Shown: piece by piece, positions 1 through 32,000 of the stretch | Layout of the letters: every line of letters begins with the position of its first letter | Position numbering within the stretch: position 1 is the stretch's first letter | Position numbers and translations under genes: made by a program | Assembly: GCF_000015025.1 (NCBI RefSeq) | Contig: NC_008578.1 | Span: 1,020,001-1,052,000 of the forward strand | DNA: 32,000 bases | Direction of reading: 5' to 3' | DNA from: Acidothermus cellulolyticus 11B | Lineage (GTDB): Bacteria > Actinomycetota > Actinomycetes > Acidothermales > Acidothermaceae | The notes under the pieces: model-generated | What the model was told of the DNA's origin: nothing | Seen by the model: only the letters and a program-made list of their open reading frames with translations | Databases searched by the model: none

Positions 1-87
1 CTCTGCGTCGTCCCGGCCGCGATCTACGACACCGATTACCGGGGGCTGCACGACCGTGCCGCCGGGTGCGTTGTCGTCCGGCTCTGA
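1..87 (+). CDS. 3' end of an RDD-family membrane protein (partial, runs off the window)
   Basis: Frame 1 reads LCVVPAAIYDTDYRGLHDRAAGCVVVRL, then TGA at 85-87. The ...GLHDR.AG..VV tail is the typical C-terminus of RDD-family proteins, which commonly sit next to DUF4191 in actinobacteria. Only 28 aa are visible. Confidence 0.4.
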   Translation, partial: LCVVPAAIYDTDYRGLHDRAAGCVVVRL

Positions 88-119
88 CCGGTGCGCGACG
101 ATCACGCTCGGGCTGGGGA

Positions 120-137
120 ATCCGGCGGGCGCCGGAT
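120..137. terminator. Palindromic GC hairpin between convergent genes (possible bidirectional terminator)
   Basis: ATCCGGCGGGCGCCGGAT is a perfect palindrome lying between the RDD stop (87) and the DUF4191 stop (141). The stem is short and there is no clear U-tract. Confidence 0.25.
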
Positions 138-140
138 GAT

Positions 141-863
141 TCAGCGCGGCAGTTTGAACCCTTGCGGCAGCCGGGCGCCCTTCGGCAGCGGCCCCTTCGG
201 CATCATGTTCGCCAGCGTGCCGAGGGCCCGCAGCCGCGCTTCGATCTGATCGACCGTGCGGCCCTTGAACCGGCGGGGGAGCCGGTTGAGCCGGGCCTGG
301 AGTTTGCGCAACGGCACCTGTTTCGGTCCATTGCCAATGAGGATCACTTCGACCGGTGTGCCGGACGCCACCCGCTGAATCCGCTTCTGCTGGTCGGCGA
401 TGAGCGGCGCGAGCCGGTCCGGGTCACCTTCGCCGATGAGGATGACGCCGGGCTTGCCGACGACCCGGTGGACGACGTCCATCGCACGGGTTCCTGCAAC
501 GGTCGGGGTGACCCGCCAATCGCCCCGCATCGTCGAGATCACTGCCGGCGCAGCTCCCGGCTGGCCCTCGATCTGGGCGTAGAACGCAGCCTGTGCGCGG
601 CGGCCGAAGACGATGAATGCCGTCAGCACGCCGCCCAGCACTCCGAAGATCGAGAAAACGATGAGGTCGCCGAGGGCGAAACCCACCCCCACAAAGACCA
701 CCAACGCGACGAGACCACCGATGACCATCGCCGGGATGAGCCGGGGGTCGTGCTCCCGGGTGATCCGGAAAGCCACCCGAAGCTGCTGACCGCGCTTCGT
801 CTGGGTGTCGCCCTTGTCGGCGGCAGCCCGGTTCGGCCGGGTGGGAGGAGTGCTGCGGGCCAT
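141..863 (-). CDS. DUF4191 membrane protein (Rv2219-like)
   Basis: 240 aa with an ATG start at 863. It has a basic N-terminus, two TM helices (LIPAMVIGGLVALVVFVGVGFAL / IFGVLGGVLTAFIVFG), then GDWRVTPTVAG..DVVHRVVGKPGVILIGEG and a terminal MPKGPLP. This matches my recollection of the DUF4191/Rv2219 family. It sits next to lipA as in mycobacteria. Confidence 0.85.
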   Translation of the reverse strand: MARSTPPTRPNRAAADKGDTQTKRGQQLRVAFRITREHDPRLIPAMVIGGLVALVVFVGVGFALGDLIVFSIFGVLGGVLTAFIVFGRRAQAAFYAQIEGQPGAAPAVISTMRGDWRVTPTVAGTRAMDVVHRVVGKPGVILIGEGDPDRLAPLIADQQKRIQRVASGTPVEVILIGNGPKQVPLRKLQARLNRLPRRFKGRTVDQIEARLRALGTLANMMPKGPLPKGARLPQGFKLPR

Positions 864-874
864 GGTCCCTCGGT

Positions 875-916
875 CTGCTCAATCGGTACTGCTCAGTCGG
901 TGCTGCTCAGTGCACG
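875..916. repeat. Three exact-phase 14-bp direct repeats (CTGCTCA[A/G]T...) in the lipA-DUF4191 spacer
   Basis: CTGCTCA starts at 875, 889 and 903. The units are ctgctcaatcggta / ctgctcagtcggtg / ctgctcagtgcacg. On the minus strand this gives TGAGCAG three times, immediately upstream of the DUF4191 SD and ATG. Confidence 0.7.
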
Positions 917-953
917 GTCGATGGATGCGCCGTTCAGAATAGGCGGTTTCGGA

Positions 954-1925
954 TTACGGCGTCTGCGGTGCCTGGGTGGTGGCGCCGTCGGTGCGGCGAT
1001 CCGTCCGGCTGGCGATGGCCGCCCGGTACAGCCGGCCGGCTCGGTAGGAGGAGCGGACCAGCGGCCCAGACATGACGCCCGCGAAGCCGAGTTCGCGGGC
1101 CTCCGCAGCCAATTCCTCGAACTCGGCCGGCTCGACCCACCGCACGACCGGATGGTGGCGGATCGACGGGCGCAGATACTGCGTGATCGTCACCAGGTCG
1201 CAACCCGCGGACCGGAGGTCGGCCAGAGCCGCACGGATCTCCTGCCGGGTCTCGCCCAGCCCGAGGATGAGGTTGGACTTGGTGACAAGGCCGGCGTCGT
1301 GCGCCGCGCGGAGCACGTCGAGGGAGCGCTCATATCGGAAGCCCGGTCGAATCGACTTGAAGATTCGCGGCACCGTTTCGATGTTGTGGGCGAAGACCTC
1401 CGGCCGTGCGCTGAAGACTTCGTCGAGGAGCTCAGGTCTGCCGTGGAAATCCGGGGTGAGGAGTTCGACACCGCATCCGGGCACCGCGTGGTGAATTTCC
1501 CGGACGGTCTGCGCATAAAGCCACGCGCCCTCGTCGTCCAGATCGTCACGGGTGACCCCGGTCACTGTGGCGTACCGCAGTCCCATGCGGGCCACCGACT
1601 CCGCGACGCGGCGCGGTTCGTCGCGGTCCAGCGGTTGGGGACGGCCGCTGGAGATTTGGCAGAACGAGCAATTGCGCGAACACGTGTCACCCCCGATGAG
1701 GAACGTGGCCTCCCGGTCCTCCCAGCATTCGAAGATGTTCGGGCACCCTGCTTCTTCGCAGACGGTGTGGAGTCCTTCCCGGCGGACAAGCTCCTTCAAC
1801 GCGTGATACTGCGGTCCCATCCGCGCTCTCGTCCGAATCCACGCCGGTTTGCGTTCGATCGGCACCTGCGCATTCCGCGCCTCGATGCGAAGGAGCTTCC
1901 GCCCGTCCGGGGTTACGGCTGTCAC
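954..1925 (-). CDS. lipA: Lipoyl synthase
   Basis: The radical-SAM cluster motif [10 protein letters not shown] and the auxiliary-cluster motif [12 protein letters not shown] are both present. I trimmed the 357-aa ORF to the GTG at 1925, which follows GAGGAGG by 5 nt (minus strand GACGAGGAGGTTCGTGTG). Confidence 0.95.
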
Positions 1926-2084
1926 ACGAACCTCCTCGTCGGTGACCAGCCTACCGGCGTGACTGTGGGCGCACGACGCGGGCGACAGAGCACCGGCGCA
2001 GAGTTTCTTTCCCGGACGGGATTGCACGGGGACCCTGACGACCGGCCCTGTGCCGGCGAAGTGTGTGGCCGGTTCGAGCGCCGG

Positions 2085-2750
2085 TCAGTTCGCCGCGCTC
2101 TGCGGGGTTGGGACCCGGTCGGTCGGCCTGGCGGGAAGGAGGAATTCCGTCAAGCGGGCGACAACGAGTGGCCGGACTTCCGCCACCGTGACGTTTCGCC
2201 CGAGTTCGACGGAGAGCGAGGTCACCTCGGCGTCCGGCAATCCGCACGGAACGATCCGCCGAAACCAGCTCAAGTCTGGATTGCAGTTCAGTGCGAAGCC
2301 GTGCATGGTGGTGCAGCGCGAGATGCGCACGCCGATGGCGGCGATTTTCCGGTCCGGTGCGCCGGGACTGGTGATCCACACACCGGACCGCCCGGGGACT
2401 CGCACCGCAGTAACCCCGAGATCGGCGCAGACAGCGATGAGTGCCTGTTCAATGCGGCGGACGTGGCCCACCGCATCAATAGGCATCGGGAGTTTGACAA
2501 TCGGGTAACCGACGAGTTGACCGGGACCGTGCCAGGTGATCCGTCCGCCGCGATCCACAGCAATGACCGGCGTTCCGTCGGTGGGCCGTTCGAAATCCTC
2601 GGTTCGCTTTCCGGCGGTGTACACCGGCGGATGTTCGAGGAGAAGACAGGTATCGGGAATTTCATCCGCGACCCGGAGGGCGTGAAGTTCGCGCTGCCGT
2701 GCCCACGCCTCTTCATACGGGACGACGCCGTGGTGCTCAAATGCCAGCAC
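2085..2750 (-). CDS. lipB: Octanoyl-[ACP]:protein N-octanoyltransferase
   Basis: Motifs [50 protein letters not shown] and PCG are present. The start is uncertain. The first canonical in-frame start near the conserved core is the GTG at 2750. Upstream in frame there are only ATT/ATC codons until the ORF runs into the permease gene. Confidence 0.88.
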
Positions 2751-2968
2751 GATTCCGACGATACTCGCCGCCCGAATGTGACCGCCGTCGATCGGCTGCC
2801 TCGCAGGCCAACGCGGGTCTGCCCGGCCCGAACGCTCCGACGGACCGAAGCCGGACGGCGGGTCTGCCTGGCCGGGAGTCCTGTCGGCCGAAATCGGCCG
2901 GCCGGTCGCCGCGGCGGTGGGTATCGAAGCCCGGCAGGGTCTGTGCGCCGGAGTCGATCGGTGACGCG

Positions 2969-3874
2969 CTAGGAGAGAAGGTCCTTTGTCGCGAATCGGC
3001 CGTAGGCAAGCGATCCGAAGACCGCGACATAGCCGGCCTGAAGGACGGCGTTGTGCAGCAGGCTCGTCCAGACGATCGGATCGCGGAGGAGGTCGCCGAA
3101 TCCCAGCCAGTAGTGGGAAAACAGCCACGGGTGTAGCCAGGAGACCTGCGGAATGCTGTCCAGAATCTGTGACGCAATCGCCGCGACCGCGACCGCCGCC
3201 ATTGCGCCTACCGGAATGTCGGTCAATGTCGAGACGAAGAGCCCCAGCGCCGCCAGGCCGATGAGCGAAATCGTCACGTATCCGGCGACGAGGAATTCCC
3301 GGCCTGCGGCCGCGGCAGGGGAAATCGTCGCCCCGGAGAGCAGAGTGACCCTGCCGACGGGAAAGAACAGCGTGCCCACGACCGCACCGACCCCGGTGAT
3401 GACCACGGTCACCGCGGCGCAGAACACGGTGGCGGTGAGGAATTTCGTCACGATCAGCCGTAACCGTCCCACTGGCGCGATGGCAAGGTAGCGGAGCGTC
3501 CCGAGGTTCGCCTCGCCGGCGACGGTGTCGCCGGCGACCACCGCCACCGCCAGGGGAAGAAACAGCGGCGTGCAGACGACCAGCGCGGTCAAGCCCACGA
3601 ACAAACCGTTCTGCGTAATGCGGTCCAGGAATGTCGGTCCTTCCCCAGGCGCAATCTGCTGGGACGACAGCTTCACGGCAACTGCGATGAGGAAAGGCAC
3701 CGCGGCGAGGACAACCAGCAAGGTGATGGTGCGGCGCCGGCGAAACACGGTCGCCAGCTCATTGCGGAAGAAAACGAAACTGCCCGTGCCCGCCGGCAAC
3801 CGCCGGGGCACCGATGCGGCGGCATCGGCGAGCAAGGGATCAGCAGCGGACATCGCGGTGTTCCTCGCAGACAC
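2969..3874 (-). CDS. ABC-2 type transporter permease
   Basis: 301 aa with about six hydrophobic helices, the typical layout of an ABC-2 exporter permease. The GTG at 3874 lies 2 nt after the ATPase stop. An alternative ATG is at 3853. Confidence 0.82.
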
Positions 3875-3876
3875 AC

Positions 3877-4833
3877 TCAGCCGTCGACATCAAATCCTTC
3901 TCCTGTCAGCGAGACGAAGACGTCCTCGAGGGAACCGTGGTCGGGTCGCAAGCCGCGGACCCGGACTCCGGCGTGCACCAACGCAGCACACACGTCCTCC
4001 GGCAACACACCGTCGAGCTCGGCGGAAATCCGCGGCTCGGTGGAGCCGGTGTGCGTCTGTTCCCGTTGGACGTCACGGAGTGCCAAGTCGTCGAGGACCC
4101 GGAGCGCGCGTTCGACGTCCGGCGTCTCGATGACGAGGCGGGGTCGGTGCAATCGCCGCAGCGCGGTCAGATCTCCTTGCGCAACGAGTTTTCCCCGGCT
4201 CATCACACCGACATGGGTGCAGATCTGCTCGACCTCGCTGAGCAGGTGGGACGAGACAAAGACCGTGGTGCCGTCCTCGGCCAACGAGCGGATAAGAGCG
4301 CGCACCTCGCGAGTGCCCTGCGGGTCAAGGCCGTTGGTCGGTTCGTCCAGCACGAGAAGCTGCCGGGGAGCAAGGAGAGCCGCGGCAATGCCCAGCCGCT
4401 GCTTCATACCGAGCGAGTACGCCCGCACTTTCTTTTTCGCCACGTGACTGAGGCCGACGCGGTCCAGCGCCGCGGCGATCCGCCGCTGCCGATCGCGTGG
4501 TCTCATTGCGGGATTCGCCGCGTCGAAACGCGCCAAATTGTCTGTGCCGCTGAGGAACGGATACCAGGCCGGTCCTTCCACCAGAGCACCGACCTCTGGC
4601 AGAACCTGCCGCGCAGCCGCCGGCATGCGGTGTCCCAGCAGCCACATCTCTCCAGCGTTCGGTGCGGCAAGCCCAAGGAGCATGCGGATCGTCGTGGTCT
4701 TGCCGGATCCATTGGGCCCAAGAAAGCCGTACACAGCGCCGCGAGGGACCGCCACATCAATCCGGTCGACAACGGTCCGGCGGCCGAAACGCTTCGTCAG
4801 GCCGGTCGTGCGGATCGCCCACTCGTCGCTCAT
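3877..4833 (-). CDS. ABC transporter ATP-binding protein (ABC-2/DrrA-type with C-terminal DUF4162-like extension)
   Basis: Walker A GPNGSGKTT, signature SLGMKQR, Walker B LLVLDEPTNGLD and H-loop SSH are present. I trimmed the 693-aa ORF to the ATG at 4833 (MSDEWAIRTTGL). That ATG overlaps the upstream stop as ATGA (4830-4833). Confidence 0.93.
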   Translation of the reverse strand: MSDEWAIRTTGLTKRFGRRTVVDRIDVAVPRGAVYGFLGPNGSGKTTTIRMLLGLAAPNAGEMWLLGHRMPAAARQVLPEVGALVEGPAWYPFLSGTDNLARFDAANPAMRPRDRQRRIAAALDRVGLSHVAKKKVRAYSLGMKQRLGIAAALLAPRQLLVLDEPTNGLDPQGTREVRALIRSLAEDGTTVFVSSHLLSEVEQICTHVGVMSRGKLVAQGDLTALRRLHRPRLVIETPDVERALRVLDDLALRDVQREQTHTGSTEPRISAELDGVLPEDVCAALVHAGVRVRGLRPDHGSLEDVFVSLTGEGFDVDG

Positions 4834-5915
4834 GGCCGGCCCGTCTGAATGGCCGTCCGCATGGTTGCCGTGGTCACCGCGCCGATCAGCAGCCGGCCGT
4901 CGTCGGTCACACCGAAGGCAATGAGCGGCGTGCTCAGCAGGACGCCGCCCGGAACCGGCTGGCCGTAGCGCAGAATCGCCGCAGCGAGCGGACTGTCGGC
5001 CGGCATGCTGACGATTGCTGACCAGCCGCCGCCGAGCACCCGGAAGCCTGACGAGCCGGTTCCGGGGGCCGCGGAAGCGGGCGGTGGGAGCGACGGTTGC
5101 GCGGAACCACCCGGCGCGTTCTGCAGGCTCGGCGGGGACGCCGGTCCGCCGCCGGTGGCTCGATGAGCGCCCGGCGGCGGGACGAAGACGAAGCGGGACG
5201 GCGGGACCGGCGCAAAGGAGAGGGACTGGAACCCGACGACGAACGCGGGGCTGTTCGACGTCCGCGGAAATATCGCGATGCGAAGGACGACGTGGGTGGC
5301 TGCGTCGACGGCGATGTCGATACGGCCGATGCTGGTGCGCGGGTCGGTGGGAGTGACCGTCAGCACGTACGCGCTGCGTCCGGCCACCACGGTGGTCCCG
5401 TTTGTCGCGGTCTGGGTTGTCGTCGCGAAATCTGTGAGAATCTGACGCGCCAGGGATTGCGGGTTCAGCCCGTCCGGCAGTCCGTGGAATTCTCCGCCGC
5501 CCCGCGGAGTCAGTGGGAAGGTGGCGTAGCTGTTCGTCGAGTAGGTGTAGACGGTGAGGCTTCCGGCGTGCGCCACCACCTCGGTTTCGTCGAGAGTATC
5601 GAGGATTTCGGCTCGGAACCCGGCAGGCGAGGCCCAGACCCGCACCTGGTGCGTGCCGTTGAGCAGTTTGCCGAAAACCCCTTGCGCCAGCGGAGAATTC
5701 GGTAAGGGGAGACTGAAGCTGGACCGAACCTCCAGGGTGCCGGAGATGTCCGCGGGTCTCGGCTGGTCGATGGCGGCGACGAGCTGAGTAGGCGAGCGGG
5801 GTGGGAGCTGGCTGGCGGTCGCCGGGTGGTGGTGAACGACGGTCGTTACCACCGCGATCACAGCGATGACGGTTGCGGCCGGCGTCCAGACCTGCAGCTG
5901 ATGGGGAAGGCGCAT
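4830..5915 (-). CDS. Membrane-anchored LolA-like (DUF2092 / lipoprotein-carrier fold) protein with Pro-rich linker and small C-terminal domain
   Basis: The N-terminal anchor is VWTPAATVIAVIAVVTTVV. The body (GTLEVRSSFSLPLP...VRVWASPAGFRAEILD...SLTVYTYSTNSYATFPL...YVLTVTPTDPRTSIGRIDIAVDAATHVVLRIAIF) resembles actinobacterial LolA-like/RseB-like proteins. The ATG at 5915 is preferred. The GTG at 6002 is possible. Confidence 0.65.
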   Translation of the reverse strand: MRLPHQLQVWTPAATVIAVIAVVTTVVHHHPATASQLPPRSPTQLVAAIDQPRPADISGTLEVRSSFSLPLPNSPLAQGVFGKLLNGTHQVRVWASPAGFRAEILDTLDETEVVAHAGSLTVYTYSTNSYATFPLTPRGGGEFHGLPDGLNPQSLARQILTDFATTTQTATNGTTVVAGRSAYVLTVTPTDPRTSIGRIDIAVDAATHVVLRIAIFPRTSNSPAFVVGFQSLSFAPVPPSRFVFVPPPGAHRATGGGPASPPSLQNAPGGSAQPSLPPPASAAPGTGSSGFRVLGGGWSAIVSMPADSPLAAAILRYGQPVPGGVLLSTPLIAFGVTDDGRLLIGAVTTATMRTAIQTGRP

Positions 5916-6009
5916 AGTCGCAGCGTACGTCGCACACCGCGCCGCGGCCGCCGCACAAGGGCTGTGGACAACGCGCCCGCGGGCGGCCGGATTCAGCTGC
6001 ACTGTCGCT

Positions 6010-7641
6010 ATGCGCCTCGGTGAGTCCTTAAACGACGAAACGAGTCACGACGTCGGTGCGCTGCCGCCGCGGTTGGCCGGGTACGACGTCAGCGAGCTGG
6101 TCGCGATCGGTCGATACGCCGCCGTCTGGCGGGCGCGTACCGCCGTGGGCGACCGGAGTGTTGCGCTCAAGCGACCGCACGCCACCCGCGAGGCGGCAGC
6201 CCGCGTTGTCCACGAAGCGGCGATCCTGCGCGCTGCCCGCCACGACCACGTCGTCGCATTCCTCGGCCTGGAACGGGAACCTTGGCGGCAGCCTGCACCC
6301 GGCCTGCCGTGCCAGTGCCCGGTGCTCGTGACCGAGTACGCCGAGGGCGGCACCCTGGCCGAGCTGCTGGCGAACCGGATCCGGCTCTCCCCGGCAGAGG
6401 TGGTGACCCTCGGTGTGCCGATTGCCCGAGCGCTCGACTTGCTGCGCCGCCGCGGCATCCGGCACGGCGACCTGCGTCCGGCGAACATCGCCTTCACCGC
6501 CGACGGCAAGCCCCTGCTCATCGACTTCGGTCATGCGCGGTGGTGCGATGCGCCACAGCGCCGCGGCAGGCGGGGAGAGCGTCGTCCGGGCGTCGCCGGC
6601 CCAGATCCCGACGACGTTCGCGCCTTCCTCGATCTGCTGAGGCTCGCGCTGATTGGCGCGCCGCCACCGGAGCCATCGCCGCCCCTCGGCGTGCTGGCCG
6701 GGGACATTCCCGAGCCGCTGAGCCGACTTCTGGAGCTGGCCGCCGCCACCGATCCGACCACTCTGGGGCTCGAGACATTCGCTCGTGAACTGCTCGCCGC
6801 CTGCACACCCGCGCCGATCACGCTGGTCTCCCGAACGGCGGCGTCGCGCAGCGTCTCGCCGACACCTGAGGAGGCCGGCGAAGCGGCGTCAGCCGGAGCG
6901 TCCGTCGCGCCGTCGCCCGGCCGCCGATCACACTGGGCGGTGAAGCTGGCCGGCGCGCATCGGAGGCGCCGGTCTTCTCCCGTCCGTCTGTCATCCACCC
7001 GCACAGGCGTGGTGGTGGGCGCTATTGCCGTGCTGGCGGTGGCAGCGCTTGCCGCCTTGGCGCTGGTCCGCACCGGGCATGCCACCGCACGCCCGGCCCA
7101 GCTGGAGCCTGCCGACGCGGTGGCCGCGACACCGCAGGAGTCGGGGCACGATCCGGCCCGCGGTTCACCCGAGGGCCCGTCGGTGTCGGCACCGTCCGAC
7201 GGAATCCCGGCGCGTCAGCCGGCGGACGCCCGAGGTACGCCGGATTGGCCGGGCGTTGTCGCCGAGTTGTACGCACGCCGTGCCCATGCATTGATCAACC
7301 GGGATCCCGCGCTGCTTGCCACGGTGTACACACCGACGTCTCCATTGGCGGCCGCAGATGGCGAGACAGTGGCGGGTCTTCGAGCGGTCGGCGCCCGCGT
7401 CGAGGGGTTCGCACCTCGCGTCCTCTCCGTGGATGTGATCCAGGCCGATCGGACGACCGCGGTGCTCCGGGTGACCGATCAATTGCCGCCGTACGGCGTG
7501 GCGACCAGCGGTGGCCGCCAGGCCAATCCGGGACGCGGCCCGGTGACCCGTCTCATCACCCTCCGCTACGTCGACGGCGAATGGCTGATCGACGCCATCG
7601 ACTTGGCGGCACCCGTGAATGGGCCGACCGGCTCCTCATGA
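6010..7641 (+). CDS. Transmembrane Ser/Thr protein kinase-like protein with degenerate catalytic motifs and an NTF2-like extracytoplasmic domain
   Basis: Hanks kinase landmarks are VALK, HEAAIL, VTEYAEGGTL, HGDLRPAN (canonical form HRDLKPxN) and DFG. The glycine loop is reduced to IGRYAAVW and there is no APE motif. A single TM helix follows (VVVGAIAVLAVAALAALALV), then a roughly 110-aa C-terminal domain ending in LITLRYVDGEWLIDAIDL. Confidence 0.8.
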   Translation: MRLGESLNDETSHDVGALPPRLAGYDVSELVAIGRYAAVWRARTAVGDRSVALKRPHATREAAARVVHEAAILRAARHDHVVAFLGLEREPWRQPAPGLPCQCPVLVTEYAEGGTLAELLANRIRLSPAEVVTLGVPIARALDLLRRRGIRHGDLRPANIAFTADGKPLLIDFGHARWCDAPQRRGRRGERRPGVAGPDPDDVRAFLDLLRLALIGAPPPEPSPPLGVLAGDIPEPLSRLLELAAATDPTTLGLETFARELLAACTPAPITLVSRTAASRSVSPTPEEAGEAASAGASVAPSPGRRSHWAVKLAGAHRRRRSSPVRLSSTRTGVVVGAIAVLAVAALAALALVRTGHATARPAQLEPADAVAATPQESGHDPARGSPEGPSVSAPSDGIPARQPADARGTPDWPGVVAELYARRAHALINRDPALLATVYTPTSPLAAADGETVAGLRAVGARVEGFAPRVLSVDVIQADRTTAVLRVTDQLPPYGVATSGGRQANPGRGPVTRLITLRYVDGEWLIDAIDLAAPVNGPTGSS

Positions 7642-7675
7642 CGGCACGGACCCTGTCGAGAGGGAAGGGGAAGCA

Positions 7676-8797
7676 GTGCGCGCACCCTCGGCCGCATCGG
7701 CCGCAGGAGGTGCGCGGTGGAGGTCAGGCCGTCCGGTGAAGCAGTTCTCCGATGACGGCGCTCGATCCTGGCTGTCGCTTCTTCGGCAGCGCGGTGATTA
7801 CGGCGCGTCGCCGATCCGCGGCGGCGGTGACCGTGCCGCGGCCGCGCTCTGGGGAGCCTTGCTCTTCGGCGTCGGCGGGCTCGCGGCGCTCTCGGTCACG
7901 GTGGTTCCGTACTGGCCGGAGGCTCATCCGCGGGTGTACCAGGCGCTCGGCCTCGGACTCCTCGCGGTGGCCGGCGTTCTCGTCGGCATCCGCCACCACA
8001 CGGGCCGGGTACTCCGCCACGGGCTGCTCGGCGTCGGCGTCGGCGCCGTCACCGTCGCGGTCTGGGCGGCGGGTCCCGCCCCGCAGTCCGTGCTTCCCGC
8101 GCTGTTTTACGCCTTTCCTGCGGTCTACGCGTGCCTTTATCTGCCGAGACGCGTCGCGTTCGGCTACTTGGTCGCCATCGCCGCCGCCTACCTCGGCGCG
8201 CTGGCGCTGCACTGGCGTGCGCCGATGGGCGCGCAGTGGGCCATCACCGTAGCCGCGTTCGGCGTACCTCTGCTCATCATCGTCACGTTGATTGACCGGC
8301 TCTCGGTGCAAGCCTGGTACGACGCTCTGACCGGCTTGCCGAACCGCCGGCTCGCCGACTTCCTGCTGGCCGCCGAGATGGCGGCAGCGGGACGGCACGG
8401 CCGGCCACTCACGATTGCCGTCTGCGATCTCGATGAGCTCAAGCGGATCAACGACACGCGCGGGCATCGGGCGGGGGACCAATTGCTGGCCCGGGCCGGG
8501 CGGACGTGGGCGGCCACGCTGCGCGCCGGTGACCTTCTCGCCCGGACCGGTGGGGACGAATTCCTCCTCGTGCTCCCCTCAACCACGGCGGACCAGGCCG
8601 CACAGGTGATCGAGCGGATGCGGGCGGCCGCTCCCGACATCACGTTCACCGCAGGCATCGCTACCTGGGACGGCCGGGAGCCCGACTATCGGCTGGTGCA
8701 TCGGGCGGACGCCGCGCTGTACGCCGCGAAAGCCGAACGGCGCGGCACCACCGGCATCGCGTCAGCCGGCGGAGTGAGCACCGTCATCCGGTTGTAG
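7676..8797 (+). CDS. Membrane-bound diguanylate cyclase (GGDEF domain, I-site present)
   Basis: LTGLPNRR, DLDELKRINDTRGHRAGD and RAGDLLARTGGDEF are present (RxxD lies 5 aa before GGDEF). The N-terminal half has about six TM helices. The GTG at 7676 follows GGGAAGGGGAAG. An alternative ATG at 7619 would overlap the kinase gene by 23 nt. Confidence 0.9.
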   Translation: MRAPSAASAAGGARWRSGRPVKQFSDDGARSWLSLLRQRGDYGASPIRGGGDRAAAALWGALLFGVGGLAALSVTVVPYWPEAHPRVYQALGLGLLAVAGVLVGIRHHTGRVLRHGLLGVGVGAVTVAVWAAGPAPQSVLPALFYAFPAVYACLYLPRRVAFGYLVAIAAAYLGALALHWRAPMGAQWAITVAAFGVPLLIIVTLIDRLSVQAWYDALTGLPNRRLADFLLAAEMAAAGRHGRPLTIAVCDLDELKRINDTRGHRAGDQLLARAGRTWAATLRAGDLLARTGGDEFLLVLPSTTADQAAQVIERMRAAAPDITFTAGIATWDGREPDYRLVHRADAALYAAKAERRGTTGIASAGGVSTVIRL

Positions 8798-8806
8798 CGA
8801 TCAGCG

Positions 8807-9697
8807 ATGGCGCGACGCCTCGCGAGTCGCTGGAAAAATGAACGAGTGGACGTCACCCACCCGCCACACCCCGGCCGATCCCATCAGGCGGCGTCCGGTG
8901 ACCCGACCCTGACGGTCGCGACGGCGGCCCCATCCGTCGCCACGGGAGCCACCCGACGGGTCCTGCGCGCCGAAGTCTGGCTCGTCTTCGCGCTCAGCCT
9001 GGGTGCGAGCGGCGTCGGCGCCCTGCTCAGTCTGATCGACGATCTGACCAAGCGGCGTCCATTGGCCGTGCAGCATGCTGTCCTCAACGGCTCGGTCACC
9101 CCGGATCGGCCGTGGTTGGACCTGGCATTCCAGCTTTTTGGCATCGCCACCGGGCTCGTCCCGGTCTTTCTCGTCGCCCACTTTCTGCACCGCAACCGGG
9201 AATCCCTGGGCACCCTCGGCATCGACCGGCGTCGTCTCGGTTGGGACGTCGGTTGGGGTGCCGGGCTCGCCGCCGGCGTCGGCGGTGCCGGGCTCGCTCT
9301 GTACATCGCGGCGCACGCCGCCGGCATCAATCTGGTCGTCGTACCGACGACGCTCGGGCCGCACTGGTGGCGAATTCCTGTGTTACTGGCATCCGCCGCG
9401 CAGAACGGCATCTACGAAGAAACCCTCGTCAGCGGATATCTCCTGCACCGATTACGGCAATTCGGCTGGCGGGACGGGCCGTCGCTCGGACTGGCGGCGG
9501 TGCTTCGCGGTTCGTACCACCTCTATCAAGGATTCGGCGGATTTCTCGGGAATTTCGCGATGGGTCTCATTTTCGGCCGGGTCTATCAACGGACCGGGCG
9601 CACCCTGCCGCTGATAATCGCCCATGCGCTAATGGACGCCGCTACCTTCGTCGGCTACATTTACCTGGCCGGCAAGGTGTCGTGGCTGCCGCGCTGA
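8807..9697 (+). CDS. CPBP family intramembrane glutamic endopeptidase (CAAX protease / Abi family)
   Basis: Motif 1 is IYEETLVSGYLLHRL (EExxxR). Motif 2 is GSYHLYQG..FLGNFAMGLIFG. Motif 3 is IIAHALMDA. The protein has multiple TM helices and starts at an ATG 9 nt after the cyclase stop. Confidence 0.9.
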   Translation: MARRLASRWKNERVDVTHPPHPGRSHQAASGDPTLTVATAAPSVATGATRRVLRAEVWLVFALSLGASGVGALLSLIDDLTKRRPLAVQHAVLNGSVTPDRPWLDLAFQLFGIATGLVPVFLVAHFLHRNRESLGTLGIDRRRLGWDVGWGAGLAAGVGGAGLALYIAAHAAGINLVVVPTTLGPHWWRIPVLLASAAQNGIYEETLVSGYLLHRLRQFGWRDGPSLGLAAVLRGSYHLYQGFGGFLGNFAMGLIFGRVYQRTGRTLPLIIAHALMDAATFVGYIYLAGKVSWLPR

Positions 9698-9756
9698 TCG
9701 GTGCCGCGTGTTCGGCGCCATGCGGCGGCGAGAAAATGCGAGGACGGCGCCGGAAT

Positions 9757-10656
9757 TCAGGAACCGGAGGCGACCAACTCGCGGACCGCGGATTCGACGT
9801 CCGGGTAACCAAATGTGAACCCGGCATCGAGCAGCCGGCGGGGAATGACCCGCTGACTCACGAGCAGAAGCTGGGCCATCTCGCCGAGCAGGAGGCGCAA
9901 CGCCGGCGCGGGAACCGAAAGAAGAGCAGGACGGCGCACCGCCCGGGCAATCGCCGCGGTGTACTCGGCGTTCGTCACCGGCTGGGGTGCGGTCAGATTC
10001 ACCGGCCCCGACAGGTCGGAATCCAGAAGAAAACGCAGCGCGGCGACGTGGTCGGGCCGGGCGATCCAGCTCACCCACTGCCGGCCGGTCCCGAGCCGGG
10101 CGCCGAGCCCGAGCCGGAAGAGCGGGAGAACACGCGCCAGTGCCCCGCCACGGGTGGAGAGCACGATCCCGCTGCGGACGTGCACCGTCCGGATACCGGC
10201 GAGCCGCGCGGGGGCCGCGGCCTCCTCCCATTCGCGGCAGACGTTGGCAAGAAAATCCGAGCCCGGCGGGCCGTTCTCGTCAGTCTCCCGGTCCCCGGTG
10301 TCGCCATACCAGCCGATGGCCGACGCGACAAGGAAAACCCGCGGCGGTGCAGCCAGCCCGGCTAACGTCTCCGCCAATATCCGGGTGGTCTCGACGCGGC
10401 TCGCGCGGATTTCGCGTTTGTAGGACGTCGTCCAGAATCGGTCGCCGAGCCCCGCGCCTGACAGGTGCACAACGGCGTCGACGCCGTCCACGACTTTCGG
10501 GTCCGGACCGCGGCCGGCCTGCGGGTCCCAACCGACCTCGTCAGCCTGCTGAACAGCCCGGCGTACCAGACGCTGCACGCTGACGCCGTCGGCGCGCAAC
10601 GACCGGACCAGTGCCGAGCCGATGAGCCCGGAGGCGCCGGAGACAAGGACTCTCAT
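9757..10656 (-). CDS. TIGR01777-family NAD-dependent epimerase-like oxidoreductase (Rv2216 / YfcH-like, DUF1731 C-terminus)
   Basis: The Rossmann motif MRVLVSGASGLIGSAL is present. I trimmed the 391-aa ORF to the ATG at 10656, which is 13 nt downstream of the E2 stop. The position downstream of dlaT is the same as in mycobacteria. Confidence 0.88.
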   Translation of the reverse strand: MRVLVSGASGLIGSALVRSLRADGVSVQRLVRRAVQQADEVGWDPQAGRGPDPKVVDGVDAVVHLSGAGLGDRFWTTSYKREIRASRVETTRILAETLAGLAAPPRVFLVASAIGWYGDTGDRETDENGPPGSDFLANVCREWEEAAAPARLAGIRTVHVRSGIVLSTRGGALARVLPLFRLGLGARLGTGRQWVSWIARPDHVAALRFLLDSDLSGPVNLTAPQPVTNAEYTAAIARAVRRPALLSVPAPALRLLLGEMAQLLLVSQRVIPRRLLDAGFTFGYPDVESAVRELVASGS

Positions 10657-10669
10657 GGTCCGGCTCCCA

Positions 10670-12100
10670 TCAGTGTCCGACGTCCGGCTCGAATCGGCCC
10701 TCTTCGAGCCGTGCCCGGACGGTGGCGAGAAAAGCTGCAGCCTCCCCGCCGTCGACCAACCGCTGATCGTACGTGAGGGCGAGGTGGACGATGGACCGAA
10801 TCGCGATGGTCTCCCCAAGTTCGGGATCGTCGACGACAACCGGGCGTTTGACGACCGCGCCGATGCCCAGCACGCCGACCTGCGGCGGCACGAGAATCGG
10901 TGTGTCGAACAGAACCCCATGCCGGCCGGCATTCGTCAGTGTGAACGTGCCGCCGGTGAGCTCGTCCGGCGTGACCCGTCCGGCGCGGGCCCGTTCGGCG
11001 AGATCCGCGACTCGTTTCGCCAACCCGGCAAGGCTCAGGTCGCCGGCGTTGTGGATGACCGGGAACAGCAGGCCGCGTTCGGTGTCCACCGCGATGCCGA
11101 GATTCTCGATGTCGTGGTAGGTGACGGTGCCTGCGTCCGTGTCAATGCTTGCGTTGAGTTTCGGATGCTGCTTGAGCGCTTCAATTGCCGCAAGGGCGAA
11201 AAACGGGAAGAAGGATAACCGGACGCCTTCCCGTGCTTCGAAATCCTTCTTCACCGCGTCGCGAAGCCTGGCAATTTTCGTGACATCGGCTTCGACGACC
11301 GCGGTGAGTTGAGCGGATGTCCGCAACGATTCGACCGCGCGGGCGGCAATGACGGCGCGCAACCGCGACAGCGGTTCGGTTCGGCCGCGCAGCTGCGGCG
11401 CCGTCGCGGATTGGACGGGTTGCTTCGCATACCGCGCCTCTGCGGCCGCCAGTACATCCTGCTTGCGGATTCGACCGCCGACCCCGGTCCCGGTCAGGCG
11501 GGTCAAGTCAACACCGTGTTCGGCCGCCAGGCGCCGAACCAACGGTGTGACATAAGGGGTCTCGGCGCTGGGCGCTTCGGTCGGCTCGGGTGGTGCAGCG
11601 GCGGCCGCCCCGGGCTGGCTGGGGATTTCCGGGGGTGCCGCCGGGGGCGGTGCCTCGGCCGGGACCGCGGCCGGGGTCGGGGCCGAGGCTTCCGCCGCAG
11701 CCGGAGCCGGCCCGGTCATAGCGCCTGGGGGAGCGGCAGACGGGACGGGAGCCGGAGCTGTCACGGCGCCCGGTGCAGCGGCGGCTGCGTCCGGCGTGGA
11801 GGCTGCCGGCGGCGCGGGAGCAGCGGCTGTAGCGGCCTCGGGCGGGGGAGCGGCCGCGCCGTCCGCGTCATCGATGACGGCAAGTTCGGCGCCGACCTGC
11901 ACGGTTTCGTCTTCGCGGACCCGGATTTCGCGGAGCACACCGGATGCCGGCGCGGGAATTTCGGTGTCCACTTTGTCGGTCGAGACTTCGACGAGGGGTT
12001 CGTCGGCGACGACGCGGTCACCGGCCTTCTTCAGCCAGCGGGTGACAGTGCCTTCCGTGACGCTCTCGCCAAGGCGGGGCATGGTGACGACGACCGGCAT
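10670..12100 (-). CDS. sucB: Dihydrolipoamide acyltransferase E2 component (single lipoyl domain, long Ala/Pro linker, PSBD, catalytic domain)
   Basis: The lipoyl-lysine motif is [15 protein letters not shown]. The peripheral subunit-binding domain is [32 protein letters not shown]. The catalytic domain ends [19 protein letters not shown]. The usual DHR histidine is Gln, encoded by CAG (+ strand ctg at 10763-10765). Confidence 0.95.
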
Positions 12101-12145
12101 CGGCTGCTCCTCGACGACATCGACTACACCGTGAACCTTCCCTGC

Positions 12146-13525
12146 TCACCCGTGCACATGCAACGGTTTCCCAGCCAGCGCAAGATGCGCCTCACCGATC
12201 GCCTCGCTCTGCGTCGGATGCGGATGAATGAGCTGGGCGACCTCGCTGGGCAGCGCTTCCCAGTTGTAAATGAGCTGGGCTTCGGCGATGAGCTCACCAA
12301 CCCGGGAACCGACCGCGTGGATGCCGACCACGGGTCCATCCGGTACGGCGACGACTTTGACGGCGCCGGAGGTCCGCAGGATCTGGCTGCGCCCGTTCCC
12401 GGCCAGATCGTAGACGAACGTCTTGACCTCGCCGTATTTCTGCCGTGCCGCAGCCTCGGTGAGCCCCACCGATGCGACCTCGGGCTCGGAGTACGTGATA
12501 CGGGGAACGCCGTCGTAGTCGATCGGCACCGGTGCGAGATTCCCCAGCCGCTCCGCGACGAGAATCCCTTCGGCGAAACCGACATGCGCAAGCTGGAGGG
12601 TGGGAATGAGGTCACCCACGGCGGAGATCGTCGGGACGTTGGTCCGGCAATACTCGTCGACGGTGACGAATCCGCGATCCATGCGCACGCCGGCCTCCTC
12701 GTAGCCGAGGCCGGCGGAAACCGGTCCGCGGCCGACCGCCACCAGAAGGTATTCAGCTTCCAGTGTCTTTCCGCCGGCGAGGGTGACCGTCACCCCGGTA
12801 TCCGTGGTTTTCACGGCCTCAAACCGTGCCCCGAGTTCGAAAGTGATGCCGCGGCGCCGGAACGCACGCTCCAGAAGTTTTGAGCTGTCCTCGTCTTCGG
12901 TCGGCAGCAAATGCGGCAACATTTCCACGATGGTGACCTCGGCGCCGAACGACCGCCAAATACTGGCGAATTCGACACCGATGACGCCGCCGCCGAGAAT
13001 AACGACAGATTTCGGGATGCGGTCGAGGGTGAGGGCGTGGTCGCTGGTGATGACGCGTTCGCCGTCAATCTCCAAACCAGGGAGGCTCTTCGGCTGAGAG
13101 CCGGTGGCCAGGATGACGTGCCGGCCCTCGTAACGCCGGCCGTCCACCTCAACCGCGGTCGGGGCGGCGAGCCGACCGCTTCCCTCCACGTAGGTGATCT
13201 GACGGCTCTTGATGAGGCCCTGCAAACCCCGCCACAGCCGGTTGACGACACCGTTTTTGTACTGGTGGACCGCGTCGACGTCAATTCCCTCGAATGTGGC
13301 CCGCACACCGAAAGTCGCGGCTTCCCGCGCCTGGTCGGCAATTTCCGCGGCGTGCAACAACGCCTTCGTCGGAATGCATCCGCGGTGCAGACACGTGCCG
13401 CCTACCTTGTCTTTCTCGACCAGTGCGACACGCATGCCGAGCTCCGCGGCGCGCAGTGCCGCTGCGTACCCACCGCTGCCTCCGCCCAGAATGACCAGGT
13501 CGAATACGTCGGACTGTTCAGCCAC
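12146..13525 (-). CDS. lpdA: Dihydrolipoyl dehydrogenase (E3)
   Basis: FAD motif LVILGGGSGGY, redox disulfide GGTCLHRGCIPTK and C-terminal HPHPTQSE are present. The GTG start at 13525 is preceded by AAGGAG. Confidence 0.95.
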   Translation of the reverse strand: MAEQSDVFDLVILGGGSGGYAAALRAAELGMRVALVEKDKVGGTCLHRGCIPTKALLHAAEIADQAREAATFGVRATFEGIDVDAVHQYKNGVVNRLWRGLQGLIKSRQITYVEGSGRLAAPTAVEVDGRRYEGRHVILATGSQPKSLPGLEIDGERVITSDHALTLDRIPKSVVILGGGVIGVEFASIWRSFGAEVTIVEMLPHLLPTEDEDSSKLLERAFRRRGITFELGARFEAVKTTDTGVTVTLAGGKTLEAEYLLVAVGRGPVSAGLGYEEAGVRMDRGFVTVDEYCRTNVPTISAVGDLIPTLQLAHVGFAEGILVAERLGNLAPVPIDYDGVPRITYSEPEVASVGLTEAAARQKYGEVKTFVYDLAGNGRSQILRTSGAVKVVAVPDGPVVGIHAVGSRVGELIAEAQLIYNWEALPSEVAQLIHPHPTQSEAIGEAHLALAGKPLHVHG

Positions 13526-13602
13526 CGCACAAGCTCCTTCTTTGTGAGCGTCCTCTCAGTGAGCCAAGCGGGCCCCGGAGGCGCCGCGCCAGGCGCTCGA
13601 GG

Positions 13603-15216
13603 TCATCCTCGCACGCGCGCAGGAGACCGAGCGGAGGCACCTGGACGCCGGGCCGCCGGCTCGCCCAGCCGCCGATGACCGGCCGGCCGGGCGGAACCGT
13701 CCTCGGCGGCCGAAACCACACGTTCGACGAAACGCACCAAGGTGCGCACCCCGAAACCCGTGCCGCCTCTTGGCGTATAACCAAACGGCTCACCCGTGTT
13801 GAACGCGGGCCCGGCGATGTCCAGATGCGCCCAGGGGATCGGGCCGTCGTTGCGTCGTCCAACAAATTCCGCGAGAAAAACCCCGGCGGTCAGCATCCCG
13901 CCCAGCGGCTCGCCCATATTCGCGATGTCTGCCACCGGTGATTCCAACGCCTTGCGCAGTTCGCGGGGGAGCGGCATCGGCCAGAGTGCTTCTCCCGCAG
14001 CGGCCGCTGCGGCAAGGAGTGCGTCGCGGGTCGGATCGTCATTCGCCATCACCGCACCGACCCTCGTGCCAAGGGCGGTAATCTGCGCGCCGGTCAGCGT
14101 GGCGATGTCGACGATGACATCCGGCTGCTCCTCGCTCGCCCGCGCCAGGGCGTCAGCCAGCACCAGCCGGCCTTCCGCGTCGGTATTGAGCACCTCGACC
14201 GTGGTCCCGCCGTAGGTCCGCAACACGTCCGACGGTCGTTGTGCTGAACCGGACGGCATGTTCTCGGCAAGCGGCAGCCACGCGACCACGTGCGCGGGCA
14301 CGTTCAGCCGGGCGACAGCCAGGGTGGCGGCGGCGACGGCGGCCGCGCCGGCCATGTCGGATTTCATCACCGGCATCGAGGCGTTTGCCGGCACCAGCGC
14401 CGACGGTTTGAGCGACAGGCCGCCGGAATCGAACGTGATTCCCTTTCCGGCGAGGGCAATGCGACGGCGGGCGCGTGGATGCCGGTATTCAAGCCGGACC
14501 AATCGCGGCGGGTGAATCGATCCCTGGCCCACCCCGATGAGGCCGCCGTAACCGCCTTGACGGAGAGCGCGCTCGTCGAGCACCGTGACGTCGAGGCCGA
14601 GCTCGGCCGCTTCGGCGTCGACCAGCTCCGCGAAACGCTGCGGAAAGAGATCCGCCGGCGGTGTGTTCACCCAGTCCCGGGCCCGGTTGACCGCGCTCGC
14701 GAGCAGTTCCGCGCGGGCGACGGCGCGCCGTACCGAGCCGCTGGACCCGCCTGGCAGCAGGATGATCTCCGGGCTCGGGCGCCGTTGCGCGCGGTAGCGG
14801 TCGAACGTGTACGCGCCGAGGAGTGCGCCTTCGGCAATGGCGGCGACGGACGCCGAGTGGTCGGCGTCGCCGTCCGGCAGCGCGAGCGCCACCGAGCGGA
14901 CCGGCAGATCACGCACGGCAGCCCCGGCGGCTTGGCGAAGGGTCTCAACGCTAACGCCTTGACGGGTGCGATCACCCAGCCCGACGACGACCAGCAGCGG
15001 CGCCGTGTAACGGGCAGGGGCCGGCAGCCGGAGACATTCCCCAAGCCGGCCTGTTGCGCCGATCCGGCCAAGCGCCGTGGCAATCTCGGCGGCGTGGGGC
15101 GGCTCCGGACCGCCGACGACCACCAAGCGGCCCGCCGACGTCCGCTGCGCACCCACGACGACCGCATCGACGCGAAGCTGATCGGGTGGGGCGGTGAAAA
15201 AGCGCAACCGGGGCAC
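13603..15216 (-). CDS. pepA: Leucyl aminopeptidase (M17 family)
   Basis: The M17 signature NTDAEGRLVLADAL is present, along with GKGITFDSGG and MKSDMAGAA. The start is GTG at 15216. There is an Arg/Pro-rich C-terminal tail of about 30 aa beyond the usual end. Confidence 0.92.
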   Translation of the reverse strand: MPRLRFFTAPPDQLRVDAVVVGAQRTSAGRLVVVGGPEPPHAAEIATALGRIGATGRLGECLRLPAPARYTAPLLVVVGLGDRTRQGVSVETLRQAAGAAVRDLPVRSVALALPDGDADHSASVAAIAEGALLGAYTFDRYRAQRRPSPEIILLPGGSSGSVRRAVARAELLASAVNRARDWVNTPPADLFPQRFAELVDAEAAELGLDVTVLDERALRQGGYGGLIGVGQGSIHPPRLVRLEYRHPRARRRIALAGKGITFDSGGLSLKPSALVPANASMPVMKSDMAGAAAVAAATLAVARLNVPAHVVAWLPLAENMPSGSAQRPSDVLRTYGGTTVEVLNTDAEGRLVLADALARASEEQPDVIVDIATLTGAQITALGTRVGAVMANDDPTRDALLAAAAAAGEALWPMPLPRELRKALESPVADIANMGEPLGGMLTAGVFLAEFVGRRNDGPIPWAHLDIAGPAFNTGEPFGYTPRGGTGFGVRTLVRFVERVVSAAEDGSARPAGHRRLGEPAARRPGASARSPARVRG

Positions 15217-15367
15217 GGGCGGATGCTATCCCAGGGGCGACGGCCGGGAGCTCTCCGGCGATGAGTAGCCTCGGCCTGCACCGACGGTGACCGCGCGGTC
15301 GTGGACCAGCGGAAGCCGCATCGGCGTGAACCGGCGGAAGCCCCTGCTGAGCGGAGAGGGCACGAGC

Positions 15368-15886
15368 GTGGTCGAACGGATCGTCTTGGTCGGCATGATG
15401 GGCGCCGGTAAATCAACCGTCGGCCGGGCACTTGCCGACCGGCTGAACTGGTCGTACCTCGACAACGACGAGGTGGTCGCGAAGCTCACCGGGTTGCCGA
15501 CCCGCGAGCTCCTTGCCCAGCGGGGTGTCGCGGGGCTGCGCGCCGCCGAGTCCCGGGCCGTCGACGAGGTGCTCGCCGCCCCACCGCCGTTGGTTGCCGG
15601 AGCAGCGGCCGGCATTGTCGAAGACGAGGCGGCGTGCGCCCGGCTGCGGGCCGGCGCGTATGTGGTCTACCTGAGGGCCCGGCTCGAGACCCTCGTCGAG
15701 CGGGTCACAGGTACCGACCGGCCTTGGCTGGGCGACGATCCGGCTGGTGCGCTACGGCGGCTGTACGCCGGTCGCGAGCCTCGCTACCAACAACTTGCGC
15801 ACCTCGTGGTCGACGTCGACGACCGGTCCGCCGACGACGTCGCAACAGCGATCATCAACGCGGCTGGGATCGGCGTAGGCCGCTGA
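15368..15886 (+). CDS. Shikimate kinase-family P-loop kinase (paralogue, substrate motif degenerate)
   Basis: Walker A is LVGMMGAGKSTVGRALA, followed by DND in place of DTD. The overall layout is SKI-family. The shikimate-binding GGG stretch is AGAAAG. I trimmed the ORF to the GTG at 15368, downstream of GGAGAGGG. Confidence 0.75.
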   Translation: MVERIVLVGMMGAGKSTVGRALADRLNWSYLDNDEVVAKLTGLPTRELLAQRGVAGLRAAESRAVDEVLAAPPPLVAGAAAGIVEDEAACARLRAGAYVVYLRARLETLVERVTGTDRPWLGDDPAGALRRLYAGREPRYQQLAHLVVDVDDRSADDVATAIINAAGIGVGR

Positions 15887-15907
15887 CCGTCGGGTGCGAC
15901 CGCGCGT

Positions 15908-15926
15908 GCCGGCCCGCCGGGCCGGC
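15908..15926. terminator. GC-rich hairpin between convergent genes (kinase paralogue / cobS)
   Basis: GCCGGCCC-GCC-GGGCCGGC forms an 8-bp perfect stem. It lies between the stops at 15886 (+) and 15968 (-). There is no U-tract. Confidence 0.3.
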
Positions 15927-15967
15927 TGATCGGGTGCCGGCGTTGCGGCCGGCGCTGGCGCGGTCGG

Positions 15968-16804
15968 CTAGGGGTGGCGGACGTCCAGGATCAGCAGGGC
16001 GGCCACCGTGGCCACCTCGCTGATGGCGCCGAGAACGTCACCGGTCACCCCGCCAAGCCGCCGTACCGCCCAGCGGCGGATCACCCAGCCGGACGCGACA
16101 GCAGTCACCACCGCGCCGGCGGCGCGGACCGCCGCAAAGGACGAGCCGGCTTCCGGATCCCAGCGCCCGAAGGCCGCAGCAGCAACGACCAGAGCGGCCG
16201 TCCAGCCGACTGCCGTCCACTTCGGGACGCTGCCGGCCGCCATCGCGCCCAATCCGGTGGGACGGGCGGCCGGCGTGCGCGGCGTACACCCCCAGAGCAT
16301 CGCCACCCGGCCGCTGACCACGGAGATCACGAGCGATTGGGTGCCGTGGTGGGCCCGCACCCCCAGCGTGAGCGCGGCGATCTCGATCACGAGCACGAGG
16401 ATCAGCGCGGCAGCACCGAGTGACCCCAGGCGGGCATCGGCCATGATCTCCAGGGTCCGGTCGCGAGGGGCCCGGCTTGCCCAGCCGTCGACGGTGTCCG
16501 CGAAGCCGTCGAGGTGCAATCCTCCGCTGACCAGCGCAGTCGCGGCTATGGCGAGAGCGGACGCCAAGGTGGCCGTCTCGACCGACGTTCCCGCCCCGGG
16601 CAGGTCGTGGATCGGGCTTGTGAACGCGACCCGGGCTGCCAGCAGGACCATCGCGCCGACTGCGGCGACCATCAGTCCGACCACAGGGGCCCAGGCCATG
16701 GCGGCGCGGACCTGCCGCCGGTCGGGTGGCGGAACCCGGCCGGCCGGGATGGCGGTGAGCAGGCTGACGGCGAGCCGCAATCCGCCGGGTGATCGGGCGG
16801 TCAC
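15968..16804 (-). CDS. cobS: Adenosylcobinamide-GDP ribazoletransferase (cobalamin synthase)
   Basis: Family motifs LRLAVSLLTAIP, GGLHLDGFADTVDG and GGVTGDVLGA are present in a polytopic membrane protein. The GTG start at 16804 overlaps the cobT stop as GTGA (16801-16804). Confidence 0.9.
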   Translation of the reverse strand: MTARSPGGLRLAVSLLTAIPAGRVPPPDRRQVRAAMAWAPVVGLMVAAVGAMVLLAARVAFTSPIHDLPGAGTSVETATLASALAIAATALVSGGLHLDGFADTVDGWASRAPRDRTLEIMADARLGSLGAAALILVLVIEIAALTLGVRAHHGTQSLVISVVSGRVAMLWGCTPRTPAARPTGLGAMAAGSVPKWTAVGWTAALVVAAAAFGRWDPEAGSSFAAVRAAGAVVTAVASGWVIRRWAVRRLGGVTGDVLGAISEVATVAALLILDVRHP

Positions 16805-17937
16805 GGTTCCGCGACCGCATTGGAACGGGTCGCACTGGCCCCCGGTGGGTGGTCGGCGCCGGTCGCCGGAGCCGAATCGTCCCGGCTTGCCCCCGGCGGC
16901 GGATACCGGCCGCTTACTCCAGCCGAAGCGAAGGTCGCCATGTGGGTGAGCGTAGCCGCCGCGGCCCGCAGTATCGGGACAGCGAGGAGCGCGCCGGTGC
17001 CTTCGCCCAGCCGGAGGCCGACGTCCAGGATCGGCGGAAGTCCGAGCTCGGCAAGCGCGATGGCATGCCCGGGCTCGGTCGACCGGTGACCGGCGACCCA
17101 CCACCGGCGTGCCCCCGGGGTGAGCCGTTCGGCCAGCAGCGCCGCCGCTCCGGTCACCACGCCGTCGAGCACCACCGGCGTACGACGATCAGCGGCCTCG
17201 GCAAGAAAACCAGCCATCGCCGCCAGATCTGCCCCGCCGATCGCCGCGACCAGGCGTACCGGGTCGTCCCGCCATGGCGTGCCCCGGCGAATCGCCGCCG
17301 TAACCATTGCGCGCTTGCGGGCGAATGCCTGGTCGTCGACGCCGGTGCCGCGGCCGGTAACCTCGCCGGCGGTCCGCCCGGTGAGGACGCCGATGAGCGC
17401 TGCCGCCGGAGTGGTGTTGCCGATCCCCATGTCCCCGGCGATCAGCAGGTCCGTACCCGCGTCGATCTCCTCGTCGGCGATGGCCCGGCCGGCCGCCATC
17501 GCCGTCACCGCCGTCTCAACGGGAATCGCGTCGGTGACGTCGATCCGTCCGGAGCCGTTCGCGACGTGCCATCGGCGGACGGCGTCCGGCCAGGGGTGAT
17601 CCCCGGCGACGGACACGTCGGCAACCCGCAGCCGCACCCCGGCCTGGCTCGCGAGGACGTTGGCCGCCGCACCCCCGGCGAGAAAGTTCGCCACCATCTG
17701 CGCGGTGACCGCGGGTGGGTACGCCGAGGCGCCGACCTCAGCAACCCCGTGATCACCAGCGAAGATGACCAGCGTGATCCGGTCGAGCGGGTCCGGCGGG
17801 CAGCGGCCTTGGACGCCGCAGAGCCAGATCGCCAGCTCTTCGAGGCGGCCGAGGGATCCTGCCGGCTTGGTCAGCTCCGCTTCCCGGCGGCGGGCCGCTT
17901 CGATGGCCGTTACATCAAGGTCAGGCGCCGTCCTCAC
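16801..17937 (-). CDS. cobT: Nicotinate-nucleotide--dimethylbenzimidazole phosphoribosyltransferase
   Basis: LTKPAGSLGRLEELA, VIFAGDHGV, GDMGIGNTT and LRLGEGTGA are present. The GTG start lies 4 nt after the cobU stop. There is a short Pro-rich C-terminal tail. Confidence 0.93.
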   Translation of the reverse strand: MRTAPDLDVTAIEAARRREAELTKPAGSLGRLEELAIWLCGVQGRCPPDPLDRITLVIFAGDHGVAEVGASAYPPAVTAQMVANFLAGGAAANVLASQAGVRLRVADVSVAGDHPWPDAVRRWHVANGSGRIDVTDAIPVETAVTAMAAGRAIADEEIDAGTDLLIAGDMGIGNTTPAAALIGVLTGRTAGEVTGRGTGVDDQAFARKRAMVTAAIRRGTPWRDDPVRLVAAIGGADLAAMAGFLAEAADRRTPVVLDGVVTGAAALLAERLTPGARRWWVAGHRSTEPGHAIALAELGLPPILDVGLRLGEGTGALLAVPILRAAAATLTHMATFASAGVSGRYPPPGASRDDSAPATGADHPPGASATRSNAVAEP

Positions 17938-17941
17938 GGGG

Positions 17942-18469
17942 TCACGTCACCCTTCTGCCGGTGAGTAAGCTCCGCCCGATGCCGGCAACCATGAAGATCA
18001 CGTCGTCGCTGTCAGCGGCCAACCGGGCATTCAGCTCGCCGAGCAGGTCGCGGAAGATCCGACCCGACGGGTACGGCGGCACGACACCACAGCCGACCTC
18101 ATTGCTCACCGCGACGACAACGCCGCGGCACGCTCCCCACGCGGCGGCCAGTTCGTCCATCCGCTCGGCGGCCCTCGACGGCGTCTCGTCCAGGACCCGG
18201 GCGAGCCAGACCGTCAGGCAGTCCACCAGAGCAGCCTGGTCAGGCTGCAGGTCCGCCAAGATGTCAGCCACCGCCGTCGTCTCGATGGTCGTCCAGGACG
18301 CCGGCCGGCGTCGGCGGTGGTCTGCGATCCGAGCCGACCACTCCGGGTCGGTGCCGTCGTCCGCCGCGGTCGCGACGTACTGGACGTGGCTCCGGTCGGC
18401 GAGCAACCGCTCGGCGTACCGGGACTTGCCGGACCGCACCCCGCCGAGAACGAGGACCCGTCGGCTCAT
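17942..18469 (-). CDS. cobU: Bifunctional adenosylcobinamide kinase / adenosylcobinamide-phosphate guanylyltransferase
   Basis: P-loop VLVLGGVRSGKSRYAE, YVATA and VVAVSNEVGCGVVP are present. I trimmed the 350-aa ORF to the ATG at 18469, which overlaps the upstream stop as ATGA. An alternative ATG is at 18478. Confidence 0.9.
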   Translation of the reverse strand: MSRRVLVLGGVRSGKSRYAERLLADRSHVQYVATAADDGTDPEWSARIADHRRRRPASWTTIETTAVADILADLQPDQAALVDCLTVWLARVLDETPSRAAERMDELAAAWGACRGVVVAVSNEVGCGVVPPYPSGRIFRDLLGELNARLAADSDDVIFMVAGIGRSLLTGRRVT

Positions 18470-19467
18470 GGTCCGCATTCTCGGCCTGCCTCCGGCGCCG
18501 ACCCTGCCGGCCGGCGCGCGTCGGGAGGGAACGGCGTGCCGGGCTCCGGTCCGTTGCCGGGGAACGAGGTGACGGGCTCCGGCCGGTCGGCGGGGAGCGG
18601 GGTGACGCTGACCGTCGCGTCGAACGCCGCCCGCCGAGCTGCTCGTCGCAGCGCTGCGAGCACCGGGCGGCCGGCGACCGCGACCAGCAGGGCGTTGGCC
18701 GCGGCCCGTGGGATGTCGAAGCCGAGCGACGTGGCGACGTAGAACGCCATGAAGTGGCGCAGCTCGGTCAGCGGATCCGCGCCCGGAACATAGCTGATCC
18801 CTGCAGCAAGTCCGGTGGTCTGCAGCGGCCAGAACCACAGGTCCATGACCGCGCCGTACGCCAGACCGGCGCATGCGCCGTATCCGGCGAGCATGGCGAT
18901 CTCCGGCCATCTCCCGTGCCACCGCCGCGGCACCGGCAGGCATCCCGCTCCGAGCCCCACCCAGCCGGCAGCGATCATCTGGAAGGGCAGCCACGGCCCG
19001 ACCCCGCCGGTGAGCAGTGCGCTTGCGAACAACGTCAGGACGCCGAGGCAGAATCCGAATCCGGCGCCGAGCGCCCGGCCCGCCGGCATCAGGAGGAAGA
19101 ACACCGGCGACGCACCGGTGATCTCACCGCCGAACGGCCGCAACGCCGCACCGCACCCGGCGAGCACCCCGAGGATGGCGATTGCCTTGGCATCCAGCCG
19201 CCCGTCGGCGAACTCGGCTAGCACGACCGCCAGCACGGCGGGCAGTACGGTCAGGAAGATCCACGGCGCGTCACCGGCATGCGCGGCATTGGGGGAGGCG
19301 TGCGGCGGGGTCGCCGCGAGGAACGGCCAGCCGAACGCCAGGACACCGACTGCGCTCGCCAGCAGGAGGGCGACGGCTGACCGGGGGCGCAACGCCAGGG
19401 GCCGCCGCGCTCGGCGCCGCAGCGGCACGCGCCGTGCTCGGTTCCGCAGCAGGACGGTCTGGATCAT
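18466..19467 (-). CDS. ECF transporter substrate-specific (S) component, candidate corrinoid-specific, with Pro-rich cytoplasmic tail
   Basis: There are about 6-7 hydrophobic helices after a basic N-terminus. The gene sits directly after EcfT and EcfA. The ATG at 19467 overlaps the ATPase stop as ATGA (19464-19467). Specificity is inferred from the riboswitch and cobUTS context only. Confidence 0.72.
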   Translation of the reverse strand: MIQTVLLRNRARRVPLRRRARRPLALRPRSAVALLLASAVGVLAFGWPFLAATPPHASPNAAHAGDAPWIFLTVLPAVLAVVLAEFADGRLDAKAIAILGVLAGCGAALRPFGGEITGASPVFFLLMPAGRALGAGFGFCLGVLTLFASALLTGGVGPWLPFQMIAAGWVGLGAGCLPVPRRWHGRWPEIAMLAGYGACAGLAYGAVMDLWFWPLQTTGLAAGISYVPGADPLTELRHFMAFYVATSLGFDIPRAAANALLVAVAGRPVLAALRRAARRAAFDATVSVTPLPADRPEPVTSFPGNGPEPGTPFPPDARRPAGSAPEAGRECGP

Positions 19468-21107
19468 CGGCTGCCTGCCAACGCTGCGGCGACGTCCGCC
19501 ACCGTTAGCCACGGCAGCGGGTGGAGAATGCGGGCCACCTGCGGAGCGAACGCTGGTGTCGCGGTGACCACGCTCGCGGTCGGGCCGTCCGCCACGACCT
19601 CACCCTCCGCGAGGACGACCGTGCGGGTCGCCACCTCCGCGGCGAGTTCGACGTCGTGGGTCGCCAGCAGGATCGCCGTCCCGGAGCGGGCGAGGGTTCG
19701 GAGGAGGGCGGCGAGCCGTGCCTTCGCGGTGTAGTCAAGACCCCGGGTCGGCTCGTCGAGGGCGAGGACCCGCGGCCGCCGGGACAGGACCACCGCCAAG
19801 GCGACGGCGAGTTGTTCACCCTCGGACAGGTCGCGCGGATGGCGGTGTGGCTCGATGTCAGGGGCGATGGTCTGGAGGGTGGACAGGCCGTCGGGGAGGT
19901 CGGCCAGCTCCCCGGCGACGGTGTCGGCATAGAACAGATCGCTCGGTTCATGCGGGACGAAGCCCACGCACCGCACGAGCCCGCCCGCCGACAGTCGGTG
20001 TGGTGCTGCGCCGCAGACTCGGACGTCCCCGCGCCACGGCACCGCAAGCCCGGCGATGTGCGCGAGGAGCGTGGTTTTCCCGGCGCCGTTCCGGCCCATC
20101 ACCGCGACAATCTCACCGGCGTCCACCTGAATCGTGACGTCACGGAGCGCCGGTCTCCCGTCATATCCGGCGGTCAGTCTCCGGACGTCGACCACCGGAT
20201 CAGGGGTGGGTCGTCCCAACCCGTCGTGATGAGCGGTCGGTTCGGAGCGTGCGGCCGGCGACCGGTGGGTGCCGTTCGCCGCAGCCGCGGTCAGGGTGGC
20301 GAGGCGATCGCGAAGCTGTTCGGCGTGTCGTCGGGCGTCCCGGATCGAGAGGGGCACCGGATGCCATCCGGCGAGCCGGGCCAGGTGGACGACCGGCGGG
20401 GCCAGCGGGGAGACGGCCATCGCCGCGGCCGGCGATTCGGCGACGACGCGGCCGTCACCGGGCAGGAGCAGGATGCGGTCGGCGTACTGAACGATCCGTT
20501 CCAACCGGTGCTCGGCCACCAGCACGGTCATCCCGAGGTCGTGCACCAGCCGGGTGAGGACGGCCAGCACCTCTTCGGCTGCCGGCGGGTCCAGCGCCGA
20601 CGTCGGCTCGTCGAGGACGAGAATCCGCGGCCCCGCCGTGAGCACGGCGCCGATGGCGACGCGTTGCTGCTCGCCGCCGGAAAGGTCGCCGAGCCGGCGG
20701 GACCGCAGCGCGGAGAGGTCCAGGAGATCGAGGATGTCTTCCACCCGACGGCGCATCGTGGCCGGCGGCACACCTAGCCACTCCATGGCGTAGGCGAGCT
20801 CGTCCTCGACCGTGTCGGTGACGAAACCGGCCGCCGGGTCCTGGCCGACGTAACCGACGATGTCGGCGAGCTCGCGGGGCGGGTGATCCCTGGTGTCCCG
20901 CCCTGCGACGATCACTCGGCCGGCGAGGTGCCCACCGGTGAAGTGCGGGACGAGACCGTTGACCGCACGCAGCAGCGTCGACTTGCCCGACCCCGTGCCG
21001 CCGACCACCAGGGTGAGCTCTCCCTCGGGGATCGCGAGAGTGACGCCGTCGAGGACCGGCCGGTCGGTCTCCGGGTACCGGAACGTCACTCGATCGAAGG
21101 TGATCAC
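19464..21107 (-). CDS. Fused ECF-type ABC ATPase (EcfA1-EcfA2, two nucleotide-binding domains)
   Basis: NBD1 has GGTGSGKST, LSGGEQQRVAIG and ILVLDEPT. NBD2 has GRNGAGKTT, LSEGEQLAVALA and VLALDEPT. The GTG at 21107 overlaps the EcfT stop as GTGA. The 693-aa ORF in the track is a 5' over-extension. Confidence 0.93.
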   Translation of the reverse strand: MITFDRVTFRYPETDRPVLDGVTLAIPEGELTLVVGGTGSGKSTLLRAVNGLVPHFTGGHLAGRVIVAGRDTRDHPPRELADIVGYVGQDPAAGFVTDTVEDELAYAMEWLGVPPATMRRRVEDILDLLDLSALRSRRLGDLSGGEQQRVAIGAVLTAGPRILVLDEPTSALDPPAAEEVLAVLTRLVHDLGMTVLVAEHRLERIVQYADRILLLPGDGRVVAESPAAAMAVSPLAPPVVHLARLAGWHPVPLSIRDARRHAEQLRDRLATLTAAAANGTHRSPAARSEPTAHHDGLGRPTPDPVVDVRRLTAGYDGRPALRDVTIQVDAGEIVAVMGRNGAGKTTLLAHIAGLAVPWRGDVRVCGAAPHRLSAGGLVRCVGFVPHEPSDLFYADTVAGELADLPDGLSTLQTIAPDIEPHRHPRDLSEGEQLAVALAVVLSRRPRVLALDEPTRGLDYTAKARLAALLRTLARSGTAILLATHDVELAAEVATRTVVLAEGEVVADGPTASVVTATPAFAPQVARILHPLPWLTVADVAAALAGSR

Positions 21108-22282
21108 TTGCCCTCCCGGCTGGGCCGGCCGGTCCGTGCACGAGTGCGGCGCATGTCCGGCGTCGTATGCGCGATTACGACGGGGATCGCCGCGGCCAGA
21201 ATGCCGGCCACGGCGATCCCTGGCGTCGCCGGCAGCACCGGCGGATATCCCGTCGGGTTGAGCGCGGCTGCGTCGATGTGACCGGCGCTGATCACACCAG
21301 CGGCGGCTGCGGAGCCGGCCGCCGCCACGATCCAGGAGGCTGGGGTCCACTGGGGCGGCCGGTAGCGGGTGCGGACGGCGTCGGCCCGTCCGGCGAGCAC
21401 GGCGAGGGCGGCGAGGAGCGCACCGCCGGCGGCCAGCGGAAGTCCGACGCCGCCCGGGGTGCCTGGCGTGAGGAGGGCGTACGACGCGGCGGCCGTAGCG
21501 AGCAGGCCCACGACAAGGCCGGCGGTGACAAGCCGCCGCCGCCACCGCGGCGCGGATCCCCGCCGGCCAAAGCCGCGGGCGTCCATCGCTGCGGCCAAGT
21601 TGATCGATCGCTCGAGTGCACCATGCAGGACAGGCAGCGCCGAACGGACCCAGCTGACCAACCCGCGGTCCGGTTCGCCGCGCAAGCGTCGGGCCCGCCG
21701 GACTCGGCGGGCGGCCGTCGCAAGTTCCGGGGCCACTGACAGGGCGACGGCGACGGCTACGCCCATCTCATAGAGCGCGGCCGGCAGCAGCCGCAGCAGC
21801 GACCGCGGATCGGCGATCGCCACAGCGGCACCGATCGCGAGGATCAGCGCGGCGAACTGGAGTGCGCCGTACAACGCGTTGAGCAGCGCCTCGACGGTGA
21901 CCGGCCCGCCGATGTGCAGGCCGACGAGGAAATCGGGCACGGGCACCTGCGGGAGCGCCACGACGACATGCCCGGGGAGGCCTGACGTGAAGATCACGGC
22001 TAGCGCCATGCGGAGTGCGACGACAACCGTCGCCAGGCGGAGGAAGAACCCGAAGAGCCGGGTGTGGGCCCGTACGGCGGCGACATATCCGGTGACCGCG
22101 AGGATGAGGCTGAGCAGGATCGGATTGGTGGTGCGGCTGGCCGCTACCGCGAGCCCGGTTGCCCAGATCCACCACGCCCCGGGGTGGAGCCCGTCACGCG
22201 GTTGGGTGACCGGCCCGGTTCGTTCGGCACGTTTGCGGTTGGCGGCGGTGACGCCGGCTCGGCCCGGTGCGACCGTGCTCAT
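21104..22282 (-). CDS. ecfT: Energy-coupling factor transporter transmembrane protein EcfT
   Basis: This is a polytopic membrane protein with the EcfT coupling-helix motif AAAMDARGFG and an Arg-rich loop RRVRRARRLRGEP. The ATG at 22282 overlaps the upstream stop as ATGA (22279-22282). Confidence 0.85.
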   Translation of the reverse strand: MSTVAPGRAGVTAANRKRAERTGPVTQPRDGLHPGAWWIWATGLAVAASRTTNPILLSLILAVTGYVAAVRAHTRLFGFFLRLATVVVALRMALAVIFTSGLPGHVVVALPQVPVPDFLVGLHIGGPVTVEALLNALYGALQFAALILAIGAAVAIADPRSLLRLLPAALYEMGVAVAVALSVAPELATAARRVRRARRLRGEPDRGLVSWVRSALPVLHGALERSINLAAAMDARGFGRRGSAPRWRRRLVTAGLVVGLLATAAASYALLTPGTPGGVGLPLAAGGALLAALAVLAGRADAVRTRYRPPQWTPASWIVAAAGSAAAAGVISAGHIDAAALNPTGYPPVLPATPGIAVAGILAAAIPVVIAHTTPDMRRTRARTGRPSREGK

Positions 22283-23223
22283 CGGTTGCCTCGCCGACGA
22301 TTGATCGCCGTCCATGCCCCAGCCGAGCCGAGGAGGACGGCGGCTGCTCCCGCGATCACGGTTGCCGGGTCCACGCCGCCGGTATGCGCTGTCGCTGGAT
22401 GTGCCGCCGTGGTCGGGACCGACGGTGTGGTACTCGGGTCGCTGGTTGCCGACGGCTGCGCGCCGCCGGAGGCTCCTGTCGCCGGCAGGGCCTCGCTCGG
22501 GGTGCTCTGCTGCGGCCGGCTGCCCTCGGTCGGCGGCGCGGTTGCCGCCGGCACGGTCGATGCAGCCGTCCCAGTGCTCGGCGTCCGACTTGGTGGGGCG
22601 GCGGACGCCGACGCCGACGCCGATGTCGTACCGGCCGCGACTGGCGACCGGCTGACCGAGACCGCGGGTGCGCATTCGCTGCGAGGGTATCCGTCGATGC
22701 CGCAGATGAGCCCGGAGGAACCGATCCGTACGTTGTCCTGGCCCACGGCGGCGACGAGGACGTCGGCGCCGGTCTGCCCCTGCCGTACCGTGACGCATTT
22801 CGTGATCACACGTGCCGGAGGGGTCTCCCCGGGCGGGGCATCCGACGGCGTCCCGAAGTCGATGACGATGCCGACGGAGATGAGGTCCGGCGCGGTCGGC
22901 GATGGGCAGATCAGCTGACTCGGGGGGACGCGGGGCGTCAGCGGGGTGTCGACCGCGCCTTGGACGCCGAAGCGCCAGCCCTGCACCTCGCCGTTGACGG
23001 GATGCTCGGCGGCCGGCCCGCGCTGGGCGTACACCCACCTGCCGTTCTCGGCGAGGTAGTACGCCCAGTACCGGTAGGCGGTGTCCGCCCGGACCGGACC
23101 GGCGGTGCCGACGACGGCCGCTGCCGCGGCCCCGCCGAGGCTTGCCAGTGTCCAGAGCGCGAGGGCCACCGCCGCCCTGGCGGAGCGGCGGCGGCCGGCT
23201 TCGCGTCCTGGACCCGTCATCAC
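22279..23223 (-). CDS. Secreted, C-terminally membrane-anchored protein (SCO2322-family-like, function unknown)
   Basis: The signal-like N-terminus is RRRSARAAVALALWTLASLGGAAAA. A small globular N-domain follows (YRYWAYYLAENGRWVYAQRGPAAEHPVNGEVQGWRF), then a Cys-containing middle domain, a long Ser/Thr/Pro/Ala linker, and a C-terminal TM helix with RRRGNR. The start overlaps the upstream stop (GTGATG at 23218-23223). The family name is from memory of PGAP annotations. Confidence 0.7.
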   Translation of the reverse strand: MMTGPGREAGRRRSARAAVALALWTLASLGGAAAAAVVGTAGPVRADTAYRYWAYYLAENGRWVYAQRGPAAEHPVNGEVQGWRFGVQGAVDTPLTPRVPPSQLICPSPTAPDLISVGIVIDFGTPSDAPPGETPPARVITKCVTVRQGQTGADVLVAAVGQDNVRIGSSGLICGIDGYPRSECAPAVSVSRSPVAAGTTSASASASAAPPSRTPSTGTAASTVPAATAPPTEGSRPQQSTPSEALPATGASGGAQPSATSDPSTTPSVPTTAAHPATAHTGGVDPATVIAGAAAVLLGSAGAWTAINRRRGNR

Positions 23224-24467
23224 GAGCGGCTGCGGCGTGGGCGACGAGCGCTGAGGACGAGCGCGGTTCCCAATGCGAGCAGCACCACCCCGGCTGCGGC
23301 GACCGGCAGGTCGACGCGCGAACCGGTCATCGGCAGGGTCGCCGGGGTTGCGGTCGGCCGCGGGGTCGCCGAGGCACTGGCGCTCGGGGTTGGGGTCGCT
23401 GTCGCTGGGGCTGATCGTTCGGTGGCGAGCAGGGCAGCGACGAGGTCAACGCCGCCGAAGTTCCGCGGGTTGGTACCCGTTGCGGCGGCGACGAGGAGCA
23501 GGGTGCCGACCGCTCCGGGCGACGTCGTGCCGTTGCTGGTGATGTAGCTCCGCGCGTTCGTCTGCAGGGCGGCAAGCCCCTCCTGGACTGCGGCTGCCCC
23601 CTGCCCGGCGGCGATCAAGTCCAGGAGGGCGTTCGCGGTGGTCGTCCAGTCGGTGCCGCTGCCGAACGCGGACGGGATCGCGCCGTGCGTGGCCGTGAGC
23701 CGGTTCGCGAGATAGCCGATGGCGTCGGCTGCCGCGGTCGCGGCGTCGGTGCTCGGGACACACGCCGGTACGGCGGCGGCCGGGGTAGCGGCCGGGACCG
23801 GAAGCGCCTTGCCGAGGAGGCCCAAGACGGCCTGGACCGTCGCGTAGTCATTGGCCGCCAGCGGGGTCTCCGGCTGGTAGTCGAAGGCACCAGCGCCGCT
23901 CCCCGCCGTACAAGGAACCTGTATCGAGCGGAGGAAGTCGATGCCGTTCTTGCCGTTCTTCGTGATTGACGTGGGGTCGATGCCGGCCGCAGCGAAGGTA
24001 CTGAGGGCGAGTCCCGTCGAGTTGGCGTCTGAAGCCGGCGTGCCGAAGGCGGCGCTCGCATAGAACCCACCGTCGGCGAGCTGGAAGTTGGCGAGCGCAT
24101 GGGCGGCCGCTGTTCCGGCAGCGGTCTTGCCGGCTGCGATGAGGGCCATTGCGGCGAGCGCGGTTGCGTTGGAGTCTTCCTTGCTCGTCTGGCACGGCAC
24201 GGTCGGGTCGGGTCGGTACGCGGTGAAGGCGCCGTCCGCGCACTGCTGGCCGAGCAGCCAGTCGATGGCGGCCGCATCCGGGTGTTGGCCGGCGGCGATG
24301 AGTCCGAGGACGGCGAGACCCTGCCGGTAGACGCCGTCGTACGTCGGGTCCGCCGAGCCGAAGAGGCCCGTGTCGGACGATGCGGCGGTGGCAGGGGCGG
24401 TGACAGCAAGCGGGGCGATCGCGGCCAGGACAGCTGCGACGCCGGCACGGCGAAGCGTACGGATCAT
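23220..24467 (-). CDS. Cell-wall-anchored (LPXTG) prenyltransferase/squalene-oxidase-repeat (alpha/alpha toroid) protein
   Basis: The signal peptide is MIRTLRRAGVAAVLAAIAPLAVTAPATAAS. Repeated toroid-type repeats are present (QQCADGAFTAY, FQLADGGFYAS, GAGAFDYQ). The C-terminal sorting signal is LPMTG plus a hydrophobic helix plus RRPRRSRS. The ATG at 24467 is preceded by GGAGAGGA. Confidence 0.8.
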   Translation of the reverse strand: MIRTLRRAGVAAVLAAIAPLAVTAPATAASSDTGLFGSADPTYDGVYRQGLAVLGLIAAGQHPDAAAIDWLLGQQCADGAFTAYRPDPTVPCQTSKEDSNATALAAMALIAAGKTAAGTAAAHALANFQLADGGFYASAAFGTPASDANSTGLALSTFAAAGIDPTSITKNGKNGIDFLRSIQVPCTAGSGAGAFDYQPETPLAANDYATVQAVLGLLGKALPVPAATPAAAVPACVPSTDAATAAADAIGYLANRLTATHGAIPSAFGSGTDWTTTANALLDLIAAGQGAAAVQEGLAALQTNARSYITSNGTTSPGAVGTLLLVAAATGTNPRNFGGVDLVAALLATERSAPATATPTPSASASATPRPTATPATLPMTGSRVDLPVAAAGVVLLALGTALVLSARRPRRSRS

Positions 24468-24518
24468 GTAATCCTCTCCGGTTCTGGCTGCGAGGCCGGT
24501 CCCGGAGATGAGACCCGG

Positions 24519-24548
24519 AGATAACGAACCCCACGCGTTCGCGTGGGG
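24519..24548 (-). terminator. Riboswitch expression-platform hairpin (candidate intrinsic terminator)
   Basis: The minus strand reads CCCCACGC-GAAC-GCGTGGGG, an 8-bp perfect stem, followed by TTCGTTATCT. It lies between the aptamer and the SD of the first gene. Confidence 0.5.
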
Positions 24549-24606
24549 CTGCTCCGGGTGTTCCCGGCTCCGCCCCGCAGACCACGACGGTTGTCAGGAG
24601 CCTCTC

Positions 24607-24707
24607 CGCGCCCGGCAGGTACTCCGGCTCGCCGCGGACAGCGCCGCGGCCTACGGTTGCGGGTCAGCGCCGGACTTTGACCGGCTTCCCCTGCACGTTC
24701 GGGCGCG
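24607..24707 (-). promoter_or_regulatory. Cobalamin (AdoCbl) riboswitch aptamer, compact form
   Basis: The minus strand reads CGCGCCCG-AAC-GTGCAGGGGAAGCCGGTCAAAGTCCGGCGCTGACCCGCAACCGTAGGCCGCGGCGCTGTCCGCGGCGAGCCGGAGTACCTGC-CGGGCGCG. P1 is 8 bp (24707-24700 with 24614-24607). The conserved GGGAAGCCGGT.AAA.TCCGGCGC.GACCCGCAACCGTA core is present. A B12-box-like GAGCCGGAGTACCTGCC lies at 24630-24614. Confidence 0.85.
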
Positions 24708-24931
24708 TATGAAGGTGTTGCCGCGTTGAGCAAATCACGCCGACCCTCGGCGGGTCAACGCGGGGTCGGCAGGTTGCGCCGGGTGCGACATCGGCCGGCG
24801 GTTCCAGGCAGCCCGACAGGAGCCTGAGGTGCACAGGTACGCCGCAGCGCGAGCCCCACGGTGGGGGCCGGCCGGTGCGCTGCAGCCTCGGGTCGCACGT
24901 AACCGACGCCCTGCCAGTAAGGTGATCGTCC

Positions 24932-25138
24932 GTGGAGTGGGTCTGGCGTTACGCCGACGCGCGGGGCGAACCGGTCGGAGATCCGCCGATGTCAGCAGAG
25001 TTCGCCAGCCAGTCGGACGCCGAAAGCTGGCTGGGGGAGGAGTGGCGGAACCTGTTGGCCGCCGGGGTGGCACAGGTCACCTTGCTGTACGACGGCGAGG
25101 TCGTCTACGGGCCGATGAGCCTGGAACCTCCCCCCTGA
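24932..25138 (+). CDS. Small hypothetical protein (68 aa)
   Basis: The GTG start is preceded by AAGGTGA at a spacing of about 6 nt. There is a strong G/C third-position bias, and the sequence looks globular and acidic (EWVWRYADARGEPVG...AESWLGEEWRNLLAAGVAQVTLLYDGEVVYGPMSL). It runs divergent from the riboswitch operon. Confidence 0.55.
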   Translation: MEWVWRYADARGEPVGDPPMSAEFASQSDAESWLGEEWRNLLAAGVAQVTLLYDGEVVYGPMSLEPPP

Positions 25139-25229
25139 CAGCACCGCCTGGTATGCGCCCGCGCCGCTCTCGCCGCGCTGGGCTGCTGGTATGCCGCCGC
25201 CGCGCCCCGCTTGCCAGGGCTGCAGGTCA

Positions 25230-26231
25230 TCACGGGCGTCTCGGCAGCTGCGCGGTTTGCTTGGGGTCGCGCTCGATGACCGGATCGAGAATCTCATCGA
25301 TCCGCGCAAGGAGGTCCTTTTCTAATTTCACGCCGCTTGCTTTGACGTTCGCGTGAATTTGCTCCGGGCGGCTGGCGCCGATGATGGCGGACGAAACAAG
25401 GGGATTCTGCAAAACCCAGGCGAGCGCGAGGGTCGCCATATCCAACCCCGCTTCCGCGGCCAGCGGCCGCAGGCGTTGCACCCGGGAAAGGACATCGTCG
25501 CGCAACCACCGGGAAATGAACGTCGCGCCGCCTTTCTCATCGGTGGCCCGCGACCCCGGCGGCGGCGGCTGACCTGGTGCGTATTTTCCGGTCAGGACTC
25601 CTTGCGCAAGCGGAGAGAAGACGATCTGGCCGATTCCCTCTTTCTTCGCCAACGGCAGAATTTCGGCTTCGATGACGCGCCACAGCATGTTGTACTGCGG
25701 CTGGTTCGACACGATGCGGTCGAAACCCATGTCGTCGGCGATGCGCAGGGCATCGGCAATTTGACCGGCCGTCCATTCGCTCACGCCGACGTAGAGAACC
25801 TTGCCTTGCCGGACCAAATCGTCAAAGGCGCGCAGGGTTTCTTCCAGCGGGGTCTCGACGTCGTACCGATGCGCCTGGTAGAGGTCGAGATAGTCGGTGC
25901 GCAGCCGGCGCAGTGAGGCGTGGCAGCTTTCGATGATGTGTTTGCGGGAGAGGCCGCGGTCATTCGGGCCCGGGCCGGTCGGCCAGAACACTTTGGTTGC
26001 CAGCTCGTAGGACTCGCGACGGACGCCGGCGAGCGCTTTGCCAAGGACCTCCTCCGCGCGCGTGCCGGCGTACACGTCCGCGGTGTCAAACGTGGTGATG
26101 CCGGCGTCGAGAGCGGCGTGGACACAAGCGATTGCCGTATCGGCGTCGATTTGCGCGCCGTGGGTGAGCCAATTCCCGTATGCGATCTCTGAGACCATGA
26201 GGCCGCTGCGGCCCAGATGACGAAACTCCAT
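25230..26231 (-). CDS. Aldo/keto reductase (Kv-beta / YajO-like subgroup)
   Basis: [39 protein letters not shown] and IIGASRPEQ are present. I trimmed the 436-aa ORF to the ATG at 26231. Confidence 0.92.
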
Positions 26232-26261
26232 ACGCCGGACCTTATCGGGACGACGGCGCCG

Positions 26262-26372
26262 GGCCTCGCGGTGACCTCGGCGGGCTTCCGGGCCTCGCGG
26301 TGACCTCGGCGGGCTTCCGGGCCTCGCGGTGACCTCGGCGGGTCGCGGGGACTGGCGGTGACCTCGGCTGGT
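26262..26372. repeat. 29-bp tandem repeat, about 3.8 copies (GGCCTCGCGGTGACCTCGGCGGGCTTCCG)
   Basis: There are two identical copies at 26262-26290 and 26291-26319. A third copy from 26320 matches for 23 nt. The core GCGGTGACCTCGGC recurs at 26268, 26297, 26326 and 26355, an exact 29-nt phase. It lies in the spacer between the DUF3043 stop and the AKR start. A 29-nt period cannot be coding. Confidence 0.9.
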
Positions 26373-26394
26373 CACTGGGCCGTCCGGATGCCCG

Positions 26395-26973
26395 CTAGAC
26401 CTTCTCGCCGCGGCGGACCCGTGGCGCCGGGATCCGGGCACGGCGCAGCTGCATGGCGCGCAGGACGGCGTACATGCCGAGCCCGCGAAGCGGCTCTCCA
26501 GGAAAGCGGGCTGCCGCGGCACGTCGTACCGCCCAGGCAAGGAAGATCGAATCGAAGATGATTGCGAAGATCAGTGCGTAGAGCAGGAGGGCCGCAAAGT
26601 ATCGAATCAGCGGCGACGGCACGTTGAGCAGAATGATCAGCGGCAAGCCGAGCGGGAGGAAGAGTCCCGCAAGGTTGCGCCGGGCGTCGACGTAGTCCCG
26701 GGCGAACCGCCGGACCGGACCCCGGTCCCGTGCGGGCAGCGCGCTCTCCTCGCCTCGCCGCATCGCCTCCCGCCGCGCGTAAAGCTCGGCACGGCTCGGT
26801 CGCGATCCCCGCGTCGCACGTTCGATGAACGGGACGCGCCGCGCGGCCTCGGCTTCGCGGCGCTTGCGGGTCGGCCGGCCCTTGCCGCTGCTCGGTTGGG
26901 TTGCCTCAGACGACGCCGGCACCGCACCGGGCTGATCGGCCGCGGTGCCGTTCGCAGTGCTCCGTCGGAACAC
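26395..26973 (-). CDS. DUF3043 membrane protein (Rv2206-like)
   Basis: The basic N-terminal half is [17 protein letters not shown]. Then come [29 protein letters not shown] and two TM helices. I trimmed the 336-aa ORF to the GTG at 26973 (VFRRSTANG...), giving a family-typical length of about 192 aa. Confidence 0.82.
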
Positions 26974-27042
26974 GCGCCTCAGCGTAGCGGGACAGCGGCT
27001 GCGGCTGCGCAGCCACCGCGCCCTGGACAGGCAGGAGGGCCC

Positions 27043-27205
27043 ATTGGGCCGGGCGGGGGCGGGCGCAATGGGCCAGGCAGGGGGCCGCGATGGGCCGGGC
27101 AGGGGCGGGCGAAGCCGACGACCGGCGGCCGATACCGACCACGCAGCGGCGGGCGAAGCCGACGACCGGCGGCCGAAACCGACCACGCAGCGGCGGGCGA
27201 ACGCG
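27043..27205. repeat. Composite G-rich repeat block: three ~22-24-bp units (TGGGCCGGGCAGGGG-like), then a 44-bp tandem repeat x2.2
   Basis: TGGGCC[G/A]GGC[G/A]GGGG units start at 27045, 27069 and 27091. The 44-mer GCGGGCGAAGCCGACGACCGGCGGCCGA[T/A]ACCGACCACGCAGCG lies at 27105-27148 and 27149-27192 with one mismatch. A third copy starts at 27193. The block lies in the 388-nt divergent spacer between DUF3043 and pspA. Confidence 0.85.
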
Positions 27206-27361
27206 GGAGCCAACCGCGCGCATGGAACGCCGGGTGTCCGCAGATCGTCGGATAGAGCAGACCGCCGTCGGCGTCCGCGCCTAGGCTGTGATGCATACGC
27301 TGGAGGTGCGTTCGTGCTCGGCGGCGCGATCGGTCGCCCGGGAGAAGAGGAGTCGGCAGCC

Positions 27362-28153
27362 ATGGCTGGGTTGATGAAGCGTATGTCGCTCATCTTTCGG
27401 GCCAAAGCGAATAAGGTCTTGGACCGCGCGGAGGATCCCCGGGAAACGCTTGACTACAGCTACACCAAGCAGTTGGAGCTGCTGCAGAAAGTACGGCGCG
27501 GCGTCGCTGATGTCACCACCTCGCGGAAACGCCTCGAATTGCAAGCACAGCAGCTGCAGCAGCAGGTCGAGAAACTGGACAACCAGGCGCGGGCCGCTCT
27601 TGCGCAGGGTCGGGAAGACCTCGCGCGGGAGGCGCTGACCCGCAAGTCCGCGCTGCAGAACCAGATTGCGGATCTGCAGGCGCAGCACGCCAATCTGCAG
27701 GCGGAGGAAGAAAAACTCACCCTTGCCGCGCAACGACTCCAAGCGAAGGTCGATGCCTTCCGGCTGAAGAAGGAAACGATCAAGGCGACGTACACGGCGG
27801 CCGAGGCACAGACGCGGATCGGGGAGGCCTTCTCCGGAATTTCCGAGGAAATGGGCGACGTCGGTCTGGCGATTCAGCGTGCGGAAGACAAGACGCAGGC
27901 GATGCAGGCTCGGGCCAGTGCGATCGACGAGCTGCTCGCTTCCGGCGCCCTGGAGGACGTGACGGGTACGACCAAGGACGACATCCAAGCCGAGCTGGAC
28001 CGGATGGCTTCCACCAACCAGGTGGAGTTGGAACTCGCCCGTATGAAGAACGAACTCTCCGCCGGGAAGCCGACGCCGGCGCTGGGTGCGGGCAGCGGGG
28101 GCGAGGCCGGATCGGCGTCCCCGGCTGCAAGTGAAACCGAGGGGTCGGTGTGA
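27362..28153 (+). CDS. pspA: PspA/IM30 family protein (phage shock protein A-like)
   Basis: MAGLMKRMSLIFRAKANKVLDRAEDPRETLDYSY is followed by long heptad-rich coiled coil (QQLQQQVEKLDNQAR...). The ATG at 27362 is preceded by GAGGAG. The 402-aa ORF in the track is a 5' over-extension. Confidence 0.93.
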   Translation: MAGLMKRMSLIFRAKANKVLDRAEDPRETLDYSYTKQLELLQKVRRGVADVTTSRKRLELQAQQLQQQVEKLDNQARAALAQGREDLAREALTRKSALQNQIADLQAQHANLQAEEEKLTLAAQRLQAKVDAFRLKKETIKATYTAAEAQTRIGEAFSGISEEMGDVGLAIQRAEDKTQAMQARASAIDELLASGALEDVTGTTKDDIQAELDRMASTNQVELELARMKNELSAGKPTPALGAGSGGEAGSASPAASETEGSV

Positions 28154-28428
28154 TTATCCGGTTGCTGGGGCAAGGCCAATTCGACGTCTCTGAGGAGACG
28201 GTCGCGGCGCTCAACGAGCTGGACGCCGCCTTGCAAGCCGCCGTAGATCGCGGCGACGAATTGGCTTTTCGGCAGGCGCTGGGCGAGATGCTTGTTCTGG
28301 TTCAAGAGCGCGGACACCGGCTGCCCGACGATTATCTAGGCCCGTCGGACTTGGTGCTTCCGCCTGCGGACGCGACGGTGGAGGAGGTGCGGGCACTTCT
28401 TGGCGAGGAGGGTCTCATCCCTGGATGA
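28150..28428 (+). CDS. PspA-associated protein PspAA-like (92 aa)
   Basis: The GTG at 28150 overlaps the pspA stop as GTGA. The sequence is IIRLLGQGQFDVSEETVAALNELDAALQAAV...LPDDYLGPSDLVLPPADATVEEVRALLGEEGLIPG. This matches my recollection of the PspAA family found next to actinobacterial pspA. Confidence 0.78.
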   Translation: MIIRLLGQGQFDVSEETVAALNELDAALQAAVDRGDELAFRQALGEMLVLVQERGHRLPDDYLGPSDLVLPPADATVEEVRALLGEEGLIPG

Positions 28429-28466
28429 GGGAACGACCCTTCGTGAGGCCAAGAGCGTCAACCCTT

Positions 28467-29387
28467 ATGGCTCGAACGCGTATTGCTCCCGACCGCGGCC
28501 TGGTCACCCGGATGGCCGTCGTCATGTTTCTGCTTGGGCTGCTCTACGTGGCTTTCGTCGCCGCGCTGGTCGCCCTGCAGATTTCCATCACGTTCATTGT
28601 CATCGTCGTCGGCGGCTTCTTCCTGCTGCAGTACTACGCATCCGACCGTATCGCTCTCTTTGCCATGAACGGCCGGATCGTGACGGAGCAGGAAGCGCCG
28701 GAATTGCACGCCATCGTCGACCGGCTCTGTGCGCTCTCCGGTGCGCCCAAGCCGAAAGTGGCGATCGCTGACACCGACATCCCCAACGCTTTCGCCACCG
28801 GCCGGAGTCCCAAGCATGCGGTGGTGTGTGCCACGACGGGTCTCCTGCGCCGTCTGGACCCTGAGGAGATCGAAGGCGTGCTCGCGCATGAGATGTCCCA
28901 CGTGGCGCACAAGGACGTCGCGGTCATGACGATCGCGTCGTTTCTCGGCATCCTCGCCGGCATGATCAGCCGGTGGGCGTTTTATGCGGGGCTGTTCAGC
29001 GGATATGAACGCCGGGGCCGTGACCAGAACGGCGCCGCGGCCGGCCTGATCTTCGTGTTCATCATGTTGATCTCGATGCTGGTGTATGCGATCAGCTTCC
29101 TGCTGATTCGGGCGCTCTCCCGGTACCGGGAGCTCTCGGCCGACCGCTCCGGAGCGCTCCTCACCGGCCGGCCGAGTGCGCTGGCCAGCGCTCTGCAGAA
29201 GGTGACCGGCGCGATGGCCCGCATCCCCACCCGTGACCTGCGGCACGCCGAGGCGTTCAACGCTTTCTTCTTCACCCCGGCGCTCGCGGAGGGCTTCTCC
29301 CTCTCCACCCTGTTCTCGACGCACCCTCCGCTGGAGAAGCGCCTCGCCCAACTGGCGAAGCTCTCCCGCGAGCTCGGCGAGATGTAG
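28467..29387 (+). CDS. htpX: M48-family zinc metalloprotease HtpX
   Basis: The HEMSHVAHKD (HExxH) motif is present, with four TM segments and SADRSGALLTGRPSALASALQKV. The ATG at 28467 is preferred. An upstream in-frame start at 28425 overlaps the preceding gene's stop. Confidence 0.92.
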   Translation: MARTRIAPDRGLVTRMAVVMFLLGLLYVAFVAALVALQISITFIVIVVGGFFLLQYYASDRIALFAMNGRIVTEQEAPELHAIVDRLCALSGAPKPKVAIADTDIPNAFATGRSPKHAVVCATTGLLRRLDPEEIEGVLAHEMSHVAHKDVAVMTIASFLGILAGMISRWAFYAGLFSGYERRGRDQNGAAAGLIFVFIMLISMLVYAISFLLIRALSRYRELSADRSGALLTGRPSALASALQKVTGAMARIPTRDLRHAEAFNAFFFTPALAEGFSLSTLFSTHPPLEKRLAQLAKLSRELGEM

Positions 29388-29399
29388 GGGCTGCCGACC

Positions 29400-29975
29400 G
29401 TGGGCTTATTGGACGTGCTCCTCGGCCGGTCGAAGCCGGCCCGCCCGGACCTTGACGATCTGTTCGGCCTGCCGGCTGCCGCACTGACGCTTCAAGCAGC
29501 GATCGGCTTTACTCCGACCGGTCTTGGTTCGGTGGCGTACAAGCCGGTCGAGGGCGCCGCCTTCGCTCGTACCGAAGCGGACGTTCAAGAACTCCTGGAC
29601 GCTGATCAAGGTCCGAAGGTCGAGGCCAGCAAGGACGAATTCGGCTACACCTGGCTGCTGATCCGCCACGACCCGGCGGACCTGCCCGGCCTGGTCACCG
29701 ACATCCATGCGGTCAATTCGACCCTGCAGGCTGCCGGTTTCGGGCCAGCGTTGCTGTGTTCCCTAGTGTCGTTCGCCCACGCCGATGGACGGCGTTTCGC
29801 CCTCATCTACCTGTACAAGCGGGGCACGTTCTACCCGTTCGCTCCGCTGCCCGGATCCGGTCAGCGCAGGGACAACCAGCTCGAGCTGCAGATCGCGAGC
29901 CTCTTGGAGAACGACGTGAAAATGGAGAAAGATCTGGAACGATGGTTTCCGGTCTGGGGCGCTCCCGGCCTGTGA
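29400..29975 (+). CDS. PspA-associated protein PspAB-like (191 aa)
   Basis: The GTG lies 12 nt after the htpX stop. The sequence reads GLLDVLLGRSKPARPDLDDLFGLPAAALTLQAA.GFTPTGLGSV...YLYKRGTFYPFAPL...WFPVWGAPGL. This matches my recollection of the PspAB family. Confidence 0.72.
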   Translation: MGLLDVLLGRSKPARPDLDDLFGLPAAALTLQAAIGFTPTGLGSVAYKPVEGAAFARTEADVQELLDADQGPKVEASKDEFGYTWLLIRHDPADLPGLVTDIHAVNSTLQAAGFGPALLCSLVSFAHADGRRFALIYLYKRGTFYPFAPLPGSGQRRDNQLELQIASLLENDVKMEKDLERWFPVWGAPGL

Positions 29976-30096
29976 CGGTGATCCGCCGATCCCGGTGAGC
30001 CCGGGCCGGATATAGCGGCCGCGCCGGACTGCGGAGCCTCTGGCAATGTGCGACGATGGAATGCGTTCAGACGACGCAGCGGAGGGCAGTGGACAG

Positions 30097-30447
30097 ATGA
30101 CGGTACGCAGTGAGGCTACAGCGCAGGGGGTCATCCTTACCGACAAGGCGGCGGCGAAGGTGCGCGCCCTGCTCGAGCAGGAGGGTCGCACCGATCTCTC
30201 GCTCCGGGTCGCCGTCCAGCCCGGTGGCTGCTCGGGATTGCGTTACCAGCTGTACTTCGACGATCGCAGCATCGAGGGCGATCTCGTGCAGGAATTCGGC
30301 GGCGTGAACGTGGTGGTCGACCGGATGAGCGCGCCGTACCTCGCCGGGGCGACGATTGATTTCGTCGACACCATCGAGAAGCAGGGCTTCACCATCGACA
30401 ATCCCAACGCCACCGGCTCCTGCGCGTGCGGCGACTCCTTCCACTGA
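30097..30447 (+). CDS. erpA: HesB/IscA-family iron-sulfur cluster insertion protein (ErpA-like, Rv2204c-like)
   Basis: VILTDKAAAKVRALL, GGCSGLRYQL and the C-terminal CACGDSF cluster-ligand motif are present. I trimmed the ORF to the ATG at 30097, downstream of GGAGGG. Confidence 0.9.
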   Translation: MTVRSEATAQGVILTDKAAAKVRALLEQEGRTDLSLRVAVQPGGCSGLRYQLYFDDRSIEGDLVQEFGGVNVVVDRMSAPYLAGATIDFVDTIEKQGFTIDNPNATGSCACGDSFH

Positions 30448-30608
30448 TCGTTTTCTGCTGACCGGCGCGGACCGGGGCGGGCGACGGTCCGGGGCGGTCG
30501 TGGGCGCTCGGTGCCGTCGGGCGGTGAGGCGGGTCTGTATCATCGCTGCCGCGGCTGGAGAACGGCGGCGTTTCCGGTCGGCACGTCGGTGCCGCAAGAG
30601 GAGTGACG

Positions 30609-31628
30609 GTGCGGATCGCGGTCACCGGCTCCATTGCGACCGACCAATTGATGTTCTATCCCGGTCGGTTCACCGATGACTTCATTGCCGATCACTTTGA
30701 ACGGGTCTCTGTCTCGTTCCTCGTCGACCGGATGGAAATTCGCCGGGGCGGCGTGGCGGCGAACATTTGCTATGGCATGGCCGCCCTCGGGCTGCGACCT
30801 GCGCTCGTGGGGGCGGCCGGCGCTGATTTCGCTGACTACCGGTCGTGGCTTGACCGGCACGGCGTTGACACCGCATCCGTGCACGTGTTCGAGCTGTTCC
30901 ACACCGCTCGGTTCATGTGCACGACGGACGCTGCGCAGAATCAGATCGCGTCGTTCTACCCGGGTGCGATGACGCAAGCGCGCACGATCGAGCTTGCTCC
31001 GGTGGCGGAGCGGCTCGGCGGACTCGACTGGGTGGTCATCAGCCCGAATGATCCCGAGGCGATGCAGCGGCACACGGCGGAGTGCCGGAATCGGGGATAC
31101 CGGTTCGTTGCGGATCCCTCCCAGCAGGTGGCCAACATGGACGGCGCCGAGCTCCGGGAGCTCGTCACCGGTGCGGCGCTCTTGTTCTGCAATGCGTACG
31201 AGAAGGCGCTGCTGGAGCGGAAGACGGGCTGGACCGATGCCGAGGTGCTCCACCGGGTCGGCGTCCGCGTCACCACCCTCGGCGCGCACGGTGCCGTCGT
31301 CGAATCCCCGGACGCGCCCCCGATCCGGGTGCCGGCTGTGCCGCCGCACGAGCTCGTCGACCCGACCGGCGTCGGTGATGCGTTCCGCGCCGGTTTCCTG
31401 TCCGGGATGTGCTGGGGGTTGGGTTGGGAGCGCTGCGCGCAACTCGGTTCGCTGCTTGCGACGTACGCCTTGGAGACGGTGGGCACGCAGGAGTACGAGG
31501 TCAAACCTGAGCACTTCATCGACCGATTCGCGGCGGCGTTCGGGCCGGCTGCGGCCGCGGAGGTCGCACCCCGGCTGGGCGTCACCGACCCGGACAGCGG
31601 CGGGCCGGCCGGCGGGAGGCAGCGGTAG
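30609..31628 (+). CDS. adoK: PfkB-family carbohydrate/adenosine kinase (AdoK, Rv2202c-like)
   Basis: RIAVTGSIATDQLM, GGVAANI, ALVGAAGADFADYRSWL, ADPSQQ and DPTGVGDAFRAGFL are present and close to the mycobacterial adenosine kinase as I recall it. The GTG at 30609 lies 5 nt after AGAGGAG. The track start at 30603 overlaps the SD. Confidence 0.9.
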   Translation: MRIAVTGSIATDQLMFYPGRFTDDFIADHFERVSVSFLVDRMEIRRGGVAANICYGMAALGLRPALVGAAGADFADYRSWLDRHGVDTASVHVFELFHTARFMCTTDAAQNQIASFYPGAMTQARTIELAPVAERLGGLDWVVISPNDPEAMQRHTAECRNRGYRFVADPSQQVANMDGAELRELVTGAALLFCNAYEKALLERKTGWTDAEVLHRVGVRVTTLGAHGAVVESPDAPPIRVPAVPPHELVDPTGVGDAFRAGFLSGMCWGLGWERCAQLGSLLATYALETVGTQEYEVKPEHFIDRFAAAFGPAAAAEVAPRLGVTDPDSGGPAGGRQR

Positions 31629-31844
31629 CTCCCGGCCTGGCGGTGCGATTGCTCGTCGGGCCGGTAGGACCGGCGTACCGAGCGGCATTGGACGACCTGC
31701 CGCAACAGGGTGCGCCCTGTCGCGGTTCCGCATCGTGCCGTGCAGTAGGGTCGAAGCGGCCTCGCATCGCGAGGCCCGGTCGGTTCACCGGTTGCTTCCG
31801 GAACGGCATGGGTCGGTATCTGGGACCAGACGGAAGGCCTCGAC

Positions 31845-32000
31845 GTGAGGGGTAGCGCACTGCCCGCAAGGCACGATGGCGGTACGGCGAAAACTGCCCA
31901 CCGGCGACGTTCGGTTGTTGTCCGCATTGGCCTGCTTGTCGCGCTGGTTGGGTTGACGAGCGGGTGCACGGCGAACGACCTGCCGAGGCTCGGCATGCCG
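31845..32000 (+). CDS. ctaC: 5' end of cytochrome c oxidase subunit II (partial, lipoprotein-type signal)
   Basis: An open frame from the GTG at 31845 (GGAAGG lies 7 nt upstream) reads ...RRRSVVVRIGLLVALVGLTSGCTANDLPRLGMP. This contains a lipobox (LTSGC) and the conserved L/FGxP entry into CtaC. The position after adoK matches mycobacterial synteny. The feature runs off the window. Confidence 0.55.
   Translation, partial: MRGSALPARHDGGTAKTAHRRRSVVVRIGLLVALVGLTSGCTANDLPRLGMP

Follow-up and report, generated by a model that had tools for sequence, protein, structure and literature searches.

The question raised by this locus is what two uncharacterised surface proteins do at the head of a gene cluster that otherwise comprises a cobalamin riboswitch, an energy-coupling factor (ECF) importer and the nucleotide-loop enzymes CobU, CobT and CobS. 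The DNA analysed, here called the window, is a 32,000-nt stretch of Acidothermus cellulolyticus 11B (GCF_000015025.1, NC_008578.1:1020001-1052000), and the unit occupies positions 15,968-24,707 of it. Its riboswitch, ECF and cob parts are of known kinds, and the surface pair is catalogued and uncharacterised. We favor, with moderate confidence, the reading of the locus as a B12-repressed operon for corrinoid capture, import and nucleotide-loop assembly.

Eight minus-strand open reading frames lie behind the riboswitch, free of internal stops and with a GC3 of 0.82-0.88. From 5' to 3' they encode the surface proteins G1 and G2, the ECF importer (G3-G5) and CobU, CobT and CobS (G6-G8). The first-pass annotation had listed the overlaps between these genes and one gap, and every junction proved exact: 4-nt start/stop overlaps of GTGA at 23220-23223, 21104-21107 and 16801-16804, of ATGA at 22279-22282, 19464-19467 and 18466-18469, and a 4-nt gap (CCCC, 17938-17941) between G6 and G7 as the sole non-overlapping one of the seven junctions. 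The upstream neighbour of the unit is an aldo-keto reductase gene, ~490 nt past the riboswitch, and the downstream neighbour is a convergent shikimate-kinase-like gene. No promoter-like sites were found in the unit by sequence scanning, and a consensus scan returned two terminator-like sites against 1.9 expected from shuffles. Between cobS and the kinase-like gene, a GC-rich hairpin read from the sequence, GCCGGCCC-GGC-GGGCCGGC (15908-15926, minus strand), is a candidate operon terminator without a T-run; the consensus terminator scan did not call it. The evidence supports one tightly packed, overlap-coupled unit of eight genes, which would be expressed as a single transcript repressed by B12.

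A cobalamin riboswitch had been placed at 24607-24707 on the minus strand, and it is there with a slightly wider extent: RF00174 (clan CL00101) matches 24597-24738 on that strand at 33.4 bits, just above the gathering score of 31.5 (Rfam cmscan, E 4.7e-5), and is the only gathering-level Rfam match across the whole window. A custom covariance model, R1, built from four Rfam-verified relatives, scores this riboswitch at 120.7 bits. The comparison set consisted of 80 actinobacterial loci, all of which contain G2 by construction, and in 70 of them R1 detects a single copy, on the same strand and immediately 5' of the first gene. Each of the other ten is cut upstream by a contig end, and the riboswitch is present in 70/70 loci with enough upstream DNA to judge. 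Over 69 copies of the aptamer, 96.4% of cells are paired and compensatory changes occur in 16 of 26 pairs, with a covariation score of 0.481; shuffles gave 0.147 (0/500 as high), and slid controls no more than 0.112. Among the relatives, Rfam matches three loci at gathering level (L007, L019, L048) and two below it (L001, L035). The Streptomyces venezuelae locus has a weak riboswitch-like match of 22.5 bits and gave no match in the Rfam search. The element at the head of the unit is a genuine cobalamin-clan riboswitch. The expression platform behind it (24468-24596, minus strand), as read from the sequence, contains a GC hairpin (24548-24529) followed by TTCGTTAT at 24528-24521, and two copies of TCTCCGG (24521-24515 and 24508-24502) that are complementary to the ribosome-binding region CCGGAGA(GG) at 24480-24473. 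A folding energy of -76.8 kcal/mol (z = -5.19 vs shuffles) was obtained for the 146-nt leader, and the platform was not called as a terminator by the consensus scan. At low intracellular cobalamin, this leader would permit expression of the eight overlap-coupled genes.

At the far end of the unit, the cobU-cobT-cobS assignment made earlier agrees with Pfam and NCBIfam. G6 (17942-18469, minus strand, 175 aa) is CobU, the adenosylcobinamide kinase/cobinamide-phosphate guanylyltransferase (Pfam CobU 1.3e-53; PRK05800 175.3 bits vs a cut-off of 161). G7 (16801-17937, minus strand, 378 aa) is CobT, the nicotinate-nucleotide:dimethylbenzimidazole phosphoribosyltransferase (Pfam DBI_PRT 2.1e-125; TIGR03160 403.4 bits vs 319.3). 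G8 (15968-16804, minus strand, 278 aa) is the adenosylcobinamide-GDP ribazoletransferase CobS by Pfam (3.3e-45, 155 bits vs 23.2), with NCBIfam equivalog models under their cut-offs (TIGR00317 102 vs 110). Genes for CbiZ, CobC or an adenosyltransferase were not found within the operon. These three enzymes would add the nucleotide loop, so that cobinamide and other incomplete corrinoids brought in by the importer, or intermediates of the pathway, would be finished to cobalamin; that they also remodel imported cobamides, as the first-pass annotation had it, is conjecture.

The three genes in the middle encode an ECF transporter, as had been proposed. G3 (21104-22282, minus strand, 392 aa) is the transmembrane coupling component EcfT with a C-terminal extension of ~130 aa; its Pfam CbiQ match is sub-threshold (20.7 bits), and its family profile finds only EcfT chains in the PDB (5d3m_D at 7e-10, 4huq_T, 4hzu_T). 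G4 (19464-21107, minus strand, 547 aa) is a fused EcfA-EcfA' ATPase with two ABC domains (Pfam ABC_tran 5.2e-49 over two stretches; top NCBIfam models ECF_ATPase_1 and ECF_ATPase_2). G5 (18466-19467, minus strand, 333 aa) is an S-component distantly like CbrT. Its Pfam ECF_trnsprt match is sub-threshold at 25.7 bits, and 15 of 33 members of its family match that model, with a best E of 1.9e-12. The G5 family profile finds a single sequence in the PDB, 6fnp_A, at a remote E of 6.2e-5, and no other S-component. The module is a dedicated one, of group I. Entry 6FNP is the B12 transporter ECF-CbrT, which carries cobalamin and cobinamide and not hemin (PMC5997447), and the substrate of the Acidothermus importer is likely to be a corrinoid.

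The first surface protein, G1 (23220-24467, minus strand, 415 aa), is of the SCO2321 type and, by profile, AF2 model and motifs, a secreted alpha/alpha-toroid protein. Besides a signal peptide it carries, at the C-terminus, an LPMTG sortase signal, a hydrophobic stretch and a basic tail, and it is 100% identical to a protein of A. cellulolyticus 11B that bears the annotation 'LPXTG-motif cell wall anchor domain protein'. A sorting motif is found in 49 of 67 homologues. The NCBIfam SCO2321_fam model gives 249 bits, under its 300-bit cut-off. In model comparison (pLDDT 96.9) the toroid fold is common to G1 and the alpha domain of transcobalamin, and Foldseek places G1 nearer to terpene cyclases and prenyltransferases, which rank ahead of transcobalamin (2bb5_A, rank 39, E 2e-3, TMq 0.47).

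G2 (22279-23223, minus strand, 314 aa) belongs to the SCO2322/PF28005 family, with 126.7 bits on SCO2322_fam (cut-off 85) and PF28005 on record for the gene. Behind its signal peptide come a beta-rich domain of ~150 aa that holds four conserved Cys and a linker rich in Pro, Thr and Ser, and a membrane anchor forms the C-terminus. The first-pass annotation had spoken of a wall-anchored surface module, which fits the sortase-type LPXTG signal of G1 but not G2; because of its C-terminal hydrophobic helix and basic tail, G2 is membrane-tethered. A hydrophobic stretch with basic tail ends 44 of 48 homologues, and none of the 48 has LPXTG near the C-terminus. The AF2 model of G2 (pLDDT 89.6) matched no PDB fold at E<1, transcobalamin beta-domain entries included; its profile found no PDB match, and Pfam DUF4430 was matched by neither the native nor the permuted sequence. 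In native order, neither Foldseek nor HMMER nor hhalign matches G2 to the beta domain of transcobalamin, the hhalign score against PF14478 being 19-20. With the N-terminal segment placed after the C-terminal segment, a permutation picked after inspection of the sequences, the score rises to 24.4-26.0 over 74-80 columns at a probability of 15-26%. Column shuffles gave 10.8 +/- 1.9 (max 16.7), or 11.3 +/- 2.1 (max 18.1) in a second set that was run against the seven-sequence profile; with block shuffles the score was 12.6 +/- 2.5 (max 18.4). This alignment weakly suggests that G1 and G2 may form a split binder.

The relatives indicate which parts belong together. Wherever the locus DNA reaches that far, G2 is directly upstream of EcfT, and G2-EcfT-EcfAA'-S is contiguous in essentially all loci of sufficient length. 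G1 lies upstream in about half of the loci, always paired with G2 and usually beside ECF genes; three loci (L020, L028, L085) have G1-G2 without adjacent ECF genes. Homologues of G1 at 40-45% identity still adjoin PF28005 proteins, with ECF genes downstream at two distant ones (P0160, P0149) and none at a third (P0168). Linkage of the toroid/SCO2322 pair to the riboswitch in relatives was what the first-pass annotation had staked its proposal on in advance, and this linkage is tight. Nanopelagicaceae-type loci have the arrangement riboswitch-G2-EcfT-EcfAA'-S and lack G1 and cobUTS, with cobT and cobS not found within about 6.6 kb downstream. This arrangement is therefore the invariant unit and G1 is dispensable; G1 and cobUTS are optional modules.

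In the mechanism that we propose, G1 and G2 would be extracytoplasmic accessory proteins of the importer, G1 as a non-catalytic toroid covalently attached to the wall by sortase and G2 as a membrane-tethered protein whose beta-rich domain sits on a long linker. They would take up scarce corrinoid outside the cell and pass it to the S-component of the ECF-type ABC importer, with G2 as the obligatory partner and G1 as an optional outer stage. In transcobalamin terms, G1 and G2 would be the alpha and the beta domain on separate proteins, and the pair probably acts as such a split binder. Corrinoid binding by either protein, like the hand-over, is deduced.

There is perhaps one chance in a handful that G1 and G2 are instead accessories that bind no ligand. 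Their role could then be to stabilise the ECF complex or hold it in place, for instance by docking of the G2 anchor helix on the extended C-terminus of EcfT, an extension that is unusual and conserved in this family, or to open a path through the wall for a 1.3-kDa solute. Small non-binding partners such as CbiN are needed by other ECF systems, strict linkage to ECF genes is silent on ligand binding, and no known binder is a fold relative of G2. However, a large, disulfide-bearing, aromatic-rich extracytoplasmic domain on a long flexible linker, together with a wall-anchored toroid, suits capture better than a scaffold. The weak permuted similarity of G2 to a B12-binding beta domain, the few G1-G2 pairs apart from ECF genes, and an analogous pair in Lactobacillus sakei that resembles both halves of a known B12 binder also speak for capture.

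It is unlikely that the importer carries cobalt, in the manner of CbiMNQO, or dimethylbenzimidazole or alpha-ribazole, in the manner of CblT, with G1 and G2 serving that substrate. Cobalt transporters and genes for the uptake of lower ligands are also under the control of B12 riboswitches, C. difficile cbiMNQO being an example of the former; the operon encodes CobT, a user of dimethylbenzimidazole, and the Pfam match of the S-component is generic as well as sub-threshold. Against this, the S-component profile reaches ECF-CbrT and no other S-component chain in the PDB. Corrinoid is favored over cobalt because acI (Nanopelagicales) genomes, which lack B12 biosynthesis, carry the ECF module behind Cbl/AdoCbl riboswitches (PMC5301498); where the riboswitch and G2-ECF block occur without corrin biosynthesis, cobalt or the free base would be useless. 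Very improbable is a third reading, in which G1, as a terpene-cyclase/prenyltransferase superfamily enzyme, alters an envelope lipid or isoprenoid at B12 scarcity and is linked to transport indirectly: class II terpene cyclases (squalene-hopene cyclase at 6e-18) and prenyltransferase beta subunits are its top matches by profile and by fold, but the catalytic DxD[DE] (DxDD) motif occurs in 0/68 family members, export and sortase anchoring place the protein outside the membrane, at a distance from prenyl diphosphates, four invariant Cys suggest extracellular disulfides, and it keeps company with G2 and, usually, ECF genes.

Corrinoid capture by G1 and G2 would have a parallel in transcobalamin, intrinsic factor and haptocorrin (PF01122 alpha plus PF14478 beta), which likewise combine an alpha6/alpha6 toroid with a small beta domain, to which permuted G2 aligns above all shuffles. 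The mammalian proteins capture cobalamin outside the cell for a membrane uptake system, whereas capture by G1 and G2 is predicted; G1 and G2 are separate polypeptides with different anchors, and G1 is closer to terpene cyclases. In the Isd relay of Staphylococcus aureus, sortase-anchored NEAT proteins pass haem to a membrane ABC importer. By analogy, Acidothermus would use the same sequence of a sortase-anchored wall protein, a membrane-tethered protein and an ATP-driven importer for a tetrapyrrole-type cofactor, although the folds are unrelated, the importer that Isd feeds is a type II ABC system and not an ECF one, and the Acidothermus relay is hypothetical.

The locus had also been put forward as an undescribed system, which holds in that the surface genes are uncharacterised; their families already have names (NCBIfam SCO2321_fam and SCO2322_fam, Pfam PF28005), and two related systems are on record. 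The ECF modules behind B12 riboswitches in acI genomes were reported as a putative cobalamin transporter (PMC5301498). They represent the same kind of locus as the Nanopelagicaceae type, without the G1 and cobUTS present in Acidothermus; that paper mentions the ECF module alone and leaves its SCO2322-family first gene undiscussed. In L. sakei, the products of lsa1836-1840 are, in this order, an S-component, AA', T and two further proteins, one beta-like and one alpha-like (toroid), a pair beside ECF genes described in silico (bioRxiv 10.1101/864751). The adjacency order equals G5-G4-G3-G2-G1, and both accessory proteins have export signals, as in G1 and G2. The beta-like protein there is a recognisable DUF4430/transcobalamin beta domain by HHpred, whereas G2, of another Pfam family (PF28005), has no fold match that could be detected and resembles that domain at best in circularly permuted form; the authors argue for haem, not B12, as the substrate (bioRxiv 10.1101/864751). 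The vitamin B12 transporter ECF-CbrT of Lactobacillus delbrueckii (PDB 6FNP), which also goes by the name CbrUVT (PMC6593275, PMC8123684), shares with the Acidothermus module an EcfT, two ABC ATPase domains, an S-component (the 182-aa membrane chain that is the sole PDB relative of G5) and a link to B12 metabolism genes. It differs in that the Acidothermus module is dedicated and encoded with its S-component (group I), has fused ATPases and the ~130-aa EcfT extension, and resembles CbrT remotely in G5. In contrast to ECF-CbrT, which has none, Acidothermus-type systems are headed by one or two extracytoplasmic proteins.

Eight open reading frames lie head to tail on the minus strand of the window. 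They run from a predicted toroid gene (G1, 23220-24467) through genes for an SCO2322-type protein (G2, 22279-23223), EcfT (G3, 21104-22282), fused ECF ATPases (G4, 19464-21107) and an S-component (G5, 18466-19467) to those for the predicted enzymes CobU (G6, 17942-18469), CobT (G7, 16801-17937) and CobS (G8, 15968-16804). None of the frames contains an internal stop, and their GC3 is 0.82-0.88. Neighbouring frames overlap by 4 nt at six junctions, each reading GTGA or ATGA, and one junction is a 4-nt gap, all exactly as the first-pass annotation had placed them; public gene calls on identical contigs match all eight genes, save for a CobU start three codons earlier. A sigma-70 scan of the operon returned no promoter-like sites and terminator-like sites occurred at the shuffled expectation, both scans being uninformative for a high-GC actinobacterium.

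The cobalamin riboswitch that had been proposed ahead of the operon is borne out by Rfam, which places RF00174 (clan CL00101) at 24597-24738 on the minus strand as a full-length match to model positions 1-189. This is the sole RNA at gathering level in the 32 kb window, and the pass is marginal (33.4 bits, with gathering set at 31.5; E 4.7e-5), so the riboswitch was tested through relatives. A scan of a genome collection with the G2 family gave 80 actinobacterial loci. In seven relative loci searched with Rfam, a riboswitch of the cobalamin clan reaches gathering level in three (36.1 and 37.0 on RF00174, 66.7 on RF01482), and another two loci have a sub-threshold match in the corresponding position (34.6 and 27.8). 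With a custom covariance model built from four Rfam-verified copies, exactly one copy per locus was found in 70 of the 80 loci (E 1e-31 to 4e-11), on the coding strand directly 5' of the first gene, its distance to the beginning of the first tblastn match ranging from -9 to 802 nt; the model had no matches elsewhere in the 1.17 Mb of these loci. All ten loci that lack a match are cut upstream by a contig end, and the expectation that the toroid, SCO2322-type and ECF genes of relatives would also stand behind a riboswitch is thereby upheld. In an alignment of 69 copies, 96.4% of cells are paired and compensatory changes occur at 16 of the 26 pairs. The covariation score is 0.481, compared with 0.147 for shuffles (none of 500 reaching it) and no more than 0.112 for slid registers; because the model guided the alignment, these pairing and covariation counts lean towards the structure. 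Conservation and covariation indicate that a conserved riboswitch of the B12 class heads the operon. Its 130-nt expression platform has an unusually stable predicted fold (z = -5.2); in it a GC hairpin precedes TTCGTTAT, and TCTCCGG, complementary to the ribosome-binding region, occurs twice. The leader of the Streptomyces venezuelae locus (L083) matches the custom model at 22.5 bits and has no Rfam riboswitch match at E<=1. In that leader, three tandem repeats of ~33 nt (GGTGTGAGGCGGCTCGCACCCGCC...; L083:7400-7510) lie just 5' of a degenerate stretch resembling the B12 core (GGGGGGAAGCCGGTGCGAATCCGGCCCTGACCCC).

Comparison of the eight operon proteins with the 80 loci by tblastn revealed two main architectures. 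Class A (~30 loci from Acidothermaceae, some Nanopelagicales, Longivirga and others) has the order riboswitch-G1-G2-EcfT-EcfAA'-S-CobU-CobT-CobS, and class B (Nanopelagicaceae, Raineyella and Propionibacteriaceae) consists of riboswitch-G2-EcfT-EcfAA'-S only. S. venezuelae carries G1, G2, EcfT, the fused ATPases and the S-component without cob genes. From these architectures it follows that the invariant unit is riboswitch, G2 and ECF module, to which G1 and cobU, cobT and cobS are add-ons. Even distant G1 homologues (40-45% identity) adjoin genes of PF28005, the family of G2; when DUF4430 genes were sought beside G1 homologues, the three most distant ones checked all turned out to adjoin PF28005. 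G2 is genomically inseparable from the importer, the G1-G2 pair standing without adjacent ECF genes in three loci.

Those three loci differ among themselves. At L020:8463-12057 the riboswitch is kept and CobT directly follows G2. The riboswitch is likewise kept at L028:8796-13527, where two ORFs without a Pfam match and an aspartate-semialdehyde-dehydrogenase-like ORF overlapping CobU lie between G2 and CobU. At L085:109-2159 the genes after the pair lie on the opposite strand. Both L020 and L028 are contigs of metagenome-assembled genomes, and the three loci are either true variants, in which the pair would serve another transporter, or assembly artefacts.

The first-pass annotation had also read an ECF importer and cobU-cobT-cobS into the operon, and profile matches for G3 to G8 agree. 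The family profile of G3 (alignment A7) matches only EcfT chains in the PDB (E 7e-10 to 1.3e-9), which identifies G3 as EcfT; as a single sequence it scores 20.7 against the Pfam CbiQ cut-off of 25. G4 (547 aa), an ECF-type ATPase in which two ABC domains are fused, has two ABC_tran stretches in one protein, and its best NCBIfam matches are ECF ATPase models, scoring below the equivalog cut-offs. G5 scores 25.7 bits on PF12822 (cut-off 30.7), with 15 of 33 family members matching (best E 1.9e-12), and its gene adjoins the ECF module through a coupling overlap; by homology and position it is the S-component, and G3 to G5 have the make-up of a group I (dedicated) ECF module. The G5 family profile matched a single PDB sequence, 6fnp_A, remotely (E 6.2e-5, 24 bits, ~154-155 positions). 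We took chain A of 6FNP to be CbrT from its 182-aa length and its label 'Membrane protein', and the predicted relationship of G5 to CbrT is specific but remote. CbrT was reportedly first predicted by Rodionov et al. in 2009. The 6FNP structure is that of the vitamin B12 transporter ECF-CbrT, which imports cobalamin and cobinamide and does not import hemin (PMC5997447), and dedicated B12 ECF systems have been named 'CbrUVT' by the Rodionov group (PMC6593275, PMC8123684). In acI bacteria, which have no B12 biosynthesis, an ECF module is found behind Cbl/AdoCbl riboswitches (PMC5301498); this makes a corrinoid the likelier substrate, ahead of cobalt and of a free lower ligand.

G3 is longer than the EcfT proteins of solved structure (392 aa versus ~265 aa). 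The additional C-terminal ~130 aa (21104-21500) contain further hydrophobic segments and a family-conserved R-x-R-Y-R-P-x-x-W, whose Y307, R308, P309 and W312 never vary in alignment A7. As speculation, this extension could be a docking site for the anchor helix of G2.

For the remaining genes, CobU scores 175.3 on NF004469 (cut-off 161) and CobT 403.4 on TIGR03160 (cut-off 319.3), while CobS scores 155.2 against a Pfam cut-off of 23.2 and stays below the cut-offs of the NCBIfam equivalogs (TIGR00317, 102.1 versus 110). Accordingly annotated from these profiles, G6 to G8 are the predicted nucleotide-loop assembly enzymes CobU, CobT and CobS. We hold the reading of the operon as riboswitch, ECF importer and cob genes to be very probably correct. 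In most class A loci, CobU is fused to an N-terminal metallo-beta-lactamase-fold (MBL) domain of ~280 aa (Lactamase_B or Lactamase_B_2, HxHxDH motif), as at L003:6329-7684, L019:14242-15648 and L084:11520-12884. CobU stands without this domain in the window (175 aa, 17942-18469) and in L001, L007 and L008. The fused domain may supply the lacking phosphatase step (CobC, or 'CobC/CblZ' of the Rodionov group). In S. venezuelae an MBL-fold protein is encoded by a gene of its own, immediately 5' of the leader (L083:6345-7406).

The two proteins at the head of the operon are both predicted to be extracytoplasmic, with different anchors. In sequence, G1 shows 100% identity to a protein from the Acidothermus cellulolyticus 11B genome. 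G1 consists of an N-terminal signal peptide, a toroid domain and a C-terminus in which LPMTG is followed by a hydrophobic stretch and an RRPRRSRS tail (...ATLPMTGSRVDLPVAAAGVVLLALGTALVLSARRPRRSRS), the layout expected of a sortase-dependent (LPXTG) surface protein; the sorting motif recurs in 49 of 67 homologues. It occupies the same genomic position as the Streptomyces SCO2321-type protein and is clearly homologous to SCO2321_fam (NF053823, E 5.7e-74), whereas the Streptomyces homologues have a membrane helix in place of the LPXTG motif. Its score of 249.4 bits falls short of 300, the threshold by which NCBI would count it an SCO2321 equivalog. In Foldseek, the top matches of the very confident AF2 model of G1 (pLDDT 96.9, pTM 0.93) are to complement TED domains, class II terpene cyclases and beta subunits of prenyltransferases. 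Some 38 such entries outrank transcobalamin, which appears at ranks 39 and 47 (2bb5_A, E 2e-3, TMq 0.47; 8ixt, E 2.6e-3), and G1 has no match in Pfam to the transcobalamin alpha domain, PF01122. A role as a class II terpene cyclase would fit the match of the family profile to squalene-hopene cyclase repeats (6e-18) but the catalytic DxDD is missing, as DxD[DE] occurs neither in G1 nor in any of 68 aligned family members; four cysteines are invariant in the family, and G1 residues D16, R20, Q21, Q46, D245 and T249 are invariant too. The export and sorting signals and the missing motif make G1 a predicted exported, wall-anchored toroid for which a cyclase role is very unlikely.

G2 passes the cut-off of SCO2322_fam (NF040672, 126.7 bits versus 85), and PF28005 is recorded for its identical public gene. 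No function is assigned to this family, for which a search of 1.84 billion proteins at E<=1e-3 gives 1,754 representative clusters (50% identity), almost without exception stand-alone proteins of 220-340 aa; we found nothing relevant in the literature on SCO2321-2324. The protein has a signal peptide, a domain of ~150 aa (modelled with pLDDT 89.6), a linker rich in Pro, Thr and Ser, and at its C-terminus a helix followed by a basic tail; YRYW, GWRF, DFG...DAP and GLxCGIxGYP are its invariant motifs. Helix and tail recur in 44 of 48 homologues, and LPXTG is found in the last 45 residues of 0 of 48. From its C-terminus G2 is predicted to be membrane-tethered, not wall-anchored, so that the earlier description of a wall-anchored surface module holds for G1 with its LPMTG signal but not for G2. 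The linker (22390-22660) does contain an LPATG, more than 35 residues before the membrane helix and not conserved in homologues; it is probably coincidental and could mislead automatic LPXTG annotation. Three apparent G1-G2 fusions, P0135 (727 aa), P0150 (634 aa) and P0263 (730 aa), were rejected as evidence of domain fusion. P0135 retains the signal-peptide region of G2 and has out-of-frame text in place of the G1 sorting signal, and P0150 is largely frameshifted; as one frameshift at the 4-nt G1/G2 overlap would suffice, all three look like frameshift or read-through artefacts.

In Lactobacillus sakei, a preprint (10.1101/864751) assigns to lsa1836-1840 an S-component, fused ATPases, EcfT and two secreted proteins, the first resembling transcobalamin beta and the second an alpha-like toroid, an adjacency order that matches G5-G4-G3-G2-G1 and led us to test G2 as a beta domain. 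An ordinary transcobalamin beta/DUF4430 domain (PF14478) in native order was rejected, there being no Foldseek, PDB-profile or Pfam match. The model of G2 has no Foldseek match in the PDB with E<1, its profile matched none of the PDB sequences, its native sequence has no Pfam match at E<=10, and hhalign gives the pairing with the beta domain a probability of 1-4%. The order of motifs raised the idea of a circular permutation. The N-terminal hairpins of G2 (YRYWAYY...NG.W.Y..GP....P.DGEVQGWRF) look like the beta domain towards its C-terminus (EFWQLLRD...GIADYRPKDGETIELRL), and the C-terminal half of G2 (a strand, a G.TGADVL helix and VRIG..GLICGIDG) resembles the N-terminal part of that domain (SISVLAGSTVEDVLKKA..FTYE..PYLTSVMG).

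The G2 core was then compared by hhalign in all its rotations, the human beta-domain sequence having been checked as 100% identical to 4zrp_A residues 299-409. Native-like rotations score 19 over 35 columns (P 0.014). With the N-terminal segment placed after the C-terminal segment the score is 24.4-25.1 over 74-80 columns (P ~1e-3), and a seven-sequence beta profile gives 26.0 over 77 columns (P 7e-4, probability 26%), the probability for permuted G2 being 15-26% overall. Column shuffles reach 10.8 +/- 1.9 (maximum 16.7, n=120), or 11.3 +/- 2.1 with the seven-sequence profile (maximum 18.1, n=100), block shuffles 12.6 +/- 2.5 (maximum 18.4, n=80) and reversed controls 7-9. Ten permuted G2 sequences showed no DUF4430 in a Pfam hmmscan, and the homologue search made to enrich the beta profile gave only mammalian transcobalamin fragments, with little gain in hhalign. 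The permuted signal is real above composition, but it is modest and post hoc, a lead and not a finding; that G2 is a permuted beta domain is possible, and we would put it somewhat short of an even chance.

Under low B12 the whole unit would be expressed. Corrinoids would be captured by G1 at the wall and G2 at the membrane, handed to the S-component and imported through the ECF module, and CobU, CobT and CobS would complete cobinamide-type precursors. The adenosyltransferase and phosphatase also needed would come from genes outside the operon, although in relatives the fused MBL domain may provide for this. That G1 and G2 bind corrinoids seems to us plausible, with the balance tipping slightly in favour. 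A fuller version, with the two proteins as a bacterial, two-polypeptide counterpart of transcobalamin/intrinsic factor, G2 as a permuted DUF4430 fold and obligatory B12 receptor, and a corrinoid relay from wall to membrane, is tentative and on balance doubtful.

The first-pass annotation had singled out the operon as a candidate for an undescribed system. Known kinds account for its riboswitch, its importer of the ECF-CbrT type and its cobU, cobT and cobS; ECF modules gated by B12 riboswitches have been reported from acI and, in silico, a toroid-plus-beta pair beside a Firmicute ECF locus. What appears unreported in the literature searched is the universal pairing of PF28005 with a riboswitch-gated importer across Actinomycetota, together with the anchor topology of G2 and its possible permuted DUF4430 relation. 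ECF transporters are textbook importers without a separate substrate-binding protein, and a conserved extracytoplasmic partner for one is unusual. Here an uncharacterised extracytoplasmic protein is the fixed partner of an ECF importer under predicted B12-riboswitch control, from thermophilic Acidothermus to Streptomyces and the B12-auxotrophic acI freshwater lineage, often with a sortase-anchored toroid added. To our knowledge, B12 scavenging by Gram-positive bacteria at natural trace levels is poorly understood. If G1 and G2 bind corrinoids, a missing outer step of B12 uptake would be identified in a major phylum, two 'family of unknown function' entries would gain functions, and markers would be at hand for predicting B12 scavenging in metagenomes. 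Were the split-transcobalamin version also true, an ECF transporter would gain an extracytoplasmic capture stage, and throughout Actinomycetota, the highly abundant acI of fresh water among them, B12 reception for the importer would depend on G2.

The upstream border of the operon is an aldo-keto reductase gene (333 aa, 25230-26231), on the same strand and beside the riboswitch leader. Its synteny is conserved, with no known functional link to the operon: it is also found beside the G1-G2 pair in distant relatives, often with a DUF3043 gene before it, and the L085 copy sits immediately beyond G2, on the other strand. Downstream, a convergent shikimate-kinase-like gene (PF01202, 199 aa, 15287-15886, plus strand) is separated from cobS by an 81-nt spacer, in which a perfect 8-bp GC hairpin lies at 15908-15926; the PF01202 family also includes gluconokinase-type enzymes. 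Beyond it come housekeeping genes, for an M17 peptidase, a lipoamide dehydrogenase and an E2 component. The first two adjoin cobT in other loci too, which suggests that the uptake block joined a pre-existing cob cluster.

Follow-up and report, generated by a model that had tools for sequence, protein, structure and literature searches.

A riboswitch-controlled squalene-cyclase-like surface protein of Acidothermus cellulolyticus as candidate capture subunit of a predicted actinobacterial corrinoid importer

The window, a stretch of 32,000 nucleotides from Acidothermus cellulolyticus 11B, carries on its reverse strand a cobalamin riboswitch followed by an operon of eight genes (Table 1). The first two genes encode secreted proteins, a toroid (gene 1) and an SCO2322-family protein (gene 2). 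They are followed by the T component, the fused ATPase, and the S component of an ECF transporter (genes 3 to 5) and by cobU, cobT, and cobS. Stop and start codons overlap or nearly abut throughout, and the toroid, partner, and ECF genes are translationally coupled to cobU-cobT-cobS. The three cob genes make up the cobinamide-to-cobalamin salvage branch and directly follow the ECF genes.

Table 1. Features of the operon and its leader; positions are those of the window.
Feature	Position	Strand	Evidence
Cobalamin (B12) riboswitch aptamer	24597..24738	-	Rfam RF00174, 33.4 bits vs gathering score 31.5, E 4.7e-5
Expression platform/leader	24468..24596	-	GC hairpin 24529-24548, U-rich tract 24521-24528, RBS GGAGAGGA 24472-24479
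Gene 1, open reading frame	23220..24467	-	ATG start, 415 aa
Gene 1, predicted signal peptide, ~residues 1-29	24381..24467	-	Sec-type, MIRTLRRAGVAAVLAAIAPLAVTAPATA / ASS; pLDDT <50
Gene 1, alpha/alpha toroid ectodomain, ~residues 30-349	23421..24380	-	AF2 pLDDT >90, Foldseek, SHC profile
Gene 1, Pro/Thr/Ala/Ser stalk ERSAPATATPTPSASASATPRPTATPAT, residues 350-377	23337..23420	-	Sequence, low pLDDT
Gene 1, LPMTG, hydrophobic helix, RRPRRSRS tail, and stop codon	23220..23336	-	Regex, sequence
Gene 2, SCO2322-family secreted protein	22279..23223	-	NCBIfam NF040672, 126.7 bits vs cut-off 85
Gene 3, ECF T component (CbiQ-like)	21104..22282	-	PF02361 E 3.5e-4, under cut-off; ATGA overlap with gene 2
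Gene 4, fused double ECF ATPase (A-A')	19464..21107	-	Two ABC_tran domains, E 5e-49; GTGA overlap with gene 3
Gene 5, divergent ECF S component	18466..19467	-	PF12822 E 1.3e-5; ATGA overlap with gene 4
cobU (adenosylcobinamide kinase / guanylyltransferase)	17942..18478	-	PF02283 E 1.4e-53; NF004469 above cut-off; ATG overlaps gene 5 stop
cobT (NaMN:DMB phosphoribosyltransferase)	16801..17937	-	TIGR03160 403 bits vs cut-off 319
cobS (cobalamin 5'-phosphate synthase)	15968..16804	-	PF02654 E 3.3e-45; GTGA overlap with cobT

The product of gene 1 is 100% identical to a protein recorded as 'LPXTG-motif cell wall anchor domain protein [Acidothermus cellulolyticus 11B]'. An earlier note on this DNA had described a signal peptide, a toroid, a stalk, and an LPMTG/TM/RRPRRSRS terminus, and this layout is confirmed by the sequence, by AlphaFold2, and by Pfam, profile, and Foldseek comparisons. 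QW-type repeats can be read in the toroid (for example, WLLGQQCADGAF and FQLADGGFY), and four of its Cys (76, 92, 186, and 236) are conserved in an alignment of 47 family sequences. The sorting signal starts at residue 378 and reads LPMTG-SRVDLPVAAAGVVLLALGTALVLSA-RRPRRSRS, that is, an LPXTG motif, a hydrophobic segment, and a basic tail. It scores 14.6 bits with the LPXTG model TIGR01167, just under the cut-off of 15.9, and Pfam Gram_pos_anchor is matched by 18 of the 47 family members. LPxTG is kept in Acidothermaceae relatives; the anchor is lineage-specific and occurs in about 13 of 80 genome loci. No TLxTC sortase signature is found within the 32-kb window. The best explanation of these features is that in the Acidothermus lineage the protein is tethered to the cell wall by the predicted sortase signal on a flexible stalk. 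By family, gene 1 matches NCBIfam NF053823 ('SCO2321 family membrane protein') over residues 11-363 with 249.4 bits (E 5.7e-74), which is under the curated equivalog cut-off of 300 bits; it is clearly homologous nonetheless.

The AlphaFold2 model of gene 1, built from the 47-sequence alignment, has a pLDDT of 89 and a pTM of 0.81 and contains 12 helices between residues 45 and 347. The toroid is assigned to its family on three grounds: SQHop_cyclase_C is matched by 38 and Prenyltrans by 35 of the 47 family members, the family profile matches squalene-hopene cyclase (SHC) with an E of 4e-19, and the top Foldseek matches of the model are class II terpene cyclases (E 7e-7, TMq 0.45-0.49). Taken alone, gene 1 reaches 16.3 and 14 bits, which is under the Pfam cut-offs. 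Class II terpene cyclases, such as SHC and drimenyl diphosphate synthase, are its best relatives in both structure and sequence, and they have in common with it the QW repeats and inner-helix D-x-x-x-T motifs. What is lost is the catalytic acid. In the profile alignment, D374-V-D376-D377-T-A of SHC aligns with D98-S-N100-A-T102-A of the family, so that the general acid D376 is replaced by a nearly invariant Asn (N100, at least 90% conserved) and the next Asp by Ala. The statement in the earlier note that catalytic Asp-rich motifs are not evident is thus borne out, the DxDD of SHC being D-S-N-A in gene 1.

The kinship with active cyclases raises the question whether the toroid could still be an extracytoplasmic enzyme. 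Its substrates might be envelope lipids, if it is a terpenoid cyclase or prenyltransferase, or corrinoids, which it would process or remodel as a hydrolase ahead of uptake. Hydrolases are frequent among (alpha/alpha)6 toroids, and some are in the Foldseek list (cellobiose 2-epimerase, MmpH, and dextran dextrinase); polar residues at the inner-helix N-termini of the toroid (D44, D98/N100, D147/N149, N206, and D273) are nearly invariant. The substitution of the DxDD acid, however, argues against cyclase chemistry, as do the single toroid of about 320 aa in place of a beta-gamma two-domain cyclase and the signal peptide and sorting signal in place of a position on the cytoplasmic face, where the prenyl diphosphate substrates are found. 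A protein prenyltransferase beta subunit would call for Zn2+ ligands (Asp/Cys/His) and an alpha-subunit partner, but none of the His is invariant or near-invariant among the 47 family sequences, and the operon contains neither an alpha-subunit-like gene nor other lipid or terpenoid genes. An enzymatic role is therefore considered decidedly improbable. To judge from its sequence, gene 1 is a squalene-cyclase-like ring protein that is catalytically dead, and it further differs from the class II cyclases in being secreted and anchored and in its context of B12 transport and salvage.

The toroid was earlier proposed to be transcobalamin-like, and of this proposal only the fold-level part stands. 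Like transcobalamin, intrinsic factor, and haptocorrin, which are non-enzymatic extracellular binders, gene 1 has an alpha6/alpha6 toroid. In contrast to them, it has no significant sequence or profile similarity to that family and no fused beta domain; a beta-grasp (SLBB/DUF4430) domain, the lid over the ligand, was not detected. In Foldseek, transcobalamin (2bb5_A) ranks 39th (E 3.2e-3, TMq 0.40, rmsd 9.6), behind terpene cyclases; the structural comparison proposed in the earlier note thus comes out on the side of the cyclases, whose catalytic motif is degenerate in gene 1. The family profile retrieves no transcobalamin, intrinsic factor, or haptocorrin chain from the PDB sequences at E <= 10. 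Pfam PF01122 Cobalamin_bind, the other comparison proposed there, speaks against the resemblance, since it is matched by only 2 of the 47 members (best E 0.025) and does not match gene 1 itself. Finally, hhalign gives the family a probability of 1.5% against human TCN2; the TCN2 probe itself scores 933 bits against PDB transcobalamin chains. Sequence-level kinship with transcobalamin is rejected on the profile, Pfam, and hhalign comparisons, and the likeness is that of any alpha/alpha toroid.

Gene 1 has an obligate partner in gene 2, which is missing from the earlier note. The start of gene 2 overlaps the stop of gene 1, and the gene 2 homologue lies directly downstream of the toroid gene in 80/80 loci. 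After a signal peptide, the protein has a beta-rich domain of about 145 aa (22648-23094), which contains 4 conserved Cys, and then a stalk; a C-terminal TM segment serves as its anchor. Both secreted proteins are thus built with signal peptides, conserved Cys quartets, and stalks, which supports an extracytoplasmic location for each. The four invariant or near-invariant Cys of each protein look like disulfide pairs, and neither family has an invariant His or Met. The AlphaFold2 model of gene 2 has a pLDDT of 84.5 (core >95), and it finds no fold in the PDB (best Foldseek E 1.7), as its profile finds no PDB sequence. All of the best 150 matches listed for a profile search with the gene 2 domain are close family members; the protein family numbers 1,712 clusters at 50% identity. 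A motif of the domain, YWAYY..NG..W.Y...G...P.nGEVQGWRF, suggested a divergent DUF4430/SLBB domain, the transcobalamin beta domain. This assignment was rejected on the evidence of Foldseek, the profile search, Pfam (no DUF4430 in any family member), and hhalign, which places the motif on the C-terminal strand of TC with a probability of 0.2%. A transcobalamin-style sandwich of the two proteins is therefore an analogy only. Three toroid-SCO2322 fusions (P0086, P0101, and P0259) were considered as Rosetta-stone evidence and were judged to be gene-call read-throughs, given an internal second signal peptide or a frameshifted stalk.

The riboswitch lies 130 nt upstream of gene 1 on the same strand, with a structured leader and no ORF in between, in agreement with the earlier description of gene 1 as the first riboswitch-controlled gene. 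The leader RNA folds with -76.8 kcal/mol (z -5.2 vs shuffles), and in its MFE fold CUCC at the aptamer's 3' end is base-paired to GGAG within the RBS; the leader hairpin is not called by a simple terminator scan. When adenosylcobalamin is plentiful, it would bind the riboswitch and turn the eight-gene operon off. In 76 of the 80 genome loci, a custom model (R1) detects the equivalent element immediately before the homologue; it gives no hit elsewhere in 978 kb. The earlier note had reasoned that its proposal would fall if homologues were generally found without B12 riboswitches, and the reverse is seen.

The ECF genes are recognizable at different strengths. Gene 4 matches TIGR04520 and TIGR04521 with E of about 1e-81 to 1e-83. 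Gene 5 is divergent, with PF12822 found in 16 of 22 orthologues (best E 2.5e-10). In sequence it matches none of the solved S components, and its identification with CbrT or another of these was accordingly dropped.

At least 588 species-representative genomes carry the cassette. Among the 80 loci, the toroid and SCO2322-like genes are present in all, EcfT in 74, EcfAA' in 72, and EcfS in 66; most of the gaps are contig ends, and in two loci, L010 and L040, the toroid/partner pair has no adjoining ECF module. The order of toroid, SCO2322-like protein, EcfT, EcfAA', and EcfS is identical in Streptomyces and Acidothermaceae loci, and cobU/cobT/cobS also directly follow the cassette in 11-13 other loci.

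Cobalt is another conceivable substrate of such an operon. The cassette would then be a Co2+ ECF importer feeding B12 synthesis, and the toroid and its partner would be metal-handling accessories in a CbiN-like role. The T and A components do match CbiQ and CbiO-type models, and it is established that B12 riboswitches repress cobalt transporters too (Rodionov et al. 2003). The cassette is also common in Streptomyces, a genus known to make B12 de novo. Against cobalt, however, CbiM and CbiN are absent from the cassette, and the model matched by the S component, PF12822, is a general vitamin-type one. The secreted proteins offer no invariant His or Met, their Cys having the appearance of disulfide pairs, and the operon is joined to the corrinoid-acting cobU/T/S, not to a chelatase. 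Moreover, the cassette occurs in Nanopelagicales MAGs (loci L010, L019, L024, L037, and L051), and this order is reported to lack corrin ring synthesis and de novo B12 synthesis, with a few strains salvaging cobinamide (PMC12817590). Cobalt import is thus considered unlikely.

Burroughs, Balaji, Iyer, and Aravind (2007) predicted that surface proteins with a toroid and an SLBB domain, encoded beside CbiO/CbiQ, scavenge B12 or its precursors (PMC1796856). These proteins resemble the Acidothermus cassette in being secreted or Gram-positive-anchored, in combining a toroid with a small domain, and in their association with a CbiO-like ATPase and a CbiQ-like membrane protein. That clade, however, was described from low-GC Gram-positives, planctomycetes, and euryarchaea, and its defining feature is the SLBB beta-grasp domain (PMC1796856). 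In Acidothermus, toroid and partner are encoded as two proteins, and the partner shows neither a detectable SLBB/DUF4430 signature nor a PDB fold match.

In Lactobacillus sakei, a unit comprises a secreted toroid (lsa1840), a small secreted protein (lsa1839), EcfT (lsa1838), EcfAA' (lsa1837), and EcfS (lsa1836), and its authors propose the two exported proteins as the scavenging front end of the ECF transporter (10.1101/864751). The Acidothermus operon has the same five roles, S, T, fused AA', and two secreted proteins, and the same order if locus-tag numbers reflect position. By the authors' HHpred, Lsa1840 and Lsa1839 are clearly similar to transcobalamin alpha and beta, and the Acidothermus pair is not detectably so; LPXTG or TM anchors are an addition of the actinobacterial version, as are cobU/T/S in some lineages. 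The word 'riboswitch' occurs 0 times in the L. sakei paper. The reported substrate in L. sakei is heme, 57Fe-heme uptake being 5- to 8-fold lower in the deletion mutant and restored by complementation (10.1101/864751), and the actinobacterial system might likewise import heme or another such tetrapyrrole. We find this very improbable indeed: the B12 riboswitch is conserved across the loci, the operon is translationally coupled to cobU/T/S and contains no heme-related genes, and B12 was not among the substrates tried there (10.1101/864751).

Two further systems are comparable in role. Reviews give cbrUVT as a corrinoid uptake signature. Like the Acidothermus module, ECF-CbrT (CbrTUV) is a dedicated ECF transporter whose ATPase is a fused double protein and whose role relates to B12. 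They differ in that the Acidothermus S component has no detectable similarity to solved S components. We know of no description of CbrT systems as needing extracytoplasmic partners. In Bacteroides, BtuG and BtuH capture B12 at the surface with high affinity and feed it to a transporter. The role proposed for the Acidothermus pair is the same, but BtuG is a beta-propeller, an unrelated fold, and the Bacteroides proteins serve a TonB-dependent transporter in the outer membrane of a Gram-negative cell. Literature searches on SCO2321-2325, on toroids with a cobalamin riboswitch and ECF genes, and on Acidothermus and cobalamin found no account of the actinobacterial system. The toroid scavenger concept is already known, and the SCO2321/SCO2322 version is an uncharacterised actinobacterial variant of it.

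Taken together, gene 1 is most likely the outer capture subunit of a widespread actinobacterial importer of vitamin B12 and cobinamide, and the context gives good support to its reading as a non-enzymatic surface binder related to corrinoids. The lost DxDD acid and the missing invariant His of a Zn site argue for a non-catalytic binder. A corrinoid as the substrate is argued by the B12 riboswitch, confined to these loci in the sequence searched, by the conserved five-part cassette, by the overlapping or nearly abutting eight genes of the operon with the cobU/T/S salvage branch, by the occurrence in Nanopelagicales, and by the precedents of Burroughs 2007 (PMC1796856) and L. sakei lsa1836-1840 (10.1101/864751).

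We consider it rather probable that the operon works as follows. Outside the cell, the toroid and the SCO2322-family protein, the latter tethered to the membrane through a stalk and TM helix of its own, would capture cobamides or incomplete corrinoids such as cobinamide, possibly as a 1:1 complex. The captured corrinoid would be handed to the S component of the dedicated ECF importer, consisting of the divergent S, the T, and the fused A-A' ATPase, and imported cobinamide would be completed by the co-transcribed CobU, CobT, and CobS, all under repression by the riboswitch. Several points count against this scheme: transcobalamin kinship is not detectable beyond the fold, gene 2 shows no similarity to SLBB/DUF4430, the L. 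sakei relative is reported to import heme and not B12, B12 riboswitches also control cobalt transporters, B12-making Streptomyces have the cassette, and in L010 and L040 the pair has no ECF module beside it. As far as is known, ECF transporters normally work without an extracytoplasmic binding protein, and the two surface proteins could thus serve something other than ligand delivery.

A bolder form of the corrinoid importer is put forward tentatively and by analogy. The SCO2321-type toroid and the SCO2322-type domain may form a two-protein corrinoid clamp in which a new fold replaces the beta-grasp domain, an independent reinvention of the transcobalamin principle derived from terpene cyclases. 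In that case, Actinobacteria ranging from Streptomyces to the Nanopelagicales that dominate fresh water may obtain B12/cobinamide mainly through this cassette.

Among Actinobacteria, Mycobacterium tuberculosis takes up B12 by the unrelated BacA/Rv1819c. If both surface proteins bind corrinoids, they would constitute a new class of bacterial B12-capture proteins, and the use of extracytoplasmic capture subunits by ECF transporters could be demonstrated. The cassette would also provide a genomic marker of corrinoid scavenging in soil and freshwater communities, and a stable, thermophile-derived B12 binder would become available.

The toroid gene (gene 1) heads a run of co-directional genes on the minus strand. 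Stop/start overlaps (ATGA, GTGA or TGATG) join all eight genes between 15968 and 24467, the one exception being cobU and cobT, which are separated by 4 nt; this implies that translation is coupled all the way from the surface proteins to cobS. As these overlapping or nearly abutting genes follow a riboswitch, they thus form an eight-gene unit headed by it. The unit encodes a pair of surface proteins and a full ECF importer, together with CobU, CobT and CobS, the enzymes that convert cobinamide to cobalamin. The S component is very divergent: in A. cellulolyticus it falls under the Pfam cut-off, it has no NCBIfam match, and no solved S component is matched by its sequence or by a profile of 22 members.

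Features of the riboswitch-headed unit and its surroundings (window positions)
Feature	Position	Strand	Evidence
Cobalamin riboswitch	24738-24597	-	RF00174, 33.4 bits (gathering score 31.5)
Leader hairpin with U-rich tract	24521-24548	-	
Gene 1, toroid protein	23220-24467	-	ATG start, ORF of 415 aa
Gene 2, SCO2322-family secreted protein	22279-23223	-	NF040672, above cut-off
Gene 2 globular domain	22648-23094	-	AlphaFold2 core pLDDT above 95
ECF T component	21104-22282	-	CbiQ, E 3.5e-4
Fused double ECF ATPase	19464-21107	-	Domain and family models
ECF S component, divergent	18466-19467	-	PF12822 in 16 of 22 orthologues
cobU, cobT, cobS	Downstream of S component	-	Family models
Tandem repeats upstream of PspA-like gene	27028-27202; 26300-26368		

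The riboswitch lies 130 nt upstream of gene 1 on the same strand, and no ORF intervenes. Gene 1 is thus the first riboswitch-controlled gene, as the earlier note had proposed. Its leader is strongly structured (z -5.2), and the 3' end of the aptamer may pair with the ribosome-binding site. A GC-rich leader hairpin, CCCCACGC-GAAC-GCGUGGGG, followed by the U-rich tract UUCGUUAU, looks like an intrinsic terminator; a consensus terminator scan does not report it. Among 11 loci searched with Rfam models, 7 have a B12-class riboswitch upstream of the toroid gene. These riboswitches were made into a covariance model, which, applied to the 80 best toroid loci, places one 100-500 nt upstream, on the coding strand, in 76 of them, and nowhere else in 978 kb. 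Therefore, the B12 link is a property of the family and not a peculiarity of the A. cellulolyticus genome; homologues generally lacking such a riboswitch, which the earlier note held would speak against its reading, are not what is seen. Different Rfam models match at this upstream position from locus to locus, namely AdoCbl-II (RF01689), AdoCbl (RF01482) and Cobalamin (RF00174) (L010, 5806-5897; L026, 5636-5782), and the aptamer subtype may vary by lineage.

Elsewhere in the window, GC-rich tandem repeats lie upstream of a PspA-like gene. In one set the periods are 20-44 nt, and a 44-nt unit is present there in 2.3 copies (96% match); another repeat consists of 2.4 copies of 29 nt, and the ORFs overlapping them contain repeated peptide segments.

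The identical A. cellulolyticus 11B protein is annotated in the database as "LPXTG-motif cell wall anchor domain protein" and no more. Read directly, the sequence begins with a Sec-type signal peptide, carries QW-type repeats (WLLGQQCADGAF, FQLADGGFY) in its globular region and a Pro/Thr/Ala/Ser stalk (residues 350-377), and ends in LPMTG (residue 378), a hydrophobic helix and RRPRRSRS. The AlphaFold2 model, based on 47 aligned homologues, is confident (pLDDT 89, pTM 0.81) and folds residues 45-347 into 12 helices forming an (alpha/alpha)6 toroid, with the signal peptide and stalk disordered. Both the sequence features and the toroid described in the earlier note are therefore present. The four cysteines (76, 92, 186 and 236) are conserved and would suit a pair of disulfide bonds in a protein outside the cytoplasm.

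The toroid is of the terpene-cyclase type, because several comparisons favour cyclases over transcobalamin. A profile of the 47-member family matches squalene-hopene cyclase (SHC) at E 4e-19, with other class II terpene cyclases next; chains of transcobalamin, intrinsic factor and haptocorrin are all absent from its matches, even with the limit at E <= 10. In a Foldseek search of the PDB, class II cyclases rank first (drimenyl diphosphate synthase, E 7e-7; SHC, TMq 0.49, rmsd ~5 A), followed by prenyltransferase beta subunits, complement TED domains and some glycosidases, whereas human transcobalamin ranks 39th (E 3e-3, TMq 0.40, rmsd 9.6 A). Pfam assigns SQHop_cyclase_C to 38, Prenyltrans to 35 and TED to 19 of the 47 members, and Cobalamin_bind to 2, at E >= 0.025. 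Human TCN2, whose probe sequence scores 933 bits against PDB transcobalamin, aligns with the family by hhalign at a probability of 1.5%. The likeness to transcobalamin is only a shared fold class, and the label "transcobalamin-like" survives as an analogy.

A cyclase-type toroid could be read as an enzyme, and several observations argue against this. The SHC motif D374-V-D376-D377-T-A aligns by HMM with D98-S-N100-A101-T102-A of the family, in which N100 is at least 90% conserved and T102 invariant; therefore the general acid is gone, in agreement with the missing catalytic Asp motif described earlier. The protein is exported, it has a single toroid as opposed to a beta-gamma pair, and the family has no conserved His fit for a prenyltransferase Zn site. 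A non-enzymatic binder is the simplest reading of the predicted function. This part of the earlier interpretation, a B12-linked surface binder, fits well; it left out the partner protein.

That partner, gene 2, carries a signal peptide and, at its C-terminus, a TM anchor; between them lie a domain of ~145 aa, in which four Cys are conserved, and a long stalk of low complexity. Its AlphaFold2 model is confident, and the domain has no structural match in the PDB by Foldseek (best E 1.7), no match of its profile to PDB sequences, and none in the Pfam copy searched, from which PF28005, its precomputed annotation, is absent. At 50% identity the family falls into 1,712 clusters.

When each species is represented by one genome, a scan yields at least 588 loci with a toroid relative. 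The best 80 are all from Actinomycetota (Acidothermaceae, Streptomyces, Kitasatospora, Micrococcales, Nanopelagicales and others), and in all 80 an SCO2322-like gene lies directly 3' of the toroid gene, making this protein an obligate partner. EcfT is present in 74, EcfAA' in 72 and EcfS in 66, with absences mostly at contig ends; cobU (13/80) and cobT (11/80) follow the cassette. Anchoring varies: ~13 of the 80 (Acidothermaceae, some MAGs) have LPXTG, the Streptomyces proteins end in a plain TM helix preceded by an acidic or Lys-rich linker, and those of Nanopelagicales and Micrococcales MAGs lack an anchor. In L010 (7883-8746), a Nanopelagicales MAG, the pair adjoins no ECF module, and the genes after it are a serine-hydrolase/beta-lactamase-like ORF, asd and cobU/T/S; in protein P0275, a similar hydrolase-like N-terminal domain is apparently fused to an SCO2322 domain. 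Three apparent metagenomic toroid-SCO2322 fusions (P0086, P0101, P0259) are most likely gene-calling read-throughs, because a second signal peptide lies inside them or their stalk sequence is frameshifted.

It is proposed that the toroid and its partner, held on stalks away from the membrane, would capture cobamides or incomplete corrinoids and hand them to the S component; imported cobinamide would be completed by CobU, CobT and CobS, and AdoCbl would turn the operon off via the riboswitch. Taken as a whole, with binding and transport predicted, this explanation is somewhat favoured by the evidence. Cobalt as the substrate is less favoured than a corrinoid, because the operon is coupled to cobU/T/S salvage genes, the S component is vitamin-type, CbiM/CbiN are absent, His and Met are conserved in neither of the surface proteins, and the cassette occurs in Nanopelagicales, which reportedly lack de novo synthesis and of which some strains salvage cobinamide (PMC12817590).

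The idea of B12 scavenging by toroid proteins has precedents. From low-GC Gram-positives, planctomycetes and euryarchaea, Burroughs, Balaji, Iyer and Aravind (2007; PMC1796856) reported a clade of SLBB proteins resembling transcobalamin. These are secreted or carry a Gram-positive anchor, many have an alpha/alpha toroid fused to them, and their genes occur with CbiO/CbiQ-like ones; scavenging of B12 or B12 precursors was the role that the authors predicted. In L. sakei, lsa1836-1840 encode EcfS, EcfAA', EcfT, a secreted TC-beta-like protein and a secreted toroid, and promote uptake of heme, the substrate examined (10.1101/864751). The five roles are identical in A. cellulolyticus, as is gene order if locus-tag numbers follow position. 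In contrast to these systems, the actinobacterial toroid is cyclase-like and not transcobalamin-like, the partner has another fold or has diverged past recognition, the S component shares no sequence relationship with those solved so far, and a B12 riboswitch is hardly ever missing. The SCO2321 and SCO2322 families bear names given by NCBI curators, without a function, and a literature search found no paper on them. Given these precedents and differences, the actinobacterial cassette is a variant of a known, itself barely characterised, kind of system; it is very widespread and uncharacterised, and includes a domain without known structural relative.
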